From: a phage | Reading direction: 5' to 3' (one strand) | Sequence record: PZ683264.1 | DNA: 40,794 bases | Part shown: piece after piece, positions 1 through 40,794 of the stretch | Position numbering within the stretch: the first letter of the stretch is position 1 | Layout: each line of letters opens with the position of its first letter | Notes under the pieces: generated by a model | Told to the model about the DNA's origin: nothing | Seen by the model: only the letters and a program-made list of their open reading frames with translations | Databases searched by the model: none | Made by a program: the position numbers and the translations under genes

Positions 1-666
1 ACAATAGCTTCAGGTGGGGCAAATATTACCGGAACAGTTAACATGACTGGCGGTTATATTCAAGGTAACCGCATCGTAACACAAAATGAAATTGATAGAA
101 CTATTCCTGTCGGAGCTATTATGATGTGGGCCGCTGATAGTCTTCCTAGTGATGCTTGGCGTTTTTGCCACGGTGGAACTGTTTCAGCATCAGATTGTCC
201 ATTATATGCTTCTAGAATTGGAACAAGATACGGCGGAAGTTCATCAAATCCTGGATTACCTGATATGCGTGGTCTTTTTGTTCGCGGCTCTGGTCGTGGC
301 TCTCACTTAACAAATCCAAATGTTAATGGTAATGACCAGTTTGGTAAGCCTAGATTAGGTGTAGGTTGTACTGGTGGATATGTTGGTGAAGTACAGAAAC
401 AACAGATGTCTTATCATAAACATGCTGGCGGATTTGGTGAGCATGATGATTCTGGAGCATTCGGTAATACCCGTAGATCAAATTTTGTTGGTACACGTAA
501 AGGACTTGACTGGGATAACCGTTCATACTTCACTAATGACGGATATGAAATTGACCCAGAATCGCAACGAAATGACAGATATACATTAAATCGTCCTGAA
601 TTAATTGGAAATGAAACACGTCCATGGAACATTTCTTTAAACTACATAATTAAGGTAAAAGAATGA
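1..666 (+). CDS. 12: Short tail fibre protein gp12, C-terminal part (5' end lies upstream of the window)
   Basis: Frame 1 is open from nt 1 to the stop at 664-666; C-terminal receptor-binding region with H-K-H motif ([12 protein letters not shown]); position immediately upstream of wac as in T4. Confidence 0.85.
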
Positions 667-2126
667 CAGATATTGTACTGAATGACTTACCATTCGTTGA
701 CGGCCCTCCTGCAGAGGGCCAGAGCCGCATTTCCTGGATTAAAAACGGCGAAGAAATATTAGGAGCTGACACACAGTATGGAAGTGAAGGTTCAATGAAT
801 AGACCTACAGTTTCTGTACTAAGAAATGTTGAAGTTCTTGATAAAAATCTTGGAATACTTAAAACATCTTTAGAAACCGCACATAGTGATATTAAAACAA
901 TTCAAAGTGTCTTAGATGTATCTGGTGATATTGAAGCTTTGACTCAAATAAGTATCAATAAAAAGGATATTTCTGACCTCAAAACGCTAACCAGTGAACA
1001 CACAGAAATATTAAATGGAACTAATAGCACGGTTGACAGTATTCTTGCCGATATTGGTCCATTTAACGCCGAGGCTAACTCTGTATACAGAACGATCAGA
1101 AATGATTTACTATGGATAAAGCGTGAACTTGGACAATACCCCGGTCAAGATATTAATGGTCTTCCTGTTGTAGGAAATCCTAGTAGTGGAATGAAGCATC
1201 GCATTATTAATAATACTGATGTCATTACTTCACAGGGAATACGTTTAAGCGAATTAGAAACAAAATTTATTGAATCTGATGTAGGTTCTTTGACTATTGA
1301 AGTTGGTAATCTTCGTGAAGAGCTTGGACCGAAACCACCATCATTTTCACAAAACGTTTATAGTCGTTTAAATGAAATTGACACTAAACAGACAACATTT
1401 GAATCTGACATTAGTGCTATTAAGACCTCAATAGGATATCCAGGAAATAATTCGATTATCACGAGTGTTAATACAAACACTGATAATATTGCATCTATTA
1501 ATTTAGAGCTAAATCAAAGTGGAGGTATTAAACAGCGTTTAACCGTTATAGAAACTTCTATCGGTTCAGATGATATTCCTTCGAGTATTAAAGGCCAAAT
1601 CAAAGATAATACAACTTCAATCGAAGCTCTAAACGGAATTGTAGGTGAAAACACTTCATCTGGTTTAAGAGCGAATGTTTCATGGTTAAACCAAATTGTT
1701 GGAACTGATTCTAGCGGTGGACAACCTTCTCCTCCTGGGTCTCTTTTAAACCGAGTTTCTACAATTGAAACTTCTGTTTCAGGCTTGAATAACGATGTTC
1801 AAAACCTACAAGTAGAGATTGGTAATAACAGCACAGGAATTAAAGGGCAAGTTGTAGCGTTAAATACTTTAGTAAATGGAACTAATCCAAACGGTTCAAC
1901 TGTTGAAGAGCGCGGATTAACCAATTCAATAAAAGCTAACGAAACCAACATTGCATCAGTTACACAAGAAGTGAATACAGCTAAAGGCAATATATCTTCT
2001 TTACAAGGCGATGTTCAAGCTCTCCAAGAAGCCGGTTATATTCCTGAAGCGCCAAGAGATGGGCAAGCTTACGTTCGTAAAGACGGCGAATGGGTATTGC
2101 TTTCTACCTTTTTATCACCAGCATAA
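663..2126 (+). CDS. wac: Fibritin (whisker antigen control, neck whiskers)
   Basis: 487 aa; C-terminal foldon [27 protein letters not shown] recognised; ATGA start/stop overlap with gene 12. Confidence 0.95.
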
Positions 2127-2129
2127 CAT

Positions 2130-2145
2130 GGGGCCGCAAGGCCCC
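2130..2145 (+). terminator. GC-rich hairpin between wac and gene 13 (partial terminator or stability element)
   Basis: ggggcc-gcaa-ggcccc stem-loop; no strong T-run follows. Confidence 0.35.
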
Positions 2146-2157
2146 AAAGGATTTTAA

Positions 2158-3859
<1,702 letters not shown>

Positions 3860-3900
3860 TAAATATTATAAACTAATTAAAGCCCAGATTAGGAGAAGTC

Positions 3901-7041
<3,141 letters not shown>

Positions 7042-7069
7042 TATTAAAGCATATTAAAGAGGATTAAAA

Positions 7070-9049
7070 ATGACTTTATTATCTCCGGGCATTGAGCTCA
7101 AAGAAACTACGGTTCAAAGCACCGTGGTTAATAACTCTACTGGTACAGCAGCTTTGGCCGGTAAATTCCAGTGGGGTCCTGCTTTTCAGATTAAACAGGT
7201 TACAAATGAAGTAGATTTAGTTAATACTTTTGGTCAACCAACCGCTGAAACTGCTGACTATTTTATGTCTGCGATGAATTTCTTGCAGTACGGAAATGAC
7301 TTACGAGTAGTTCGTGCTGTTGATAGAGATACCGCTAAAAACTCATCACCAATCGCTGGTAATATTGAATACACAATTTCTACCCCAGGTAGTAACTATG
7401 CGGTTGGAGATAAAATCACAGTCAAATATGTTTCAGATGATATTGAAACTGAAGGTAAAATTACTGAAGTAGACGCAGATGGAAAAATTAAGAAAATTAA
7501 TATTCCTACTGCAAAAATTATCGCTAAAGCGAAAGAAGTCGGTGAATATCCAACACTAGGTTCTAACTGGACTGCAGAAATTTCTTCGTCTTCTTCTGGT
7601 TTAGCCGCAGTAATAACTCTTGGAAAAATTATTACTGATTCTGGTATTTTATTAGCTGAAATTGAAAATGCTGAAGCTGCTATGACAGCGGTTGACTTTC
7701 AAGCAAATCTCGAAAAATACGGAATTCCAGGAGTAGTAGCTCTTTATCCAGGCGAATTAGGCGATAAAATTGAAATTGAAATCGTATCTAAAGCTGACTA
7801 TGCAAAAGGAGCTTCTGCATTACTCCCAATTTATCCAGGTGGTGGTACTCGTGCATCTACTGCTAAAGCAGTGTTTGGATATGGACCACAAACTGATTCA
7901 CAGTACGCTATTATAGTTCGTCGTAATGATGCTATTGTTCAAAGTGTTGTTCTTTCAACAAAGCGTGGTGAAAAAGATATTTACGATAGTAACATCTATA
8001 TTGATGACTTTTTCGCAAAAGGTGGTTCAGAATATATTTTTGCAACTGCACAAAACTGGCCAGAAGGCTTCTCTGGAATTTTAACTCTGTCTGGTGGATT
8101 ATCATCAAATGCTGAAGTATCAGCAGGAGATTTGATGGAAGCTTGGGACTTCTTTGCTGACCGTGAATCCGTTGATGTTCAACTGTTTATTGCAGGTTCT
8201 TGTGCCGGTGAATCTTTAGAAACAGCATCTACTGTCCAAAAACACGTCGTTTCAATTGGGGATGCTCGCCAAGATTGCTTAGTATTGTGCTCTCCTCCAC
8301 GTGAAACTGTAGTTGGAATTCCTGTAACTCGTGCAGTAGATAACTTAGTCAATTGGAGAACCGCAGCAGGTTCATACACTGATAATAACTTTAATATCAG
8401 TTCAACCTACGCAGCAATTGATGGTAACTACAAGTATCAGTATGACAAATATAATGATGTGAATCGTTGGGTTCCATTAGCAGCTGATATTGCTGGTTTA
8501 TGCGCAAGAACTGATAACGTTTCTCATACTTGGATGTCTCCAGCTGGTTATAATCGTGGCCAGATTCTTAACGTTATTAAACTTGCTATTGAAACTCGCC
8601 AAGCTCAGCGCGACCGTTTATATCAAGAAGCTATCAACCCGGTAACTGGTACAGGTGGTGATGGTTACGTATTGTATGGTGATAAAACAGCTACTTCTGT
8701 TCCTTCTCCGTTTGATCGTATTAACGTTCGTCGTCTGTTTAATATGTTGAAAACGAATATCGGACGTAGTTCAAAATATCGTTTGTTCGAATTAAACAAT
8801 GCGTTTACTCGTTCATCATTCCGCACAGAAACTGCCCAGTACTTACAGGGAATTAAAGCTCTCGGTGGAATTTATGAATATCGTGTAGTTTGCGATACAA
8901 CAAATAACACTCCGTCAGTAATTGATAGAAATGAGTTTGTTGCAACATTCTACATCCAACCTGCACGCAGTATAAATTATATCCAACTTAACTTCGTTGC
9001 GACTGCTACTGGTGCAGATTTCGATGAGTTAACTGGTCTTGCAGGTTAA
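7070..9049 (+). CDS. 18: Tail sheath protein gp18
   Basis: 659 aa; TATAAATA late promoter motif just upstream; synteny. Confidence 0.9.
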   Translation: MTLLSPGIELKETTVQSTVVNNSTGTAALAGKFQWGPAFQIKQVTNEVDLVNTFGQPTAETADYFMSAMNFLQYGNDLRVVRAVDRDTAKNSSPIAGNIEYTISTPGSNYAVGDKITVKYVSDDIETEGKITEVDADGKIKKINIPTAKIIAKAKEVGEYPTLGSNWTAEISSSSSGLAAVITLGKIITDSGILLAEIENAEAAMTAVDFQANLEKYGIPGVVALYPGELGDKIEIEIVSKADYAKGASALLPIYPGGGTRASTAKAVFGYGPQTDSQYAIIVRRNDAIVQSVVLSTKRGEKDIYDSNIYIDDFFAKGGSEYIFATAQNWPEGFSGILTLSGGLSSNAEVSAGDLMEAWDFFADRESVDVQLFIAGSCAGESLETASTVQKHVVSIGDARQDCLVLCSPPRETVVGIPVTRAVDNLVNWRTAAGSYTDNNFNISSTYAAIDGNYKYQYDKYNDVNRWVPLAADIAGLCARTDNVSHTWMSPAGYNRGQILNVIKLAIETRQAQRDRLYQEAINPVTGTGGDGYVLYGDKTATSVPSPFDRINVRRLFNMLKTNIGRSSKYRLFELNNAFTRSSFRTETAQYLQGIKALGGIYEYRVVCDTTNNTPSVIDRNEFVATFYIQPARSINYIQLNFVATATGADFDELTGLAG

Positions 9050-9084
9050 TACGGTGCATTCTAAAGGCCTGTTTCGGCAGGCCA

Positions 9085-9092
9085 TATAAATA
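9085..9092 (+). promoter_or_regulatory. Late promoter core TATAAATA (distal) upstream of gene 19
   Basis: Exact TATAAATA in the 18-19 intergenic region. Confidence 0.55.
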
Positions 9093-9143
9093 CACTATAT
9101 CCTTAATTCTTTAATTCTATATGCCCTAGGTTAAACATAGGGA

Positions 9144-9151
9144 TATAAATA
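9144..9151 (+). promoter_or_regulatory. Late promoter core TATAAATA (proximal) upstream of gene 19
   Basis: Exact TATAAATA about 15 nt upstream of the gene 19 ATG. Confidence 0.65.
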
Positions 9152-9165
9152 CTACAGAGGCTAAT

Positions 9166-9657
9166 ATGTTTGTAGATGATGTAACACGAGCGTTTGAATC
9201 TGGTGATTTTGCTCGACCTAACTTATTCCAAGTAGAAATTTCTTATCTTGGACAAAATTTTACGTTTCAATGTAAAGCCACTGCTTTACCAGCTGGTATT
9301 GTAGAAAAAATTCCAGTCGGATTTATGAACCGTAAAATTAACGTAGCAGGCGATCGTACATTCGATGACTGGACTGTTACAGTAATGAACGATGAAGCTC
9401 ATGATGCTCGTCAGAAGTTCGTTGATTGGCAAAGCATTGCTGCGGGGCAAGGAAACGAAATTACTGGTGGAAAACCTGCAGAGTATAAAAAGAGCGCTAT
9501 CGTTCGTCAATACGCTCGTGACGCTAAAACAGTAACAAAAGAAATTGAAATTAAAGGTCTGTGGCCTACTAACGTGGGTGAACTTCAATTAGATTGGGAT
9601 TCAAACAATGAAATCCAAACCTTTGAAGTAACTCTCGCTCTCGATTATTGGGAATAA
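9166..9657 (+). CDS. 19: Tail tube protein gp19
   Basis: 163 aa; two TATAAATA motifs upstream; synteny. Confidence 0.9.
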   Translation: MFVDDVTRAFESGDFARPNLFQVEISYLGQNFTFQCKATALPAGIVEKIPVGFMNRKINVAGDRTFDDWTVTVMNDEAHDARQKFVDWQSIAAGQGNEITGGKPAEYKKSAIVRQYARDAKTVTKEIEIKGLWPTNVGELQLDWDSNNEIQTFEVTLALDYWE

Positions 9658-9663
9658 AATGAA

Positions 9664-9677
9664 TGGGGAGAAATCCC
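9664..9677 (+). terminator. Hairpin after gene 19
   Basis: ggggag-aaa-tcccc stem-loop just downstream of the gene 19 stop; weak T-tract. Confidence 0.35.
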
Positions 9678-9689
9678 CATCCTGCTTAA

Positions 9690-11314
<1,625 letters not shown>

Positions 11315-11315
<1 letters not shown>

Positions 11316-11563
11316 TGGAAGGTTTAATTGAAGCTATTAAATCAAACGACCTCGTAGCCGCTCGTAAATTATTTGCTGAAGCCATGGCTGCAAGAACGAT
11401 TGATTTAATTAAAGAAGAAAAAATCGCTATCGCTCGTAATTTCTTAATCGAAGGTGAAGAACCTGATGACGAGGATGATGACGAAGACGAAGATAGTGAT
11501 GATAAAGACGACAAAAAAGACAAAGATTCTGATGAAGATGACGAAGACGAGGATGATGAATAA
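11315..11563 (+). CDS. 67: Prohead core protein gp67, with strongly acidic C-terminal tail
   Basis: 82 aa between portal and gp68; ATGA coupling at both ends; C-terminal D/E-rich low-complexity run. Confidence 0.8.
11456..11560 (+). repeat. Low-complexity GAT/GAC/GAA codon run encoding the acidic tail of gp67
   Basis: Encodes [37 protein letters not shown]; the antisense poly-Ser ORF 11266..11586 is a by-product. Confidence 0.8.
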
Positions 11564-11988
11564 TGCTTCTGATCCCTGAAACTCATGAATTAGTTCTCGA
11601 GAATGTCGAAGCACTTATTCCTGAAGCACAGGGTCGCTTTGACGAATTGTCTTCTGCTTTAAATAAAGACGATATAAATACAATTGTCGAGAATATGCTT
11701 GATGATGAAACTGATTTAGCAATTGCATTAGCTTCTATTAATGAAGATATGCCGCTAAATGAATTCATCGTTAAACATGTTTCAGCTCGTGGTGAAATTA
11801 CACGTACTAAAGACCGCAAGACGCGTGAACGTAATGCATTTCAAACCACCGGGCTGTCTAAAGCAAAACGTAGACAAATTGCTCGCAAAGCTACCAAAAC
11901 GAAGATTGCCAATCCAGCAGGTCAATCTCGTGCTCAGCGTAAGCGTAAAAAAGCTCTTAAACGCCGTAAAGCATTAGGATTAAGCTAA
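11563..11988 (+). CDS. 68: Prohead core protein gp68
   Basis: 141 aa, basic C-terminus; synteny 67-68-21. Confidence 0.8.
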
Positions 11989-12626
11989 TGAATGAACCCC
12001 AATTACTAATTGAAACTTGGGGTCAACCTGGCGAAATTATTGATGGCGTGCCAATGCTTGAATCTCATGATGGAAAAGACTTAGGTTTAAAACCTGGTTT
12101 ATACATCGAAGGAATATTCATGCAAGCGGAAGTCGTTAATAGAAATAAACGTCTTTATCCAAAACGCATATTAGAAAAAGCGGTAAAAGACTATATCAAT
12201 GAGCAAGTTTTAACAAAACAAGCTCTCGGAGAATTAAATCATCCTCCACGCGCTAATGTTGACCCGATGCAAGCCGCTATCATTATAGAAGATATGTGGT
12301 GGAAAGGAAATGACGTATACGGACGAGCTCGTGTTATTGAAGGTGACCATGGTCCTGGAGATAAATTAGCAGCTAATATTCGTGCCGGATGGATTCCAGG
12401 AGTTTCTTCTCGTGGATTAGGTTCATTGACTGACACAAATAAAGGTTATCGTATCGTAAACGAAGGATTCAAATTAACTGTAGGTGTTGATGCAGTATGG
12501 GGTCCAAGTGCTCCAGATGCATGGGTAACTCCTAAGGAAATTACCGAATCACAGACGGCGGAAGCCGATACAAGTGCCGATGACGCCTATATGGCTCTCG
12601 CAGAGGCCATGAAAAAAGCGTTATAA
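11988..12626 (+). CDS. 21: Prohead core scaffold protease gp21
   Basis: 212 aa; synteny upstream of scaffold and major capsid genes. Confidence 0.9.
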   Translation: MNEPQLLIETWGQPGEIIDGVPMLESHDGKDLGLKPGLYIEGIFMQAEVVNRNKRLYPKRILEKAVKDYINEQVLTKQALGELNHPPRANVDPMQAAIIIEDMWWKGNDVYGRARVIEGDHGPGDKLAANIRAGWIPGVSSRGLGSLTDTNKGYRIVNEGFKLTVGVDAVWGPSAPDAWVTPKEITESQTAEADTSADDAYMALAEAMKKAL

Positions 12627-12629
12627 ATA
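12622..12629 (+). promoter_or_regulatory. Late promoter core TATAAATA upstream of gene 22
   Basis: Exact TATAAATA overlapping the gene 21 stop, about 28 nt upstream of gene 22. Confidence 0.6.
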
Positions 12630-12656
12630 TTATTATCTAAACAACAGGACTACAAA

Positions 12657-13466
12657 ATGCTTAAAGAACAACTGATTGCCGAAGCGCAGAAAATTGATGC
12701 TTCCGTTGCTCTTGATAGTATTTTCGAATCAGTTAATATTTCTCCGGAAGCAAAAGAAACTTTCGGCACTGTATTCGAAGCTACCGTCAAGCAGCACGCC
12801 GTTAAATTAGCTGAATCTCATATCGCTAAAATTGCTGAAAAAGCAGAAGAAGAAGTAGAAAAAAATAAAGAAGAAGCAGAAGAAAAAGCTGAGAAGAAAA
12901 TCGCTGAGCAAGCTTCTAAATTCCTTGACCATCTTGCAAAAGAATGGCTCGCTGAAAATAAATTAGCAGTTGATAAAGGCATCAAAGCCGAACTGTTTGA
13001 ATCCATGCTTGGTGGATTAAAAGAGCTCTTCGTTGAACACAACGTTGTTGTTCCAGAAGAATCAGTTGATGTTGTAGCTGAAATGGAAGAAGAACTGCAA
13101 GAACATAAAGAAGAATCAGCTCGTCTGTTCGAAGAACTCAATAAGCGTGACGCATATATCAATTATGTGCAGCGTGAAGTGGCATTGAGCGAAAGTACTA
13201 AAGATCTGACTGAGTCTCAAAAAGAAAAAGTCTCTGCTCTGGTCGAAGGTATGGATTATTCAGATGCATTCTCAAGTAAATTGAGTGCAATCGTAGAAAT
13301 GGTGAAGAAATCTAATAAAGATGAAAGCACTATTACTGAGAGTATAAATACTCCTGATACTGAAGCAGCCGGACTGAATTTCGTCACTGAAGCTGTAGAA
13401 GATAAATCTGCACAAGGTGCAGAAGATATTGTAAGTGTATATGCGAAAGTCGCATCTCGTTTCTAA
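12657..13466 (+). CDS. 22: Prohead core scaffold protein gp22
   Basis: 269 aa, E/K-rich predicted coiled coil; TATAAATA motif upstream. Confidence 0.9.
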   Translation: MLKEQLIAEAQKIDASVALDSIFESVNISPEAKETFGTVFEATVKQHAVKLAESHIAKIAEKAEEEVEKNKEEAEEKAEKKIAEQASKFLDHLAKEWLAENKLAVDKGIKAELFESMLGGLKELFVEHNVVVPEESVDVVAEMEEELQEHKEESARLFEELNKRDAYINYVQREVALSESTKDLTESQKEKVSALVEGMDYSDAFSSKLSAIVEMVKKSNKDESTITESINTPDTEAAGLNFVTEAVEDKSAQGAEDIVSVYAKVASRF

Positions 13467-13484
13467 TTTTAAAGGTTAACACAA

Positions 13485-15050
13485 ATGACTATCAAAACTA
13501 AAGCTGAACTTTTGAACAAATGGAAGCCATTACTGGAAGGTGAAGGTTTACCGGAAATTGCTAATAGCAAACAAGCGATTATCGCTAAAATCTTTGAAAA
13601 CCAGGAAAAAGATTTCCAGACAGCTCCGGAATATAAAGACGAAAAAATTGCTCAGGCATTCGGTTCTTTCTTAACAGAAGCTGAAATCGGTGGTGACCAC
13701 GGTTACAATGCTACCAACATCGCTGCTGGTCAGACTTCTGGCGCAGTAACTCAGATTGGCCCGGCTGTTATGGGTATGGTACGTCGTGCTATTCCTAACC
13801 TGATTGCTTTCGATATTTGTGGTGTTCAGCCGATGAACAGCCCGACTGGACAGGTATTCGCACTGCGCGCAGTATATGGTAAAGACCCAATCGCTTCCGG
13901 TGCTAAAGAAGCATTCCACCCAATGTATGGTCCAGATGCAATGTTCTCTGGTCAGGGTGCTGCTAAGAAATTCGCTGCTCTGGCTGCTAGTACTGAAACT
14001 ACAGTAGGTGAAATCTATACTCACTTCTTCCAGGAAACTGGTACTGTATATCTGCAAGCTTCTGCTCAAGTAACAATTAGTTCAAGTGCAAATGATGCAG
14101 ATAAATTAGATGCTGAAATTAAGAAACAAATGGAAGCTGGTGCACTGGTAGAAATCGCTGAAGGTATGGCTACTTCTATCGCTGAACTTCAGGAAGGTTT
14201 CAATGGTTCTACCGATAACCCATGGAATGAAATGGGCTTCCGTATCGATAAGCAAGTTATCGAAGCTAAATCTCGTCAGCTGAAAGCTGCTTACTCTATT
14301 GAATTAGCACAAGACCTCCGCGCTGTTCACGGTATGGATGCTGATGCTGAACTGTCTGGTATTCTGGCTACAGAAATTATGCTGGAAATCAACCGCGAAG
14401 TTGTTGATTGGATTAACTACTCAGCGCAGGTTGGTAAATCTGGTATGACCCTGACTCCGGGTTCTAAAGCTGGTGTATTTGACTTCCAGGATCCAATTGA
14501 TATTCGTGGTGCTCGCTGGGCAGGTGAATCCTTTAAAGCTCTGTTGTTCCAGATTGACAAAGAAGCAGTTGAAATCGCTCGTCAGACCGGTCGTGGTGAA
14601 GGTAACTTCATTATCGCTTCCCGTAACGTCGTTAACGTTCTGGCTTCAGTTGATACCGGCATTTCTTATGCTGCACAGGGTCTGGCTACTGGCTTTAACA
14701 CTGATACTACCAAGTCAGTATTTGCTGGTGTTCTGGGTGGTAAATACCGTGTATATATCGACCAGTATGCTAAACAGGATTATTTCACTGTAGGTTATAA
14801 AGGTCCGAACGAAATGGATGCTGGTATTTACTATGCTCCATATGTAGCTCTGACTCCGCTGCGTGGTTCCGATCCGAAGAACTTCCAACCAGTAATGGGA
14901 TTCAAAACTCGTTACGGTATCGGTATCAACCCGTTTGCAGAATCCGCTGCTCAGGCTCCGGCTTCTCGCATCCAGAGCGGTATGCCTTCTATTCTGAATA
15001 GCCTTGGTAAAAACGCTTACTTCCGCCGTGTATATGTTAAAGGTATCTAA
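13485..15050 (+). CDS. 23: Major capsid protein gp23
   Basis: 521 aa; strongly biased codon usage typical of a highly expressed late gene; followed by a strong terminator. Confidence 0.95.
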   Translation: MTIKTKAELLNKWKPLLEGEGLPEIANSKQAIIAKIFENQEKDFQTAPEYKDEKIAQAFGSFLTEAEIGGDHGYNATNIAAGQTSGAVTQIGPAVMGMVRRAIPNLIAFDICGVQPMNSPTGQVFALRAVYGKDPIASGAKEAFHPMYGPDAMFSGQGAAKKFAALAASTETTVGEIYTHFFQETGTVYLQASAQVTISSSANDADKLDAEIKKQMEAGALVEIAEGMATSIAELQEGFNGSTDNPWNEMGFRIDKQVIEAKSRQLKAAYSIELAQDLRAVHGMDADAELSGILATEIMLEINREVVDWINYSAQVGKSGMTLTPGSKAGVFDFQDPIDIRGARWAGESFKALLFQIDKEAVEIARQTGRGEGNFIIASRNVVNVLASVDTGISYAAQGLATGFNTDTTKSVFAGVLGGKYRVYIDQYAKQDYFTVGYKGPNEMDAGIYYAPYVALTPLRGSDPKNFQPVMGFKTRYGIGINPFAESAAQAPASRIQSGMPSILNSLGKNAYFRRVYVKGI

Positions 15051-15065
15051 TCTTTGACGATTTAA

Positions 15066-15095
15066 GGGACCTTCGGGTCCCTTTAGTTGTTTTTA
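15066..15095 (+). terminator. Rho-independent terminator after major capsid gene 23
   Basis: gggacc-ttcg-ggtccc hairpin followed by tttagttgttttta. Confidence 0.75.
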
Positions 15096-15098
15096 TGG

Positions 15099-15106
15099 TA
15101 TAAATA
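15099..15106 (+). promoter_or_regulatory. Late promoter core TATAAATA upstream of gene 24
   Basis: Exact TATAAATA about 28 nt upstream of the gene 24 ATG, just after the gene 23 terminator. Confidence 0.65.
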
Positions 15107-15133
15107 AATCATATAAACCAAAAGGAAAGCGCA

Positions 15134-16417
15134 ATGGCTAAAATCAACGAACTTCTGCGCGAATCAACCACAACGAATAGCAACTCAATCGGTCGCCCAA
15201 ATCTCGTTGCTTTGACTCGCGCTACCACTAAATTAATATATTCTGACATTGTAGCAACGCAAAGAACTAATCAACCTGTTGCTGCTTTTTATGGTATCAA
15301 ATACCTTAACCCAGACAATGAATTTACATTTAAAACTGGTGCTACTTATGCTGGCGAAGCTGGATATGTAGACCGAGAACAAATCACAGAATTAACAGAA
15401 GAGTCTAAATTAACTCTCAATAAAGGCGATTTATTCAAATATAATAATATCGTTTATAAAGTATTAGAAGATACACCATTTGCTGATATTGAAGAAAGCG
15501 ATTTAGAATTGGCTCTTCAGATTGCAATTGTTCTTTTAAAGGTTCGTCTATTTTCTGACGCAGCGTCAACAAGCAAATTTGAAAGCTCTGATAGTGAAAT
15601 TGCGGATGCTAGATTCCAGATTAATAAATGGCAAACCGCAGTTAAATCTCGTAAACTTAAAACTGGTATCACAGTTGAATTAGCACAAGATTTAGAAGCA
15701 AATGGATTCGATGCTCCTAATTTCTTGGAAGATTTGCTTGCAACTGAAATGGCAGATGAAATCAATAAAGATATTCTGCAGTCTTTGATTACAGTGTCAA
15801 AACGCTATAAAGTTACAGGAATTACTGATACTGGATTCATCGATTTGAGTTATGCATCTGCTCCTGAAGCAGGTCGTTCATTATACCGAATGGTATGTGA
15901 AATGGTTTCACATATCCAAAAAGAATCAACTTATACAGCAACGTTCTGTGTTGCTTCAGCTCGTGCTGCTGCGATTCTTGCTGCATCAGGTTGGTTAAAA
16001 CATAAACCGGAAGATGATAAATATCTTTCACAAAATGCCTACGGGTTCTTAGCTAATGGTTTACCGCTTTATTGCGATACTAACAGCCCATTAGATTATG
16101 TAATCGTTGGTGTAGTAGAAAATATCGGTGAAAAAGAAATTGTCGGATCAATTTTCTATGCTCCGTATACAGAAGGTCTCGACTTAGATGACCCTGAACA
16201 TGTAGGTGCATTTAAAGTTGTTGTTGATCCAGAAAGTTTGCAGCCATCTATCGGTTTATTGGTTAGATATGCTTTATCTGCAAATCCTTACACTGTAGCA
16301 AAAGATGAAAAAGAAGCAAGAATAATTGATGGTGGAGACATGGATAAAATGGCGGGTCGTTCAGATTTGTCTGTTTTATTAGGTGTTAAACTACCAAAAA
16401 TTATCGTTGATGAATAA
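15134..16417 (+). CDS. 24: Capsid vertex protein gp24
   Basis: 427 aa; central region resembles gp23 (paralogue); late promoter upstream. Confidence 0.9.
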   Translation: MAKINELLRESTTTNSNSIGRPNLVALTRATTKLIYSDIVATQRTNQPVAAFYGIKYLNPDNEFTFKTGATYAGEAGYVDREQITELTEESKLTLNKGDLFKYNNIVYKVLEDTPFADIEESDLELALQIAIVLLKVRLFSDAASTSKFESSDSEIADARFQINKWQTAVKSRKLKTGITVELAQDLEANGFDAPNFLEDLLATEMADEINKDILQSLITVSKRYKVTGITDTGFIDLSYASAPEAGRSLYRMVCEMVSHIQKESTYTATFCVASARAAAILAASGWLKHKPEDDKYLSQNAYGFLANGLPLYCDTNSPLDYVIVGVVENIGEKEIVGSIFYAPYTEGLDLDDPEHVGAFKVVVDPESLQPSIGLLVRYALSANPYTVAKDEKEARIIDGGDMDKMAGRSDLSVLLGVKLPKIIVDE

Positions 16418-16422
16418 AACAA

Positions 16423-16448
16423 AGGGACCGAAAGGTCCCTTTTTATTT
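16423..16448. terminator. Bidirectional rho-independent terminator between convergent gene 24 and rnlB
   Basis: agggacc-gaaa-ggtccct hairpin flanked by T-runs on both strands. Confidence 0.75.
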
Positions 16449-17451
16449 AACTTACCAATTCAATCCAAGCCGGACGAAGTACATCTTGTACCATTTTAAC
16501 TAATTCCTTTTTAATCAAAGAAGGATTATCCGCTTGAGTTAGAGTAATACCTTCACGAGAAGTTTCTTCCAAAATATCTTGAACAGTTAGTCCCATCACC
16601 TTTCCAAAATCCTTCGGACCAATTTCGCCAATTTTAGAAATAACGTTATTTACCCGGTTCAGTGTAACGTAGCAAGCTAAAATTCCCAGCAATTTATTAT
16701 CAGCTTCTGACAGCTCAACTTTAGCTTTAATAGGCTTATCAGACTTTTTCTTTTCGCTAAATTTAGAGTTCTTGCATTTAATAGCTACACGATTGCCATT
16801 AGGCATCCAAGAAGGATAACAAGGTTTCAATACATAACCTTCAGCGGTAAATACTTCGCCTTTTGCTTCAGCTTTCCAAACACATTTGTTAGCGTCAACT
16901 AATCCAGCATGGTCTACTGTAAAATTATAATCTTGGACGACAGAATCTAAATCATTTGGCAATTTAATAAGCTCTTCAAATTTACCGCGACCTAAAAGTG
17001 GAGCCATTTTAAATTTAAATGTATTACAGAATGATTCCATCATATAATCATCGACATAAGTCACATCACCACTTTCGGTAGTAACAATAATGTCAAATAC
17101 ATAAAAATCTTTATCACCATAATCGACATTCTTCTGAATGCCAGGTCCAGCAAATTCGCCAAAGACTTGATAAGATACAACTGCCGAAGTTTCCATAATA
17201 TCTTGTACTGCTTTAATGGAATCAGCGTAATTCTTTAGAATAATTTCATACCCAAAGAAATCTTCAGCAGGAAGAATAGGACCAGTACGTTTAGCGCAAG
17301 TTACTTTATCGCGCTCAATAATCAACGAGAAATTTGTACCATGAATCTTTTCACGAGCTACCCACTCCCCACCAGTCAATCCCAAGCTATAAAGTTTTTC
17401 AACAAATTTAGAGTTGTAATGATTTTCAAGACTGCTATACTTTTTAAACAT
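16447..17451 (-). CDS. rnlB: RNA ligase 2
   Basis: 334 aa; nucleotidyltransferase motif I KIHGTN near the N-terminus; position after gene 24. Confidence 0.85.
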
Positions 17452-17460
17452 AATTAATCC

Positions 17461-17739
17461 TCAAAATGTAATTTCTAACCAATCACCATCACGCTGATCA
17501 CTATTGACTTTAAAGCTGAATCCTTCTTTTCTCAGCCAATCACCAATTTCTTCAGTAATCAATTTATCACGAGCAATACAATAATAATTAAAATGTGTTT
17601 TACCTTGTTCAGCTGCTTTATTAGCAAGTTCCGAAAAATCTTTAATAAAACACTCTAGCTTAAACTGTTTACTTTTTAATGCTTTTTCGCGCAATTGATT
17701 AGCAAAAGATTCATTTTCATAAAGATCATACTGTTCCAT
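17461..17739 (-). CDS. Hypothetical protein (positional equivalent of T4 24.2)
   Basis: 92 aa ORF with ATG start between rnlB and hoc. Confidence 0.6.
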   Translation of the reverse strand: MEQYDLYENESFANQLREKALKSKQFKLECFIKDFSELANKAAEQGKTHFNYYCIARDKLITEEIGDWLRKEGFSFKVNSDQRDGDWLEITF

Positions 17740-17941
17740 TTTTCACCTTTTTATTGATATGTCTTTTTCTATAGACAACTTTTTCTCGAGTTTCAAATTT
17801 ATTCTTAGCAGTCATAGCTCGAGCCCATAATACAGCCACTTCTTTTGCCTGTAAGTTCAATTCACGAGCAATTTCAATGAATGACTTTCCAGACTCATGA
17901 AGAGTAAACACCACAACCTCAGTTCTCATAATCAATCTCAT
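17726..17941 (-). CDS. Hypothetical protein (positional equivalent of T4 24.3), possible helix-turn-helix
   Basis: 71 aa ORF, ATG start, overlaps the downstream ORF by 14 nt. Confidence 0.55.
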   Translation of the reverse strand: MRLIMRTEVVVFTLHESGKSFIEIARELNLQAKEVAVLWARAMTAKNKFETREKVVYRKRHINKKVKNGTV

Positions 17942-17994
17942 GTTATCGAGTTGGTGCCATTATATACATCATTTTCTGATTGTGTTTTGTGTGC

Positions 17995-18026
17995 TTTCAA
18001 AATGAAGAAAGGGGCCGAAGCCCCTG
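17995..18026 (-). terminator. Terminator downstream of hoc
   Basis: aggggc-cgaa-gcccct hairpin; minus strand continues TTTCTTCATTTTG. Confidence 0.6.
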
Positions 18027-18029
18027 AGA

Positions 18030-19448
18030 TTATGGATAGATATAGATGATACCAGTTTCTAAAGCAGTTTTATGAATGATGTATCCATTGCGCGATTCTT
18101 GAACATCAACTTCTGGATAGTCTTTCATCATCTTCTGAAGAGTGTAACGGTGCAAGTAGTACTTACTATCTGGGTCGTCAGTTTTCCAATCTTTACCTTC
18201 TTCAGTCATTTTTTGGATTTCATCCATAACCCACCAACCACACCAGATGTAAGCTGAAGTACGATGTGGAAGAGGATGAACATAAGGTAATTCACCTTCT
18301 GGTTCTGGAGCAACTTTATCAGTTACCTGAACTTGACCTTCTGCTGTGATAGTTTTGCTATCATAATCAGTAGCGGTAACAGTTGCAGTAACTTCAATAG
18401 TTTGACTTCCAATAGATGATGTATCAACGGTGTATACATTAGTTGACCCTTCTACAGGAGAAGAATCTTTCTTCCATGAATACGTAATTTGTGCTTCTTC
18501 CGGAGCATCCGTAACGTTAGCAGTAAATGTAGCCGAAGCATCTTGCTGAACATTAATAGAAGGAGGAGTCAATGTAACCTGTGGATTCATTGTCTTCTTA
18601 TTAACCGTTAATGATACTTCATTAGAAGTAACTTCCTTTTCATTATAATTTTCTGCAGTTACTTGGGCTACGCATTTAATTCTTTTTACTCCACTTGTAG
18701 TTGGAGTATAGTTAAATGTAGAGTTAGTTTCTCCACTAATTTGAGAATCATCTACATACCATTGATATGTAGCAGACGCTCCATCAGGTTGAGAAGCTAA
18801 GGCAGCAGTAAATTGAACCGGGGTTCCAATTACTCCAGCAGCAGGACTATCAGGAGTTACTGCCAAGGTAGTTGTCTGCGTCTTTTTATTAACAGTCAGT
18901 GACACTTCATTAGAAGTAACTTCCTTTGCATCATAATCTGTCGCGGTTACTTGAGCCACACACTTAATTGTTTTAACTCCGCTTGTGGTAGGAGTGTAAT
19001 TGAATGTAGCAGAAGTTGCTTCGCCCACAGGAGAACCGTCAACGTGCCATTGATACGTGGCAGATGCGCCTGATGGCTGCGAAGCCAAAGCAGCGGTAAA
19101 TTCAACAGCTGTTCCGATTACTCCTTCCGGAGGACTATTAGGAGTTACGGCTAAGGTAGTCGTCTGTGTCTTATTTTGAACTGTGATAGTTGTACTAATT
19201 TCAGCTGTTTCGGGACTACTATCGGCAACTTGATTTGTTGCAACTACTTTAATAGTCTTTTGACCGGCAGGTCCTTTTAATACATAACTAAAAGTTGCTT
19301 CAGCTCCATCTTGTGGAACATCATCTACAGTCCAAGCATAGGTAATAGGTCCATCTCCAGTTTGACCACTGGGCGTAGCAGTAAACTGCTTAGTCTCATC
19401 TATAACTCCAGTAGGTGTTTTAGGAGTTATATCAACTGTAAAAGCCAT
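18030..19448 (-). CDS. hoc: Head outer capsid protein Hoc with an extra tandem Ig-like module
   Basis: 472 aa; conserved capsid-binding C-terminus (...YIWCGWWVMDEIQKMTEEGKDWK...); four Ig-like modules, two of them near-identical in tandem. Confidence 0.9.
   Translation of the reverse strand: MAFTVDITPKTPTGVIDETKQFTATPSGQTGDGPITYAWTVDDVPQDGAEATFSYVLKGPAGQKTIKVVATNQVADSSPETAEISTTITVQNKTQTTTLAVTPNSPPEGVIGTAVEFTAALASQPSGASATYQWHVDGSPVGEATSATFNYTPTTSGVKTIKCVAQVTATDYDAKEVTSNEVSLTVNKKTQTTTLAVTPDSPAAGVIGTPVQFTAALASQPDGASATYQWYVDDSQISGETNSTFNYTPTTSGVKRIKCVAQVTAENYNEKEVTSNEVSLTVNKKTMNPQVTLTPPSINVQQDASATFTANVTDAPEEAQITYSWKKDSSPVEGSTNVYTVDTSSIGSQTIEVTATVTATDYDSKTITAEGQVQVTDKVAPEPEGELPYVHPLPHRTSAYIWCGWWVMDEIQKMTEEGKDWKTDDPDSKYYLHRYTLQKMMKDYPEVDVQESRNGYIIHKTALETGIIYIYP
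18591..19166 (-). repeat. Tandem direct repeat of two ~288-bp units inside hoc, each encoding an Ig-like module
   Basis: Hoc residues 95-190 and 191-286 both run QTTTLAVTP...SNEVSLTVNKKT at about 83% identity; matching DNA visible at 18879-19166 and 18591-18878. Confidence 0.8.
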
Positions 19449-19457
19449 AAGTTATCC

Positions 19458-20138
19458 TTATTTTAATGTTACGAAAGAAGAATTGCGTGTTTCACGAATT
19501 AGAACTGATCCATCACGATTAATGTAGTAAATTAAGCTAAATAAAGTTTGGTGTGCTGACGCGTGTTCAAAACTAGTTGGGTGAGATTTCCAATCCGGAG
19601 TTTCAGCAATCCACTGGTAAATCCACCAAGGAACAGTGCAGAATCCTGGATTTTTTCCAATCAGCTGAAGATTCGGACTAAAGTTTTCCGGAAGAGTAAA
19701 TACAGACGGCTTTTCAGATTCAATAATCTCAGCTACAGCCTGTTCGAATTTTTCTTCAACAAAAGGAGTATCTTCAATCAAAACATCGGTATTTTCAGGA
19801 ATTTTATCCGTTTCTACTACTTCAATTTTAATGTCAGATTTAACCGGAGAATCAATCAGAAGTGCAGCCTCTGGATTGACTTCTTCATCGTCATATTTTA
19901 ATCCATCTGCAGCATCAGCAGCATCTATTAAGTCTTTAATAGATAACCCATCAGTCTCTGGCATAGGTTCACTAGCGAGCTTCTGGAGGGCTTCTTCAAT
20001 ATCAACAACGATATTATCAAAAGATTTATTCTTTTTGACCTTTATACCAAACTGTTCAGCATATTCAGCTAATTTAGCTTTAGCTTCTTTATTATCATCA
20101 AGAGCCTTCAGCTCTGCAATATAATCTTTATCTATCAT
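19458..20138 (-). CDS. inh: Inh, inhibitor of prohead protease (hoc.1)
   Basis: 226 aa, acidic; position between hoc and uvsW. Confidence 0.75.
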   Translation of the reverse strand: MIDKDYIAELKALDDNKEAKAKLAEYAEQFGIKVKKNKSFDNIVVDIEEALQKLASEPMPETDGLSIKDLIDAADAADGLKYDDEEVNPEAALLIDSPVKSDIKIEVVETDKIPENTDVLIEDTPFVEEKFEQAVAEIIESEKPSVFTLPENFSPNLQLIGKNPGFCTVPWWIYQWIAETPDWKSHPTSFEHASAHQTLFSLIYYINRDGSVLIRETRNSSFVTLK

Positions 20139-20151
20139 AATATTTCCTCAG

Positions 20152-20159
20152 TATAAATA
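20152..20159 (+). promoter_or_regulatory. Late promoter core TATAAATA upstream of uvsW
   Basis: Exact TATAAATA about 30 nt upstream of the uvsW ATG. Confidence 0.6.
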
Positions 20160-20188
20160 TAGATATATTTATTACATGGTATTTAGAC

Positions 20189-21700
20189 ATGACTGACATT
20201 AAAGTACATTTTTATGATTTTAGTCACGTGAGAATTGATTGTGAAGAAAGTACATTTCATGAACTCCGTGATTTCTTTTCGTTTGAGGCAGATGGATATA
20301 GATTTAATCCTCGCTTCAGATATGGCAACTGGGATGGACGAATCCGTCTTTTAGATTATAATCGACTTCTTCCATTTGGATTAGTCGGGCAAATTAAAAA
20401 GTTCTGTGATAACTTTGGCTATAAAGCCTGGATTGACCCGCAAATTAACGAAAAAGAAGAATTATCAAGAAAAGATTTTGATGAATGGCTTTCTAAATTA
20501 GAAATCTATTCAGGAAATAAAAGAATTGAACCGCACTGGTATCAAAAAGATGCAGTGTTCGAAGGATTAGTTAATCGTCGTAGAATTCTTAATCTTCCAA
20601 CATCTGCAGGTAAATCTTTAATTCAAGCTTTGCTTGCGCGATATTATTTGGAAAATTATGAAGGTAAAATTCTTATCATTGTTCCAACAACTGCTCTAAC
20701 AACTCAGATGGCTGATGACTTTGTTGACTATCGTTTATTCAGTCATGCAATGATAAAGAAAATCGGCGGTGGAGCATCAAAAGATGATAAATATAAAAAT
20801 GATGCACCAGTCGTTGTTGGTACATGGCAAACTGTAGTAAAACAACCAAAAGAATGGTTCTCACAGTTTGGAATGATGATGAATGATGAATGTCATCTTG
20901 CTACAGGAAAAAGTATTTCATCTATCATATCAGGTTTAAATAACTGCATGTTTAAATTTGGTTTGTCCGGTTCATTGCGTGATGGCAAAGCTAATATCAT
21001 GCAGTATGTTGGAATGTTTGGTGAAATATTTAAGCCAGTAACGACTTCTAAATTAATGGAAGATGGGCAAGTAACTGAGTTAAAAATTAATAGTATTTTT
21101 CTTCGCTATCCCGATGAGTTCACTACTAAATTAAAGGGAAAAACTTACCAAGAAGAAATAAAAATTATTACTGGGCTCAGTAAAAGAAATAAATGGATCG
21201 CTAAATTAGCTATTAAGCTTGCGCAAAAAGATGAAAACGCTTTTGTCATGTTTAAACACGTATCACACGGTAAAGCTATTTTCGATTTAATTAAAAATGA
21301 ATACGATAAAGTTTATTACGTATCAGGGGAAGTTGATACCGAAACCCGCAATATAATGAAAACCTTAGCTGAAAACGGTAAAGGAATAATTATAGTAGCG
21401 AGTTATGGTGTATTTTCTACTGGTATTTCAGTTAAAAATCTGCATCATGTTGTTTTAGCGCACGGTGTTAAATCAAAAATTATTGTATTACAAACAATCG
21501 GTCGTGTATTACGTAAGCATGGTTCTAAAACAATCGCAACAGTCTGGGATCTCATAGATGACGCGGGCGTCAAGCCAAAATCTGCTAATACGAAAAAGAA
21601 ATATGTTCATTTGAACTATCTTTTAAAACACGGCATTGATCGTATTCAGCGCTACGCAGATGAAAAATTCAATTACGTAATGAAAACAGTTAATTTATAA
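20189..21700 (+). CDS. uvsW: UvsW DNA/RNA helicase (SF2)
   Basis: 503 aa; Walker A LPTSAGKS and DECH box (MMNDECHLATG). Confidence 0.9.
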   Translation: MTDIKVHFYDFSHVRIDCEESTFHELRDFFSFEADGYRFNPRFRYGNWDGRIRLLDYNRLLPFGLVGQIKKFCDNFGYKAWIDPQINEKEELSRKDFDEWLSKLEIYSGNKRIEPHWYQKDAVFEGLVNRRRILNLPTSAGKSLIQALLARYYLENYEGKILIIVPTTALTTQMADDFVDYRLFSHAMIKKIGGGASKDDKYKNDAPVVVGTWQTVVKQPKEWFSQFGMMMNDECHLATGKSISSIISGLNNCMFKFGLSGSLRDGKANIMQYVGMFGEIFKPVTTSKLMEDGQVTELKINSIFLRYPDEFTTKLKGKTYQEEIKIITGLSKRNKWIAKLAIKLAQKDENAFVMFKHVSHGKAIFDLIKNEYDKVYYVSGEVDTETRNIMKTLAENGKGIIIVASYGVFSTGISVKNLHHVVLAHGVKSKIIVLQTIGRVLRKHGSKTIATVWDLIDDAGVKPKSANTKKKYVHLNYLLKHGIDRIQRYADEKFNYVMKTVNL

Positions 21701-21712
21701 GGGCTTCGGCCC
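21701..21712 (+). terminator. Hairpin between uvsW and uvsW.1
   Basis: gggc-ttcg-gccc immediately after the uvsW stop; short T-run. Confidence 0.35.
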
Positions 21713-21725
21713 TTTGGAGAAAAAG

Positions 21726-21956
21726 ATGTTACTAGAATTTAAACAATTTCTTTATGAAGCTTCTATTGATGAATTTATGGGTAAAATTGCCTCTTGTCAA
21801 ACATTAGAAGGTTTAGAAGAACTTGAAGCTTATTACAAGAAAAGAGTTAAAGAAACTGAATTAAAAGATACTGATGACATCTCAGTCAGAGATGCTTTGG
21901 CAGGAAAAAGAGCTGAATTAGAAGATTCAGACGATGAAGTAGAAGAAAGCTTTTAA
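21726..21956 (+). CDS. uvsW.1: UvsW.1 small acidic protein
   Basis: Track start 21714 is TTG; ATG at 21726 with GGAGA Shine-Dalgarno gives 76 aa starting MLLEFKQFLYEASIDEF. Confidence 0.75.
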   Translation: MLLEFKQFLYEASIDEFMGKIASCQTLEGLEELEAYYKKRVKETELKDTDDISVRDALAGKRAELEDSDDEVEESF

Positions 21957-22011
21957 ATTAAAAAAGGCCCAACCAAAAAGGAAGGGCCAAAACTATAGAC
22001 TAAAGGTCACA

Positions 22012-22179
22012 CTATAGCAAAAGTTGTGTTTCATTTAATTGTTCTTCCGAACTTTCTGAAACTGGTAGTTCTTTAATGTAATTATAACAAGGCCCAGGAT
22101 GTACAGGACCTTTGTCTGTTTCAACAACCAATGCAGAATCGATTGGAGTTTTACAGACAACACAAATCTTATCTGACAT
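22012..22179 (-). CDS. uvsY.-2: Small Cys-containing hypothetical protein (positional equivalent of uvsY.-2)
   Basis: Hand-translated 55-aa ORF below the 60-aa track cutoff: MSDKICVVCKTPIDSALVVETDKGPVHPGPCYNYIKELPVSESSEEQLNETQLLL; AGGAGA Shine-Dalgarno 6 nt upstream of the ATG. Confidence 0.5.
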   Translation of the reverse strand: MSDKICVVCKTPIDSALVVETDKGPVHPGPCYNYIKELPVSESSEEQLNETQLLL

Positions 22180-22207
22180 GATTGTCTCCTCTGAATTATA
22201 TATCTAT

Positions 22208-22432
22208 TTATACAACTCTCATATGCATATCAATGCCCATATCTTTAGAATAAAAATATTCATCAAGATATCCGGCAAATTTTCCTTTAATATAAAGGAC
22301 ATCTTCACCACACGGGTGGTCGGCCAGGATACGAATATCCTGACGCTTAAGATTATGCTTTTTCATTAAGAATTGAATTTCCGTTTCAAATTCTTCTTCA
22401 TAATTAAAAGCATCATCAATGCTATATCTCAT
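22208..22432 (-). CDS. uvsY.-1: Hypothetical protein (uvsY.-1 position)
   Basis: 74 aa ORF, ATG start, immediately downstream of uvsY on the same strand. Confidence 0.65.
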   Translation of the reverse strand: MRYSIDDAFNYEEEFETEIQFLMKKHNLKRQDIRILADHPCGEDVLYIKGKFAGYLDEYFYSKDMGIDMHMRVV

Positions 22433-22845
22433 TATTTTCCAGCCTCAAATGCCCGCATGTCTTGAATATGCTTAATAGCAAATCCACGTGATTTAATAGC
22501 ATCAAGAGCTCCGCTACAGAAATCTAATAAAATCCCCCAATACTGTAACGAGGTATCAACCTTTAAAACATCCTTATCAGCTGATAAAACTGTCTTCATT
22601 TCTGATTTCTCGTAACGATCCATACTAAATTCATCACCATCTCCTCGTCCCGAGTAGTAGTCTAATCTAGCTTTAAGTGCAACTTTTTTCTGTGCGTCAA
22701 TTCTAAGCATTTCCTTTTTAATACTTGAATGCTTATTAAGCCATTTACTATATAACATCACATTATTAGCTGCTTCATACTGTAATTTAGTCGAATCTAT
22801 AAACACATCTTTCTTCAATTCTTCTTGAAGATCTTCTAATCTCAT
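22432..22845 (-). CDS. uvsY: UvsY recombination mediator protein
   Basis: 137 aa, MRLEDLQEELKKDVFIDSTKLQYEAANN...; MotA-type middle promoter upstream. Confidence 0.9.
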   Translation of the reverse strand: MRLEDLQEELKKDVFIDSTKLQYEAANNVMLYSKWLNKHSSIKKEMLRIDAQKKVALKARLDYYSGRGDGDEFSMDRYEKSEMKTVLSADKDVLKVDTSLQYWGILLDFCSGALDAIKSRGFAIKHIQDMRAFEAGK

Positions 22846-22885
22846 ATTGTTCTCTATTCAATTGTTATTGGATGGACTTAGATTC

Positions 22886-22911
22886 ATTATACCACGTTTA
22901 TACGTGAAGCA
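22886..22911 (-). promoter_or_regulatory. MotA-dependent middle promoter for uvsY (corresponds to T4 oriF)
   Basis: Minus strand reads TGCTTCA (MotA box), 13 nt, TATAAT; about 35 nt upstream of the uvsY ATG. Confidence 0.6.
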
Positions 22912-23310
22912 TTATACCCTATTACTCGAAGCCAGTTGCAGTTTTATCTGCTCAATATCATCAGGGTTATCGATGACCGAAAAGCGTATTTCTACTATCA
23001 GAGTATAATCATCATAAACCGGTATTACATTAACTGCTAATTTATCAATACGTGGCTCATAGTTTCTTACTGCGCTTTCGATATTGCGCTCAACTGTGTC
23101 AGCAGTAAGAGGAGTCATATTTTCAAAAAGCTGGTCTGATAAATCACATCCAAATTCAGGGTCAAACGGTCTTGAACCTTTTCTTGTTGTAATAATTCCC
23201 AAAAGACTGTTTTTAATTGATCTTAATCCAAGTGATCTGGAAACATCTTTGTTCCAATCCATTTTCATTTCCGGGTCAATGTCAGAATAAAGCTTATTAA
23301 TATTTGCCAT
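22912..23310 (-). CDS. 25: Baseplate wedge protein gp25
   Basis: 132 aa; synteny 25-26 divergent from 51. Confidence 0.85.
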   Translation of the reverse strand: MANINKLYSDIDPEMKMDWNKDVSRSLGLRSIKNSLLGIITTRKGSRPFDPEFGCDLSDQLFENMTPLTADTVERNIESAVRNYEPRIDKLAVNVIPVYDDYTLIVEIRFSVIDNPDDIEQIKLQLASSNRV

Positions 23311-23936
23311 TATAGTAACTCAAAGAACTCTTTGAGGCCTCTTATTACATGAGCATGGGTTTTTCCACACTCTGGACACTTAATTGGAACAGCCAAATAA
23401 ATGGTAGGTTTTAAAAGCATATCTTTTATAGCTACAATATCTGACTCTGTGATGATAGAATATAAATCTTCTAGTTCCTTTTCATTTAAGTCTTCAACTG
23501 GAATGCTTTCCCCGTTAGCATGAATCGTTTCTATGCATGATACTATCATGTGGGCTATATTTTTATCATCAAAAATTTTAGGGTAATGGAATTTAATTTT
23601 AATGTCACCCAGTGTATACCAGAGGTCTTCTGGTGCATCTATTTGTGTATGTAATAGATTTATATGGGTTGGTATTTCAGTTCCACAGGTGCACTTCCAG
23701 GAGTTTTCGTGATTAACTTCGCCGAGAGAATGTGCCCATAAATGAATCAACAATAGTTCTGATTCTTGACGGTTTAAATCTTTTGCATTTGTGCAGTCTT
23801 TGATTAGCTTTTTAACAATTACTTCTACAGAACCATTATTTTTGGCAGTAATAAGTTCTAGATATTCTTTAAGCGTGAATGCGCGACAATTGATTATTTT
23901 AGAACCAACTCTCACGTCAAATTTATATTCATACAT
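23310..23936 (-). CDS. 26: Baseplate hub protein gp26
   Basis: 208 aa; late promoter motif upstream on the minus strand. Confidence 0.8.
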
Positions 23937-23957
23937 ATTTAGCTCCTTTATTTATCA

Positions 23958-23969
23958 TATTTATAAATA
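23958..23969. promoter_or_regulatory. Divergent overlapping late promoters for gene 26 (minus) and gene 51 (plus)
   Basis: Palindromic TATTTATAAATA core: plus-strand TATAAATA at 23962-23969 and minus-strand TATAAATA at 23958-23965, each about 20 nt from its start codon. Confidence 0.6.
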
Positions 23970-23986
23970 GAATAAAAGGAGCATCT

Positions 23987-24736
23987 ATGGCAAACATTAT
24001 TCGTTGTAAATTACCAGATGGTGTTCATCGTTTTAAACCATTTACGGTAGAAGATTATCGAGATTTTTTGTTAGTTCGAAACGATATAGAACATCGGTCA
24101 CCACAAGAACAAAAAGAAATAATTACTGATTTAATTGATGATTATTTTGGAGACTATCCGAAGACTTGGCAACCATTTATATTTTTGCAGGTATTTGTAG
24201 GGTCAATAGGTAAAACAAAAGTACCAGTCACATTCGTATGTCCAAAATGTAAAAAAGAAAAGACAGTTCCATTTGAAATATATCAAAAAGAATTAAAGGA
24301 ACCTGTTTTTGATGTAGCTAATGTTAAAATTAAATTAAAGTTTCCTTCTGAGTTTTATGAAAATAAAGCAAAGATGATTACTGAAAATATTCATTCTGTT
24401 CAAGTAGATGAAATATGGTATGATTGGAAGGAAATTAGCGAATCAAGTCAAATAGAACTTGTTGACGCCATCGAGATAGAAACATTAGAAAAAATTCTCG
24501 ATGCAATGAATCCTATTAATTTAACTCTACATATGTCATGCTGTAATAAGTACATTAAAAAATACACTGATATAGTAGACGTGTTTAAGCTATTAGTTAA
24601 CCCAGATGAGATATTTACTTTTTATCAAATTAATCACACACTCGTAAAAAGTAATTATAGCTTAAATTCAATAATGAAAATGATTCCTGCTGAGCGCGGA
24701 TTCGTATTAAAACTGATTGAGAAGGATAAACAATAA
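23987..24736 (+). CDS. 51: Baseplate hub assembly catalyst gp51
   Basis: 249 aa; AAAGGAG Shine-Dalgarno; late promoter upstream. Confidence 0.8.
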
Positions 24737-25908
24737 TGAGTATGTTGCAACGCCCCGGATATCCAAATCTCAGCGTTAAATTATTTGATAGCTACGACGC
24801 TTGGAGTAATAATAGATTTGTTGAATTAGCTGCTACTATTACCACATTAACTATGCGGGATTCTCTTTATGGCCGAAATGAAGGAATGCTGCAGTTTTAT
24901 GATTCTAAAAACATCCATACAAAAATGGATGGAAATGAAATAATTCAGATTTCTGTAGCTAATGCAAACGATATTAATAATGTTAAAACAAGAATTTATG
25001 GATGTAAGCATTTTTCCGTGTCAGTAGATTCAAAGGGTGATAACATCATTGCTATTGAATTGGGAACTATTCATTCTATAGAAAACCTTAAATTTGGCAG
25101 ACCGTTTTTTCCTGATGCAGGTGAATCTATAAAGGAAATGCTTGGTGTCATTTATCAAGACCGCACGCTATTAACTCCAGCGATAAATGCTATAAATGCT
25201 TATGTTCCTGATATTCCGTGGACTAGTACATTTGAAAACTATTTGTCATATGTCAGAGAAGTTGCTCTAGCTGTAGGAAGTGACAAATTTGTATTTGTAT
25301 GGCAAGACATCATGGGAGTTAACATGATGGACTATGATATGATGATAAATCAAGAACCATATCCAATGATTGTCGGTGAGCCATCTTTAATAGGTCAATT
25401 TGTCCAAGAATTAAAATATCCATTAGCATATGATTTCGTTTGGTTGACTAAATCGAATCCTCACAAACGTGACCCAATGAAAAATGCTACTATCTATGCT
25501 CATTCATTTTTAGATTCTTCACTGCCAATGATTACTACAGGAAAGGGTGAAAACTCTATTGTAGTGTCAAGGTCAGGTGCTTATTCTGAAATGACTTATA
25601 GGAATGGATATGAAGAAGCTATTCGTCTTCAAACTATGGCACAATATGATGGCTATGCTAAATGTTCTACTGTCGGTAATTTTAACTTGACTCCTGGTGT
25701 TAAAATTATTTTTAATGATAGTAAAAACCAATTTAAAACAGAATTTTACGTTGATGAAGTTATCCATGAATTATCCAATAATAACTCAGTAACTCATCTA
25801 TATATGTTCACTAATGCAACGAAACTGGAAACAATAGACCCAGTTAAGGTTAAAAATGAATTTAAATCTGATACTACCACTGAAGAAAGTAGTTCTTCCA
25901 ATAAGTAA
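24736..25908 (+). CDS. 27: Baseplate hub protein gp27
   Basis: 390 aa; synteny 51-27-28-29. Confidence 0.85.
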
Positions 25909-26389
25909 TAAAGAAGTTTCTATTCCTAAAATGGGTCTTAAACATTATAACATTTTAAAAGATGTTAAAGGTCCTGATGAAAATTTAAAACTTCTTATTG
26001 ATTCTATTTGTCCGAATTTATCACCGGCAGAAGTTGATTTCGTTTCTATTCATTTATTGGAATTTAATGGAAAGATTAAATCTCGTAAAGAAATAGATGG
26101 TTATACTTATGACATTAATGATGTTTATGTATGCCAAAGATTAGAATTTCAATACCAAGGAAATACATTTTATTTTAGACCTCCTGGAAAATTTGAACAA
26201 TTTTTAACGGTGAGCGATATGTTATCCAAATGCTTGCTTAAGGTCAATGATGAAGTTAAAGAAATTAATTTTCTTGAGATGCCAGCATTCGTTTTAAAAT
26301 GGGCAAATGATATTTTTACAACTTTAGCAATTCCTGGCCCTAATGGTCCAATAACCGGAATTGGCAATATTATTGGATTATTTGAATGA
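25856..26389 (+). CDS. 28: Baseplate hub distal subunit gp28
   Basis: 177 aa; overlaps the 3' end of gene 27 in another frame. Confidence 0.8.
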
Positions 26390-28158
26390 AAAAGCCACAA
26401 GAAATGCAAACGATGCGTAGAAAAGTTATTTCAGATAATAAACCAACACAGGAAGCGGCTAAATCCGCTTCTAACACTTTATCTGGACTTAACGATATAT
26501 CTACGAAATTGGATGATGCTCAAGCTGCTTCTGAATTAATTGCTCAAACTGTCGAAGAAAAATCGAATGAAATAGTTGGAGCAATTGGTAACGTAGAAAA
26601 CGCAGTGAGTGATACTACTGCTGGTTCTGAGTTAATTGCTGAAACTGTCGAAATTGGCAATAATATTAATAAAGAAATCGGTGAATCACTCGGGAGCAAA
26701 TTAGATAAATTAACGAGTTTACTAGAGCAAAAAATTCAGACAGCCGGAATTCAACAAACAGGAACTAGTTTAGCCACGGTTGAAAGCGCTATTCCTGTTA
26801 AAGTCGTTGAGGATGATACTGCTGAATCTGTGGGTCCTTTATTACCGGCTCCCGAAGCAGTTAATAATGATCCTGACGCTGATTTTTTCCCTGCCCCTCA
26901 GCCAGTTGAGCCAAAGCAAGAATCACCAGAAGAAAAACAGAAAAAAGAAGCATTTAACTTAAAATTATCTCAAGCTTTAGATAAATTAACAAAGACTGTT
27001 GATTTTGGATTTAAGAAATCCATTTCAATTAGTGATAAAATATCAAGCATGTTATTTAAGTACACCATCAGTGCTGCTATTGAAGCTGCTAAAATGACTG
27101 CAATGATATTGGCTGTTGTTGTTGGAATAGACCTGTTGATGGTTCATTTTAAATACTGGTCAGATAAATTTTCAAAAGCCTGGGATTTATTTAATACTGA
27201 CTTTACTAAATTCTCTAGCGAAACCGGAACATGGGGTCCTTTATTACAGAGCATCTTTGGTTCTATTGATAAAATTAAACAACTTTGGGAAAAGGGAGAT
27301 TGGGGCGGATTGACAGCAGCTATCATAGAAGGACTCGGAAGTGTTCTTTTTAATTTAGGAGAGCTTATTCAATTAGGTATGGCTAAATTATCTGCTGCAA
27401 TTCTTCGAGTCATTCCTGGCATGAAAGACACTGCTGATGAAGTAGAAGGAAGAGCACTGGAAAATTTCCAAAATACTACAAATGCTTCTCTTAGCAAAGA
27501 AGATCAAGAAAAAGTTGCAAATTATCAGTACAAAAGAATGAATGGAGACCTTGGCCCGATAGCAAAAGGATTAGACAAAATTGCGAACTGGAAAACTCGT
27601 GCATCTAACTGGATTCGTGGTGTAGATAATAAAGAAGCACTAACAACTGATGAAGAGAGAGCAGAGGAAGAAGAAAAATTAAAGCAGCTTTCTCCAGAGG
27701 AAGCTAAAATTGCTTTAATGAAAGCTAATGAAGCTCGTGCTGCTATGAATCGTTTTGAAAAATATGCTGATTCAGCTGATATGAGTAAAGACTCAACTGT
27801 TAAATCTGTTGAATCTGCCTATGAAGACCTTAAAAAACGGATGGATGACCCGGATTTAAACAATTCACCGGCAGTTAAAAAAGAACTTGCTGCTAGATTT
27901 TCTAAAATTGATGCTACTTATCAAGAGCTCAAGAAAAATCAGCCTAATGCCAAACCTGAAACTTCTGCTAAATCGCCAGAAGCGAAACAGGTCCAGGTTA
28001 TTGAAAAGAACAAAGCACAGCAAGCTCCTGTTCAGCAAGCATCTCCTTCAATCAATAATACTAATAACGTTGTTAAGAAAAATACTGTCGTTCATAATAT
28101 GACACCCGTAACGAGCACGACTGCTCCTGGTGTATTTGATGCGACTGGAGTTAATTAA
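26386..28158 (+). CDS. 29: Tail length tape-measure / baseplate hub protein gp29
   Basis: 590 aa, Ala/Glu-rich extended regions; ATGA coupling with gene 28. Confidence 0.85.
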   Translation: MKKPQEMQTMRRKVISDNKPTQEAAKSASNTLSGLNDISTKLDDAQAASELIAQTVEEKSNEIVGAIGNVENAVSDTTAGSELIAETVEIGNNINKEIGESLGSKLDKLTSLLEQKIQTAGIQQTGTSLATVESAIPVKVVEDDTAESVGPLLPAPEAVNNDPDADFFPAPQPVEPKQESPEEKQKKEAFNLKLSQALDKLTKTVDFGFKKSISISDKISSMLFKYTISAAIEAAKMTAMILAVVVGIDLLMVHFKYWSDKFSKAWDLFNTDFTKFSSETGTWGPLLQSIFGSIDKIKQLWEKGDWGGLTAAIIEGLGSVLFNLGELIQLGMAKLSAAILRVIPGMKDTADEVEGRALENFQNTTNASLSKEDQEKVANYQYKRMNGDLGPIAKGLDKIANWKTRASNWIRGVDNKEALTTDEERAEEEEKLKQLSPEEAKIALMKANEARAAMNRFEKYADSADMSKDSTVKSVESAYEDLKKRMDDPDLNNSPAVKKELAARFSKIDATYQELKKNQPNAKPETSAKSPEAKQVQVIEKNKAQQAPVQQASPSINNTNNVVKKNTVVHNMTPVTSTTAPGVFDATGVN

Positions 28159-28166
28159 GGAATAAT

Positions 28167-29261
28167 ATGGCAATTGTTAAAGAAATAACTACTGATTTAA
28201 TTAAAAAGTCCGGTGAGAAAATTTCAGCCGGACAGAGCACTAAATCAGAAGTAGTAACTAAAACATACACTGCCCAGTTTCCAACTGGGCGTGCTAGTGG
28301 TAATGACACTACAGGGGACTTCCAGGTAACAGATCTATATAAGAATGGATTATTATTTACTGCATACAATATGTCATCTAGGGATTCTGGAAGTCTTAGA
28401 TCGATGAGATCTAACTACTCTTCTTCATCTTCGAGTATTTTAAGTACAGCTAGAAACACTATTAGTAGTACAGTATCAAAACTATCAAATGGATTAATAT
28501 CAAATAATAATTCAGGAACAATAAGTAAAGCTCCTGTCGCAAACATTCTTTTACCGAGATCTAAATCTGATGTTGACACATCATCACATAGATTTAATGA
28601 TGTTCAAGAAAGCCTTATCAGTAGAGGCGGAGGTACTGCTACTGGTGTGCTAAGTAATGTTGCTTCAACTGCAGTATTTGGGGCACTGGAAAGTATAACA
28701 CAAGGTATAATGGCTGATAATAATGAACAGATTTATACGACAGCCAGAAGTATGTATGGCGGTGCTGAGAATAGAACTAAAGTGTTTACATGGGATTTGA
28801 CGCCACGTTCAACAGAAGATTTAATGGCTATTATTAATATCTATCAATATTTTAACTATTTTTCTTATGGTGAAACGGGTAAATCTCAATATGCTGCTGA
28901 AATAAAGGGGTATTTAGATGATTGGTATCGTTCTACTTTAATTGAACCTTTATCTCCGGAAGACGCAGCTAAAAATAAAACACTATTTGAGAAAATGACA
29001 TCGAGTTTAACTAACGTTCTAGTAGTTTCAAACCCGACAATTTGGATGGTGAAAAACTTTGGTGCAACATCTAAGTTTGATGGAAAAACGGAAATATTTG
29101 GCCCATGTCAAATACAGAGCATCAGATTTGATAAAACACCTAATGGTAACTTTAACGGATTAGCTATTGCTCCAAACCTCCCTAGTACATTTACTCTTGA
29201 GATTACTATGAGAGAAATTATCACGTTAAACCGTGCTTCTTTATATGCGGGGACTTTTTAA
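28167..29261 (+). CDS. 48: Baseplate tail-tube junction protein gp48
   Basis: 364 aa; synteny. Confidence 0.85.
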   Translation: MAIVKEITTDLIKKSGEKISAGQSTKSEVVTKTYTAQFPTGRASGNDTTGDFQVTDLYKNGLLFTAYNMSSRDSGSLRSMRSNYSSSSSSILSTARNTISSTVSKLSNGLISNNNSGTISKAPVANILLPRSKSDVDTSSHRFNDVQESLISRGGGTATGVLSNVASTAVFGALESITQGIMADNNEQIYTTARSMYGGAENRTKVFTWDLTPRSTEDLMAIINIYQYFNYFSYGETGKSQYAAEIKGYLDDWYRSTLIEPLSPEDAAKNKTLFEKMTSSLTNVLVVSNPTIWMVKNFGATSKFDGKTEIFGPCQIQSIRFDKTPNGNFNGLAIAPNLPSTFTLEITMREIITLNRASLYAGTF

Positions 29262-30226
29262 TGTATTCTTTAGAGGAATTTAATAATCAAGCAATAAATG
29301 CAGATTTCCAACGTAATAATATGTTTAGCTGCGTTTTTGCGACAACTCCATCAACTAAAAGCTCTTCGTTGATAAGTTCAATTAGCAACTTTTCTTATAA
29401 TAACTTGAGCCTAAATTCAGATTGGTTAGGATTGACTCAAGGCGATATTAATCAGGGAATTACCACGCTAATTACAGCTGGCACACAAAAACTGATAAGA
29501 AAATCAGGGGTTAGTAAATATCTTATTGGTGCCATGAGTCAACGTACAGTTCAAAGTTTATTAGGCTCATTTACAGTTGGTACATATTTAATTGACTTCT
29601 TTAACATGGCATATAACTCATCTGGATTGATGATATATTCTGTAAAAATGCCAGAGAATAGATTATCCTACGAAACTGACTGGAACTATAATTCTCCTAA
29701 TATTCGTATAACTGGGAGAGAATTAGACCCTTTGGTTATTTCATTTAGGATGGATTCAGAAGCATGTAACTATCGTGCAATGCAAGACTGGGTTAACGCT
29801 GTTCAAGACCCAGTAACTGGATTACGTGCTTTACCACAAGATGTTGAAGCAGATATTCAAGTTAATCTTCATGCTCGTAATGGATTGCCTCATACTGCGG
29901 TGATGTTCACTGGATGCATTCCGGTGTCGGTGAGCGCTCCTGAGTTATCATATGATGGAGATAACCAAATAACTACATTTGATGTTACTTTTGCGTATAG
30001 AGTGATGCAGGCTGGAGCAGTTGATAGACAAGCTGCGCTTGAGTGGCTTGAATCTGCTGCTATAAATGGCATTCAAAGCGTTCTCGGAAATAGCGGAGGT
30101 GTTACTGGACTATCTAATTCGCTTTCACGACTTAGTAGATTAGGAGGAACTGCAGGAAGCATTTCAAACATTAATACTATGACAGGAATTGTCAATTCGC
30201 AAAGTAAAATATTAGGAGCAATATAA
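29261..30226 (+). CDS. 54: Baseplate tail-tube initiator gp54
   Basis: 321 aa; followed by a strong bidirectional terminator. Confidence 0.85.
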   Translation: MYSLEEFNNQAINADFQRNNMFSCVFATTPSTKSSSLISSISNFSYNNLSLNSDWLGLTQGDINQGITTLITAGTQKLIRKSGVSKYLIGAMSQRTVQSLLGSFTVGTYLIDFFNMAYNSSGLMIYSVKMPENRLSYETDWNYNSPNIRITGRELDPLVISFRMDSEACNYRAMQDWVNAVQDPVTGLRALPQDVEADIQVNLHARNGLPHTAVMFTGCIPVSVSAPELSYDGDNQITTFDVTFAYRVMQAGAVDRQAALEWLESAAINGIQSVLGNSGGVTGLSNSLSRLSRLGGTAGSISNINTMTGIVNSQSKILGAI

Positions 30227-30230
30227 CAAT

Positions 30231-30260
30231 GGGGACCTTTCGGTCCCCATATTTTTATTT
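30231..30260. terminator. Bidirectional terminator between gene 54 and the convergent minus-strand ORF
   Basis: ggggacc-tttc-ggtcccc hairpin followed by atatttttattt. Confidence 0.75.
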
Positions 30261-30545
30261 ACGGAATGAAATGAAAGCAGCAACTGAAGCAACTAAACCG
30301 TCTTCAATATAAACTTCAATTTTTACAGGAGCTTCTGACTCAAATTTACCTGTTACTACACCCTGAAAAATACTTTCAGTCTGTTCTGGCTTTGAAAAAT
30401 TTTCAGAAGGAAAAATTCCAAACTTTTTATCTGTTCCGAAAATTTTGATAAATTCATCATAAACTGCTTCATTAAAAGCGTTATCAGCAGGAATAACGCC
30501 TTCAACTACAAGTTCTTGACCTAAAAAGCGCAAAGAAGATTTCAT
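30255..30545 (-). CDS. Hypothetical protein (alt.-3 position)
   Basis: 96 aa ORF with ATG start; early-promoter-like motif (GTTTAC, ~17-18 nt, TATAGT) upstream on the minus strand. Confidence 0.6.
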   Translation of the reverse strand: MKSSLRFLGQELVVEGVIPADNAFNEAVYDEFIKIFGTDKKFGIFPSENFSKPEQTESIFQGVVTGKFESEAPVKIEVYIEDGLVASVAAFISFRK

Positions 30546-30576
30546 TTTGTGTTCCTCATGTTATGTCAGTAAGACT

Positions 30577-30606
30577 ACTATAACACAACACGAGGGACTT
30601 GTAAAC
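30577..30606 (-). promoter_or_regulatory. Early promoter-like motif upstream of the 30255..30545 ORF
   Basis: Minus strand GTTTAC, 17-18 nt, TATAGT. Confidence 0.35.
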
Positions 30607-30764
30607 TACATTTTGAACTTTTTAATACGCGTAATAGGCATGCGTCGATTTTATACTGTTTCATCGTTTGAAGAGCAGTATCAAAACAACATTAATGACA
30701 CCAATTGGATTTCCACCCAAGTTTTTAAACTTAACTAATGATAGTTTCTCATTAACACCTATCA

Positions 30765-30964
30765 TTACGATATGCATCATTTTATCGCCCGGCTTAACGT
30801 TTTATTCGTATCACCGCCAGAGGTGTATGTACAAAATCTAAATCCAGGAAGCACGCTTTCTTCGCCGGCTTGAATAGCAAAATTTGTGGTATTTTATGCT
30901 TAGGATTTAAGTTAACAACCGGCGCCGAAGCGCCGTCAAATAATTATGTAATAAGTTCCATGAT
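30765..30964 (-). pseudogene. Frameshifted remnant of the 5' end of an alt-like gene
   Basis: About 200 nt resembling the first ~200 nt of alt (32861-33057), including an identical 21-mer atatgcatcattttatcgccc and a similar start context; translation gives MELIT-stop, and fragments NLNPKHKIPQI and PGFRFCTYTSGGDTN appear in different frames. Confidence 0.6.
30919..30935 (-). terminator. GC hairpin downstream of alt, embedded in the alt-like remnant
   Basis: cggcgc-cgaa-gcgccg stem-loop about 30 nt after the alt stop on the minus strand; absent from the corresponding position of intact alt. Confidence 0.4.
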
Positions 30965-33055
30965 TTATCCTTGAACGAACTTGTAAGGCATGTTTGCAAT
31001 ATCTATGCAAGACGCAATAATTCCAAGAGATGATTCTACTTTCTGTTTAACATTTGATGAAACAAATGATGCAAAGTCAACTCTGTCTTCTATATCACCT
31101 GTCATTGTAACTACTTCACCGGTTTCCATTAAATGGTCTCCGTCATAGATTACCGATTCGGTGAGCTCTTCCGTGGTCATAACTTCAGCTTGAATGAGTT
31201 TTGTATTATTAGATGTTGTTCCGTCATTATTAGAAGCATCAGTTATTTTATTAACTTTGACCATCAATCCACGCGGTAGAATAACTTCAGCTTCTGTTGC
31301 TATTCCGAGACTTCCTGGATATACAACATTAACTTTATGAGCTCCATCAATTGCCCATCCTATTTGAACTTTAACGTATTCAGGATTTTCTTTATACGCT
31401 CTTATTTCGTTTGGATTAATAGTTATTCCTTCTTCATTTTTATCAACTGTTAATTCATTGCGAGCTTCTGGTTCTAAAAGACCAATACCAGCATGTGTGA
31501 TTCCAAAACGTCCAAAAATGATAGGAGTTAAAGAAGTAGATACAAAATTTCTGAAGTAGAACACTTTATTTTTAACTAACGCTTCGTATATAGGAGCAGT
31601 CATACTTTGAGCACGATAAACTGTGATGCCTTCCGGTATGCGGTCACCATTTTCAAAAGCTGAATCTAAGTTATTTATAGCAGATTCAATTTCTTTTTCA
31701 CTCATTACATCATATCGTTCTGGATTGTAACGACCTAAAAGAAGATTATTGATGTCAGTATATCCTGAACCGCAATATTCTCTAATGCCACGCTTTTGTG
31801 ATGGAGTATATTTAGAACCATCGCGGGCAATAGTAATATCAATCATTGGACCAGCACCAATTCCAGAAAAACTGTAAATCATTCGTTTGAGGAATTTAGT
31901 TTTTGCTGCGTTCCAGGAATTTTTAGTTATTTCTTCCCAGACTTCATCTGGTTGTCCTTTACGAGTTTTATTATGTTTATCAAGCCAATTATCTTTATAT
32001 TCTTCAAAGAGTTGATTAACAGCTGCTGTGTATTTCTCTAAACATTTTATTGAAGTAGTTGGTTCATTTTTAATTGCATTAAAAATTACTTCTTTAATTT
32101 TTTCTGAAACTTCACCGACTTGACTCATTGGAAAGAATTTATAATCATAGTGAAGTTCATCTGCCGTTCCTTCAGCAATAATTTTTGCTGCCTTTGTTTT
32201 AGAAGCTAATGAATTAATTCCAATTTTCATTTCTTCTGCTTCGGGAATTAAAGGTGCAGTAGCTGGTTTATTAAAATTAGCTGCTGTAGATTCATACTTA
32301 TGGAATAATTCACTTTCAAATCTAGAAGATTCCAATGACTGACTTTGTGCAATTGCTCTACGGGAAATTTTAACTTTAACGATTACAGCTTGGTCAGAAC
32401 GTTTATCATTTTCTTGTGCAATTGATGCTGCAATTGCCTCATTTTTAGTTACTTGGGCTCCAGTATCTTTATTGATATAAACATCACCGACCTTCGATTC
32501 AACTTTAGTAAAGAGCTCGGTACTAATTTCCGGAACTCCTGGAATGTCTTCTAGTGATACATTTTTGCGATGTATAAGAATATATGCATACTTTTTATCA
32601 TAATCCCAGAGTTCCTTAAGAAGGACGTATCTGCCACCTGAACGACTACGGATAAGTCTATCAGCAATAACTTGAATTTGTCGAGCTTGACCAGCGGTTT
32701 TAGACTTAAGAATACGAAGCATACAAGCATCAATTTTATACTGACGCATTGTTTGCATTGCAACAGTAAAAACCGAATTGATATAATTAATTGGGCTTGG
32801 ACCAAGACCTTTCAATTTAGCAATTGAACCTTTAGCGGTTAATGTAAAAGGAACAATATGCATCATTTTATCGCCCATCTTTAAATCACGATTAGTATCA
32901 CCTCCAGATGTATAGGTACATAAACGAAAGCCTGGTTGTTCAATTGCATCATCAACATGAACTGAAAAAATTTGTGGTATTTTCTTCTTTGGATTTAAGT
33001 TTGTAATCGGAAGAGTAGTATCTTCGTCAAATAATTCTGTAATTAGTTCCATCAT
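30965..33055 (-). CDS. alt: Alt ADP-ribosyltransferase (packaged, modifies host RNA polymerase)
   Basis: 696 aa; position between gene 54 and ligase gene 30; late promoter motif upstream. Confidence 0.85.
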   Translation of the reverse strand: MMELITELFDEDTTLPITNLNPKKKIPQIFSVHVDDAIEQPGFRLCTYTSGGDTNRDLKMGDKMMHIVPFTLTAKGSIAKLKGLGPSPINYINSVFTVAMQTMRQYKIDACMLRILKSKTAGQARQIQVIADRLIRSRSGGRYVLLKELWDYDKKYAYILIHRKNVSLEDIPGVPEISTELFTKVESKVGDVYINKDTGAQVTKNEAIAASIAQENDKRSDQAVIVKVKISRRAIAQSQSLESSRFESELFHKYESTAANFNKPATAPLIPEAEEMKIGINSLASKTKAAKIIAEGTADELHYDYKFFPMSQVGEVSEKIKEVIFNAIKNEPTTSIKCLEKYTAAVNQLFEEYKDNWLDKHNKTRKGQPDEVWEEITKNSWNAAKTKFLKRMIYSFSGIGAGPMIDITIARDGSKYTPSQKRGIREYCGSGYTDINNLLLGRYNPERYDVMSEKEIESAINNLDSAFENGDRIPEGITVYRAQSMTAPIYEALVKNKVFYFRNFVSTSLTPIIFGRFGITHAGIGLLEPEARNELTVDKNEEGITINPNEIRAYKENPEYVKVQIGWAIDGAHKVNVVYPGSLGIATEAEVILPRGLMVKVNKITDASNNDGTTSNNTKLIQAEVMTTEELTESVIYDGDHLMETGEVVTMTGDIEDRVDFASFVSSNVKQKVESSLGIIASCIDIANMPYKFVQG

Positions 33056-33075
33056 ATCCTCTCTAGTGTTTATTC

Positions 33076-33083
33076 TATTTATA
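33076..33083 (-). promoter_or_regulatory. Late promoter core TATAAATA (minus strand) upstream of alt
   Basis: Plus-strand tatttata about 21 nt upstream of the alt ATG; fits Alt being a packaged late protein. Confidence 0.55.
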
Positions 33084-33087
33084 AAAT

Positions 33088-33106
33088 TAAAGGCCCGAAG
33101 GCCTTT
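33088..33106 (-). terminator. Hairpin between the 62-aa ORF and alt
   Basis: aaaggcc-cgaa-ggccttt stem-loop overlapping the ORF stop, followed on the minus strand by aattttata. Confidence 0.4.
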
Positions 33107-33293
33107 AATAATCTATTGGTAAGAGAGTACGATATATTTCAAACTTTGGTCCTTTTTCATAGGCATCAAATGTTTCTGTGAATTTATTATAAGCGTATGC
33201 ATCTACAAATTCGAGAATGACTTGTGATACAGAAGTAGAAACATCTCCACCTTCTTTTTGAGCAACGACAATTGTTTCTAAGTAAGCTTTCAT
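33105..33293 (-). CDS. Hypothetical small protein
   Basis: 62 aa, ATG with GAGGT Shine-Dalgarno; ATGA overlap with the gene 30 stop. Confidence 0.55.
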   Translation of the reverse strand: MKAYLETIVVAQKEGGDVSTSVSQVILEFVDAYAYNKFTETFDAYEKGPKFEIYRTLLPIDY

Positions 33294-34753
33294 AGACCAG
33301 TTACCTCATGAAAATCACCAAATACATCCTCGAATGTATTAGCTTTAGTTTTATCTTCACGTAAACGAATCGCAATCGGAAGAAATAATTTAACGTAATC
33401 AGTGCGGCCGTCAGATTTTAACCAACCATTACATTCGCATTCTAGAATTTTTCCAATATAATAATTTTGGTTTTCCATGATGCGAGTACGGTCAAGTTCA
33501 TGCGATTTTACACCGGCTTTATCTTTTAAGCCTGAACCAGCATTTACTTTAATTTTTCCACACTCTGATTCAAGAATAAATCCACCTGCTTTAGTAGGGT
33601 CTTTACGGTGAGGATAAATTCCTACAATTTTTAAATCAACATCAATTACTTCTTTAAATTTATAGAGATTTTTTGAACGAGCATTTTCCCATAATCCATC
33701 GATATTTTTGAGAATAATACCTTCAAGACCTTGGTCAATATACTTTTTATAAATTACCTTAGCTTCATCTAGGTTATTTACTACCTGGTTTTCAATTAAA
33801 ATTACTTTATCATAGCCTGATGTCATTTGTTCTAGTTTAGAAAAACGTACATCATATTTCAAACGAAATGCAGGAAGACCGTATATTTCTACCAATGGAA
33901 CATAATCCCAGACCTGAAACTTCATGCATTGAGCTTCTTTTTCAGAAATGGTTCCCTTTAAAGATTTATTAGCGATTCCATTAGAAGTAGTACGTGATTC
34001 AGCTACTTCGGCGAATTCTTTGGCTTTACTAATTTCAGGATAAGCATCAAAAAGAAAATCTAGGCCTTCTGGCTCCTTTTTAACTTGCTCATGGTATACC
34101 AATTCGCCATCAATTAACACGCCTTCTGGATGAATCTGGCGGGCTTCAGCGGTCATTTTGATTAATTCTTCCTTAAGAAGATCTAATCCTAGATATTCAT
34201 TACCGGCTCGTGATAAAAGACGAACATCATCTAATTCATCACCTCTGACTTCGGCAAAGCACCGAGCCCCATCAGCTTTTAACTGGGCAAAGGCTGGAAA
34301 TTTGATATTCTTATTAATGCCTTTTTCATCATAAGAACTTGCCAGCATTTGAGGTTGTTCAGGAATTAAACCTGGCCAAACTTTGTTTGCAATAGATACT
34401 GAAGCACCACATTCAAGGTCTCGCATCATCACTCGACGCAAAACTTCAACATCATCTTTTTTACCATCAGTGATATATCCAGTTAATTCCTCAATTGCCG
34501 CATTTCCAGTCAATTTCCGAGTAGCTAACGTGAATTCAATGAAGTCGAGCATATCGGTAAGAGTCAACATTCCAAAACTCTGGGTAGCAATACCCGGTTT
34601 AGGCCATTTCTTGATATAATACTGTAACCCACGAGAATAAGTCAGACGATATACTCGTTTAAGCAATTCATTATCTTTATTCTTTTCAAGAATTGCTTGC
34701 TTCTGCTTAGTTGAACCAATAGATGCTATTTCGTTCAGAATTTTAAGAATCAT
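33290..34753 (-). CDS. 30: ATP-dependent DNA ligase gp30
   Basis: 487 aa; adenylation motif KADGAR (FAQLKADGARCF). Confidence 0.93.
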   Translation of the reverse strand: MILKILNEIASIGSTKQKQAILEKNKDNELLKRVYRLTYSRGLQYYIKKWPKPGIATQSFGMLTLTDMLDFIEFTLATRKLTGNAAIEELTGYITDGKKDDVEVLRRVMMRDLECGASVSIANKVWPGLIPEQPQMLASSYDEKGINKNIKFPAFAQLKADGARCFAEVRGDELDDVRLLSRAGNEYLGLDLLKEELIKMTAEARQIHPEGVLIDGELVYHEQVKKEPEGLDFLFDAYPEISKAKEFAEVAESRTTSNGIANKSLKGTISEKEAQCMKFQVWDYVPLVEIYGLPAFRLKYDVRFSKLEQMTSGYDKVILIENQVVNNLDEAKVIYKKYIDQGLEGIILKNIDGLWENARSKNLYKFKEVIDVDLKIVGIYPHRKDPTKAGGFILESECGKIKVNAGSGLKDKAGVKSHELDRTRIMENQNYYIGKILECECNGWLKSDGRTDYVKLFLPIAIRLREDKTKANTFEDVFGDFHEVTGL

Positions 34754-35019
34754 TGTTCATCCTTTAGAGTTTGGTTTACAGCTCTATTATAAATCAATTC
34801 ATCATTAAGCTCAGTCAAAGACCTGTGGTACGTGGTTCTAACTTTATTTCCTTGCATCCAGTGCTTGACGTAAATGAAACCTTGCTCTACACATTTTTTA
34901 AAAATTCGTTCGTCTTTTTGAGCTCGGAATTCTGGATTGCATCTAAAAAATTGATTTACGTGACCGTAATCACGTGTAGTATTACCTTCATTTTCATAAA
35001 TAGTATGAACAACAAACAT
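34750..35019 (-). CDS. Hypothetical protein (30.1 position)
   Basis: 89 aa ORF translationally coupled upstream of gene 30. Confidence 0.65.
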   Translation of the reverse strand: MFVVHTIYENEGNTTRDYGHVNQFFRCNPEFRAQKDERIFKKCVEQGFIYVKHWMQGNKVRTTYHRSLTELNDELIYNRAVNQTLKDEQ

Positions 35020-35867
35020 TAGAATGCTCCTTGGAAAATATTATCACCACTAGTAATTCTATTAAAATACCCTGTGTCACCAGGCTTAATATAACTCCAT
35101 GTATGGAATGGATGCATCTGATGTGAGTGCGTATAATATGGATGATATGGATTATAAGGATTAAATCCAGGAGTTCTCCAGGTAGTGTTCCAACGAAAAG
35201 AATCGTTTTTAATCATCTTTTCAATTACATCTTTTATAGCTTTTTCACTATCAAAACTTTCTTTATTTTCCTTTGGTGGAAAAAGCTTATTCTCTACATC
35301 ATTCCATGTATAAACTCGCTGAGCGGTTTTTGGAATACTGTCACGCTCCCCTCGAGCCATCCAATAAACAGGAACATTTAATATTTCACTTGCATGATCG
35401 CAGTGGTGAGCGAGATCGTCAATATAACAAATTACGTTATATTTCTCTTTTGCCTTTTTGAACAACTCTTCTTTTGAAGAATCATGACCACACATCAATA
35501 CTTCTGAGAAGGCACCAGGAAAAAGAGCATTCAAATTAAATTGACGATTCAGCAAAGCATCAATAGAATCACCCAATGCTGTAACAGCTACAAAATTATA
35601 ATCTTCTTTTAATTTATTAATTACACACAGGGCATCTTTATATGGAGACAAGTAACGAATAAAATCTGAACGATTGTATTTTTCAATTAACTTGACGCCA
35701 AGTTCTTCATCACAATTAAAGAGTTTACCAGGAGAAATAAATTTCTCATCTTGGATCATTTTTAAAATATGTTCTAACGGAAGATTATATTTCTGAGCAA
35801 AATAAGGGAGGCCTGATTGCCAGCTTAAACATACTCCATCAATATCAGTCAAAATAGTTGGCTTCAT
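35019..35867 (-). CDS. HAD-superfamily-like hydrolase/phosphatase (30.2 position)
   Basis: 282 aa; N-terminal ILTDIDGV matches HAD motif I (DxDx[T/V]); Pro/Tyr/His-rich C-terminal tail. Confidence 0.65.
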   Translation of the reverse strand: MKPTILTDIDGVCLSWQSGLPYFAQKYNLPLEHILKMIQDEKFISPGKLFNCDEELGVKLIEKYNRSDFIRYLSPYKDALCVINKLKEDYNFVAVTALGDSIDALLNRQFNLNALFPGAFSEVLMCGHDSSKEELFKKAKEKYNVICYIDDLAHHCDHASEILNVPVYWMARGERDSIPKTAQRVYTWNDVENKLFPPKENKESFDSEKAIKDVIEKMIKNDSFRWNTTWRTPGFNPYNPYHPYYTHSHQMHPFHTWSYIKPGDTGYFNRITSGDNIFQGAF

Positions 35868-36322
35868 AGAGAGTCTCTTAATAGGTTTAACACATCAATA
35901 AATTCAGCTTCGGTTAGTATTGTATCATCTTTTGTTAGACCACTAGCCATGCTGTGCTTCAAAACTTTTCCTTTCGAGGCTTGTAATGCATCACGAAAGC
36001 CCTTGTTTTGGATCGCTGCTTCAAAATATGCATTTGTGTATAATTCTTTCCACGCTGGAGAGTATCTTGAAAATGGAACTCCAAGCCAGAAGAGGGTTCC
36101 ACGGTCCTGAGCTCTTGCATAAGACCTTCCAGCTTGTTGGGCGGCAAGCCCGGATAACCCAAATATACGACGTTGTTGTTCAACGTTTTTCACCTTGCAT
36201 CCTTGGAGGAATCCTTCAAGACCTCCAAATTGAATACCATCCATAACGAAAGGCCATTGGGCGAAATTACTTAATGCACATGATGGCCACCTAAAATTGC
36301 TTCTAATCTCTAACTCAGACAT
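35864..36322 (-). CDS. NADAR/YbiA-like (DUF1768) domain protein (30.3 position)
   Basis: Track start 36328 is TTG, first ATG at 36322; LSNFAQWPFVMDGIQFGGLEGFLQGCKV closely parallels E. coli YbiA FSNFAAWPIKVDGKTWPTSEHYFQAQKF as recalled. Confidence 0.6.
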   Translation of the reverse strand: MSELEIRSNFRWPSCALSNFAQWPFVMDGIQFGGLEGFLQGCKVKNVEQQRRIFGLSGLAAQQAGRSYARAQDRGTLFWLGVPFSRYSPAWKELYTNAYFEAAIQNKGFRDALQASKGKVLKHSMASGLTKDDTILTEAEFIDVLNLLRDSL

Positions 36323-36530
36323 TTTCAATGCTTATAATTTCAACATCAGCCCAATGACCGTAACCCGGTAAACGGTCTTCAATAGATAATCCGCCATCAT
36401 ATTTAAGCATTTTAATTGTCATAATATATGGCTCTAAATGGTCTTCTGTGAGAGGAGAAACGTCAGTCACACGATAAGTAACTTCAACCATTTCCGTACC
36501 TAATAATTTCTGAATTAATTTCTTAAACAT
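36315..36530 (-). CDS. Hypothetical protein (30.3' position)
   Basis: 71 aa ORF, ATG start. Confidence 0.55.
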   Translation of the reverse strand: MFKKLIQKLLGTEMVEVTYRVTDVSPLTEDHLEPYIMTIKMLKYDGGLSIEDRLPGYGHWADVEIISIENV

Positions 36531-36534
36531 TTTA

Positions 36535-36822
36535 TTAGAACCTCATCTGAAAACCGTGCGATTTAACATTACCGCCGCCAATATCAGAAATGTTAATTTC
36601 ACGCGCAATTGAAGGGTCAATGTCAATTTCGCGATTGAGTTTAGTGATAGCTAAAGTATCACGCCCATTTACTGTACGGAATTCTAAAGGACAAACCACA
36701 TCAACGTAGTTTTTAATCGATTCGCTAGTAGGTTGCAAATGTGCAGGAAGATCTTTAGGCGCCTTTGAGAAAACTACTTCGCAGAAGTTTTTACGGGTAT
36801 CAAAATAAGTGGTCATAAACAT
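36535..36822 (-). CDS. Hypothetical protein (30.x family)
   Basis: 95 aa ORF, ATG start with GAGGA Shine-Dalgarno. Confidence 0.6.
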   Translation of the reverse strand: MFMTTYFDTRKNFCEVVFSKAPKDLPAHLQPTSESIKNYVDVVCPLEFRTVNGRDTLAITKLNREIDIDPSIAREINISDIGGGNVKSHGFQMRF

Positions 36823-36837
36823 AATAATTTCCTCAGT

Positions 36838-36860
36838 GAGGGGCTGAAGCCCCTCATTTT
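36838..36860. terminator. Intergenic GC hairpin with a T-run on the plus strand (possible antisense terminator or RNA processing site)
   Basis: gaggggc-tgaa-gcccctc followed on the plus strand by attttatttt; lies between two minus-strand ORFs. Confidence 0.35.
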
Positions 36861-36863
36861 ATT

Positions 36864-37229
36864 TTAAATATCAAATTCGTTAAGAACTACATCAAAGATT
36901 GCTTCGAGATGTTCAGGTTTAGCTCTGTTACTCAGAATATGACGAATCCAAGTTTTAACTAGAAGCTTGCGATTAGCACCATTCCAGCAAGGATGAGTCC
37001 CTAAATCACGTTGACGAAAATCATCATCCAAAGCAATTTTGAAGTTGGAACCTTCCATCGTGATTGAAACCGTGATACCGTTTTCAAATCGCATATAAAC
37101 GTAGTTAGGAGTCATATACTGATCGATTTCGCATACTGATCCATTTTGATGTTTCCAAAGGCAAATAGTATCAATAGAACCTGCAATACCATTAGAAACA
37201 TATTTACGTTCAAAGTTAATGTAGTTCAT
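36864..37229 (-). CDS. Hypothetical protein (30.x family)
   Basis: Track start 37241 is TTG; ATG at 37229 with GGAGA Shine-Dalgarno gives 121 aa; early-promoter-like motif upstream. Confidence 0.6.
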   Translation of the reverse strand: MNYINFERKYVSNGIAGSIDTICLWKHQNGSVCEIDQYMTPNYVYMRFENGITVSITMEGSNFKIALDDDFRQRDLGTHPCWNGANRKLLVKTWIRHILSNRAKPEHLEAIFDVVLNEFDI

Positions 37230-37265
37230 TTTATTCTCCAAGATGTTTAATTGTGGTACAGGTAT

Positions 37266-37294
37266 ATAATATCATATCCTGTACCAAAGTAAAC
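37266..37294 (-). promoter_or_regulatory. Early (sigma70-like) promoter upstream of the 36864..37229 ORF
   Basis: Minus strand GTTTAC, 17 nt, TATTAT; the -10 lies inside an 8-bp inverted repeat ggtacagg/cctgtacc. Confidence 0.45.
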
Positions 37295-37296
37295 AA

Positions 37297-37629
37297 TTAT
37301 TTTACTACTTTCCAATGCTGCATGTCAAGTTTACCAACTTTTTTCATCTTCTCAATTAAGCGTTCGGCACGTTGGCGAGCTGTAACATAATGCCATTCGC
37401 CTAATTCATTTTGTTCAATTTTTCCAACGATTACTGTATTCAATTCATAAATCCAACCAGTAAAGAAATTATGAACTTGAATTGTAAAGGTGAAATCTGT
37501 TCCCATACCTTCTGTTGTTTCTACTTCAATGATATCACCTTCAACTGCCATTAAGAACCACATAGTTTCATCATATTTACCATTGAAGCATTTAGTTTTA
37601 ACTGCAGCGTTCAGATTAATCGTTTTCAT
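37297..37629 (-). CDS. Hypothetical protein (30.x family)
   Basis: 110 aa ORF, ATG with AGGAGA Shine-Dalgarno; early-promoter-like motif and terminator upstream. Confidence 0.6.
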   Translation of the reverse strand: MKTINLNAAVKTKCFNGKYDETMWFLMAVEGDIIEVETTEGMGTDFTFTIQVHNFFTGWIYELNTVIVGKIEQNELGEWHYVTARQRAERLIEKMKKVGKLDMQHWKVVK

Positions 37630-37657
37630 TTTATTCTCCTTTGTTTGTGTAAGATAA

Positions 37658-37686
37658 TACTATCACAAAGGAGCTATACTGTAAAC
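37658..37686 (-). promoter_or_regulatory. Early promoter-like motif upstream of the 37297..37629 ORF
   Basis: Minus strand GTTTAC, 17-18 nt, TAGTAT/ATAGTA; directly downstream of a terminator hairpin. Confidence 0.4.
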
Positions 37687-37699
37687 AACTTTGTGCAAT

Positions 37700-37734
37700 C
37701 TTTGGAAAATAAAAAAGGACTCCCGAAGGAGTCC
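37700..37734 (-). terminator. Rho-independent terminator downstream of the basic-protein ORF
   Basis: ggactcc-cgaa-ggagtcc hairpin followed on the minus strand by TTTTTTATTTT. Confidence 0.7.
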
Positions 37735-37739
37735 TCAAC

Positions 37740-37958
37740 TTATGCTTTCTGCTTACCAAAACGAGAAGCATCATCTCGAAGAACCGCACGTGCTCGGCGC
37801 ATGATCTTCTCAACAGTTTGATTGATACGAGAGTTCGACCCACGCTTGTAACCAGCGCGTTTAGAATCACCAACTTTCTTTTCAACTGCTTTCTTTGCTT
37901 TAGCTTGTTTTGCCATTATAAATTCTCTTTTAAATGAAAATGCAGGACTTATTGGCAT
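37740..37958 (-). CDS. Small highly basic protein (Lys/Arg-rich), possible nucleic-acid binder
   Basis: 72 aa per track; internal start at MAKQAKAKKAVEKK (37916) also possible; followed by a terminator hairpin; my hand count of this stretch disagreed with the track frame by 1 nt. Confidence 0.5.
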   Translation of the reverse strand: MPISPAFSFKREFIMAKQAKAKKAVEKKVGDSKRAGYKRGSNSRINQTVEKIMRRARAVLRDDASRFGKQKA

Positions 37959-38312
37959 TGCCTGCGAAAGCCCTCAAGGGGTACTTAGGTTTTGAATATT
38001 TAACGACAGGATAACCATAAACCCGTCATCATACCTTATAGCTCTTATCTGTTGCACACCGTTAGCTTAAAGGTTCCGGGTTCGATTTCTCGAGGATAAG
38101 ATATATACTGATGGATATATAGGCCTTGAGGCGTACTCCCGATTGGCCATCACCTCGGGGTAGCATGCACTTGCCGCTATAAGAATAACATTCAAGAGGT
38201 ACACCATAAAACTGCCGGGGTCTTAAAACTATAATGATTCGCAAATCATTAATCAGACAGTTCGATGGCTCCTCGATTTTAGCTCACACTAAGGCAGTGA
38301 ATCTCCAATAAA
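37959..38312. other. ORF-poor ~350-bp intergenic region with several predicted stem-loops
   Basis: No ATG-initiated ORF of 60 aa or more on either strand; long-range complementarity cctcaagg (about 37971) / ccttgagg (about 38124), tcttatc (about 38043) / gataaga (about 38095), and hairpin aatgatt-cgcaa-atcatt (about 38233-38254). Confidence 0.5.
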
Positions 38313-38561
38313 TTATTTCAGTGTTACCACAAAGTGACGAACTGCTTTTCGTGCAGCAGAAGCCAAAGGCTTAGCATACTTAAGTTCATCTTTTTCCTGA
38401 AGCTCAGCAGCTAATGCAGTTTGAGCAGGATTCAGATGTTTGAAATAACGCAGGATTTCAAGAGCTTCGGCTTCAACATCAATAGATGCGCCATAGTTTT
38501 CGTGACCATTATTCCATGCGTTTCGTTGCAGTTCAAGAGCGTGTTGTAATTGTTTAATCAT
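38313..38561 (-). CDS. rIII: rIII lysis inhibition accessory protein
   Basis: 82 aa starting MIKQLQHALELQRNAWNNGHENYG; directly downstream of gene 31. Confidence 0.85.
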   Translation of the reverse strand: MIKQLQHALELQRNAWNNGHENYGASIDVEAEALEILRYFKHLNPAQTALAAELQEKDELKYAKPLASAARKAVRHFVVTLK

Positions 38562-38699
38562 TTAAAAATTCTCGTTAGAGATTAAAACTCGGTAGTCACG
38601 TTCTTCTGAATTTCATCTTCTTTCGACAGATCTCTCAGTTGTAGACTACCACATAGAATTGTTCGGTTAACTTATTATTCCGACACCCAATTCATATTA

Positions 38700-38707
38700 T
38701 TATTTAT
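38700..38707 (-). promoter_or_regulatory. Late promoter core TATAAATA (minus strand) upstream of rIII
   Basis: Plus-strand tatttata just after the gene 31 stop, about 140 nt upstream of rIII. Confidence 0.45.
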
Positions 38708-38708
38708 A

Positions 38709-39044
38709 TCACTTATAAAGACACGGAATAGCTTTATAATGACAGGTAACAAATTTTTGTTTAATTTCTTTTGGCTGCTTAAGACCCAGAGCTACAAAAG
38801 GATGCGGAACATTTCGAATTTGACCAATTGGAAGAGAAGTCAAATCACCAACTTCGCAGAAACCTTTAGGAACATCAGGACCAACAGAGTGAACTACACA
38901 CAATTCAGGAACTTCACCTTGAACACGTTTACCGATAATAAGTCCTGATTCTGTAACTTCTTCATCACCGGCTTGTGCAGGTTCAGAAACTAAAATAACA
39001 TATTCACCGACAGCACGAATTGGTAGCTGTTGTACTTCAGACAT
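38709..39044 (-). CDS. 31: gp31 co-chaperonin (GroES functional analogue)
   Basis: 111 aa starting [22 protein letters not shown]; MotA-type middle promoter upstream. Confidence 0.9.
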
Positions 39045-39074
39045 CGTTTTTCCTTTTTGCTAACAGATGAATTA

Positions 39075-39099
39075 ATAATAACAAATAATTCTTAAAGCA
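39075..39099 (-). promoter_or_regulatory. MotA-dependent middle promoter for gene 31
   Basis: Minus strand reads aaaTGCTTTAa (MotA box), 12 nt, TATTAT; in the 31.1-31 intergenic region. Confidence 0.55.
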
Positions 39100-39100
39100 T

Positions 39101-39409
39101 TTATTTACCAATAAATTGAAGCAAATGCTCAACTTTCATACCATTAACAGAAATCAATTTGTCAATAGAAAAACCTCGCCAAGCGCCAAGTTCAACATCA
39201 AATACTGGAATCATGTCAGTAGATTCTTTCCGAGTAGATTCAGTCAATTTACCAGTTTGCATGGTTGGCATAAAGTCTGCATCACGCGTACCTTTCATAG
39301 TACGAATAGTACCATCAGACTTTTCAAAAACTACGTTTGAAACACCCATGGACAGTTTAGTTTTCAAAATTTCACGAATTGCTACTTTCTGCTCAGTTGT
39401 CAGTTTCAT
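39101..39409 (-). CDS. Hypothetical protein (31.1 position)
   Basis: 102 aa ORF, ATG start. Confidence 0.6.
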   Translation of the reverse strand: MKLTTEQKVAIREILKTKLSMGVSNVVFEKSDGTIRTMKGTRDADFMPTMQTGKLTESTRKESTDMIPVFDVELGAWRGFSIDKLISVNGMKVEHLLQFIGK

Positions 39410-39646
39410 TTATTTACCTATTACAGTTTTAATATGAGTTGTTCCACGTTCTTTAAGAGTGGAAAGCAATTTTTGGCATTTTTCTAAATCAGATTTCCAA
39501 CTATACGGTCTATCAATACAAACCCATTCTGACTTATAATACTGCTTCCATTTAGAGAAAAAATATTTCTTATACTCTACAGCAAATGAAATGTTCTCGT
39601 TAGAATAAGAACTAATTGCTGTAAGCTGTACCAAACGAAATTTCAT
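39410..39646 (-). CDS. Hypothetical protein (31.2 position)
   Basis: 78 aa ORF, ATG start, abuts neighbours. Confidence 0.55.
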   Translation of the reverse strand: MKFRLVQLTAISSYSNENISFAVEYKKYFFSKWKQYYKSEWVCIDRPYSWKSDLEKCQKLLSTLKERGTTHIKTVIGK

Positions 39647-40227
39647 TATTCACCACAGAATTCGTTGATATTTTCCCAGTTTAACTTATTCAAGTTTTTC
39701 TTAGGAACATTAAACACTTCAATACCTGCATTTCGCAGAATATCATCCCAGCCAGGTTTATTTTTATCATATGTTTCGCAATAAACCAGCTTTTTAATTC
39801 CAGATTGGGCTATCGCTTTTGCACAATCTGGGCAAGGAGAAAGTGTTACATACATAGTAGCACCTTCAATTGAAGAACCATTTCGTGCAGCAAACAAAAT
39901 CGCATTTAGCTCAGCATGAATTTCATTTTTAGACGACCATTCAGAGTGAGCACTACGATGTTCTTTCGCCAAGACAAAACGATCAGTTGAACCAAATGAT
40001 ACGCATTCAGGCTTATGGCCTTGAATGATAGTATGTTTAGGCTTATTCAGCAACCAACCTTGCTCAGCAGCATAATCACAACAGTTCACACCCCCTGCGG
40101 GTGAACCATTATACCCAGTAGAAATAATACGTCCATTCTTTTCAATTACTGCTCCTACCTTCCAGGAGCAACATTTTGATTCCTGCGATACTAAATATGC
40201 AATTTGAAGTACTGTACTCGCTTTCAT
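39646..40227 (-). CDS. cd: dCMP deaminase
   Basis: 193 aa; zinc-binding motifs HAELNAI and PCPDCA. Confidence 0.92.
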   Translation of the reverse strand: MKASTVLQIAYLVSQESKCCSWKVGAVIEKNGRIISTGYNGSPAGGVNCCDYAAEQGWLLNKPKHTIIQGHKPECVSFGSTDRFVLAKEHRSAHSEWSSKNEIHAELNAILFAARNGSSIEGATMYVTLSPCPDCAKAIAQSGIKKLVYCETYDKNKPGWDDILRNAGIEVFNVPKKNLNKLNWENINEFCGE

Positions 40228-40562
40228 TTCATAATCACCAGATAAGCAGATTTAGCAGTTTCAACACGATAAATTTCATGACGAAGTTTAGTTATACTTT
40301 TAATAACAGAACTAATTATATTCTGCCCATCTTTAAAGCGGTTTTTCTTATCAATAAAAACTGCGCCAGTCATCTTTTTGTGAAGCTCAACTGGATACTT
40401 CGTCACAATAATAGCATCATACACAGAAGGATGAATACTATTCACCAGAGTATCATTCATTAAAGTTATTCTAATGAACTTTGCTGTTTCAGAGTCAAGC
40501 GCTCTATGATCGCCAGTATCATTTTCAAGACAATTATCAATTATATCAGTTAAATTCATCAT
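40224..40562 (-). CDS. Hypothetical protein (cd.1 position)
   Basis: 112 aa ORF, ATGA-coupled to cd. Confidence 0.6.
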   Translation of the reverse strand: MMNLTDIIDNCLENDTGDHRALDSETAKFIRITLMNDTLVNSIHPSVYDAIIVTKYPVELHKKMTGAVFIDKKNRFKDGQNIISSVIKSITKLRHEIYRVETAKSAYLVIMK

Positions 40563-40794
40563 AGTACGCCATACACCCTTTGTGCTTCAACTAATCCATC
40601 AAAATCCAGTTTAAGATGCGATATTTGATCGCCATCACCTGGATTCACAATTACTAATACTGAACGAGGAGTTTCGGTAATAACACGAACCGACGTTTCA
40701 GGAAATCGTTCAGAAACCTTATTTACCAATTCCTGAGCAAATAGTTTAACTTTTTCTTGGAATTCTTTAACAGTAATTGGTTTTTCACTTAGCA
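40559..40794 (-). CDS. Hypothetical protein, C-terminal part (cd.2 position; start lies beyond the window end)
   Basis: Minus-strand frame open from the window end to TGA at 40559-40561, overlapping the cd.1 start; hand translation ...VRVITETPRSVLVIVNPGDGDQISHLKLDFDGLVEAQRVYGVL. Confidence 0.5.
   Translation of the reverse strand, partial: LSEKPITVKEFQEKVKLFAQELVNKVSERFPETSVRVITETPRSVLVIVNPGDGDQISHLKLDFDGLVEAQRVYGVL

Follow-up and report, generated by a model that had tools for sequence, protein, structure and literature searches.

The hoc gene of the phage segment analysed here (40,794 nucleotides, referred to as the window) very probably represents a common allele class that carries two old module types, alpha and beta, in a fixed order and with a copy number that is altered by recombination. 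The protein is arranged as a first Ig-like module, an alpha module (copy A), a beta module (copy B), an Ig-like module of the domain 3 type (D3) and a capsid-binding domain. The allele is new; the class to which it belongs is common, has already been deposited and annotated, and is not peculiar to this phage.

The window is a segment of a Tequatrovirus (T4-type phage), with approximately 97% nucleotide identity over 20 kb to vB_EcoM_ECO78, Pu-Krd-SF5, vB_EcoM_112 and RB27. On sequence grounds the ORF under study is assigned to hoc by its near-identity to T4 Hoc and by the gene order uvsW–inh–hoc–24.3–24.2–rnlB, both of which uphold the name that the preliminary description had given to the gene. 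ORF lengths and order in this region match the annotation of phages vB_Eco_T-01, RB27 and SH7, and the window hoc has full-length nucleotide identity of 93–96% with many deposited hoc genes of 1419 nt. Direct reading of the start region showed a ribosome-binding site, AAGGA, located 8 nt 5' of the ATG. The features of the locus are collected in Table 1.

Table 1. Position of hoc, its modules and the neighbouring ORFs in the window
Feature	Coordinates	Strand	Basis and remarks
hoc CDS	18030..19448	minus	472 aa + stop; phmmer vs T4 Hoc 5vf3_Z, E 1.5e-218
Ig-like module 1, aa 1-94	19167..19448	minus	aligns with T4 Hoc residues 1-94 (domain 1); predicted beta-sandwich, pLDDT ~87-94
Copy A, alpha module, aa 95-190	18879..19166	minus	module that T4 is without; NEVSLT at aa 180-185; 78.5% nt identity vs T4 domain 2
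Copy B, beta module, aa 191-286	18591..18878	minus	orthologous to T4 domain 2 (residues 95-190); NEVSLT at aa 276-281
Fourth Ig-like module, aa 287-376	18321..18590	minus	aligns with T4 residues 191-280 (domain 3); Pfam Ig_3 and I-set at aa 289-373; confidently predicted beta-sandwich
Linker and C-terminal capsid-binding domain, aa 377-472, + stop	18030..18320	minus	near-identical to T4 residues 281-376
uvsW-length ORF, 1512 nt	20189-21700	plus	length and order vs annotated relatives
inh	19458-20138	minus	length and order vs annotated relatives
24.3	17726-17941	minus	length and order vs annotated relatives
24.2	17461-17739	minus	length and order vs annotated relatives
rnlB	16447-17451	minus	length and order vs annotated relatives

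The surroundings of the gene yielded some further observations. The gap between inh and the uvsW-length ORF is 50 nt (20139–20188), as it is in vB_Eco_T-01, SH7 and RB27. A homing endonuclease gene of 618 nt adjoins inh in T4 (locus L024, 1–479) and in phiC600P9 (locus L033, 1–479); as inh and the uvsW-length ORF are just 50 nt apart, the window is without this gene. The window contains 15 exact matches to the T4 late-promoter motif TATAAATA, compared with 5.4 expected, and none of 100 shuffles gave as many. One of the matches lies at 20152–20159 on the plus strand, just 5' of the uvsW-length ORF; the whole-window scan returned no exact match directly upstream of inh–hoc on the minus strand. 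An Rfam scan of the window gave no match.

Within hoc, Tandem Repeats Finder reported a repeat with a period of 288 nt and 2.0 copies (18592–19172, score 701), and a second repeat search returned the intervals 18592–18879 and 18880–19167 with 76% identity and a spacing of exactly 288. Set in codon register, the two units are copies A and B as delimited in Table 1, in exact agreement with the repeat (18591–19166; residues 95–190 and 191–286) described previously; the length of 472 amino acids reported for Hoc is likewise confirmed by the ORF, while the amino acid identity of about 83% between the units had been set too high, the measured value being 79.2% (76 of 96 residues). At the nucleotide level the copies agree at 220 of 288 positions (76.4%), and the probability of this many in-register matches arising by chance at the observed base composition is approximately 8e-72. 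The remaining 68 positions are distributed over the first, second and third codon positions as 14, 10 and 44, with 35 of the codon changes synonymous and 20 non-synonymous, and the longest run of identity between the copies is 24 nt. The ends of the unit are conserved, with QTTTLAVTP at the 5' end and VTSNEVSLTVNKKT at the 3' end.

Pfam matches in the window Hoc were to PKD, Ig_3, PKD_3 and I-set, and AlphaFold2, with an input alignment of 30 sequences of the 472-amino-acid class, predicted four beta-sandwich modules with a pLDDT of approximately 90 over residues 1–376 and a C-terminal domain of low confidence. Together these bear out the earlier reading of the protein as four Ig-like modules followed by the capsid-binding C-terminus. 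The best PDB matches found with Foldseek were strings of four Ig domains, namely Dscam1, ICAM-5 D1–D4 and Sidekick Ig1–4. Sixteen of the 20 amino acid differences between alpha and beta fall outside the predicted strands (Fisher p = 0.001), indicating that the two modules share a fold and present different loops.

The C-terminal domain was also used on its own (95 amino acids) as a query, and this retrieved 135 representatives at 50% identity in proteins of 70–1473 amino acids, in which the domain is nearly always C-terminal; the size range corresponds, by a rough estimate based on length, to between 0 and 15 N-terminal modules. At the tail of this domain the window Hoc ends in GIIYIYP, with an isoleucine at residue 470 (codon 18036–18038) where the 29 other aligned 472-amino-acid representatives have threonine; 13 other translated hoc genes end in GIIYTYP.

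T4 Hoc (PDB 5vf3_Z) has 376 amino acids, and hoc in a T4 genome record is 1131 nt long. The difference from the window Hoc is exactly one 96-amino-acid unit, as the preliminary description had stated, and alignment of the two proteins showed that T4 Hoc has neither the same length nor the same number of modules. The two share the gene, the locus and a capsid-binding domain at the C-terminus; phmmer aligned T4 Hoc with window residues 1–106 and 189–472, with T4 residues 1–106 and 93–376 aligning almost identically, and T4 domain 2 has 91% nucleotide identity with copy B. What distinguishes the window Hoc is an extra alpha module of 96 amino acids (residues 95–190), which follows domain 1 and precedes the T4-type domain 2. 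In the RefSeq record of phage T2, NC_054931.1, two short ORFs of 354 and 426 nt (locus L030, 1357–1710 and 1788–2213), annotated as 'Hoc-like head decoration', take the place of a single hoc gene of 1131 nt; hoc seems to be disrupted there.

To place the two copies among their relatives, 170 domain-2-type modules from 120 homologous proteins and the window were clustered at 85% identity. Among the few groups that resulted, one took in virtually every first-position module along with roughly half of the sole modules from 376-amino-acid proteins; another held second-position modules and the remaining sole modules of 376-amino-acid proteins; and a third held the last-position modules of 568-amino-acid proteins. 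At the amino acid level, the sole module of one 376-amino-acid protein (P0118) matches copy A with 99% identity and that of another (P0089) matches copy B with 97%. A tree built from the DNA of 24 modules (14 hoc genes) gave an alpha clade, in which every first-position module was joined by the sole modules of SH7, KMB22 and IMGVR4, and a beta super-clade, in which the modules of T4 and RB51 stood with those at later positions. For copy A, nucleotide identity is 97% to the first module of vB_Eco_T-01 and 90–91% to the single modules found in SH7 and KMB22; the RB51 module is 96% identical to copy B. The same assignment was repeated by ten informative sites in the 14 genes, a small set, at which the first window module has the alpha state throughout and the second the beta state throughout. 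Protein residues strictly diagnostic of alpha or beta were also sought; three positions passed, too few for the detection of chimeras, and DNA was used instead. By these assignments the 376-amino-acid Hocs of T4 and RB51 are beta-only and those of SH7 and KMB22 are alpha-only, and the window Hoc belongs to the two-module class, with an alpha module followed by a beta module, both of the domain-2 type and 96 amino acids long. Given that single-copy Hocs carry either module type, the T4 form with three Ig-like modules may equally be a product of deletion.

Outside the modules, Hoc proteins are 97–100% identical in amino acid sequence between genes of different module content, whereas differences of as much as approximately 25% are seen among the modules; modules therefore move independently of their flanks. 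Several single-copy modules are mosaic, and in several directions: the T4 module is beta overall with an alpha-like stretch at nucleotides 193–264, and the sole module of KMB22 has an alpha core with a beta-like last 48 nt. This 3' end of the KMB22 module is suggestive of a deletion that may have occurred by crossover between an alpha and a beta module. The explanation that we favour, an old pair of module types whose copy number is changed by recombination, would run as follows. Alpha and beta separated before the sampled T-even hoc genes diverged from one another, and the T-even population has since carried arrays of one to four modules (376, 472, 568 and 664 amino acids). Copy number would shift through in-register unequal homologous recombination, and gene conversion would take place between modules and between co-infecting phages; the outcome would be alpha-only, beta-only and alpha-beta genes, longer arrays and mosaic modules. 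The proposed recombination is deduced from mosaic patterns in short windows.

With respect to how the two-copy gene first arose, ancient duplication with repeated loss and fusion of alpha-only with beta-only alleles both fit the data. In the latter case the one-copy state would be ancestral and the fusion would have occurred in a mixed infection, by illegitimate or short-homology unequal crossover. We regard this as possible although the less probable account; it concerns origin only, and on the present-day feature it agrees with the explanation favoured above. Alpha-only and beta-only genes of the 376-amino-acid type both exist and both are common, the near-identity of the flanks despite differing module content is in keeping with modules that shift independently, and direct reading of the ends of domain 1 (TITVQNKT) and domain 2 (SLTVNKKT) revealed a short shared motif which could mediate such a crossover. 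However, additional distinct types occur in fixed order in arrays of three and four copies, a pattern more simply explained by an old array, and the KMB22 alpha module has the beta-like 3' end that a deletion by alpha/beta crossover would leave; neither of these counterpoints is decisive.

The depth of the split between the copies was measured by the method of Nei and Gojobori, which gave a dS of 1.24, a dN of 0.124 and a dN/dS of 0.10 for copy A against copy B; both copies have been under purifying selection. Between the window and T4, dS was 0.25 for domain 1, 0.21 for copy B against T4 domain 2 and 0.33 for domain 3 with the C-terminus. The value between the copies is four to six times higher, and the A/B split therefore lies several-fold further back than the split between these two hoc genes.

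The clear homology of the window units, their tandem and in-frame arrangement and the single unit of the textbook reference T4 would be compatible with a recent duplication of domain 2 in the lineage of this phage followed by fast divergence of the copies. Such an event is nevertheless highly improbable, and we reject it on the dS values and on the module tree: the divergence is of a slow, purifying kind and several-fold deeper than that between the window and T4; copy A is 90–99% identical to modules elsewhere, single-copy phages included, and 76–79% identical to its own neighbour; and the order alpha then beta is common to the two-, three- and four-copy genes examined, with one outlier among 31. 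The two copies are also not each other's closest relatives, with 76% nucleotide identity between them compared with the 97% of copy A to the first module of vB_Eco_T-01 and the 96% of copy B to the RB51 module. More broadly, none of 47 adjacent-copy pairs from 39 multi-copy cluster representatives exceeded 85% amino acid identity (median 79%), so that no young duplications were seen. An assembly artefact, in which a single unit was mis-assembled as two, has next to no likelihood and is rejected even though tandem repeats are a known cause of assembly error, as 68 of 288 nucleotides differ with the reading frame kept and with a codon-position bias of the kind found in real coding divergence, and as the 1419-nt gene recurs at 93–96% identity in hundreds of independently sequenced phages, including RefSeq RB27. 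The preliminary description had argued for divergence after duplication rather than assembly error; this was right in so far as the copies are far too diverged for an assembly error, but a T4-like base state with a gain in this phage is unsupported given the dS values and the shared module clades.

Hoc proteins fall into length classes of 376, 472, 568–570 and 664 amino acids, corresponding to one, two, three and four modules. When GenBank phages were searched by BLAST with each copy separately, 617 records matched, with 891 and 893 module matches. Sixty records were drawn twice, independently and at even spacing, and the two samples contained 35, 23, 1 and 1 and 36, 22, 1 and 1 records with one, two, three and four modules respectively, i.e. 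two modules in approximately 38% and more in approximately 3%, these being counts of places matched by BLAST and not of parsed gene lengths. A scan of IMG/VR for relatives gave four close loci and 17 distant ones, and GenBank records were used instead. Copy number varies even between close relatives of the window (approximately 97% identity over 20 kb), with one module in phiC600P9 and two in RB27.

The 472-amino-acid class extends over Tequatrovirus and Mosigvirus (RB27, YP_009102382; Shigella phage A2; vB_Eco_T-01; moskry) and resembles the window in length, in alpha-beta order and in synteny, with whole-gene nucleotide identity of up to 95.7%; the RefSeq hoc of RB27 is likewise 1419 nt long, and the record for the Mosigvirus moskry annotates a repeat_region across both modules of its 472-amino-acid Hoc. 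The exact window protein was absent from a collection of 15 billion proteins; the nearest cluster representative was 95% identical. Longer T-even Hocs, of 568–570 amino acids in KMB26 and UGKSEcP1/2 and of 664 amino acids in slur03, are made of the same module family, head to tail in steps of 96 amino acids and with alpha first; beyond beta these have another one or two module types, whereas the window array stops at two.

Individual records illustrate the extent of this variation. The hoc gene of slur03 (locus L022, 1719–3713) has 1995 nt and encodes 664 amino acids, with four domain-2-type modules and six Ig-like domains; KMB26 has three modules; vB_EcoM_FJ1 (H147) gave four module matches; and ECML-123-2 (H146) gave three, with no annotated gene under the match. 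A full-length hoc of 1419 nt with 93.6% identity to that of the window is present at 18685–20103 of MG010123.1 (H27; 32,172 nt), deposited under the label of a Staphylococcus aureus phage ('Staphylococcus phage SAJK-IND'), and looks like mislabelled or contaminating T4-type sequence. At NCBI, a cluster of 472-amino-acid Hocs with 58 members (P0019) is named 'endonuclease [Shigella sonnei]', and several other Hoc clusters carry the product name 'PKD domain-containing protein' with Escherichia coli or Shigella given as the organism. These clusters filed under bacteria are T4-type phage contigs within bacterial assemblies, and at least one bears a wrong product name.

In T4, Hoc forms fibres of approximately 180 Å, 155 per capsid, with the C-terminal domain at the centre of the capsid hexamers; there is one molecule at the centre of each hexamer of the major capsid protein and the protein is dispensable for infection (PMC10385173). 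Hoc homologues are known as strings of a variable number of Ig-like domains, up to ten (Fokine et al., 2023; PMC10385173), and the 283-amino-acid Hoc of phage PNJ-9 is a variant without one domain (Fu et al., 2024; PMC11853027). These Hoc-like proteins follow the same principle as the window Hoc, a conserved C-terminal capsid anchor with a variable Ig-like string; they differ from it in that other modules are involved or that one has been lost. Our full-text literature search, the reach of which did not include Sathaliyawala et al. (2010), found no paper on the Tequatrovirus domain-2 array or on the 472-amino-acid class.

A comparable series was present in a distant T4-like lineage from IMG/VR, with Hocs approximately 50% identical to that of the window and lengths of 472 (L005), 471 (L006), 377 (L007 and L008) and 282 (L011) amino acids. 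In this lineage the extra module of the 472-amino-acid form is a duplicate of the domain-3 type (L005 by comparison with L008) and the 282-amino-acid form is without domain 2. BLASTP self-comparison of the distant 471- and 472-amino-acid Hocs detected no internal repeat; the domain-3 type is shown by the 377- and 282-amino-acid relatives and by direct reading. As this series is independent of the Tequatrovirus domain-2 array, module gain and loss are recurrent in the Hoc family.

By analogy with work on T4, the Ig-like string of the window Hoc would project outward from its C-terminal anchor as a four-Ig fibre approximately one Ig domain longer than the 18 nm or so of the T4 fibre, and the second domain-2 surface, with its different loops, would be available for weak binding of glycans or mucins. 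In PNJ-9, the S, L and T residues of an NEVSLT motif in domain 2 are required for binding to MUC2 (PMC11853027), and the presence of this motif in both window copies is a lead, at the level of sequence, for possible mucin binding. Published results on where mucin binds do not agree from phage to phage, however, as MUC2 is bound by domain 2 in PNJ-9 (PMC11853027) and by domain 1, not domain 2, in PNJ-6 (PMC11150434). The published functional studies of Hoc that we found used 376- or 283-amino-acid forms.

This gene class occurs in hundreds of public genomes, and variation among Hoc homologues in the number of Ig domains has been published; the question that remains is one at the population level, namely why several old module types persist in fixed order at one to four copies. 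We suggest, tentatively and as a rather doubtful proposal, that the domain-2 position is a long-lived cassette polymorphism with at least four old types in fixed order and at one to four copies, which might be selected through fibre length or loop repertoire for adherence to mucosal or particulate surfaces, with side-by-side persistence limited to strongly diverged copies and near-identical tandem copies being quickly deleted by the very active recombination of the phage; the 85% ceiling on identity between adjacent copies and the longest identical run of 24 nt in the window would fit this. T4 vaccine and vector platforms use Hoc as their display scaffold, the protein is a proposed mucus adhesin of T-even phages, and the longer fibre and loop-diverged second module present in about four of every ten sequenced relatives could affect adherence, antigenicity and the geometry of display.

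Follow-up and report, generated by a model that had tools for sequence, protein, structure and literature searches.

The uvsY middle promoter of a T4-like coliphage, a probable orthologue of the T4 replication origin oriF with a single-copy leader repeat

The stretch of phage DNA analysed here (sequence record PZ683264.1; 40,794 nucleotides, referred to as the window) was found to belong to a Tequatrovirus, i.e., a T4-like coliphage. It showed 95–99% identity to about 500 records at the uvsY locus, and a 22-kb stretch of it showed 96.9% identity to RB27, RB32, and RB33. At the locus under study, gene 25, encoding the baseplate wedge protein gp25, was located on the minus strand (23310..22912) by the open reading frame list, the Pfam family GPW_gp25 and alignment with T4 gene 25, and ends in a TAA stop codon (22914..22912). 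It is followed on the same strand by uvsY, encoding the recombination mediator (22845..22432, ATG at 22845; Pfam UvsY, E = 2e-52). The gap between the two genes is 66 bp and corresponds exactly to the interval (22846–22911) for which a preliminary description had proposed a uvsY middle promoter with the architecture of the T4 origin oriF. The helicase gene uvsW is a convergent neighbour on the plus strand (20189..21700; Pfam UvsW_N, ResIII, and Helicase_C), and gp26 was likewise identified by Pfam near the locus. The gene order uvsW / uvsY.-2 / uvsY.-1 / uvsY / 25 / 26 is common to the window and T4; neither motA nor asiA falls within the 40.8-kb window. The match proposed in the preliminary description is therefore not one of architecture between distant phages, since the locus is that of T4 itself, carried by a closely related phage.

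Besides, the uvsW region of the window differs from that of the T4 reference. Downstream of the uvsW stop at 21700, the window contains a GGGCTTCGGCCC hairpin and then uvsW.1 as an ORF in its own right on the plus strand (ATG at about 21726, to 21956), a layout also present in T2, RB69, S16, and others. In NC_000866.4 (T4), UvsW is annotated as one fused protein of 587 aa; a small indel where the two reading frames meet accounts for the fusion (TTA-ATAAGC in T4 versus TTATAAGGGC in the window; region 21640..21960).

T4 middle promoters have been described as a MotA box with the consensus (a/t)(a/t)(a/t)TGCTTtA, located 12 ± 1 bp from a TAtaaT −10 element and with no −35 element (PMC2988021). 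All of these features were found in the gap between gene 25 and uvsY. On the minus strand, the heptamer TGCTTCA (22911..22905) directly follows the TAA of gene 25 and is separated by a 13-nt spacer, CGTATAAACGTGG (22904..22892), from a sigma-70 −10 hexamer, TATAAT (22891..22886), which is preceded by TGG, an extended −10 (TGn) motif. These three elements were as given in the preliminary description. The full 10-bp consensus reads TAATGCTTCA here (22914..22905, minus strand); the predicted MotA site, identical in T4, is centred near −30 and includes the TAA stop, so that the claimed overlap with the gene 25 stop was correct. At the −35 position, TAATGC agrees with TTGACA at one base of six, and a generic scan for sigma-70 −35/−10 pairs did not call the site, which is what a promoter lacking this element would be expected to show. 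No terminator was found in the gene 25–uvsY intergenic region, and an Rfam scan of 21700..24100 showed no RNA family.

The start of the T4 PuvsY transcript was mapped at 115371 (PMC2988021, Table 1), and transfer of this position by alignment predicts that transcription, and with it the presumed primer RNA, begins with an A at 22879 (minus strand; +1). From this transferred start, the uvsY leader would be 34 nt (22879..22846). The distance of about 35 nt to the uvsY start proposed previously therefore fits the transcription start site and not the −10 hexamer, which ends 40 nt upstream of the ATG. The site is almost certainly the MotA/AsiA-dependent uvsY middle promoter (PuvsY).

Several other motifs were observed around this promoter. 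An inverted repeat, CACGT-N4-ACGTG (22906..22893, minus strand), is formed by the spacer together with the final CA of the MotA box (22906..22905). In T4 the repeat takes the form of a 6+6 near-palindrome, CACGTTAAAACGTG; the two genus-wide spacer alleles differ by two substitutions at the centre of the repeat, and the repeat is not kept in other genera. A second TATAAT (22916..22911, minus strand) spans the gene 25 stop, right next to the MotA box (GGTATAATGCTTCA); RB69 has GTGTAAT at this position, showing that it is not conserved as a −10 element. A further MotA-box-like sequence, AAATGCTTAG (22712..22703, minus strand), is located 134 nt inside uvsY and is annotated as ‘mot box’ in M77695. 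This one is probably not a promoter, because no −10-like hexamer is present at the required distance.

Alignment with T4 from −40 to +60 showed that 87 of 90 aligned positions were identical, in addition to one 10-bp deletion in the window. One of the three substitutions affects the last sense codon of gene 25; the other two are adjacent in the spacer, the centre of which reads TATAA in the window and TTAAA in T4. The MotA box, the 13-bp spacing, the −10 hexamer, the start region and more than the first 150 nt of uvsY were shown to be identical to T4. The T4 RefSeq record carries a rep_origin feature at 115321 described as ‘oriF (oriuvsY); (-) strand direction; primer RNA is same as transcript for gene uvsY’. 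This point corresponds to +51 in T4 and to about 22829 in the window. Furthermore, the original T4 deposit (M77695) has a ‘mot box’ and a TATA box annotated at the homologous bases, and a 28-nt stretch is annotated as a promoter in the related phage Lutter. The proposed match to the oriF architecture was thereby extended to a base-for-base alignment with T4 oriF/PuvsY, with a rep_origin feature at the homologous place, and the almost complete conservation gave no ground for rejecting it. The locus is orthologous and syntenic with T4 oriF, lying between gene 25 and uvsY in both phages. The element is already known from its annotation in the T4 reference genome, and at least one closely related phage (Lutter) has it marked as a promoter.

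The 10-bp deletion is located in the leader. The T4 leader is 44 nt and contains two tandem copies of CCAATAACAA, whereas the window lacks one of them and contains, according to the T4 alignment, a single copy (22871..22862, minus strand). Of 500 Tequatrovirus records, 226 contain the exact 80-mer of the window from the MotA box to uvsY codon 3; RB51, AR1, and wV7 are among them. The two-copy form of CCAATAACAA was intact essentially only in T4 strains, RB55, and RB59 (14–17 records), and the T4-type duplication is missing from the window and from approximately 97% of the sequenced Tequatrovirus records. The single-copy leader is thus the majority configuration, and T4 is the outlier. The 10-bp duplication of T4 matters when T4 origin-mapping or R-loop data are extrapolated to T-even relatives, or when these relatives are engineered.

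In T4, the minimal origin of about 100 bp consists of the middle promoter and an A+T-rich DNA unwinding element (DUE), in which the promoter transcript forms a persistent R-loop that serves as leading-strand primer; no particular sequence is required of the unwinding element, and heterologous ones can take its place (PMC3016281). Using the limits given in this review and the RefSeq feature, together with base composition, we placed the putative unwinding element and R-loop zone of the window at +1..+50 (22879..22830, minus strand). Most of it would thus lie in the untranslated leader, with about 16 nt from the start of uvsY added, and not in the uvsY 5′ coding region to which it had been assigned before. 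Both the window and T4 are 70% A+T over +1..+50, and the duplex was calculated to be slightly less stable in the window (−56.7 versus −58.0 kcal/mol; SantaLucia nearest-neighbour parameters, ignoring the glucosyl-hydroxymethylcytosine of T-even DNA). The helical-stability analysis that had been suggested as a check thus gave no argument against an origin: the promoter is followed by an A+T-rich, unwindable element of about 50 bp equal to that of T4, though not an outlier.

On the scale of the whole window, +1..+50 belonged to the 10.6% of 50-bp windows with the lowest stability, and to the lowest 4.5% when 100-bp windows were ranked. A search for stability minima showed the region to be below average and not the window-wide minimum, about 110 non-overlapping 50-bp windows being less stable. 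The measure is weakly discriminating and could not find the origin de novo, and the T4 element would score no better. The energy of the RNA:DNA hybrid relative to the duplex (Sugimoto parameters) was unexceptional, with z of about −0.6 to −1.0. The transcript was shown to be rich in purines: at 72% over 22865..22806, it falls in the top 0.4% when ranked against windows in general. These purines are mostly A, which does not stabilise hybrids, and the richness was given no weight as evidence. GC and AT skew, the latter also suggested previously as a check, followed only the coding strand, i.e., the island of minus-strand genes at 22–24 kb, and showed no independent origin signal.

Among about 500 members of the genus, two alleles of the 34-mer from the MotA box to the −10 hexamer were found, that of the window in 354 records and that of T4/T2 in 121. 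The functional hexamers are essentially invariant (approximately 475 of 500). Beyond the genus, most Tevenvirinae genera also have a MotA-like box that overlaps the stop codon of gene 25, with TATAAT after it. RB69 contains TAATGCTTCA-N12-TATAAT and Gaprivervirus TAATGCTTTA-N12-TATAAT upstream of uvsY, and degenerate forms of the box were seen in Gelderlandvirus, Karamvirus, Jiaodavirus, Marfavirus, and JS98-like phages. The spacer between box and −10 is unrelated in sequence across these genera. No MotA-like box was seen upstream of uvsY in a Krischvirus, a Pseudotevenvirus, a Bragavirus, or a KVP40-type Schizotequatrovirus. KVP40 was reported to lack a recognisable motA, and RB69 and RB51 to carry both motA and asiA (PMC2988021); the 80-mer of RB51 is identical to that of the window. 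This cross-genus pattern and the distribution of motA support a uvsY promoter that has probably been MotA-dependent and conserved for long. In the Pseudotevenvirus Escherichia phage Lw1 (L013, 560..700), uvsY was found to follow gene 24 and not gene 25, with a sigma-70-type TTGACT-N16-TATAAT in place of a MotA-type promoter.

We consider PuvsY and the approximately 50 bp downstream of its start to be the orthologue of T4 oriF, ori(uvsY), and, by this orthology, the locus very probably acts as an oriF origin in this phage as well (probability of roughly 0.8). If the T4 model applies, AsiA would remodel sigma-70 region 4 a few minutes after infection, MotA would bind TAATGCTTCA at about −30, and sigma-70 region 2 would bind TATAAT. 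Transcription would then start at about 22879 and proceed leftward into uvsY, and part of the transcript may anneal to the template in the easily melted, A+T-rich first 50 bp or so, giving a persistent R-loop. The RNA would be processed, with the phage RNase H as the probable nuclease, and leading-strand synthesis would be primed from its 3′ end in the direction of uvsY transcription, while a gp41/gp61 primosome would be loaded by gp59 on the displaced strand. T4 origins are turned off when middle transcription stops and UvsW unwinds R-loops late in infection (PMC3016281). Shut-off could occur in the same manner here, through the end of middle transcription and late unwinding of the R-loop by the helicase encoded next door; uvsW, with its helicase domains, is available at 20189..21700 (plus strand). 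The loss of one CCAATAACAA repeat is unlikely to abolish origin activity, because the T4 element is replaceable and the window version is no more stable. The practical use of this assignment is in annotating the uvsY middle promoter and a probable early origin in this genome on the basis of T4; beyond annotation it adds little.

A chance match of these motifs in A+T-rich DNA, with no promoter function, was also considered. TATAAT-like hexamers are frequent in A+T-rich T-even DNA, as illustrated by the second TATAAT at 22916..22911. The pattern TGCTTYA-N11-13-TATAAT, however, showed a single match on both strands of the 40.8-kb window, where 0.03 were expected by chance (matches in 3 of 100 dinucleotide shuffles); the MotA box and −10 are those of the mapped T4 promoter, they are invariant in about 475 of 500 genus members, and the architecture is kept across genera though the spacer diverges. 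The shuffles, the T4 identity and the genus-wide invariance effectively refute this explanation, which we regard as having a negligible probability. A stronger alternative is that the site is a promoter that drives uvsY and nothing else, the shorter single-repeat leader giving no persistent R-loop and no origin use. Conservation of the promoter cannot prove origin function, because the need for uvsY expression fully accounts for it. Plasmid-replication and initiation evidence for oriF comes from T4 alone (PMC3016281), and no report of oriF activity in other phages was found in the literature searched; Petrov et al. (2010) do not deal with origins. The form tested experimentally contains the two-copy repeat confined to T4 strains, RB55, and RB59; helical stability and hybrid energetics are not distinctive; and T4 has several redundant origins (PMC3016281), so that the loss of one would be tolerable. 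Against this, the T4 unwinding element lacks a sequence requirement and can be swapped for heterologous ones (PMC3016281), and +1..+50 of the window is as A+T-rich as in T4 and slightly less stable. We therefore regard a promoter without origin use as unlikely, though deserving consideration. Still less probable, in our judgement, is the related proposition that the two-unit CCAATAACAA form of oriF, the subject of 40 years of study, is a lineage-specific oddity of T4 and that the single-unit form has a different origin strength or is inactive. If it were true, oriF usage would be a variable trait within Tequatrovirus.

A further explanation keeps the origin and attributes R-loop or primer formation to a sequence-specific element at −6..+9, and not to A+T-richness in general. 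Across 14 lineages from several genera, the positions −6..+9 around the start of the uvsY transcript (22885..22871 in the window, minus strand) contained 0.93 bit per position, compared with 0.38 in the spacer and 0.44 further downstream, with the consensus GGTTTTAGGTCCTTT. The T4 experiments in which the unwinding element was exchanged could have overlooked a determinant in this segment. The lineage of T4 and the window, the one for which origin activity is proven, nevertheless strays furthest from the consensus (GAATCTAAGTCC), and the DUE was replaceable in the T4 experiments (PMC3016281). The conservation could reflect a constraint on the promoter discriminator or the start site, a function of the mRNA 5′ end, or origin function; discriminator, start-site choice, promoter escape or an mRNA 5′-end function can each account for it. 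A sequence-specific element at −6..+9 is thus considered very improbable, and an orthologue of oriF with a generic A+T-rich unwinding element remains the preferred reading.

Among known systems, the closest is T4 oriF itself, or ori(uvsY) (Kreuzer & Alberts; Menkens & Kreuzer; Carles-Kinch & Kreuzer; reviewed in PMC3016281). The window and T4 share the gene 25/uvsY locus, the MotA box, the 13-bp spacing, the −10 hexamer, the A+T content over +1..+50 and a nearby uvsW, and they differ by the two spacer substitutions, the gene 25 codon change and the leader of 34 nt versus 44 nt. T4 oriG, or ori(34), has the same organization, with a MotA middle promoter (P34i), a downstream A+T-rich element and an R-loop primer, but it is located inside gene 34, outside the window, and is reported to have little sequence similarity to oriF (PMC3016281). 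The MotA/AsiA middle promoters of T4, of which about 60 have been mapped and which operate by sigma appropriation, have in common with the site a box 12 ± 1 bp from an excellent −10 and no −35 element. PuvsY is among these mapped promoters, and together with P34i it drives the two origins (PMC2988021); most of the others are not origins, these two being the only ones known to prime replication. More distantly, the ColE1 RNA II system, E. coli oriK (constitutive stable DNA replication), and the mitochondrial heavy-strand origin also use an R-loop transcript as leading-strand primer, an analogy drawn in PMC3016281, although their sequences and proteins are unrelated. ColE1 needs a folded RNA II together with host RNase H and Pol I, whereas an origin of the T4 type needs no more than a promoter and an unwinding element and employs the phage replisome.

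Follow-up and report, generated by a model that had tools for sequence, protein, structure and literature searches.

Probable wreck of a tandem second alt-family gene, cut by a 1699-bp deletion, downstream of alt in a T4-like phage

The DNA analysed here, hereafter the window, is a stretch of 40,794 nucleotides from a T4-like phage (Tequatrovirus; sequence record PZ683264.1). In it, the ADP-ribosyltransferase gene alt is directly followed by a region that we interpret, with a probability of roughly 0.93, as a unitary pseudogene: the wreck of a tandem second alt-family gene that was cut by a 1699-bp deletion and then decayed without constraint, with no protein function likely. Judged by its sequence, the remnant is the orthologue, truncated recently, of a paralogue that diverged long ago and is otherwise functional, not simply a degenerate alt; its moderate resemblance to alt would mostly reflect the ancient divergence of the two paralogues, and not decay.

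Results

The locus

The features of the locus are collected in Table 1. The remnant lies between the alt stop codon and alt.-3, on the same strand as alt, in the place that alt.-1 and alt.-2 occupy in T4. Its start codon (30961-30959) stands 3 nt past the alt stop (30967-30965), and right after this TAA the minus strand reads ATC ATG GAA CTT ATT ACA TAA. The alt gene of the window corresponds to genes named alt or RNA polymerase ADP-ribosyltransferase in the annotation of its relatives.

Table 1. Coordinates of the features of the alt locus in the window
Feature	Position	Strand	Basis or remark
DNA ligase gene 30	33290-34753	minus	
alt.1	33105-33293	minus	
alt, intact ADP-ribosyltransferase, 696 aa	30965-33055	minus	ORF; PF03496 ADPrib_exo_Tox, E = 9e-38, residues 379-628
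alt.-2 remnant, probable pseudogene (equals T4 ORFs alt.-1 plus alt.-2)	30606-30961	minus	blastn against RB14, alignments, tblastn
Nonsense mutation at codon 6, GAA to TAA	30944-30946	minus	remnant alignments
Hairpin CGGCGC-UUCG-GCGCCG, six G-C pairs, UUCG loop	30920-30935	minus	centroid -12.8 kcal/mol
1-nt deletion T5 to T4, frameshift	30879-30882	minus	window only, among 13 remnants compared
1-nt deletion A5 to A4	30800-30803	minus	frameshift dividing T4 alt.-1 from alt.-2
1-nt deletion T5 to T4, third frameshift	30683-30686	minus	shared with IME537 only; breaks T4-type alt.-2 ORF
Deletion junction, single surviving 9-bp repeat copy	30617-30625	minus	1699 bp missing
Early-promoter-like site TTTACA-17-TATAGT, TG-extended	30577-30605	minus	10/12 matches
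alt.-3, 96 aa	30255-30545	minus	ORF; annotated alt.-3 in RB14 and T4; far edge of locus
Genes 48 and 54	end at 30226	plus	

At the far end of the remnant, the early-promoter-like site overlaps the old alt.-2 TAG stop and presumably drives alt.-3; at the matching position, the annotation of phage Lutter lists a 'promoter'. With its right end a short way upstream of the site, the deletion spared the alt.-3 promoter. Between the convergent alt.-3 and gene 54, a hairpin with a 9-bp stem and T runs on both sides (30229-30250) looks like a bidirectional terminator, as which it is annotated in e11/2. At the other end of alt, a C(UUCG)G hairpin (33089-33106, minus strand) overlaps the alt.1 stop, where e11/2 has a terminator annotated, and directly after it, just upstream of alt, stands the T4 late-promoter motif TATAAATA (33083-33076, minus strand). 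The Alt protein of T4 is expressed late and packaged, and the motif fits such late expression and packaging.

Alt itself comes in different lengths, with 696 aa in the window, 697 in RB14 and 695 in AV119, and with 682 in T4 and 683 in e11/2 (the T4 type). Taken along its whole length, the remnant stays below 99% identity to every phage record and comes nearest to e11/2, at 98.3%; the locus therefore looks recombinant, an alt of RB14/AV119 length standing beside a remnant nearest to that of e11/2.

An intact second paralogue in related phages

A megablast search with positions 30200-33300 against 50,697 phage records matched 543 of them; in many, the match is split in two and extends across 4809 bp, against 3101 bp in the window. 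What RB14 has in addition is a gene of 2058 nt, alt.-2 (2646-4703 of the RB14 locus), annotated as 'Alt-like RNA polymerase ADP-ribosyltransferase', which starts 3 nt past alt and ends 60 nt short of alt.-3. Its product (YP_002854530) is an intact protein of 685 aa with a PF03496 domain at residues 416-620, and it aligns end to end with the Alt of the window at 41.6% amino-acid identity. Another Tequatrovirus has likewise been described with two Alt-like paralogues, 43% identical (2026 paper, PMC13600099); a search of the literature for a functional study of a full-length second Alt-like ADP-ribosyltransferase found none. In phages carrying both genes, alt.-2 is probably co-transcribed with alt. 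Across seven phages with an intact copy, nucleotides 1-345 vary at 30 sites, 24 of them third codon positions, and the first 116 codons show just two amino-acid changes, a pattern that clearly points to purifying selection on this part of intact alt.-2. In the window, tblastn with the RB14 protein found alt and the remnant only, and no intact alt.-2 elsewhere.

By blastn, the window and RB14 align collinearly, at 97% identity, through alt and nucleotides 1-348 of alt.-2, down to window position 30617; from 30624 downward it matches the last 19 nt of RB14 alt.-2 and then alt.-3, with 8 nt common to both pieces. The remnant retains codons 1 to about 116 together with the last 19 nt and the original TAG stop (30608-30606); over these two stretches, nucleotides 1-348 and the final 19, its identity to intact alt.-2 is 94-97%. 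The PF03496 domain of the intact protein falls wholly within the missing 1699 bp and, as 1699 is not divisible by three, the deletion by itself shifts the frame. Accordingly, the remnant holds neither an uninterrupted Alt-like ADP-ribosyltransferase ORF of ~685 aa nor the PF03496 ADPrib_exo_Tox catalytic domain.

The junction falls in a 9-bp repeat, which reads CTAAAAAGT in intact relatives and TTAAAAAGT in the window. In RB14, RB10 and KMB23 this repeat is found at both breakpoints, 1699 bp apart, and its left copy is also present in T2, AR1, PhiZZ30 and JB75. All 13 aligned remnants, T4 included, have an identical junction, which in T4 and the window alike reads ...GTA(C/T)TAAAAAGTTCAAAATGTAG at the same position relative to the full-length paralogue. 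Three phages with an intact gene, phiD1, EcNP1 and P922, lack an exact copy of the left repeat, and the substrate for the deletion is thus not universal.

The hairpin inside the remnant

The hairpin stands 30-45 nt past the alt stop, and the earlier note took it to have been acquired within an already decayed copy. This view did not hold: the hairpin sequence is identical in 12/12 remnants and in 7/7 intact alt.-2 genes, in whose products it specifies part of D-G-A-S-A-P-V. Because it is identical in the coding sequence of seven intact genes, the hairpin is older than the death of the gene, and its gain after pseudogenisation is ruled out. Nor did we find support for the idea, put forward in the same note, that the remnant has been reused as a terminator or 3' UTR region of alt. 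The G+C-rich stem-loop expected of an intrinsic terminator is there, but the U-rich tract 3' of the stem is absent, the stem being followed by GTTGTTAA; a terminator scan made no call at 30920-30935, and the 111-nt region around the hairpin folds no better than its shuffles (z = -0.18). The scan and the z-score speak against an intrinsic terminator at the hairpin. Rfam 15 gave no match at gathering score, with a single sub-threshold chance hit elsewhere in the window.

A rival reading would have the remnant kept in cis as RNA, its C(UUCG)G hairpin acting as a stabilising 3' element, or as a weak terminator, for late alt transcripts. The stem, with its six G-C pairs, UUCG tetraloop and -12.8 kcal/mol, is stable; it is invariant in 19/19 copies, as are the first ~100 nt, which would be compatible with a cis-acting role of the 5' part; and similar CUUCGG hairpins stand at other gene ends in the window, namely 33089-33106 (the e11/2 terminator) and 30229-30250. 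CUUCGG hairpins were reportedly first described in T4 mRNAs, by Tuerk and colleagues in 1988. We nevertheless consider this role unlikely. The hairpin lies within the coding sequence of the intact paralogue, and a strong terminator there would block that gene; the missing U tract, the silent terminator scan, the z-score of -0.18 and the lack of an Rfam match all speak against it; and the invariance of the six codons is not significant, being expected by chance with a probability of ~0.25 when 24/116 third positions vary.

The deletion allele is present in about 18% of sequenced Tequatroviruses, T4 included. Loss of a second packaged ADP-ribosyltransferase might have been adaptive, the allele having spread by recombination because Alt.-2 was costly or sensed by some hosts, or else the retained stub with its hairpin might now act as a stabilising 3' element of the alt message; we regard this pair of options as quite improbable. 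Were either of them true, the set of effectors injected by the model phage T4 would not be typical of the genus.

Further decay of the remnant

Besides the deletion, the remnants have gathered lesions of their own. The stop at codon 6 is common to the window, AV119, IME537, SG1, EC128, FN, fPS-90 and ACG-C40 (8 of 12 phages), and is absent from T4, e11/2, F25, Lv5cm and all intact copies. The frameshift in the A run is found in the window, T4, e11/2, IME537, FN, F25, ACG-C40 and Lv5cm (again 8 of 12), and is absent from AV119, SG1, EC128 and fPS-90. The two sets are not nested but mosaic, which implies either that lineages with the deletion have recombined or that homopolymer slippage has recurred. 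FN carries in addition a 9-bp deletion and F25 a 1-nt loss at the junction, so that the remnants overall show a nonsense mutation, four different 1-nt homopolymer deletions and one 9-bp deletion. Of their derived substitutions, 5/12 are nonsense or non-synonymous, which suggests relaxed constraint, albeit on small counts (12 derived changes).

These lesions bear on the possibility that the locus encodes functional small proteins, the T4 ORFs alt.-1 and alt.-2, for example as N-terminal Alt-like fragments that are packaged or modulate Alt. T4, e11/2 and Lv5cm do have two ORFs here, 61 and 67 aa long, whose ribosome-binding context derives from the parent gene, and the first nine residues, MELITELFD, match Alt exactly; such T4-type ORFs could in principle be translated. 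In the window, by contrast, neither survives: the codon-6 stop and two further frameshifts have destroyed both, and what remains are fragments of 25-39 aa. Furthermore, the same stop is found in two thirds of the remnant-bearing phages sampled, and the small ORFs annotated at the locus differ in their boundaries among AV119, IME537, FN, F25, SG1 and T4. A function as small proteins is therefore very unlikely.

Distribution of the deletion and extent of the original duplication

The two forms of the locus were counted with a 101-nt probe centred on the junction and with a probe for the deleted middle part, each at a coverage of at least 80%. The junction is spanned in 91 phage records, among them T4, T4T, RB55, RB59, e11/2, ACG-C40, AV119 and SG1, and the middle part is retained in 402; all ten of the latter that were examined annotate a full-length gene.

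It could be argued that the duplication never went beyond the first part of alt, and that no full-length second gene was truncated. The note in NC_000866.4 speaks of an old duplication covering the first part of alt, and within the window a counterpart exists for the 5' third of alt only. Several findings contradict this proposal, which we hold to be extremely improbable: (i) the missing middle part exists in those 402 records, full-length in 10/10 cases; (ii) the remnant is 94-97% identical to a full-length gene and retains the last 19 nt of alt.-2; (iii) the missing 1699 bp are flanked in intact genes by a 9-bp direct repeat; and (iv) the wording was changed in the later T4T record, which gives a deletion and frame shift in a second alt copy. 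The converse scenario, in which the short form is ancestral and 1699 bp were inserted, is argued against by the end-to-end alignment of the paralogue with Alt.

Relation of the remnant to alt

The region was first noticed through its similarity to alt, and in this respect the earlier note proved right, if modest in extent. It had pointed to ~200 nt after the alt stop that resemble the start of alt. Local alignment of 30540-30985 with the alt 5' region 32500-33075 (both minus strand) scored 240, compared with 56.0 ± 8.8 (maximum 87) for 300 shuffles, and the similarity runs further than had been described, over ~355 nt down to ~30606 (30606-30961), corresponding to Alt codons 1 to about 118. 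Pairwise alignment of 30765-30964 with 32861-33057 gave 141 identical columns out of 186 (76%); the identical 21-mer that had been remarked upon, ATATGCATCATTTTATCGCCC, is indeed present at both 30770 and 32856; and an independent repeat finder returned four collinear blocks with a spacing of 2085-2091 between remnant and alt. As the note had read from the translation, MELIT is followed by a stop and the Alt-like peptides fall in differing frames: tblastn of Alt on the region downstream of alt yields four consecutive segments, in frames 3, 2, 1 and 3, which cover codons 1 to ~118; E values from tblastn were 1e-18 to 1e-27. Chance or low-complexity similarity, for which only the AT-rich composition of this phage DNA could be adduced, is ruled out by the 300 shuffles, the score lying ~21 standard deviations above them, and is contradicted as well by the collinear blocks and the tblastn E values.

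As to its origin, the note had postulated an ancestral tandem duplication of the ADP-ribosyltransferase gene with loss of one copy, and the intact RB14 alt.-2 together with the junction bears this out. It had also supposed that alt.-1 and alt.-2 of T4 arose in the same way, which agrees with their 96.7% identity to the window and their common deletion junction. The description 'decayed copy of alt' stands in one half: the copy is dead, but its degeneracy for the most part does not represent decay from alt, given its 94-97% identity to intact alt.-2.

Discussion

A probable history of the locus

The following course of events would account for the locus. An old duplication would have produced two full-length tandem paralogues, 3 nt apart, whose proteins are now about 42% identical; most Tequatrovirus genomes retain both. 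In the lineage of the window locus and T4, a deletion of 1699 bp between the 9-bp direct repeats CTAAAAAGT, probably by slipped mispairing or by microhomology-mediated illegitimate recombination, would then have removed codons about 117 to about 680, and with them the entire catalytic domain, and put the rest out of frame. What was left would have gained disabling mutations free of constraint, which in the window would be the codon-6 stop and three homopolymer single-base deletions. Most likely without protein function, it may now be a passive transcribed tail of the late alt message, with which it is probably co-transcribed, and it would have been retained since the deletion happened to leave intact both the alt stop on its upstream side and the promoter of alt.-3 on its downstream side.

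The import of this history reaches little beyond annotation hygiene. The small ORFs named 'hypothetical protein' or 'ADP-ribosyltransferase' at this locus in many records would be fragments of a pseudogene, and ought to carry that label. T4 is without the second Alt-like enzyme, and about four in five sequenced relatives carry the part that is deleted in T4; conclusions on injected ADP-ribosyltransferases that are based on T4 may thus not cover the whole genus.

Comparison with known systems

The feature is an ordinary pseudogene, already known from the GenBank notes on T4 and from Nolan et al. 2006. The T4 RefSeq record NC_000866.4 describes alt.-1 plus alt.-2 as the first part of alt, duplicated long ago and since interrupted by a stop codon, and the note in the T4T record states that a second copy of alt carries a deletion and a further frame shift. 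Both ORFs were listed as paralogous alt duplications by Nolan et al. (2006, PMC1524935), who also mentioned duplicates of alt, some partial and some full, in RB49 and 44RR. The breakpoints in the 9-bp repeat, the split of 91 versus 402 records and the extra lesions of the window were not found stated in the searchable literature; they are refinements of a known fact, and no new kind of thing.

Placed beside these systems, the remnant shows the following similarities and differences: (i) T4 alt.-1 and alt.-2 (T4p199 and T4p198 in NC_000866.4; T4Tp203 and T4Tp202 in HM137666) agree with it in locus, in the 1699-bp junction and in the A-run frameshift, with 96.7% nucleotide identity over 419 nt, whereas the window copy bears three extra lesions, the codon-6 stop and two 1-nt deletions. 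(ii) The intact second Alt-like enzyme of RB14, RB51, T2, AR1 and others is its orthologue and likewise starts 3 nt after alt; compared with RB14 alt.-2, the window remnant lacks 1699 bp including the PF03496 domain, and has acquired a stop and frameshifts. (iii) T4 Alt (gpAlt), the packaged mono-ADP-ribosyltransferase, is a paralogue, with the first nine residues identical and the blocks GDKMMHIV and QYKIDAC conserved. Intact alt.-2 and Alt belong to a common domain family; the remnant, at about 68-76% DNA identity to alt, cannot make the enzyme. (iv) RB49ORF183c, 44RRORF188c and 44RRORF187c (Nolan et al. 2006) are also alt-adjacent duplicates, some of them truncated, in phages of different genera.

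Follow-up and report, generated by a model that had tools for sequence, protein, structure and literature searches.

The genes that lie between the DNA ligase gene (gene 30) and rIII of bacteriophage T4 (NC_000866, about 127.2-130.5 kb) are already known and well catalogued. Published transposon sequencing scores T4 genes 30.1-30.9 as non-essential on E. coli K-12, where insertions were recovered at 95-100% of sites. One of them encodes AdfN, which is both necessary and sufficient against DarTG1 defence and acts by removing ADP-ribose from DNA (bioRxiv 10.1101/2024.07.11.602962; PMC11125620); published transposon sequencing confirms this role. The residues E36 and K43, together with an untruncated C-terminal helix, have been used to recognise AdfN proteins (bioRxiv 10.1101/2024.07.11.602962). 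The hyperplastic regions of T4-type phages also contain PeSL cassettes (Arbiol 2010; Comeau 2014), in which a stem-loop followed by an early promoter (TTTACW N17 TAYWAT) is located between small accessory ORFs (PMC4122927).

We compared these systems with a block of genes in a 40,794-nucleotide stretch of phage DNA (PZ683264.1; hereafter, the window). Positions 34750-37958 contain eight tightly packed minus-strand genes, extending from the DNA ligase gene (33290-34753) to the rIII-30.9 spacer:

30.9: 37740-37916, minus strand, 58 aa, pI 11.4, 19 Lys and Arg residues; start at 37916
30.8: 37297-37629, minus strand, 110 aa; GGAG Shine-Dalgarno sequence
30.7: 36864-37229, minus strand, 121 aa; GGAG Shine-Dalgarno sequence
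30.6: 36535-36822, minus strand, 95 aa; predicted head of a coupled string running to gene 30
30.4: 36315-36530, minus strand, 71 aa; variant allele
30.3 (adfN): 35864-36322, minus strand, 152 aa; predicted phage NADAR DNA ADP-ribosylglycohydrolase that counters DarTG1, the function being taken from published papers
30.2: 35019-35867, minus strand, 282 aa; residues 1-195 form a predicted C1-capped HAD phosphatase domain
30.1: 34750-35019, minus strand, 89 aa, DUF3045; stop codon overlaps the ligase start codon (ATGA)

For all eight proteins, the T4 counterparts (30.1, 30.2, 30.3, 30.4, 30.6, 30.7, 30.8 and 30.9) were reciprocal best matches in BLASTP searches. Identity to T4 was 98-100% for 30.1, 30.3, 30.6, 30.7, 30.8 and 30.9, 93% for 30.2, and 53% for 30.4. 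All eight proteins belong to PHROG families and four belong to Pfam families (DUF3045, Phage_30_3, Phage_T4_Gp30_7 and Phage_30_8), and the stretch matched 763 phage records, with 80% or more of its length covered in 485 of these, indicating that the ORFs are genuine genes and did not arise by chance. The run of eight minus-strand ORFs between ligase and an ORF-free region that a first-pass annotation had described is thus borne out. By contrast, its size range of 62-282 aa must be corrected to 58-282 aa when the T4 start codons are used (37916 for 30.9, 58 aa; 37229 for 30.7, 121 aa; 36322 for 30.3, 152 aa), and the 62-aa ORF that it had placed in the block is alt.1, on the opposite side of ligase. 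A dCMP deaminase gene is located in the neighbourhood of the block.

The location of the block (gene 30 to rIII), its strand and its gene order are common to T4 and the window. However, T4 gene 30.5 has no counterpart in the block by BLASTP, the window allele of 30.4 resembles that of another genus, the 30.2 tail differs through indels, and the rIII-30.9 spacer of the window exceeds that of T4 by 153 bp. The arrangement is identical to that in phages PP01, SA21RB and UFV13. Among T4-like phages, gene content from 30.9 to 30.2 varies widely around a conserved skeleton, gp31-rIII-30.9-(variable genes)-30.2-(30.1)-ligase, the minimal form of which, gp31-30.9-30.2-ligase, is found in locus L067. 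Overall, the block is very probably the gene 30.1-30.9 region of a Tequatrovirus (T4-type phage), one of the variable, dispensable regions located between conserved core genes. No new multi-gene system is present, in agreement with the first-pass annotation, which had seen no defined new system; the genes are the catalogued 30.x genes of T4, and PADLOC defence-system models gave no match to the eight proteins at E ≤ 0.1.

We next consider expression of the block, for which the promoter and terminator assignments in the window phage are consensus matches, read from sequence alone:

37705-37736, minus strand: putative intrinsic terminator 3' of 30.9, with a 9-bp stem, a UUCG loop and a T-run (hairpin 37736-37715)
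37657-37686, minus strand: T4-early-type promoter upstream of 30.8 (GTTTAC, 14 nt, GTGA, TAGTAT)
37266-37294, minus strand: T4-early-type promoter preceding 30.7; an inverted repeat (TACAGG/CCTGTA) overlaps it
36835-36858, minus strand: hairpin with a 7-bp G+C stem between 30.7 and 30.6
34786-34810, minus strand: middle-promoter-like site within 30.1, upstream of ligase, with a MotA box (GCTT) and then TATAAT

The 40.8-kb window as a whole contains just three T4-early-type sites (GTTTAC N17-19 TANNNT), and two of these are directly upstream of 30.8 and 30.7 on the correct strand; a site homologous to the 30.7 early promoter is annotated in SA21RB. A generic sigma-70 scan returned 21 sites where 14.5 ± 3.4 were expected, a number not clearly above chance. 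The hairpins that had been placed near 36838-36860 and 37700-37734 exist, at 36858-36835 and 37736-37715. The first of these has no T-run on the coding strand and is followed immediately by the 30.6 Shine-Dalgarno sequence (GAGG), and a terminator is annotated there in SA21RB. The middle-promoter-like site is a pattern match, GCTTAATGATGAATTGATTTATAAT, to the consensus only, with a middle promoter annotated at the equivalent position in SA21RB.

From the sequence and from knowledge of T4, the block would be transcribed leftward, early in infection, with 30.9, 30.8 and 30.7 each having its own putative T4-early-type promoter or hairpin, and 30.9 would effectively be its own transcription unit. 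By contrast, genes 30.6-30.4-30.3-30.2-30.1-30 form a single string in which stop and start codons overlap or abut; as read from these junctions, the string from 30.6 to ligase is predicted to be translationally coupled rather than a set of independent units. Hence, the semi-independent expression that had been proposed for the whole block holds for 30.9, 30.8 and 30.7 but not for 30.6 to 30. T4 RegB nuclease cuts GGAG ribosome-binding sites, leading to shut-off of such early messages, and 30.7 mRNA from 2 min post infection has been used as a RegB substrate in published work. The GGAG sequences that precede 30.7 and 30.8 in the window would be of the kind cleaved by RegB.

The stem-loop-then-promoter layout of PeSL cassettes is also seen between the small accessory ORFs of the window. 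The 30.9/30.8 spacer has the elements that define a PeSL, a hairpin (37736-37715) and then an early promoter (37686-37657), although the -10 box, TAGTAT, departs from the consensus at one position. In the 30.8/30.7 spacer the promoter (37294-37266) has an overlapping inverted repeat, whereas the 30.7/30.6 hairpin has no promoter. Differences in gene content and allele swaps are circumstantial evidence that these elements may have a recombination role at this block.

A host-interaction function has been demonstrated for only one of the eight genes, 30.3. The window protein matched Pfam PF08010 with 235.2 bits (family cut-off, 36) and is identical to T4 gp30.3 at 151 of 152 residues (99.3%), the sole difference from T4 AdfN being an I to M change at about residue 126. 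Both catalytic residues, E36 and K43, can be read in its sequence, and its C-terminal helix is intact, unlike that of RB69, which is truncated. Window 30.3 is predicted with confidence to be an anti-defence enzyme, the activity having been shown for the 99%-identical T4 protein only. Specifically, gp30.3 would hydrolyse ADP-ribose that the DarT1 toxin puts on guanines of phage DNA, allowing replication to proceed in DarTG1 hosts. AdfN aside, no 30.x gene is named as a hit in published screens, and no 30.x gene is affected in the per-gene tables for the rnlA knockout and RexAB.

The identity of 30.3 as AdfN, and the variability and dispensability of the block, support the first-pass suggestion that this early block is a home for host-interaction or anti-defence functions. 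That suggestion was to be abandoned if all the ORFs mapped to characterised T4 proteins with unrelated functions; every ORF does map to a catalogued T4 gene, but the sole known function is anti-defence. The HAD-like, NADAR-like and basic-protein calls were also correct, and correspond to 30.2, 30.3 and 30.9, respectively.

An alternative for the ligase-proximal part of the block (30.2, perhaps 30.1) is a role in the nucleotide or DNA metabolism of the phage and not in host interaction. Under this alternative, gp30.2 would be a nucleotidase acting in support of replication, repair and ligation, either by trimming or balancing the pools of deoxynucleotides or by removing blocking phosphates, and its co-expression with ligase would follow from that role. 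The gp30.2 sequence contains HAD motifs I (DxD), II (T/S), III (K) and IV (DD); across 49 homologues, D8, D10 and K132 never vary, and conservation at T96, D150 and D151 is 90% or higher. An AlphaFold2 model (pLDDT >90 for about residues 1-195, <50 for 242-282) has a Rossmann-like core and a cap, with a helical insert between motifs I and II, followed by a variable, Pro/aromatic-rich C-terminal tail that is predicted to be disordered. Of the 102 PDB matches that Foldseek gave at E ≤ 0.001, nearly all of the top 50 are HAD-fold enzymes, and the 5'(3')-deoxyribonucleotidases 2jao, 2i7d and 3bwv are among the matches. In a profile search of the PDB, 2jao ranked first, but weakly (E = 0.089). The window protein matched no HAD family in Pfam at E ≤ 0.1 and missed every Pfam threshold; among the 49 homologues, 13 touched PF00702 (best E, 3.4e-4) and seven touched NT5C, PF06941 (best E, 1.2e-4). 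Like gp30.2, NT5C enzymes have a HAD core with a helical C1 cap and the motif I context DxDGVL....SGL, with target-normalised TM-scores of 0.63-0.70 against the gp30.2 model. However, identity is 16-20%, gp30.2 has an additional 85-residue disordered tail, and NT5C enzymes, which are among the best structural matches, are not clearly better than other HAD enzymes; general HAD enzymes score just as high. We infer gp30.2 to be an active HAD phosphatase that depends on Mg and has a small-molecule cap; its substrate is most likely a nucleotide (dNMP-type). Of 81 sampled loci, 75 had a ligase match alongside 30.2, among them loci of distant relatives (220-235 kb), whereas 30.3-30.8 are present in some phages and absent from others, suggesting that gp30.2 is a near-core partner of ligase and not variable cargo. 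This association, the translational coupling of 30.2 to gene 30 via 30.1, the invariant catalytic motifs, the nearby dCMP deaminase, and the deoxyribonucleotidases being the closest specific structural and sequence relatives all favour a metabolic role. By contrast, T4 30.2 is non-essential on K-12 (insertions at 72 of 72 sites); the cap-type fold speaks against a polynucleotide-end phosphatase; the PHROG match to polynucleotide kinase is weak (E = 0.0045); and the long variable tail resembles a partner-binding appendage. Overall, we regard the metabolic role as a serious possibility but a somewhat doubtful one.

The remaining genes could instead be neutral or selfish cargo, shuffled at promoter/stem-loop cassettes and functionless for the phage. 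This would apply to 30.1, 30.4, 30.6, 30.7, 30.8 and 30.9, which are small, dispensable and patchy across T4-like phages, and lack both recognisable domains and homologues outside phages. Allele swap and gene loss are seen for 30.4 and 30.5: window 30.4 (PHROG 2042, function unknown) is 53% identical to T4 gp30.4 but 72-90% identical to the allele of loci L008-L017, whose ligases are only 62-70% identical, within a gene order that is as in PP01 and SA21RB. Gene 30.1 (213.6 bits to PF11243; 99% identical to T4 gp30.1) is found in 27 of 81 loci, and only between 30.2 and ligase, and one homologue (P0014) is fused to 30.2. For 30.6 (99% identical to T4) the PHROG is 2153, function unknown; 30.8 matched PF06019 with 196 bits and is 100% identical to T4; and the structure models of 30.7, with 13 sequences behind them, had pLDDT of 53-61 in three of five cases. 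No recognisable relatives were found for 30.1, 30.4, 30.6, 30.7 or 30.8, and PDB profile searches with 30.1 and 30.8 gave none. Several observations argue against functionless cargo. The frames stay open across genera, with protein identity of 37-97% while DNA identity drops to 64-80%; invariant residues cluster into motifs; 30.9 and 30.7 are more conserved than the essential ligase; and the neighbouring 30.3 was equally anonymous until it was tested with DarTG1. We therefore consider functionless cargo improbable. By analogy alone, we propose that 30.1, 30.4, 30.6, 30.7 and 30.8 may be phage-only accessory proteins that are useful on particular hosts.

Constraint on 30.9 is particularly strong. 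The window protein is 100% identical to that of T4, and the gene keeps 76-97% identity in phages with ligases that are only 43-58% identical, with an invariant core, SKRA.YK..SN. When 1.84 billion representative proteins were searched with a profile, 17 matches were obtained, 16 of them short proteins or fragments of the same family and one a low-complexity repeat match, and no relative was found in the PDB. This strongly constrained basic protein probably binds nucleic acid or another conserved host or phage target.

The rIII-30.9 spacer contains a further conserved element, just outside the block coordinates:

38040-38178, minus strand (gene-sense): structured RNA, 139 nt

The RNA has strong covariation support and folds into several helices, including a hairpin with a GAAA cap; two single-stranded tracts are invariant. 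About 400 T4-like phage records contain it, with one copy in each genome, and it is 92-99% conserved across genera in which the flanking genes are only 64-80% identical. We found no match in Rfam, either at E ≤ 1 (34500-38720) or at E ≤ 10 (element alone), and no tRNA or tmRNA in the region. The RNA is cleanly absent from T4 and has therefore been invisible to T4-based work. It is quite conceivable, if still short of an even chance, that the variable region reaches into the supposedly ORF-free spacer, and that the spacer carries an unrecorded class of structured RNA. Speculatively, it may be a stand-alone phage RNA, such as a decoy or binder of a host or defence factor, or it may partner the basic protein gp30.9, which is equally constrained and encoded directly downstream.

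As a finding about the block, these results add little, in that a catalogued T4 block has been re-identified and one of its members is already a proven factor of the predicted kind; the spacer RNA is the only unrecorded item found. The comparisons do provide a ranking for experiments: gp30.2, a near-core and, from its motifs, catalytically intact nucleotide-type phosphatase adjoining ligase; gp30.9, which is very small, basic and more strongly constrained than ligase; and 30.4-30.8, which are shuffled cargo. The spacer adjoining the block holds a covariation-supported RNA, and among the seven unassigned proteins there may be at least one counter-defence factor of a new kind.

Eight consecutive minus-strand ORFs, as the first-pass annotation had described, occupy positions 34750-37958 between the ligase gene (33290-34753) and the spacer that separates rIII from 30.9. 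The DNA of this block matched 763 phage records, and in 485 of these the match covered at least 80% of the block length. The full-length matches, among those listed, were 94-96% identical and came from T4-type phages throughout, indicating that the window is from a Tequatrovirus. Gene names could be taken from the annotated genomes of PP01 and SA21RB together with T4, and gene order was the same as in PP01, SA21RB and UFV13. The block is thus named as follows, with protein sizes based on the T4 start codons.

Proteins encoded by the block, with protein identity to T4
30.1: 89 aa, 99% identity
30.2: 282 aa, 93% identity
30.3: 152 aa, 99% identity
30.4: 71 aa, 53% identity
30.6: 95 aa, 99% identity
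30.7: 121 aa, 98% identity
30.8: 110 aa, 100% identity
30.9: 58 aa, 37740-37916, minus strand, 100% identity

T4 gene 30.5 has no counterpart in the block, and a 62-aa ORF that had been counted as a member is alt.1, which lies on the far side of ligase. Pfam, NCBIfam and PADLOC scans of the eight proteins returned matches only to self-named phage families. None of the eight matched a PADLOC defence model, and none contains a hydrophobic stretch of membrane-spanning length. We conclude that the block corresponds to the T4 30.1-30.9 region already on record, and that nothing in it is new. Consistent with the first-pass annotation, which had claimed no defined new system, we saw no indication that a defined multi-gene system is present.

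The block had been proposed to carry hairpins and promoters of its own, implying semi-independent expression. This held for a hairpin-terminator after 30.9 and predicted early promoters before 30.8 and 30.7, but not for the genes from 30.6 to ligase. The hairpin at 37736-37715, 3' of 30.9, combines a 9-bp stem with a UUCG loop and a T-run, which makes it a good intrinsic terminator. The hairpin at 36858-36835, 3' of 30.7, has a G+C stem with no T-run on the coding strand, and adjoins the 30.6 ribosome-binding site. A generic sigma-70 scan found 21 sites against 14.5 +/- 3.4 expected, not a clear excess over chance. The T4-early pattern GTTTAC-N17-19-TANNNT occurred at only three sites in the whole 40.8-kb window, two of which lie immediately 5' of 30.8 and 30.7 on the correct strand. 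This arrangement of stem-loop and early promoter between small accessory ORFs fits the description of PeSL cassettes, in which a stem-loop is followed by a TTTACW-N17-TAYWAT promoter among small accessory ORFs in the hyperplastic regions of T4-type phages (Arbiol, Comeau; PMC2839356, PMC4122927). GGAG ribosome-binding sites precede 30.7 and 30.8, and T4 30.7 mRNA sampled 2 min post infection has served as a substrate for RegB cleavage (PMC9409239), consistent with immediate-early expression followed by RegB shut-off. By contrast, the junctions from 30.6 to ligase (TAA-N4-ATG, an 8-nt overlap, ATGA, TAATG and ATGA) show that these genes abut or overlap, and hence form a single translationally coupled string rather than independent units. 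A match to a MotA-type middle promoter lies within 30.1, 5' of ligase.

The ORF originally flagged as HAD-like is gene 30.2, in which HAD motifs I to IV are conserved. Among 49 gp30.2 homologues, D8, D10 and K132 are invariant, and T96, D150 and D151 each reach at least 90% conservation. The window protein itself reached no Pfam or NCBIfam model, and single-sequence PDB searches with 30.2 and 30.3 returned nothing; among the homologues, 7/49 touched Pfam NT5C and 13/49 touched PF00702. The AlphaFold model of gp30.2 has pLDDT >90 over residues 1-195, with an unstructured Pro/aromatic-rich tail from residue ~240. A Foldseek search with this model returned 102 PDB structures at E <= 0.001, of which the top 50 were nearly all HAD-fold enzymes. 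Ranked by TM-score (0.63-0.70) and rmsd, the leading matches include the 5'(3')-deoxyribonucleotidases of cytosol and mitochondria and a deoxyribonucleotidase-like protein from a bacterium; the top PDB match of the family profile was likewise a deoxyribonucleotidase (2jao), albeit weak (E = 0.089). Motifs I and II are separated by a helical insert that forms a C1 cap, which among HAD enzymes generally points to a small molecule, and not a polynucleotide, as the substrate. A role for gp30.2 as a polynucleotide 3'-phosphatase serving ligase was dropped as a lead, given the cap domain in the model and the weakness of a PHROG polynucleotide kinase match.

Ligase matched in the same locus as 30.2 in 75 of 81 loci, a sample fetched through 30.2 itself, including loci of phages of 220-235 kb. 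Across loci, the conserved skeleton is gp31-rIII-30.9-[variable]-30.2-(30.1)-ligase, and one locus (L067) consists of gp31-30.9-30.2-ligase only. Based on the co-location with ligase and the conserved skeleton, we conclude that 30.2 is near-core, and that 30.3 to 30.8 make up the shuffled cargo. In one homologous protein (P0014), 30.2 is fused to DUF3045, which hints weakly at a joint role for 30.2 and 30.1.

The block also shows signs of internal shuffling, with a foreign-looking 30.4 allele (36315-36530) and the missing 30.5. The 30.4 allele shares 72-90% identity with the version carried by phages with a 62-70% identical ligase, which suggests that 30.4 arrived by recombination. Elsewhere, one homologous protein (P0179) combines 30.3 and 30.7 domains, and one locus (L004) is missing both 30.7 and 30.8. 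Profiles of 30.1, 30.7, 30.8 and 30.9 gave no PDB hit with an E-value under 0.08; a match of 30.1 to T4 endonuclease V (E = 1) was treated as chance. Clear conserved motifs are present in 30.1 and 30.8, neither of which has a solved relative. The predicted fold of 30.7 is a seven-strand meander with two helices (pLDDT 79, from a shallow alignment with three of five models poor), for which no significant PDB match was found.

The small basic protein noted earlier is indeed gp30.9, with 58 aa, a pI of 11.4, 19 Lys+Arg and five acidic residues. Among phages whose ligase shares only 43-58% identity, gp30.9 retains 76-97% identity, and its core, SKRA.YK..SN, is invariant across the aligned family. 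The DNA of 30.9 is only ~78% identical in the same phages, indicating that constraint acts at the protein level. In these phages gp30.9 is better conserved than the essential ligase, and 30.9 is one of only two block genes kept in the smallest versions of the region. A gp30.9 profile searched against 1.84 billion representative proteins gave 17 hits, 16 of which were short proteins or fragments of the same family; the other (P0189), a low-complexity repeat protein, was spurious. The PDB profile search found no relative of gp30.9, and a weak match to SlmA (E = 0.15) was treated as chance. We infer that gp30.9 may bind nucleic acid or some other conserved target.

Just outside the block, the spacer between rIII and 30.9 exceeds that of T4 by 153 bp, owing to one clean insertion that includes the following feature.

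38040-38178, minus strand, 139-nt structured RNA candidate in the rIII-30.9 spacer

The inserted segment is present in 405 phage records, as a single copy in all but one, and is 92-99% identical across genera in which the flanking coding DNA is 64-80% identical. RNAalifold, applied to a 19-sequence alignment, predicted 42 pairs, 17 of which carry compensatory changes, and five helices covary. In this structure 98.4% of cells pair, as compared with 27-41% when partners were slid by 1-3 columns, and 0/500 shuffles reached the observed values on four of five measures. The folding energy of single sequences was not distinctive (z = -0.8 and -0.4), so the case for the RNA rests on covariation. The G-U pairs indicate that the RNA is gene-sense. 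It includes a UCGA-GAAA-UCGA hairpin and the invariant tracts GGCAAG.GCAUG and GCUAACGGUG.GCAACAGAU. A covariance model located a single copy in the window (38179-38040, 170 bits); T4, its closest relatives and the distant T4-likes that were searched gave no hit.

The RNA had no Rfam match even at E <= 10, and tRNA and tmRNA searches were negative. Protein coding was rejected, as no frame is open across homologues and the variable columns have no period of three. A T4-early-like promoter for 30.9 appears, by eye, to lie downstream of the RNA, suggesting that the RNA is probably not simply a 30.9 leader. The 10-mer GUGCAACAGA appears to be common to this RNA and RNase P RNA, presumably by chance. 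A 20-nt motif of the RNA had no match among 185,579 bacterial and archaeal genomes; 20 IMG/VR contigs carried it. In one of these (L090, 36.7 kb) the motif matched at 9687-9706, yet there was no covariance-model copy at E <= 1; this match may be chance or a fragment. We found no description of the RNA in the searchable literature, whose coverage is incomplete.

Beyond ligase, alt (30965-33055, minus strand) encodes an Alt ADP-ribosyltransferase only ~70% identical to T4 Alt and 97% identical to the allele of two fetched loci (L006/L007). A transposon-sequencing study reports that Mokosh type I is countered by T4 Alt but not by the Bas37 allele (10.1101/2025.11.20.689424), so the identity of the alt allele may matter. 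The out-of-frame T4 30.3' frame inside 30.3 (35959-36183, minus strand) is open here; its start is TTG instead of the T4 ATG, which casts some doubt on 30.3' as a real gene.

The ORF called NADAR-like is gene 30.3 (Pfam PF08010, 235 bits), whose T4 product has been renamed AdfN (10.1101/2024.07.11.602962). Phage crosses, deletion and ectopic expression established that AdfN is both required and sufficient to counter DarTG1; the purified protein strips ADP-ribose off DarT1-modified DNA, and the E36A and K43A mutants have no activity (10.1101/2024.07.11.602962). The RB69 allele is truncated by 15 residues at its C-terminus, and RB69 is DarTG1-sensitive (10.1101/2024.07.11.602962). Phage NADARs have also been the subject of a separate in vitro study (PMC11125620). 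A single residue separates the window protein from its T4 counterpart; E36, K43 and the entire C-terminus are retained. In the T4 transposon-sequencing study, all 30.x genes are non-essential on K-12, adfN is the only 30.x gene named in the text as a hit, and 30.x effects are absent from the per-gene tables for the rnlA knockout and RexAB; adfN insertions were depleted only with DarTG1 present (10.1101/2025.11.20.689424). The proposal that the block is a home for host-interaction and anti-defence functions is therefore supported, chiefly through AdfN.

Follow-up and report, generated by a model that had tools for sequence, protein, structure and literature searches.

Gene product 30.3 of bacteriophage T4 is known as AdfN (anti-DarT factor NADAR); it is a DNA ADP-ribosylglycohydrolase specific for guanine and counteracts DarTG1 (PMC11825919, PMC11125620). 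The purified protein hydrolyses guanosine-ADPr, not thymidine-ADPr, in DNA and fails to rescue E. coli from DarT1 (PMC11125620). The resistance of the T-even phages to DarTG1 was mapped to gene 30.3, thereupon renamed adfN, by Johannesman et al. (bioRxiv 2024; Nat Commun 2025;16:1598), who found adfN to be necessary in T4 and able to rescue RB69 when supplied in trans. The copy carried by RB69 itself is non-functional due to a frameshift that truncates the protein 15 residues early, and an engineered C-terminal truncation also impairs AdfN (Johannesman et al.). Purified AdfN strips ADP-ribose from DarT1-modified DNA and shows no binding to DarT1 (Johannesman et al.). In the bioinformatic classification of the NADAR proteins by de Souza and Aravind (2012), as summarised by Schuller et al. 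(2023), the phage branch is characterised by a His at the conserved Glu position; these phage NADARs were later identified as the gp30.3 proteins (Toxins 2024, PMC11125620).

T4 AdfN barely rescues phages other than the T-evens and is not an antitoxin in uninfected E. coli. Its weakness outside T-even infection means that the in vivo mechanism is incompletely described, and an as-yet unknown T-even factor required for the full activity of AdfN has been postulated (Johannesman et al.). The preprint had attributed this specificity to hydroxymethyl-cytosine DNA, an idea dropped on publication since T4-GT7 remains protected although its DNA is unmodified. A transposon screen of T4 by HIDEN-SEQ (bioRxiv 2025) detected only two significant genes on DarTG1 hosts, 30.3 and 30.4, with a log2FC of -7.25 (adjusted p 0) for 30.3. 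The present analysis examines a homologous locus in a phage DNA sequence of 40,794 nucleotides (record PZ683264.1), hereafter referred to as the window, in terms of the integrity of the gene, its catalytic residues and its genomic surroundings.

Identity and integrity of the adfN gene

The first-pass annotation, made from the bare sequence, had reported a reading frame at 35864-36328 with a product of 152-154 aa. The frame is open throughout on the minus strand, encodes 154 aa if counted from the TTG at 36328, and belongs to a real gene. The ATG at 36322 overlaps the stop codon of gene 30.4 within ATGTCTGA, and the 152 aa counted from it equal the length annotated for T4 gene 30.3 and for most of the full-length homologues. 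On this basis the ATG at 36322 is most likely the adfN start, and the codons TTG AAA are probably untranslated. At the other end the TGA of adfN overlaps the ATG of gene 30.2 (ATGA). The positions of the features are listed in Table 1.

Table 1. Positions of adfN, its functional elements and its immediate neighbours in the window
Feature	Position	Strand	Description
Gene 30.4	36315..36530	-	71 aa; directly upstream of adfN, stop overlapping the adfN start
Two extra codons TTG AAA	36323..36328	-	Upstream of the adfN ATG, inside the coordinates of the first-pass annotation; T4 annotation and 152-aa homologues begin at the ATG
adfN / gene 30.3 CDS	35864..36322	-	152 aa and TGA stop; putative phage-type NADAR ADP-ribosylglycohydrolase (PF08010, T4 identity, NADAR fold and profile matches)
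N-terminal NADAR core motif (WPSCALSNF ... LEGFLQGCKV)	36191..36295	-	Residues 10-44; BLASTP, hmmsearch and hhalign pair it with YbiA 28-56
Glu36 codon	36215..36217	-	Predicted catalytic glutamate; aligns to YbiA E48 (hhalign); invariant in gp30.3 relatives
Lys43 codon	36194..36196	-	Predicted catalytic/ADP-ribose-contacting lysine; aligns to YbiA K55 (hhalign); invariant
His123 codon	35954..35956	-	Last beta-strand; marks the phage (gp30.3) NADAR subfamily; invariant in all relatives
C-terminal helix	35867..35911	-	Residues 138-152; helix 138-151 in the model; same length as in T4; complete in the window, whereas the RB69 allele is inactive through its frameshift loss
Gene 30.2	35019..35867	-	282 aa; directly downstream of adfN; predicted HAD fold, 5'(3')-deoxyribonucleotidase-like N-terminal domain and disordered tail

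The predicted protein shares 151/152 residues (99%) with T4 gp30.3 (NP_049816) and matches the Pfam family PF08010 (Bacteriophage protein GP30.3, Phage_30_3) with an E-value of 2.3e-70 and a score of 235.2 bits (cut-off 36). The match is full-length, window residues 13-152 covering profile positions 1-138 of 138, and a match to PHROG 652 (E 1e-51) was also obtained. The 30.3 gene sequence matches 650 phage records, almost all of them T4-like phages of Escherichia, Shigella and Yersinia, and many Tequatrovirus genomes share about 97% identity with the 10.8 kb around adfN. By these similarities the window is assigned to a T4-like (Tequatrovirus) genome and the gene is identified as the orthologue of T4 30.3, that is, adfN.

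Eleven nucleotide differences separate the gene from T4 30.3, of which ten are synonymous in the 30.3 frame; the sole replacement, I125M, matches the family consensus. Given the strength of the PF08010 match and this excess of synonymous differences, the frame at 35864-36322 is, as judged from its sequence, a gene under purifying selection and not a chance occurrence. An internal out-of-frame ORF, 30.3' (35959-36183, minus strand), was also considered as a gene and rejected: its T4 ATG is ACG in the window phage, and 8/8 of the differences inside it are non-synonymous in the 30.3' frame and silent in the 30.3 frame. A scan of the segment 33000-38300 for sigma-70 promoters and terminators yielded 23 candidates against 18.3 +/- 3.9 expected, which is within chance.

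Shortened versions of gp30.3 (86-126 aa) are common in the databases and the RB69 copy is frameshifted and non-functional, and it might thus be argued that the window carries an inactive or decaying allele of the RB69 kind, kept by synteny only. This is extremely improbable: the window protein is collinear with T4 gp30.3 without gaps, its reading frame is full length with an intact C-terminus including the terminal helix, all the key residues are in place, the differences from T4 are nearly all synonymous as noted above, and at least one of the short entries (phage Lutter, 126 aa) represents a mis-called start on an intact 152-aa ORF.

Several database entries of gp30.3 (proteins P0004-P0006) are 126 aa long and begin at Met27. 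In phage vB_EcoM_Lutter (MT682714.1, locus L029) an intact 152-aa ORF, identical to the window protein, is present at 2507-2965, and the 126-aa form is therefore ascribed to a mis-called start. Such a start removes the N-terminal strands and the WPSCALSNF motif from the annotated protein.

Relationship with the NADAR proteins and catalytic residues

The product had been proposed at first pass to be a NADAR/YbiA-like enzyme. Direct searches with the window protein did not bear this out: no match to the Pfam NADAR family PF08719 was obtained even at E-values up to 1, none to the NCBIfam models, and a single-sequence phmmer search against the PDB returned nothing significant. The link with NADAR therefore rests on profile-profile comparison, predicted-structure comparison and the literature, and here the proposal held. 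When the gp30.3 alignment was compared by hhalign with one of 17 YbiA/NADAR proteins, the probability was 95.3% (E 2.3e-8, 98 columns), the match ending at residue 126 of the window protein. Apart from YbiA and two further NADARs, no structure matches the predicted fold of AdfN, and the model, with a helical core flanked by two small beta-sheets, is consistent with the YbiA fold. A profile built from ten gp30.3 relatives found E. coli YbiA (2b3w) as its best PDB match (E 0.055) and aligned LSNFAQWPFVMDGIQFGGLEGFLQGCKV to FSNFAAWPIKVDGKTWPTSEHYFQAQKF of YbiA.

The N-terminal segment that had been likened at first pass to the YbiA core, FRWPSCALSNFAQWPFVMDGIQFGGLEGFLQGCKV, comprises residues 10-44 when the ATG at 36322 is taken as the start. 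The YbiA stretch given there for comparison proved to be YbiA residues 29-56 exactly and aligns to residues 17-44 of the window protein, and pairwise BLASTP between the two proteins gives 33% identity over 57 aa (E 8e-6). The two Pfam families also meet elsewhere. Some YbiA homologues are labelled with both PF08010 and PF08719; PF08719 is matched by 9 of 54 long gp30.3-family representatives (best E 1.2e-6); and a gp30.3 relative with 34% identity matches it at E 0.001 with 19.8 bits, under the cut-off of 35.1 bits. Taken together, the profile comparisons and the model support the placement of window AdfN in the NADAR superfamily as a putative minimal, single-domain member.

Residues E36, Q40 and K43 of the motif LEGFLQGCK pair with E48, Q52 and K55 of YbiA (YbiA motif SEHxFQxxK) and are invariant, so the catalytic residues E36 and K43 are present and aligned to their YbiA counterparts. 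E36, K43 and H123 are invariant among the gp30.3 relatives down to 34% identity, and the substitutions E36A and K43A each impair T4 AdfN (Johannesman et al., Nat Commun 2025;16:1598). The phage NADARs are described as carrying a His in place of the last-strand catalytic Glu/Asp of other NADARs. In the window protein H123 (LKHS) lies in the model strand 120-123, and the preceding residue 122 is variable (K/R/Y). The hhalign alignment did not reproduce the published replacement of Glu by His at the residue level: it pairs H123 with YbiA H126, and the catalytic E125 with the variable residue 122, one column off the published equivalence.

YbiA is the best structural as well as the best sequence match in the PDB, and the weak NCBIfam match of one gp30.3 relative is to a riboflavin-intermediate N-glycosidase model, both of which would suit a housekeeping N-glycosidase of the YbiA kind that destroys reactive intermediates of the riboflavin pathway or small ribosyl compounds and does not act on DNA. 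The identity with E. coli YbiA (2B3W, NADAR/DUF1768 PF08719) is only 18-19%; the last-strand Glu that defines the YbiA family is not kept as Glu, the phage signature being His; the gene is embedded among T4 early genes and not among riboflavin genes; and the T4 protein acts on ADP-ribosylated DNA with a DarTG1-specific phenotype. A role of this kind is thus very unlikely for window AdfN.

Genomic neighbourhood and possible partners

Genes on the minus strand follow the map order alt (30965-33055), alt.1, ligase (gene 30, 33290-34753), 30.1, 30.2, 30.3 and 30.4, and beyond 30.4 the order continues with 30.6, 30.7, 30.8, 30.9, rIII and 31 on to cd. In this order adfN does not lie between DNA ligase and alt, where the first-pass annotation had placed it; as seen from alt, it lies beyond the ligase. 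The window Alt ORF (30965-33055, minus strand) encodes 696 aa with an ADP-ribosyltransferase domain (PF03496). In phages whose ligase and adfN almost equal those of the window (loci L003-L016), Alt shows identities between 97% and about 30% over its N-terminal part, a pattern that indicates, at the sequence level, mosaic exchange of alt alleles beside a conserved ligase block. The 41 nt that separate 30.7 from 30.6 contain a 10-bp GC-rich hairpin, AGTGAGGGGC-TGAA-GCCCCTCATT, at 36831-36858; its terminator-like score is mainly that of the plus strand, whereas the genes run on the minus strand.

Alt, which belongs to a family other than DarT1, is the only ADP-ribosyltransferase in the region and its gene lies 2.8 kb from adfN with the same direction of transcription. 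A survey of viral NAD and ADP-ribose proteins noted co-expression of NADAR and ADP-ribosyltransferases in T4-like phages and proposed soluble ADPr derivatives as the substrates of phage NADARs (PMC9503650), and all the NADAR families, that of T4 included, are reported to remove G-ADPr from RNA too. The main or additional substrates of AdfN could accordingly be ADP-ribosylated RNA, soluble immune signals derived from ADP-ribose or the adducts of the phage enzymes Alt, ModA and ModB, in place of DarT1-modified DNA. On DarTG1 hosts insertions in alt are without effect, and T4 does not need 30.3 on plain K-12, so that no role in self-repair is evident. Moreover, the demonstrated phenotype is specific to DarTG1, the T4 enzyme leaves T-ADPr, and only the NADAR and YbiA families are listed as removing C-ADPr. 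Such substrates are an unlikely explanation for the gene, and their use would be compatible with the removal of ADP-ribose from DarT1-modified guanine and does not exclude it.

The window allele of gene 30.4 is divergent, its product being 53% identical to T4 gp30.4 with the C-terminal 15 residues identical. These identical residues overlap the start region of adfN. T4 30.5 has no counterpart in the window, where 30.6 abuts 30.4 (segment 36315-36535, minus strand). In the HIDEN-SEQ screen of T4 on DarTG1, 30.4 was the sole significant gene besides 30.3 (log2FC -1.79, adjusted p 0.014). Because the 30.4 stop overlaps the adfN start, a polar effect on adfN is the simplest reading of this signal.

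Gene 30.2 directly follows 30.3 in all the Tevenvirinae-type loci among the 26 related viral loci compared for the surroundings of adfN, down to 46% AdfN identity, and is absent in the more distant loci. No Pfam match was found for gp30.2. Its N-terminal 200 residues adopt a HAD fold in the model with pLDDT above 90, in which D8, D10, D150 and D151 are invariant; its best target-normalised structural matches are deoxyribonucleotidases and its best PDB profile match is mouse cdN (E 0.016). The tail, with pLDDT below 50 at residues 228-231 and 242-282, is consistent with disorder. It is rich in Pro, Asn, Tyr and His and variable between relatives.

A C-terminal HAD domain of the 5'(3')-deoxyribonucleotidase type is fused to a gp30.3-type NADAR in two distant uncultured-phage contigs (L024:3914-4969 and L025:3478-4440, both on the plus strand), the fused domains matching PF06941 NT5C at E 7e-10 and 8e-15, respectively. 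Among 147 gp30.3-family representatives drawn from a library of 1.84 billion proteins, the fusion of NADAR and NT5C occurs in three (P0254, P0260, P0369) and is a minority architecture; in further long members the extension is ASCH, LRR or of no identified type. The presence of an NT5C domain on gp30.3-type NADARs would point to a possible processing of released ADP-ribose or of damaged nucleotides.

As a required partner of AdfN, gp30.2 is contradicted by the T4 HIDEN-SEQ data on DarTG1, in which 30.2 has a log2FC of -0.12 (p 0.61). The HAD domains of gp30.2 and of the fusions have the look of a Rosetta-stone link, but the likeness between them is weak, a gp30.2 HMM finding none of the fused domains and hhalign against one of them giving a probability of only 48.7%. 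The neutrality of 30.2 insertions, the weak likeness and the rarity of the fusion therefore argue that gp30.2 is not a required partner; it could still have a non-essential downstream role. That gp30.4 or gp30.2, the translationally coupled neighbours, should be the postulated T-even factor or a second step in the pathway is improbable. Leads on why AdfN works fully only in T-even infections come from the NADAR-NT5C fusions, the HAD fold of gp30.2, the transposon result for 30.4 and the variability of the 30.4/30.5 segment directly upstream; the published transposon data already weaken the gp30.2 lead.

Probable role of window AdfN and comparison with known systems

The window gene is, with high confidence, an orthologue of adfN encoding a NADAR-fold enzyme that would reverse the guanine ADP-ribosylation caused by DarT1 and let the phage escape DarTG1. 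In the proposed mechanism, host DarT1, activated on infection, would ADP-ribosylate guanine N2 in the phage DNA and so block replication. AdfN, expressed from the early region along with the ligase cluster, would hydrolyse the N-glycosidic linkage of ADP-ribose to guanine N2, releasing ADP-ribose and restoring an unmodified template, and phage replication would proceed despite DarTG1. AdfN would hence be an orphan antitoxin-like enzyme that repairs the DNA lesion and not an inhibitor that binds the toxin.

The identity with T4 AdfN, the NADAR fold and profile link, the residues E36, K43 and H123, the intact C-terminus and the purifying selection were computed in the present analysis. Enzymatic activity, guanine specificity and the DarTG1 phenotype are carried over by analogy from published work on the T4 protein, from which the window protein is one residue apart. 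Since the C-terminal helix is complete and E36, K43 and H123 are all retained, the same function is the natural expectation, and the I125M allele would be expected to behave like T4 AdfN. The gene is already known as the published AdfN and adds no new biology by itself. It had been suggested at first pass that the product could counter DarT-type defence, and this agrees with what is published for its nearly identical T4 counterpart (PMC11825919, PMC11125620); a scan of raw sequence was thus able to recover a real counter-defence gene. By the same analogy, the window phage, unlike RB69, carries an intact and probably active anti-DarTG1 enzyme, which helps to predict its host range on strains bearing DarTG1.

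Among the systems described so far, T4 AdfN is the closest. The two proteins are alike in length, in the overlaps with 30.4 and 30.2 and in their place upstream of 30.2-30.1-ligase, and have E36, K43, H123 and the C-terminal helix in common; they differ in the single conservative substitution, while upstream the window lacks 30.5 and carries the divergent 30.4 allele (53% identical to that of T4).

DarG1, a NADAR of the BC4488 family (Geobacter/Trichlorobacter lovleyi 8BAT, E. coli C7), is paired with DarT1, whereas window AdfN has no adjacent DarT gene: no DarT1 toxin gene lies next to it, the neighbours being T4 30.4 and 30.2. DarG1 is about 219 aa long with an N-terminal extension, while window AdfN has 152 aa and consists of the core domain only; the last strand bears Asp in DarG1 and His123 in window AdfN, a contrast also drawn in the literature. 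T4 AdfN cannot substitute for DarG1 as an antitoxin in uninfected cells.

The host gene for E. coli YbiA is a housekeeping gene or part of a DNA-damage operon, with ties to riboflavin intermediates and swarming. The YbiA-family Glu signature VEHTE and the C-terminal D..WG.G motif are not conserved in window AdfN, in which the corresponding region reads LKHSMASGLTKDDTILTE, whereas in the alignment of 17 YbiA/NADAR proteins E125, D130, W133 and G136-G137 are invariant.

NADAR-Bas32, NADAR-Bas60 and the T4 macrodomain protein AdfM (tk.4) are, like AdfN, orphan phage ADP-ribosylglycohydrolases that reverse DNA modification of the DarT type. The Bas32 and Bas60 NADARs belong to other NADAR clades and function without the T-even context, while AdfM adopts the macrodomain fold and is directed against DarTG2 (thymidine-ADPr) rather than DarTG1.

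What the first reader, a model, noticed from the sequence alone, without database searches (positions are those of the whole stretch)
37255..37286. Inverted repeat enclosing the -10 element of an early promoter
ggtacagg ... cctgtacc (8-bp arms, 16-nt spacer tatataatatcatat) encloses the TATTAT -10 hexamer of a GTTTAC-N17-TATTAT early promoter upstream of the 36864..37229 ORF. As DNA it could be an operator for a dimeric repressor; as RNA from upstream readthrough it would fold into a hairpin that could act as a processing or stability element. Neighbouring early promoter candidates lack such a palindrome.
Basis: seen in the sequence. Interest (0 to 1): 0.35.

Follow-up and report, generated by a model that had tools for sequence, protein, structure and literature searches.

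The report
Stem-loop built into a T4 early promoter
The palindrome is real and conserved, but it is best read as an RNA hairpin laid over the early promoter of phage T4 gene 30.7, a member of a published class of promoter/stem-loop cassettes in T4-like phages, and not as a repressor binding site.

Summary
The window is a T4-like phage, about 97% identical to T4. The finding lies between genes 30.8 and 30.7, which are on the minus strand.

- **Observation:** the repeat is real but slightly misdescribed. The arms are 9 bp (TGGTACAGG/CCTGTACCA, 37254-37262 and 37278-37286) and the spacer is 15 nt. It encloses the TATTAT -10 of a GTTTAC-N17-TATTAT promoter.
- **Chance:** one such repeat is not significant alone. 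About 5 repeats with arms of 9 bp or more are expected per shuffled window.
- **Conservation:** the helix is kept across T4-like genera, with four compensatory pair changes and sense-strand G·U pairs.
- **Neighbours:** All three consensus early promoters in the window have one. Across 42 T4 sites, spacer-to-downstream pairing is far stronger than in controls.
- **Mechanism:** the 5' arm lies upstream of the predicted start site, so the hairpin exists only in RNA read through from upstream. It does not cover the 30.7 ribosome binding site and has no U-tract.
- **Best reading:** a promoter-early stem-loop (PeSL)-type cassette acting as an intercistronic RNA barrier or insulator.
- **Operator reading:** not supported. 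The palindrome is unique, and pairing rather than sequence is conserved.

It is a new member of a known kind, of modest interest.

The parts
37289..37294 (-). -35 element GTTTAC of the gene 30.7 early promoter. It starts 2 nt after the 30.8 stop codon.
   Evidence: Sequence; promoter scans; invariant or near-invariant in relatives.
37278..37286 (-). 5' arm of the hairpin (UGGUACAGG). It lies inside the -35/-10 spacer, so it is upstream of the promoter's own start site.
   Evidence: covariation with the 3' arm.
37263..37277 (-). Loop of 15 nt. It holds the TGn motif (37274-37272) and the -10 hexamer TATTAT (37271-37266). In the window the loop bases can add 5 more pairs, but these are not conserved.
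   Evidence: The loop flanks vary in relatives while the arms do not.
37254..37262 (-). 3' arm of the hairpin (CCUGUACCA). The predicted start site of the 30.7 promoter (about 37259, 7 nt after the -10) falls inside it.
   Evidence: The start site is inferred from standard sigma-70 spacing and was not mapped here.
37244..37249 (-). 3' half of an outer 6-bp helix (UAAACA) that pairs with UGUUUA at 37295-37290, which overlaps the -35 box.
   Evidence: (I10).
37227..37239 (-). GGAGAAUAAAAUG: the Shine-Dalgarno sequence, a match to the 11-nt RegB/S1 cleavage consensus GGAGAAUAAAA, and the 30.7 start codon. It stays single-stranded in read-through RNA.
   Evidence: Sequence; unpaired probabilities 0.65-0.95; consensus from PMC1702504; RegB cutting of the T4 30.7 Shine-Dalgarno from PMC9409239.
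36864..37229 (-). Gene 30.7, function unknown, the cistron served by this promoter.
   Evidence: (PF06919).
37297..37629 (-). Gene 30.8. Its transcripts read into the hairpin, and its stop codon is at 37297-37299.
   Evidence: PF06019.
37636..37686 (-). The 30.8 early promoter (GTTTAC-N18-TAGTAT) with a hairpin of the same layout, CUCCUUUGU/ACAAAGGAG. Here the 3' arm is the Shine-Dalgarno sequence of 30.8.
   Evidence: (I7), 9, 21, 44: Shine-Dalgarno unpaired probability is 0.0 in read-through RNA and 0.6-0.9 in the promoter's own transcript.
37715..37736 (-). Intrinsic terminator (UUCG tetraloop followed by a U-run) after gene 30.9, just upstream of the 30.8 promoter.
30543..30606 (-). Third consensus early promoter in the window, upstream of the alt.-3 homologue. 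It has a 13-bp helix with two G·U pairs between the spacer and the Shine-Dalgarno sequence.
   Evidence: T4 counterpart at 123093.

Best explanation
The repeat is the stem of a conserved sense-strand RNA hairpin laid over the strong early promoter of gene 30.7. It is a T-even version of the composite promoter-early stem-loop (PeSL) cassettes described in T4-like phages.

**Shown**
- The 5' arm sits in the -35/-10 spacer.
- The 3' arm spans the predicted start site.
- The helix is kept across genera by compensatory changes.

**Inferred from this layout**
- RNA started at the 30.7 promoter itself cannot form the hairpin.
- Only transcripts arriving from upstream, mainly from the 30.8 promoter, carry it. 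In those the hairpin begins 2-10 nt after the 30.8 stop codon.

**Proposed mechanism (inferred, not shown)**
- In read-through RNA the hairpin acts as an intercistronic barrier.
- Most likely it stops 3'-to-5' exonucleases after the RNA is cut downstream, for example by RegB at the exposed GGAGAAUAAAA of the 30.7 ribosome binding site. That would set and stabilise the 3' end of the 30.8 message.
- It may also dampen read-through into 30.7.

It does not mask the 30.7 ribosome binding site. The sister hairpins at the 30.8 and alt.-3 promoters do mask theirs. The element is not a repressor operator.
For: - **Identity of the locus:** the window is a Tequatrovirus. The flanking genes are 30.8 and 30.7.
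- **Stability:** the hairpin folds at -16.1 kcal/mol (core) or -19.6 kcal/mol (extended), z = -5.6.
- **Conservation:** the arms are invariant in the Tequatrovirus, Dhakavirus and Mosigvirus relatives and the other >=88%-identical contigs. The 30.8 coding end, the loop flanks and the leader diverge.
- **Covariation:** with the Marfavirus F48 group and contig L047, 95.6% of cells are paired, against 36-47% when the partners are slid.
  - Four pairs change on both sides.
  - G·U pairs occur at two positions.
  - The covariation score is 0.389 against 0.218 in shuffles, reached by 0 of 500.
- **Other genera:** upstream of gp30.7 homologues they have hairpins of unrelated sequence but the same layout. 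Examples are MP1, L062 and Ra_O-1, and L060 against L045, which differ by three compensatory pairs.
- **Link to read-through:** the hairpin is strong (-19.6 to -26 kcal/mol) in all but one (L050, -12.9) of the loci where an ORF abuts the promoter.
  - It is weak in L017 and T2 (L027), where an intrinsic terminator directly precedes the promoter.
  - It is absent in L056 and L058, which have the same terminator arrangement.
- **T4-wide, 42 GTTTAC sites:**
  - Spacer-to-downstream duplex energy averages -12.25 kcal/mol.
  - Mismatched partners give -8.13 (p = 3e-5).
  - The antisense reading of the same DNA gives -10.18 (p = 5e-4).
  - The upstream segment gives -6.75, farther downstream -8.30 and a shuffled spacer -7.99, each with p < 1e-4.
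- **Ribosome binding site:** the 30.7 Shine-Dalgarno stays unpaired in read-through RNA. In T4 it is a documented RegB target (PMC9409239; consensus in PMC1702504).
- **Published class:** PeSLs with stem-loops between -35 and -10 or overlapping the -10 (PMC2839356), and T-even analogues built on T4 early promoters (PMC2839356 Discussion; PMC4122927).
Against: - No RNA ends were mapped here. The start site and the existence of read-through RNA are inferred.
- In the window itself the palindrome is perfect and folds equally well on both strands. The strand assignment rests on relatives.
- The covariation set is small, 9 rows and about 3 lineages, so events are few.
- The PeSL authors assign an attenuator or terminator role, shown for a GC-rich RB49/phi1 stem-loop, not a decay-barrier role. 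My data cannot separate the two.
- In T4 as a whole, the link between an upstream terminator and a weak bridging hairpin is only a trend (p = 0.14).
- The 30.8 promoter keeps both a terminator and a hairpin.
- In L058 the 3' arm sequence persists without a partner. It may therefore also be constrained as start-site sequence.
Confidence: 0.6

Rival explanations
1. Read-through attenuator or terminator, the function published for PeSL stem-loops. The hairpin in nascent RNA pauses or terminates polymerases coming from the 30.8 promoter, so that 30.7 is expressed mainly from its own promoter.
For: - A PeSL stem-loop placed between a promoter and lacZ cut expression about as much as rrnB T1 (PMC2839356).
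- The hairpin is weak or absent where a true terminator already precedes the promoter.
- The leader after the hairpin is C/A-rich and G-poor.
Against: - No U-tract follows the stem in the window or in any relative, and the terminator scan does not list it.
- The loop is 15 nt and AT-rich.
- Sister hairpins with 20-35 nt loops that end at the Shine-Dalgarno would be poor pause hairpins.
- The reporter test was done on a GC-rich RB49/phi1 stem, not a T-even one.
Confidence: 0.2
2. DNA-level element. The palindrome, or the whole conserved promoter cassette, serves recombination (PeSL-mediated module shuffling, cruciform cutting) or helps promoter opening. The RNA fold would be a by-product.
For: - PeSLs are proposed recombination sites, and one RB49 crossover mapped to the stem-loop's loop (PMC2839356).
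- T2 lacks 30.8, with the 30.8 promoter joined directly to the 30.7 start.
- The window's palindrome is perfect on both strands.
Against: - G·U pairs make the sense strand systematically more stable than the antisense strand (p = 5e-4).
- The T2 junction lies in the shared GGAGAATAAAATGAA motif, not in the palindrome.
- Loss of the hairpin behind upstream terminators is not expected for a DNA function.
Confidence: 0.1
3. Operator for a dimeric DNA-binding repressor that shuts off the 30.7 early promoter.
For: - Perfect dyad symmetry centred on the -10.
- The mechanism of T4 early-promoter shut-off is still unknown (PMC2988021).
Against: - The palindrome is unique in the window and in 149 kb of T4.
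- Other early promoters have different arm sequences at the same place.
- Relatives change the bases but keep the pairing, including G·U.
- No cognate protein is known.
Confidence: 0.03
4. Translation masking of 30.7 on read-through RNA, as for T4 genes e, soc, 49 and I-TevI.
For: - The same layout, with the 5' arm upstream of the proximal start, is used for masking at the 30.8 and alt.-3 promoters in this window.
- It is also used upstream of gp30.7 homologues in Moonvirus, Karamvirus and Gelderlandvirus.
- The precedent is reviewed in PMC3014915.
Against: - For this hairpin the stem ends 14 nt before GGAG (4 nt if the outer helix forms).
- The Shine-Dalgarno and AUG have unpaired probabilities of 0.65-0.95 in read-through RNA.
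- The T4 30.7 Shine-Dalgarno is cut by RegB, which needs single-stranded RNA (PMC9409239, PMC1702504).
Confidence: 0.04
5. Chance palindrome carried along by conservation of a strong promoter.
For: About 5 repeats of this size are expected per window by chance. The arms are invariant, not covarying, among the closest relatives.
Against: - Compensatory changes in more distant relatives.
- The same layout with unrelated sequences in other genera.
- A genome-wide excess over four kinds of control.
Confidence: 0.03

Closest known systems
PeSL (promoter-early stem-loop) cassettes of T4-like phages (Arbiol et al. 2010, PMC2839356; Comeau et al. 2014, PMC4122927), including the T-even analogues noted at the internal-protein loci
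   Same: [quoted passage not shown]
- AT-rich region, early promoter matching the published PST/T4 consensus TTTACW-N17-TAYWAT, and a stem-loop overlapping the -10.
- Sits among small genes of unknown function.
- Neighbouring gene content differs between close relatives: T2 lacks 30.8.
   Different: - The stem is AT-rich rather than polyG/polyC and has no U-tract.
- For PST/T4 the 2014 figure legend places the stem-loops just upstream of the promoter, whereas this one bridges the -10.
- Terminator and recombination functions were not tested here.
- I could not check whether this particular cassette is in their figure, because figures are not held.
Promoter-inside-hairpin translational masking of T4 genes e, soc, 49 and I-TevI (reviewed in PMC3014915)
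   Same: The 5' arm lies upstream of a proximal promoter's start site. Long transcripts fold and short ones do not, so the RNA's origin decides its structure.
   Different: - The known cases use late promoters and sequester the Shine-Dalgarno or AUG.
- Here the promoter is early and the 30.7 Shine-Dalgarno stays free.
- The neighbouring 30.8 and alt.-3 promoter hairpins do match the masking design.
Intercistronic stem-loops that block 3' exonucleases and stabilise upstream mRNA segments in E. coli operons, such as REP elements (my own knowledge, not checked here)
   Same: A stable hairpin just after a stop codon, no U-tract, and an endonuclease site (RegB GGAG) a short distance downstream.
   Different: No decay data exist for this element. 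It is superimposed on a promoter, which REP-type elements are not.
Rho-independent terminator
   Same: A stable stem-loop directly after a coding region.
   Different: No U-run, a 15-nt loop and an AT-rich stem. A canonical terminator is present nearby at 37715-37736 for comparison.

Membership tests
PeSL (promoter-early stem-loop) cassette | [quoted passage not shown] | tested here: met
   GTTTAC-N17-TATTAT with TGn, preceded by AAAGTAGTAAAATAATT. It matches the PST/T4 PeSL consensus TTTACW-N17-TAYWAT (PMC4122927).
PeSL (promoter-early stem-loop) cassette | Stem-loop superimposed on or next to the promoter. Published positions include between -35 and -10 and overlapping the -10. | tested here: met
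   5' arm in the spacer, -10 in the loop, 3' arm at the start site; -19.6 kcal/mol, z = -5.6. Positions as listed in PMC2839356.
PeSL (promoter-early stem-loop) cassette | [quoted passage not shown] | tested here: met
   The 67-nt gap between the 30.8 stop (37297-37299) and the 30.7 ATG (37229) is fully occupied. Both genes have unknown function.
PeSL (promoter-early stem-loop) cassette | Repeated at many sites in the genome | tested here: met
   All 3 consensus early promoters in the window have a hairpin of this layout, and about 17 of 42 T4 sites have a strong one.
PeSL (promoter-early stem-loop) cassette | Associated with gene gain, loss or replacement between close relatives | tested here: inconclusive
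   T2 lacks 30.8, with the 30.8 promoter fused to the 30.7 ATG, but the junction is in the shared Shine-Dalgarno/ATG motif. Other upstream differences look like divergence of 30.8 itself.
PeSL (promoter-early stem-loop) cassette | The stem-loop attenuates or terminates upstream transcription | not testable with these tools
   Needs a reporter assay or RNA end mapping. Indirect evidence only: no U-tract, and a weak hairpin where a terminator precedes the promoter.
Palindromic repressor operator | The same or a similar dyad recurs at co-regulated promoters | tested here: not met
   GGTACAGG...CCTGTACC occurs once in the window and once in 149 kb of T4. Other promoters have unrelated arms.
Palindromic repressor operator | Base identity, not pairing, is conserved, with symmetry on both strands | tested here: not met
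   Four pairs change on both sides and G·U pairs occur on the sense strand only. The sense strand is more stable than the antisense genome-wide.
Rho-independent terminator | GC-rich stem with a short loop, followed by a U-run | tested here: not met
   Not listed by the terminator scan. The tail is CACAAUUAAACA, and relatives also lack U-runs.
Shine-Dalgarno-masking hairpin of the e/soc/49/I-TevI type | The 5' arm lies upstream of a proximal promoter's start site | tested here: met
   The 5' arm is at -26 to -18 relative to the predicted start. The start site is inferred.
Shine-Dalgarno-masking hairpin of the e/soc/49/I-TevI type | [quoted passage not shown] | tested here: not met
   Unpaired probability is 0.65-0.95 over GGAGAAUAAAAUG in read-through RNA. 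The feature is met for the 30.8 and alt.-3 promoters, where it is 0.0.

The most novel reading that the evidence does not exclude
T4-type early promoters may follow a general design rule. The otherwise free -35/-10 spacer encodes the 5' arm of an RNA helix whose 3' arm lies at the start site or on the ribosome binding site. Every early cistron's RNA is then marked by where it was started.

- Read-through RNA is folded: insulated, masked from ribosomes, and resistant to RegB.
- Promoter-proximal RNA is open.

This would tie the translation and decay of each small early gene to the firing of its own promoter. It would also explain part of the extra sequence conservation seen in T4 early promoters. 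The 30.7 hairpin would be one instance of the rule.
Probability: 0.35. Interest if true: 0.55.

Novelty: new member of a known kind. Interest (0 to 1): 0.3.

Why it matters
- **Annotation:** the result stops a conserved palindrome over a -10 box from being read as an operator in T4-like genomes.
- **Dual constraint:** promoter spacers in these compact phages appear to carry a second, RNA-level constraint.
- **Origin-dependent fate:** the layout lets the phage treat two RNAs covering the same gene differently according to their promoter of origin. This bears on how immediate-early expression is separated from read-through expression, and on which RNAs RegB can cut.
- **Wider link:** the T4-wide statistics connect the published PeSL cassettes with the classic promoter-inside-hairpin control of late genes.
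- **Limit:** the individual element at 30.7 is an ordinary member of that class.

Tried and rejected
- **Rfam:** a scan of 36400-38300 at E <= 1 gave only sub-threshold chance hits.
- **Transcript maps:** searches for a T4 start-site or 3'-end map found nothing usable.
- **Papers not held:** the key locus paper (Truncaite et al. 2006, Virology 344:378), Miller et al. 2003 and Repoila et al. 1994. Their content is cited only through papers that cite them.
- **Metagenome scan:** it added 18 loci but almost no new arm variants.
- **Terminator link in T4:** I tested whether bridging hairpins are weaker where a terminator lies upstream. Only 6 such promoters exist. The trend is in the expected direction but not significant (p = 0.14).
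- **RegB link:** I looked by eye for RegB-consensus sites downstream of the hairpins whose 3' arm abuts the -10. The picture was mixed and I did not pursue it.
- **RNase III site:** rejected, because 9-14 bp stems are shorter than the roughly two helical turns such sites need (my own knowledge).
- **Module boundary at the -35:** considered because megablast homology to Mosigvirus stops there. The upstream genes turned out to be diverged 30.8 homologues with similar C-terminal ends, so this is faster divergence, not replacement.

Full report
**Where we are**

The window is a Tequatrovirus. The 901 bases around the finding are 97% identical to T4 and its close relatives. Comparison with the T4 record places the finding between genes 30.8 and 30.7, both on the minus strand, in the run of small genes upstream of the DNA ligase gene. 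The downstream ORF 36864-37229 is gp30.7 (Pfam PF06919). The upstream ORF 37297-37629 is gp30.8 (PF06019). Neither has a known function.

**The observation**

The repeat is there, with small corrections.
- The perfect arms are 9 bp: TGGTACAGG at 37254-37262 and CCTGTACCA at 37278-37286.
- The spacer is 15 nt.
- On the coding strand the order is 30.8 stop codon, 2 nt, GTTTAC, 17 nt, TATTAT.
- The 5' arm lies inside the spacer. The TGn motif and the -10 lie in the loop. The 3' arm begins 3 nt after the -10.
- With the usual distance of about 7 nt, the promoter's own start site falls inside the 3' arm. This is an inference.

A 9-bp repeat is not rare. The window has 16 with spacers of 3-25 nt, and shuffles give 5.4 +/- 2.2. 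As RNA the element folds at -19.6 kcal/mol with z = -5.6. In this window the other strand folds just as well, because the palindrome is perfect.

**The neighbours**

That is wrong. Only three perfect GTTTAC-N16-18-TAnnnT sites lie on the minus strand of the window, and all three have a helix with this layout.
- **30.8 promoter:** CTCCTTTGT, 20 nt, ACAAAGGAG (37636-37673).
- **alt.-3 promoter (-35 at 30606):** a 13-bp helix with two G·U pairs.
- **Masking at both sites:** in both, the 3' arm is the Shine-Dalgarno sequence. It is fully paired in read-through RNA (unpaired probability 0.0) and open in RNA started at the promoter itself.
- **30.7 hairpin:** it is different. The stem ends 14 nt before GGAG, and the ribosome binding site stays open at 0.65-0.95.

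**Relatives at the same locus**

I collected the region upstream of gp30.7 homologues from IMG/VR, GenBank phages and metagenomes.

*Close relatives.* In the Tequatrovirus, Dhakavirus and Mosigvirus relatives and the other >=88%-identical contigs, the arms GGTACAGG and CCTGTACC are invariant. The end of 30.8, the loop positions beside the -10, and the leader all diverge. One contig (L003) has a C-to-T change that makes a G·U pair on the sense strand.

*More distant relatives with a homologous helix.* The Marfavirus F48 group and contig L047 keep the helix but with changed pairs. On an alignment of nine sequences:
- 95.6% of cells are paired, against 36-47% when the 3' partners are slid by 1-3 columns.
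- Four pairs change on both sides (A-U to G-C, C-G to U-A and A-U, A-U to G-C, U-A to A-U).
- Two pairs show G·U.
- The covariation score is 0.389 against 0.218 in shuffles, reached by 0 of 500.
- The set is small and represents few lineages, so this is supportive rather than overwhelming.

*Other genera.* They have different sequences in the same layout.
- MP1 has ACTGAGGTTA/TAACCTCAGT.
- L062 has a 13-bp perfect helix.
- Ra_O-1 has a 15-pair helix with wobbles.
- Moonvirus, Karamvirus and Gelderlandvirus pair the spacer with the Shine-Dalgarno (CTCCGTTGTAT ... ATACAACGGAG).
- L060 has replaced three inner pairs of that helix in a compensatory way (CTCCGAGGTTT ... AAACCTCGGAG).

*Link to upstream context.* In all but one of the loci where an ORF abuts the promoter, the minimum-energy fold from the -35 to the AUG is this bridging hairpin, at -19.6 to -26 kcal/mol. 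The exception is L050, at -12.9.
- It is weak in L017 and in T2 (L027), where an intrinsic terminator sits directly upstream.
- It is absent in L056 and L058, which have the same arrangement.
- That is what one expects if the structure acts on RNA arriving from upstream.

**T4 as a whole**

On 149 kb of T4 I found 42 minus-strand GTTTAC sites. I compared the best RNA duplex between the -35-plus-spacer segment and the 50 nt after the -10 with several controls.

| Comparison | Mean energy (kcal/mol) | p |
|---|---|---|
| Matched spacer and downstream | -12.25 | - |
| Spacer with another promoter's downstream region | -8.13 | 3e-5 |
| Segment upstream of the -35 | -6.75 | 7e-6 |
| Next 50 nt farther downstream | -8.30 | 7e-5 |
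| Shuffled spacer | -7.99 | 7e-5 |
| Same DNA read on the antisense strand | -10.18 | 5e-4 |

The antisense difference comes from G·U pairs. It points to RNA of the sense strand rather than to duplex DNA symmetry.

About 17 sites have strong hairpins, and they fall into two groups.
- **3' arm abutting the -10:** the promoters upstream of dmd, motB, ipI, ipII, mobD.2, cd.2 and 30.7.
- **3' arm covering the Shine-Dalgarno:** those upstream of motB.2, regB, nrdC.8, ndd.4, denV, alc, alt.-3 and 30.8.

**What it is**

The closest published class is the PeSL, the promoter-early stem-loop of Arbiol et al. and Comeau et al. These are intergenic cassettes in the variable regions of T4-like genomes.
- They combine an AT-rich stretch, an early promoter, a stem-loop, and the downstream Shine-Dalgarno and ATG.
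- In RB49/phi1 the stem-loop is most often between -35 and -10 or overlapping the -10 (PMC2839356).
- The same paper notes T-even analogues built on T4 early promoters, with weaker AT-rich stems.
- The 2014 paper gives TTTACW-N17-TAYWAT as the PST/T4 consensus (PMC4122927). This promoter fits it.

The element meets the structural criteria. The functional criteria, attenuation and recombination, could not be tested. T2 lacks 30.8 and has the 30.8 promoter joined to the 30.7 start. The junction, however, is in the shared GGAGAATAAAATGAA motif, not in the palindrome.

**How it most likely works**

*Shown:* a conserved, covarying, sense-strand helix. Its 5' arm lies upstream of the -10, and therefore of any start site used by this promoter.

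*Inferred:* only read-through RNA carries the hairpin, which begins 2-10 nt after the 30.8 stop codon.

*What it is not:*
- **Not an intrinsic terminator:** it has no U-run, whereas a canonical terminator sits at 37715-37736.
- **Not a mask for 30.7:** the ribosome binding site stays open.

*Context:* the 30.7 ribosome binding site is GGAGAAUAAAA, the consensus RegB/S1 site (PMC1702504). In T4 it is a documented RegB target (PMC9409239).

*Preferred model:* the hairpin is an intercistronic barrier. After cleavage downstream it stops 3' exonucleases and so defines and protects the 30.8 message. It may also dampen read-through.

| Reading | My estimate |
|---|---|
| Any RNA-level role specific to read-through transcripts | about 0.75 |
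| Decay barrier specifically | about 0.35 |
| Attenuation specifically | about 0.2 |
| DNA-level roles (recombination site or aid to promoter opening) | about 0.1 |
| Repressor operator | about 0.03 |

The operator reading scores low for three reasons. The palindrome is unique. Other promoters carry other arms. Evolution has preserved pairing, not bases.

**Verdict**

This is a real, conserved feature. It belongs to a known class, so interest is modest. The wider pattern across T4 early promoters, and its two variants, is the part that deserves follow-up.

Noticed in passing
window 37636-37686 (-): The 30.8 early promoter has a 9-bp helix, CUCCUUUGU/ACAAAGGAG, between its spacer and its own Shine-Dalgarno. 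The ribosome binding site is fully paired in read-through RNA and free in the promoter's own transcript. It should also be RegB-resistant when paired.
   Followed up: yes
window 30543-30606 (-): The early promoter upstream of the alt.-3 homologue has a 13-bp helix with two G·U pairs that sequesters GAGG. Its 5' arm lies in the last codons of the upstream gene, which would allow translational coupling.
   Followed up: partly
window 23942-23982: Palindrome GCTCCTTT-25 nt-AAAGGAGC between divergent genes that I take, from memory, to be baseplate hub genes 26 (minus) and 51 (plus). The arms are the two Shine-Dalgarno sequences. The loop holds TATTTATAAATA, that is, back-to-back late promoters TATAAATA.
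   Followed up: partly
window 36835-36858: GC-rich hairpin GAGGGGCUUCAGCCCCUC between the 30.7 stop and the 30.6 ribosome binding site. The T-run follows it only on the plus (antisense) strand, so on the coding strand it is a stem-loop without a U-tract.
   Followed up: no
window 37715-37736 (-): Canonical intrinsic terminator with a UUCG tetraloop after gene 30.9, 28 nt upstream of the 30.8 promoter's -35. The same motif precedes several T4 early promoters (T4 15288, 58780, 55384).
   Followed up: partly
L027 (phage T2), positions about 590-715: T2 lacks gene 30.8. The 30.8 promoter and hairpin are joined directly to the 30.7 start codon, with the junction inside the shared GGAGAATAAAATGAA motif.
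   Followed up: partly
L029 (T4 65799 and 66498, ipII and ipIII promoters): The hairpin arms GAATTGTGA/TCACAATTC around the -10 resemble lac operator half-sites, and the ipII helix is a perfect 14-bp palindrome. This is probably coincidence.
   Followed up: no
L024 (Klebsiella phage KaOmega, Vequintavirinae): A phage outside the T4-like family carries a gp30.7 homologue at about 30% identity. Its leader also pairs a UUCUCCCU stretch with the Shine-Dalgarno region.
   Followed up: no
L028-L030 (T4 27080, 70696, 55384, 167086, 163673, 146875): Six T4 early promoters share a near-identical cassette running from the -10 (TACTAT) into the downstream leader, TACTATacaactatcaactactgatac..., and these mostly lack a strong bridging hairpin.
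   Followed up: no

Follow-up and report, generated by a model that had tools for sequence, protein, structure and literature searches.

The region between rIII and 30.9

The window analysed here is a whole stretch of phage DNA of 40,794 nucleotides (PZ683264.1), in which positions 37959-38312 form the space between rIII and 30.9, both encoded on the minus strand. The rIII CDS (38313..38561) is the upstream neighbour in the direction of transcription, and the downstream neighbour is the 30.9 CDS (37740..37916), which encodes a basic protein of 58 amino acid residues belonging to phrog_1427. Its start is supported by cross-genus conservation, which begins at the ATG at 37916 (MAKQAK...) and not at 37958; since 30.9 is conserved only from this ATG, the non-coding stretch is probably larger and would span 37917-38312. 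The ORFs found in the gap are short and unconvincing: a TTG-initiated ORF (38062-38244), a 46-amino-acid ATG ORF nested in it on the minus strand (38067-38207) and three ORFs of 25-27 amino acids. The gap without credible genes reported in the preliminary description of this DNA is therefore real, and its statement that no credible ATG-initiated ORF exists holds in that none is convincing, although the nested 46-residue ORF had been overlooked.

The same description knew of no equivalent gap in T4. A spacer of 202 nt does separate the annotated 30.9 and rIII genes of T4, but it lacks the element described here. Alignment of both intervals, one of the checks that had been proposed, shows that the gap in the window equals the ordinary T4 spacer plus one clean insertion of about 152 nt at 38033-38185. 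This segment, named element E, is exactly what is missing from T4. The insertion point, between GAATGT and GGTATGATG, is a hotspot in which E, nothing or an unrelated insert of about 45-50 nt alternate. T6 and a Mosigvirus show such an unrelated insert in place of E, and the covariance model described below rejected it as an E homologue. The suggestion of a scar left by a homing endonuclease found no evidence, and no endonuclease or transposase gene is annotated adjoining E at the rIII–30.9 sites compared; the insertion point is nonetheless a real hotspot with alternating contents. Hallmarks of MITE or IS elements were also lacking: E is present in a single copy in the window and in each listed record, and neither a duplication at the junction between the T4 and window sequences nor terminal inverted repeats were seen.

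Small modules accompany E in the spacer. Module A (37978..38034, minus strand) is a separate conserved hairpin with a probable pseudoknot that is also present in T4, T6 and Mosigvirus; its model, R2, found one copy in each of 23 Tevenvirinae loci. In this module 76.7% of the cells pair, compared with 34-54% in slid controls, and the pairs of the outer stem are compensatory. Module B is a small hairpin (GUACCCCUUGAGGGCUU; 37968..37984, minus strand), unique in the window, conserved near E in several genera and located upstream of E in Karamvirus and EcS1. Just before the ribosome-binding site of 30.9, a terminator-like hairpin can be seen in the sequence, GCAGG...CCUGC followed by AUUUUCAUUU (37931..37965, minus strand), which the terminator scan missed because its loop is too long, and other genera show an analogous GGGAG...CUCCC with AUGUAUUUCU. 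A module C-like segment (GGAGAUUCACUGCCUUAGUGUGAGCU; 38281..38306, minus strand) follows directly after the rIII stop codon; it is a diverged form of AGGUGAKUCGCUACCUUAGUGCG, a motif that JC221 and the Grimontviridae phage carry immediately downstream of E and that VR5 carries past its rIII stop codon. In Jiaodavirus, module A is upstream of E. E and modules A, B and C thus follow one another in different orders in different genera, which indicates that E is an autonomous unit bounded by its closing helix, P1.

Structure and strand of element E

Element E is a discrete structured RNA of the minus strand with six covarying helices. The complete module, including P1, has 153 nt (38033..38185), delimited by the covariance model R1 and by its absence from T4; R1 scores it with 182 bits (E-value of 1.6e-41), and it is the sole copy in the window. 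P1 closes a multi-helix junction leading to hairpins P2 and P3 and to domain P4, which carries P5 and P6. The 5' strand of P1 (CUUAUAGC, 38176..38183) pairs and covaries with its 3' strand (GCUAUAAG, 38035..38042), with changes on both sides in 8 of 8 pairs across lineages, and the outer part of P1 has, genus by genus, adapted to the flanking sequence. The conserved junction after P1 (GGCAAGUGCAUGCU, 38162..38175) contains the invariant alignment columns GGCAAG.GCAUG; its GGC could pair with the GCC at 38122-38124 or take part in a local 4-bp hairpin, and covariation is seen in neither. P2 (38135..38161) is a hairpin of 7 bp with a bulged A followed by an inner 2-bp helix, P2b; four of the seven pairs are compensatory, for example CCCGA/UCGGG changing to CCCAA/UUGGG and CUCUA/UAGAG. 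The P2-P3 junction (38122..38134) shows, in the alignment, a conserved CCU and an invariant GGCC, and leads to the P3 hairpin (38102..38121), of 7 bp with the loop CCAUCA and three pairs changed on both sides (AU/UA/GC, CG/UA and AU/GC).

In domain P4, the 5' strand (UCUUAUC, 38095..38101) pairs with the 3' strand (GAUAAGA, 38043..38049), which covaries with it and is contiguous with the 3' strand of P1; six of the seven pairs show two-sided changes. The P5 hairpin (UCGA-GAAA-UCGA, 38082..38093) has a loop that varies between lineages and two-sided changes in all four pairs, with U·G intermediates on the minus strand only. P6 (ACCCG/CGG-U-GU) and its loop GAACCUUUAAGCUAA (38056..38081) belong to a nearly invariant ACCYGGAMCC ... 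GCUAACRG; one of its C-G pairs is U-A in the Pseudotevenvirus copies, and RNAalifold extends the helix to 5 bp. Junction J6/4 (GCAACA, 38050..38055) lies within the invariant columns of GUGUGCAAC. The nearly invariant nucleotides are thus found in the junctions, namely GGCAAG.GCAUG after P1, CCU..GGCCUAU before P3 and ACCYGGAMCC...GCUAACRGUGUGCAAC around P6, and the peripheral loops differ between lineages. Two candidate tertiary pairings, GGC/GCC and GCAUG/UGUGC, are invariant and hence give no covariation signal.

The alignment of E comprises 25 distinct sequences from about six lineages, a low diversity reflected in the effective sequence number of the model (1.46). Within it, standard pairs occupy 93.6-94.9% of the cells of P1-P6, compared with 25-41% when the partners are slid, and 26 of the 41 pairs show two-sided changes. 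None of 500 shuffles, a control that ignores relatedness, reached any of the five covariation measures, and RNAalifold independently recovered P1-P6 with 24 compensatory pairs. Single-sequence folding energies did not differ significantly from those of shuffled sequences (z = -1.39 for the minus and -0.98 for the plus strand). G·U cells clearly exceed A·C cells in the pairs of E (60 vs. 10), and the RNA strand is therefore the minus strand, that of the flanking genes. E showed neither a promoter nor a terminator of its own; the terminator scan detected no intrinsic terminator inside it, only terminators elsewhere, at 37715-37736 after 30.9. The stem-loops and long-range complementary segments of the preliminary description are accordingly real and far beyond chance by covariation, even if the single-sequence energy is not significant (z = -1.4). 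Among the candidates it listed, a structured small RNA is strongly supported by covariation, strand asymmetry and conservation, and the conserved structure on which this candidate depended is present in the covarying pairs P1-P6.

We rejected E as a coding sequence. No reading frame is open across the E homologues, whose lengths (136, 139, 140, 144, 145, 146 and 148) differ by non-multiples of three, so that indels break the frame; no three-base periodicity is found in the variable columns (8/12/13), and the 46-residue ORF has no match in Pfam or PHROG families. Hypothetical proteins are annotated over E in some GenBank records, and none of their frames is conserved between genera, so relatives do not carry conserved protein genes at this position. 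A gene remnant, which had also been considered, is likewise not supported, as both a conserved frame and codon periodicity are absent. A decayed tRNA fares no better. ARAGORN, run as had been recommended, predicted no tRNA genes in the whole window, and the T-arm-like string ggttccgggttcgatttc (38072..38089) is located on the plus strand, as the antisense of the P5 3' strand, J5/6 and the P6 5' strand. The RNA strand, being the minus strand, does not show this GGTTCGAATCC-like T-arm, and the resemblance is coincidental.

Distribution, mobility and loss of element E

The search for element E gave 411 phage records, of which 396 hold 80% or more of it; each listed record has one copy. All variants score between 118 and 182 bits with R1. 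Most records belong to Tevenvirinae, with E at the rIII–30.9 site, which is its location in Tequatrovirus, Jiaodavirus, Kanagawavirus, Karamvirus, Muldoonvirus, phages Moon and Merlin, and EcS1. In Pseudotevenvirus and JC221 it is located between uvsY.-2 and uvsW, and in a Grimontviridae phage it follows an ssb-like gene and precedes a terminator. These three contexts are independent of one another, and E is a mobile module. The hosts of the phages belong to Escherichia, Shigella, Klebsiella, Enterobacter, Citrobacter, Serratia, Yersinia, Edwardsiella, Kosakonia and Cronobacter.

E and its upstream gene always share a strand. By inspection, it starts about 6-30 nt past the upstream stop codon in Moon, Kosakonia 305, Pseudotevenvirus and Grimontviridae, and 127 nt beyond the rIII stop codon in the window. 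The identity of E between the window and Jiaodavirus or phage PEi26 is 93-96%, compared with 65-77% for rIII, 30.9, 31 and 31.1 in the same comparisons; such close agreement between genera need not mean that every base is under selection, as horizontal transfer in the recent past could also account for it.

The element has also been lost in close relatives: it is absent at the rIII–30.9 site of T4 and half-deleted in phage CT01. R1 gave no match in the first 50 kb, the tRNA region or the rIII region of T4, and blastn matched the T4T record in one place only. E is dispensable in T4, T6 and others. Outside phages, neither the 5,426 E. coli genomes nor the PLSDB plasmids searched with blastn contained a match, at database sizes for which matches shorter than about 20 nt go unreported. 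Scanning 185,579 bacterial and archaeal genomes for 18-mers turned up three matches, which are read as chance because the covariance model scores none of them. The pattern GGCAAGNGCATG...GGCCTAT was found at 28 extra viral loci, all in GC-rich coding sequence, and the model rejected all but one, a truncated true copy; a second pattern for a wider family added one chance locus.

Possible roles of element E and comparison with known RNAs

We lean, with modest confidence, towards attributing the excess length of the gap to E as an accessory, horizontally exchanged non-coding RNA that would act through its compact junction core. E is most likely co-transcribed with rIII, as it has no evident promoter of its own. 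In T4, early, middle and late promoters all serve rIII (PMC9409239), and E RNA, if transcribed with rIII, would exist throughout infection. It may be cut free of the upstream message, in whose 3' untranslated part it would lie, and work as a stable non-coding RNA, or it may work while still joined to that message; as an RNA it would fold into a compact tertiary core able to bind a specific partner, either a protein, an RNA or a small molecule. Its function would be an accessory one, which lytic phages of Enterobacterales presumably exchange horizontally and readily lose, a pattern typical of host-takeover or counter-defence modules. A more specific version is that E would be the first example, in T-even-type phages, of a structured accessory RNA acting in trans, and that its core captures a host factor, a tRNA or a small-molecule signal and so helps takeover or neutralises a defence; we put this forward tentatively, as a possibility on the less likely side. 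It is similarly doubtful, if conceivable, that a trans-acting E represents a new functional class of RNA, such as an aptamer or sponge, a decoy, or a ribozyme.

Several other readings were weighed against this accessory RNA. The one that deserves most attention, even though we consider it unlikely, is that E works purely in cis: from a 3'-UTR or intercistronic position it would stop 3'-to-5' exonucleases or direct processing by RNase E or RNase III, and so set the half-life of the upstream message (rIII, the ssb-like gene or the uvsY operon) or separate it from 30.9. The short distance to the upstream stop codon in four lineages agrees with it, as do the end of the transcription unit at E in Grimontviridae and Pseudotevenvirus and the constant strand of the upstream gene beside an inconsistent downstream neighbour; however, an exonuclease block needs stable helices and not some 50 nearly invariant junction nucleotides across virus families, the predicted stability of E is ordinary, and in the window 127 nt separate it from the rIII stop codon. 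Small ribozymes are common in intergenic, mobile settings of lytic phages, and E, a compact P1-enclosed module that is intergenic in lytic phages and horizontally mobile, has its conserved nucleotides concentrated in the junctions rather than in loops. That E is a new class of catalytic RNA, self-cleaving or otherwise, which would process the polycistronic transcript is still improbable, given that no ribozyme family of Rfam 15 matches the element alone even at E-values up to 10, that no cleavage site can be inferred and that about 150 nt exceeds most small self-cleaving classes.

Slightly more improbable again is a riboswitch or attenuator, in which E would be the aptamer that responds to a metabolite or signal and thereby controls the gene that follows, here 30.9. 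The anatomy of E is aptamer-like, with a P1-closed junction, a conserved core and a variable periphery; the Grimontviridae copy is followed by a clear intrinsic terminator and then by an ECF-like sigma-factor gene, and in Tevenvirinae hairpins and the U-rich terminator-like hairpin stand between E and 30.9. Against this, the downstream genes are unrelated (30.9, the sigma factor or none, the next gene in Pseudotevenvirus being convergent), the distance from E to the gene and the intervening modules vary, with module A on the other side of E in Jiaodavirus, no known riboswitch class matches, and inspection of the window found no mutually exclusive pairing between the P1 3' strand and a terminator. 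A regulatory role as a 5' leader, raised in the preliminary description, is unlikely because of the three unrelated contexts, the inconsistent downstream neighbours and the strand-specific G·U pairs. Conservation as DNA, whether as a recombination cassette, a protein-binding site, an origin or a mobile-element scar with an incidental RNA fold, would fit the hotspot and the movement of E between unrelated phages, but it is very improbable: pairing is kept via G·U and not A·C in a strand-specific manner, as expected for RNA and not for duplex DNA, compensatory changes occur in six helices, and E is single-copy, with neither terminal inverted repeats nor target duplications seen and no endonuclease or transposase annotated beside it at the rIII–30.9 sites. 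We give the least credence of all to E encoding a small protein, be it the 46-residue ORF or the hypothetical proteins annotated over it in several GenBank records, as the stem substitutions are compensatory and the frame, indel, periodicity and family evidence given above speaks against it.

T4 and its relatives are among the best-studied viruses. The absence of E from this locus in T4 itself may explain why it escaped notice, along with the habit of annotators to leave the gap empty or place spurious hypothetical proteins in it. E outdoes the surrounding proteins in conservation and has been transferred to an unrelated phage family; together with its presence in phages of ten host genera, this suggests that E works on something common to these hosts. 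If it were a decoy, a sponge, a ribozyme or an RNA related to tRNA or RNase P, it would add an RNA-based tool to the counter-defence and takeover repertoire of phages and a new fold to RNA biology. In practical terms, the finding allows genome annotations to be corrected, and E-plus phages of the ACG-C40/BF15 type and phages of the T4/T6 type offer natural knock-outs and near-isogenic pairs.

The Rfam search that had been recommended places E outside every family of Rfam 15 (4,227 models). No match at gathering level was found in the window; at E-values up to 10 nothing was reported over E, either in a 1.1-kb scan or with the element alone, and the JC221 copy gave noise only. A match to Atu_C8/Phe-leader was discarded as spurious, located on the terminator after 30.9. 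Full-text literature searches, including exact conserved sequence strings, found no description of E. The orphan motifs, that is, the Rfam "motif" families and the 10,006 anonymous structured-RNA candidates of Fremin, Bhatt and Kyrpides 2023 (PMC10690425), are like E in being defined by conservation and covariation alone, junction-rich and phage-borne. E differs from the Rfam motifs in having no Rfam 15 match. The main text of the 2023 article deals with elements upstream of gp20 and gp32 and not at rIII/30.9.

The rnaC and rnaD genes of T4 (species 1 and species 2 RNA) likewise correspond to non-coding RNAs of T-even phages of about 120-140 nt, and to our knowledge neither has an assigned function. 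They differ from E in their location in the tRNA cluster and, in rnaC, in a tRNA-like T-arm/acceptor segment at the end; E has no resemblance to them by eye, and R1 is silent on the T4 region containing both genes. With E. coli rnpB, E shares the 10-mer GUGCAACAGA, as well as GAACCCGG, ACCCGGA, CAAGGCC and GAUGGCC. The shared 7-mers number 11, compared with 3.2 in shuffles (p ~0.005), and the 10-mer has a p of ~0.03, both values being post hoc. The invariant E words fall in what we take to be J11/12 (CR-II), in the P4 3' strand (CR-V) and next to A248 of rnpB. RNase P RNA differs from E, which has neither the CR-I/P4 pseudoknot nor a CR-I-like segment and shows the words in another order; R1 has no match in rnpB, the Rfam RNase P models are silent on E, and the architectures are unlike, and a relationship was rejected. 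The shared words are a lead only, and the shared UGCAA might mark a T-loop-like turn. Likenesses to tmRNA PK1 and to c-di-GMP-I, noted by eye, are at chance level (8-mers), have no Rfam support and were also dismissed.

Riboswitch aptamers share with E a P1-closed multi-helix junction, a conserved core, variable peripheral hairpins and a size of about 100-150 nt, and E has the conserved, covarying domain of an aptamer. It differs from them in matching no family and in having no consistent regulated gene and no demonstrable expression platform; its position as a 5' leader is not constant, being followed by 30.9, by the ECF-like sigma factor behind a terminator or by convergent uvsW. In the Grimontviridae copy, AGAGGCUG could pair with CAGCCCCUCU, a weak possible switch pairing. 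The 3'-UTR-derived RNAs of enterobacteria resemble E in their position directly after a stop codon, and in two of its contexts E lies just before the terminator of the transcription unit. Such RNAs typically base-pair through a short seed, together with Hfq or ProQ, and have little structure beyond their terminator, whereas E, which in Tevenvirinae does without a canonical terminator of its own, is large, covarying and junction-rich.

Gene content of the rIII–30.9 gap

The window is a T4-like (Tequatrovirus) segment, and the region is 98-99% identical to phages BF15, ACG-C40 and KIT06. All genes around the gap are on the minus strand and follow, in transcription order, as cd (39646-40227), 31.2, 31.1 and 31 (38709-39044), rIII (38313-38561) directly upstream of the gap, and 30.9 (37740-37916) directly downstream of it, then 30.8. 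G+C in the gap centre is 0.46-0.47, somewhat above most of the surroundings (0.27-0.46). Comparison of 30.9 sequences indicates that the gene probably starts at ATG 37916 (58 aa, MAKQAK...) and not at 37958 (72 aa, annotated in T4T and others); conservation across genera covers the short form only, and the 42 nt upstream overlap a conserved hairpin. Because this conservation begins at ATG 37916, the non-coding stretch is probably 37917-38312. Just 3' of 30.9 there is a strong intrinsic terminator (GAGGACUCCUUCGGGAGUCCUUUUUUAU, 37715-37736, minus strand), which also produced the weak Rfam matches to Atu_C8 and Phe_leader, both spurious.

The preliminary description saw no credible ATG-initiated ORF in 37959-38312, and the ORF list, the family search and the frame and periodicity tests leave no credible gene there. 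The ORFs in the gap are the TTG-initiated one noted in that description, a nested ATG ORF of 46 aa (38067-38207, minus strand) without a Pfam or PHROG family match, and three of 25-27 aa. Conserved protein genes at this place in related phages, which would have spoken against that view, were not found: across the homologues of the structured element described below (E; ~152 nt, 38033-38185, minus strand) no reading frame stays open, lengths differ by non-multiples of three, and codon periodicity is absent from the variable positions (8/12/13). Many GenBank records annotate a hypothetical protein over E, as in Klebsiella phages Roth17, PMBT63 and 15882-x and Escherichia phages G29 and U115; since no frame is conserved, these are probably mis-annotations.

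Covarying structure of E and the accompanying modules

A six-helix model of E (P1-P6, with P1 closing the element) was built from a MAFFT alignment of 25 distinct sequences, with a diversity of about six lineages and a model effective sequence number of 1.46. In this alignment, 93.6% of the 1,021 pair cells hold standard pairs, vs 28-40% after sliding the 3' partners 1-3 columns, and 26 of the 41 pairs show changes on both sides. The observed value was not reached in any of five measures by any of 500 shuffles, a control that ignores phylogeny. A model-based alignment of 27 matches is 94.9% paired, again with 26 pairs changed on both sides, although these counts lean towards the model's structure because the alignment was fitted to it. 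RNAalifold independently recovers P1-P6 with 24 compensatory pairs. The changes include CCCGA/UCGGG to CCCAA/UUGGG and CUCUA/UAGAG in P2, UAUAUAU to UAUACAU/GUGUAUA and UAUGCAU/GUGCAUA in P3, UCGA/UCGA to CCGA/UCGG via U·G in P5, and CCG/CGG to CUG/CAG in P6, and the sequence of P1 is different in nearly every lineage. G·U cells exceed A·C cells by 60 to 10, and therefore the folded strand is the minus strand. The single-sequence folding energy is unremarkable (z = -1.4).

The near-invariant bases are located in the junctions: GGCAAG.GCAUG after P1, CCU..GGCCUAU before P3, and ACCYGGAMCC...GCUAACRGUGUGCAAC around P6 and J6/4. Of the loops, that of P5 is variable, and those of P2 and P3 partly so. 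Two additional pairings are possible, either GGC/GCC or GGCA/UGCU as a local hairpin, as is a tertiary GCAUG/UGUGC contact; all of these involve only invariant bases and so lie beyond the judgement of covariation.

E is an RNA-level, strand-specific, independently folding module, and very probably a genuine structured RNA. A structured small RNA was among the candidates of the preliminary description, and covariation, G·U asymmetry and conservation bear it out. A decayed tRNA, another of these candidates, is not supported: no tRNA was found, and the T-arm-like string (38072-38089, plus strand) is antisense to the modelled RNA, covering the 3' strand of P5, J5/6 and the 5' strand of P6.

Module A (37978-38034, minus strand) is a second conserved RNA structure, with a hairpin and a candidate pseudoknot. 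Its covariance model finds one copy per locus in 23 Tevenvirinae loci, including T4, T6 and Mosigvirus, and 76.7% of its cells pair, vs 34-54% when slid. The outer stem covaries (GAC/GUC, GGC/GCC, GUC/GAC, GUU/AAC, GUG/CAC), and pairing of the loop with downstream bases (GGUU/AACC, UAGUAGUU/AACUACUA, GUGAG/CUCAC) suggests an H-type pseudoknot. Module B (37968-37984, minus strand) is a small hairpin, GUACCCCUUGAGGGCUU, conserved across genera. Module C is the motif AGGUGAKUCGCUACCUUAGUGCG, present in diverged form at 38281-38306 (minus strand); it follows the rIII stop codon in VR5 (locus L009), as its diverged form does in T4 and the window, and stands immediately 3' of E in JC221 (L024, ~2555-2580) and in a Grimontviridae phage (L031, ~2556-2580). 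Module C and E may be parts of a larger unit. With modules A, B and C accompanying E, the spacer between rIII and 30.9 forms a small RNA-module island, in which E is the largest and best supported member.

The order of these modules relative to E differs among Tevenvirinae genera. Jiaodavirus, PEi26 and PS2 have module A upstream of E, and the window, Moon, Karamvirus and EcS1 have it on the downstream side. In Karamvirus and EcS1, module B comes right behind the stop codon of rIII and ahead of E, and it is also found downstream of E in JC221 and Kp_GWPR59. E therefore behaves as an independent cassette with its closing helix as the boundary.

Distribution and insertion site of E

A blastn search with E alone retrieved 411 phage records, 396 with at least 80% coverage, and a single place in each record listed. 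By host, 161 belong to Klebsiella, 131 to Escherichia, 27 to each of Shigella and Enterobacter, and 18 to Yersinia, with Salmonella, Citrobacter, Serratia, Raoultella, Erwinia and others as further hosts. Beyond phages, no match came from E. coli genomes, two spurious 30-nt matches from plasmids, and three 18-mer matches, all rejected by the model, from GTDB genomes. For other viruses, viral contigs scanned with relaxed motifs yielded nothing beyond chance matches in GC-rich coding sequence.

The usual site is between rIII and 30.9, in Tevenvirinae and Serratia Muldoonvirus phages. E has 93-96% identity between the window and Jiaodavirus or phage PEi26; for rIII, 30.9, 31 and 31.1 the figure is 65-77%, and the remaining spacer is unalignable. 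Yersinia phage JC221 and Pseudotevenvirus Kp_GWPR59 and JC03 have divergent full-length copies, flanked by uvsY.-2 and the convergent uvsW. Long stretches around these copies (L024, ~2200-2900, ~700 nt in JC221; L029, ~2645-2800) lack convincing genes and show several hairpins and dubious annotated short CDSs, one antisense over E. In the 76-kb Grimontviridae phage, E follows an ssb-like gene (C-terminus ...DFDDDCPF), beginning ~6 nt past its stop codon, and precedes an intrinsic terminator and then a gene for an ECF-type sigma factor. E is always on the coding strand of its neighbours. By our reading, it begins ~6-30 nt from the upstream stop codon in Moon, Kosakonia 305, Pseudotevenvirus and Grimontviridae; in the window this distance is 127 nt. 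The downstream neighbour is not conserved.

The preliminary description knew of no equivalent gap at this position in T4. A T4 spacer does exist, with 202 nt between annotated 30.9 and rIII, but the extra ~152 nt are indeed absent: by alignment, the window spacer is the T4 spacer plus a single clean insertion of ~152 nt, with junctions ...CTCTTGAATGT/TATTCTTATAGC and GCTATAAGGT/ATGATGAC... in the window and ...GAATGT/GAATGATGAC... at the T4 insertion point. Scans of T4 with the covariance model of E covered the regions around rIII and the tRNA genes and the first 50 kb, and found no copy; nor did they find one in the rIII–30.9 loci of T6, Ec_MI-02 and Mosigvirus G2285. Exactly at the E point (38033/38185), T6 (L083) and G2285 (L085) carry an unrelated insert of ~45-50 nt (TACTATCATGCGTCAGAAAAGTGTTATCTGTGTAAGTCTTGGTGG), which the model does not recognise as E; in G2285 an annotated 55-aa hypothetical protein spans it. 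In Shigella phage CT01 (L025, 1420-1577), E is half-deleted, with the 3' half kept and the 5' half and upstream spacer gone, and still scores 73.9 bits with the covariance model. Because E, nothing, an unrelated insert or a half copy occur there, the site is a hotspot and E is dispensable.

Novelty, possible function and sequence words shared with RNase P RNA

No Rfam 15 family covers E at gathering thresholds or at E-values up to 10, even with the element alone, and T4 rnaC and rnaD were ruled out as its identity. Full-text searches, exact conserved strings included, found no description of E in the searchable literature, whose scope leaves aside most subscription journals and ~1.4 million PubMed Central articles. 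A 2023 catalogue lists 10,006 anonymous viral structured-RNA candidates (PMC10690425), among which E might be present unnamed. Because no known family accommodates it, E is rated as a new RNA family.

No promoter belonging to E is evident, and Moon and Kosakonia 305 leave no room for one, so E would most likely be transcribed together with the upstream gene. Early, middle and late promoters all drive rIII in T4 (PMC9409239), and the RNA would thus be there throughout infection. Junction bases kept across virus families beside variable peripheral loops, together with horizontal transfer and easy loss, argue for more than a stable hairpin; a compact tertiary core may recognise a specific partner that Enterobacterales hosts, or these phages, have in common. 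Such a core favours an accessory non-coding RNA of the takeover or counter-defence type, working in trans or as a 3'-UTR domain, to which we incline by a little; action in trans itself is a tentative proposal.

A purely cis-acting stability or processing element would account for a position behind the upstream gene, and we regard it as unlikely. A new ribozyme is improbable. A riboswitch or attenuator is slightly more so, since the genes downstream of E are inconsistent and inspection of the window showed no expression platform. The G·U asymmetry contradicts a DNA-level element, which is very improbable, and a small protein is the least credible reading.

Sequence words shared with RNase P RNA provide a lead rather than a result. 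E and E. coli rnpB (L086:417-793, minus strand) share the 10-mer GUGCAACAGA, the 8-mer GAACCCGG, ACCCGGA, CAAGGCC and GAUGGCC, and 11 shared 7-mers compare with 3.2 in 2,000 shuffles (p ~0.005), a post hoc value obtained after by-eye comparison of several RNAs. The matching M1 segments are probably J11/12 (CR-II, the part in contact with the elbow of tRNA), the 3' strand of P4 (CR-V) and the neighbourhood of A248. No Rfam RNase P model matches E, and the architectures of the two RNAs do not match. The word sharing is at most a hint of structural motifs in common, or of a partner related to tRNA or RNase P.
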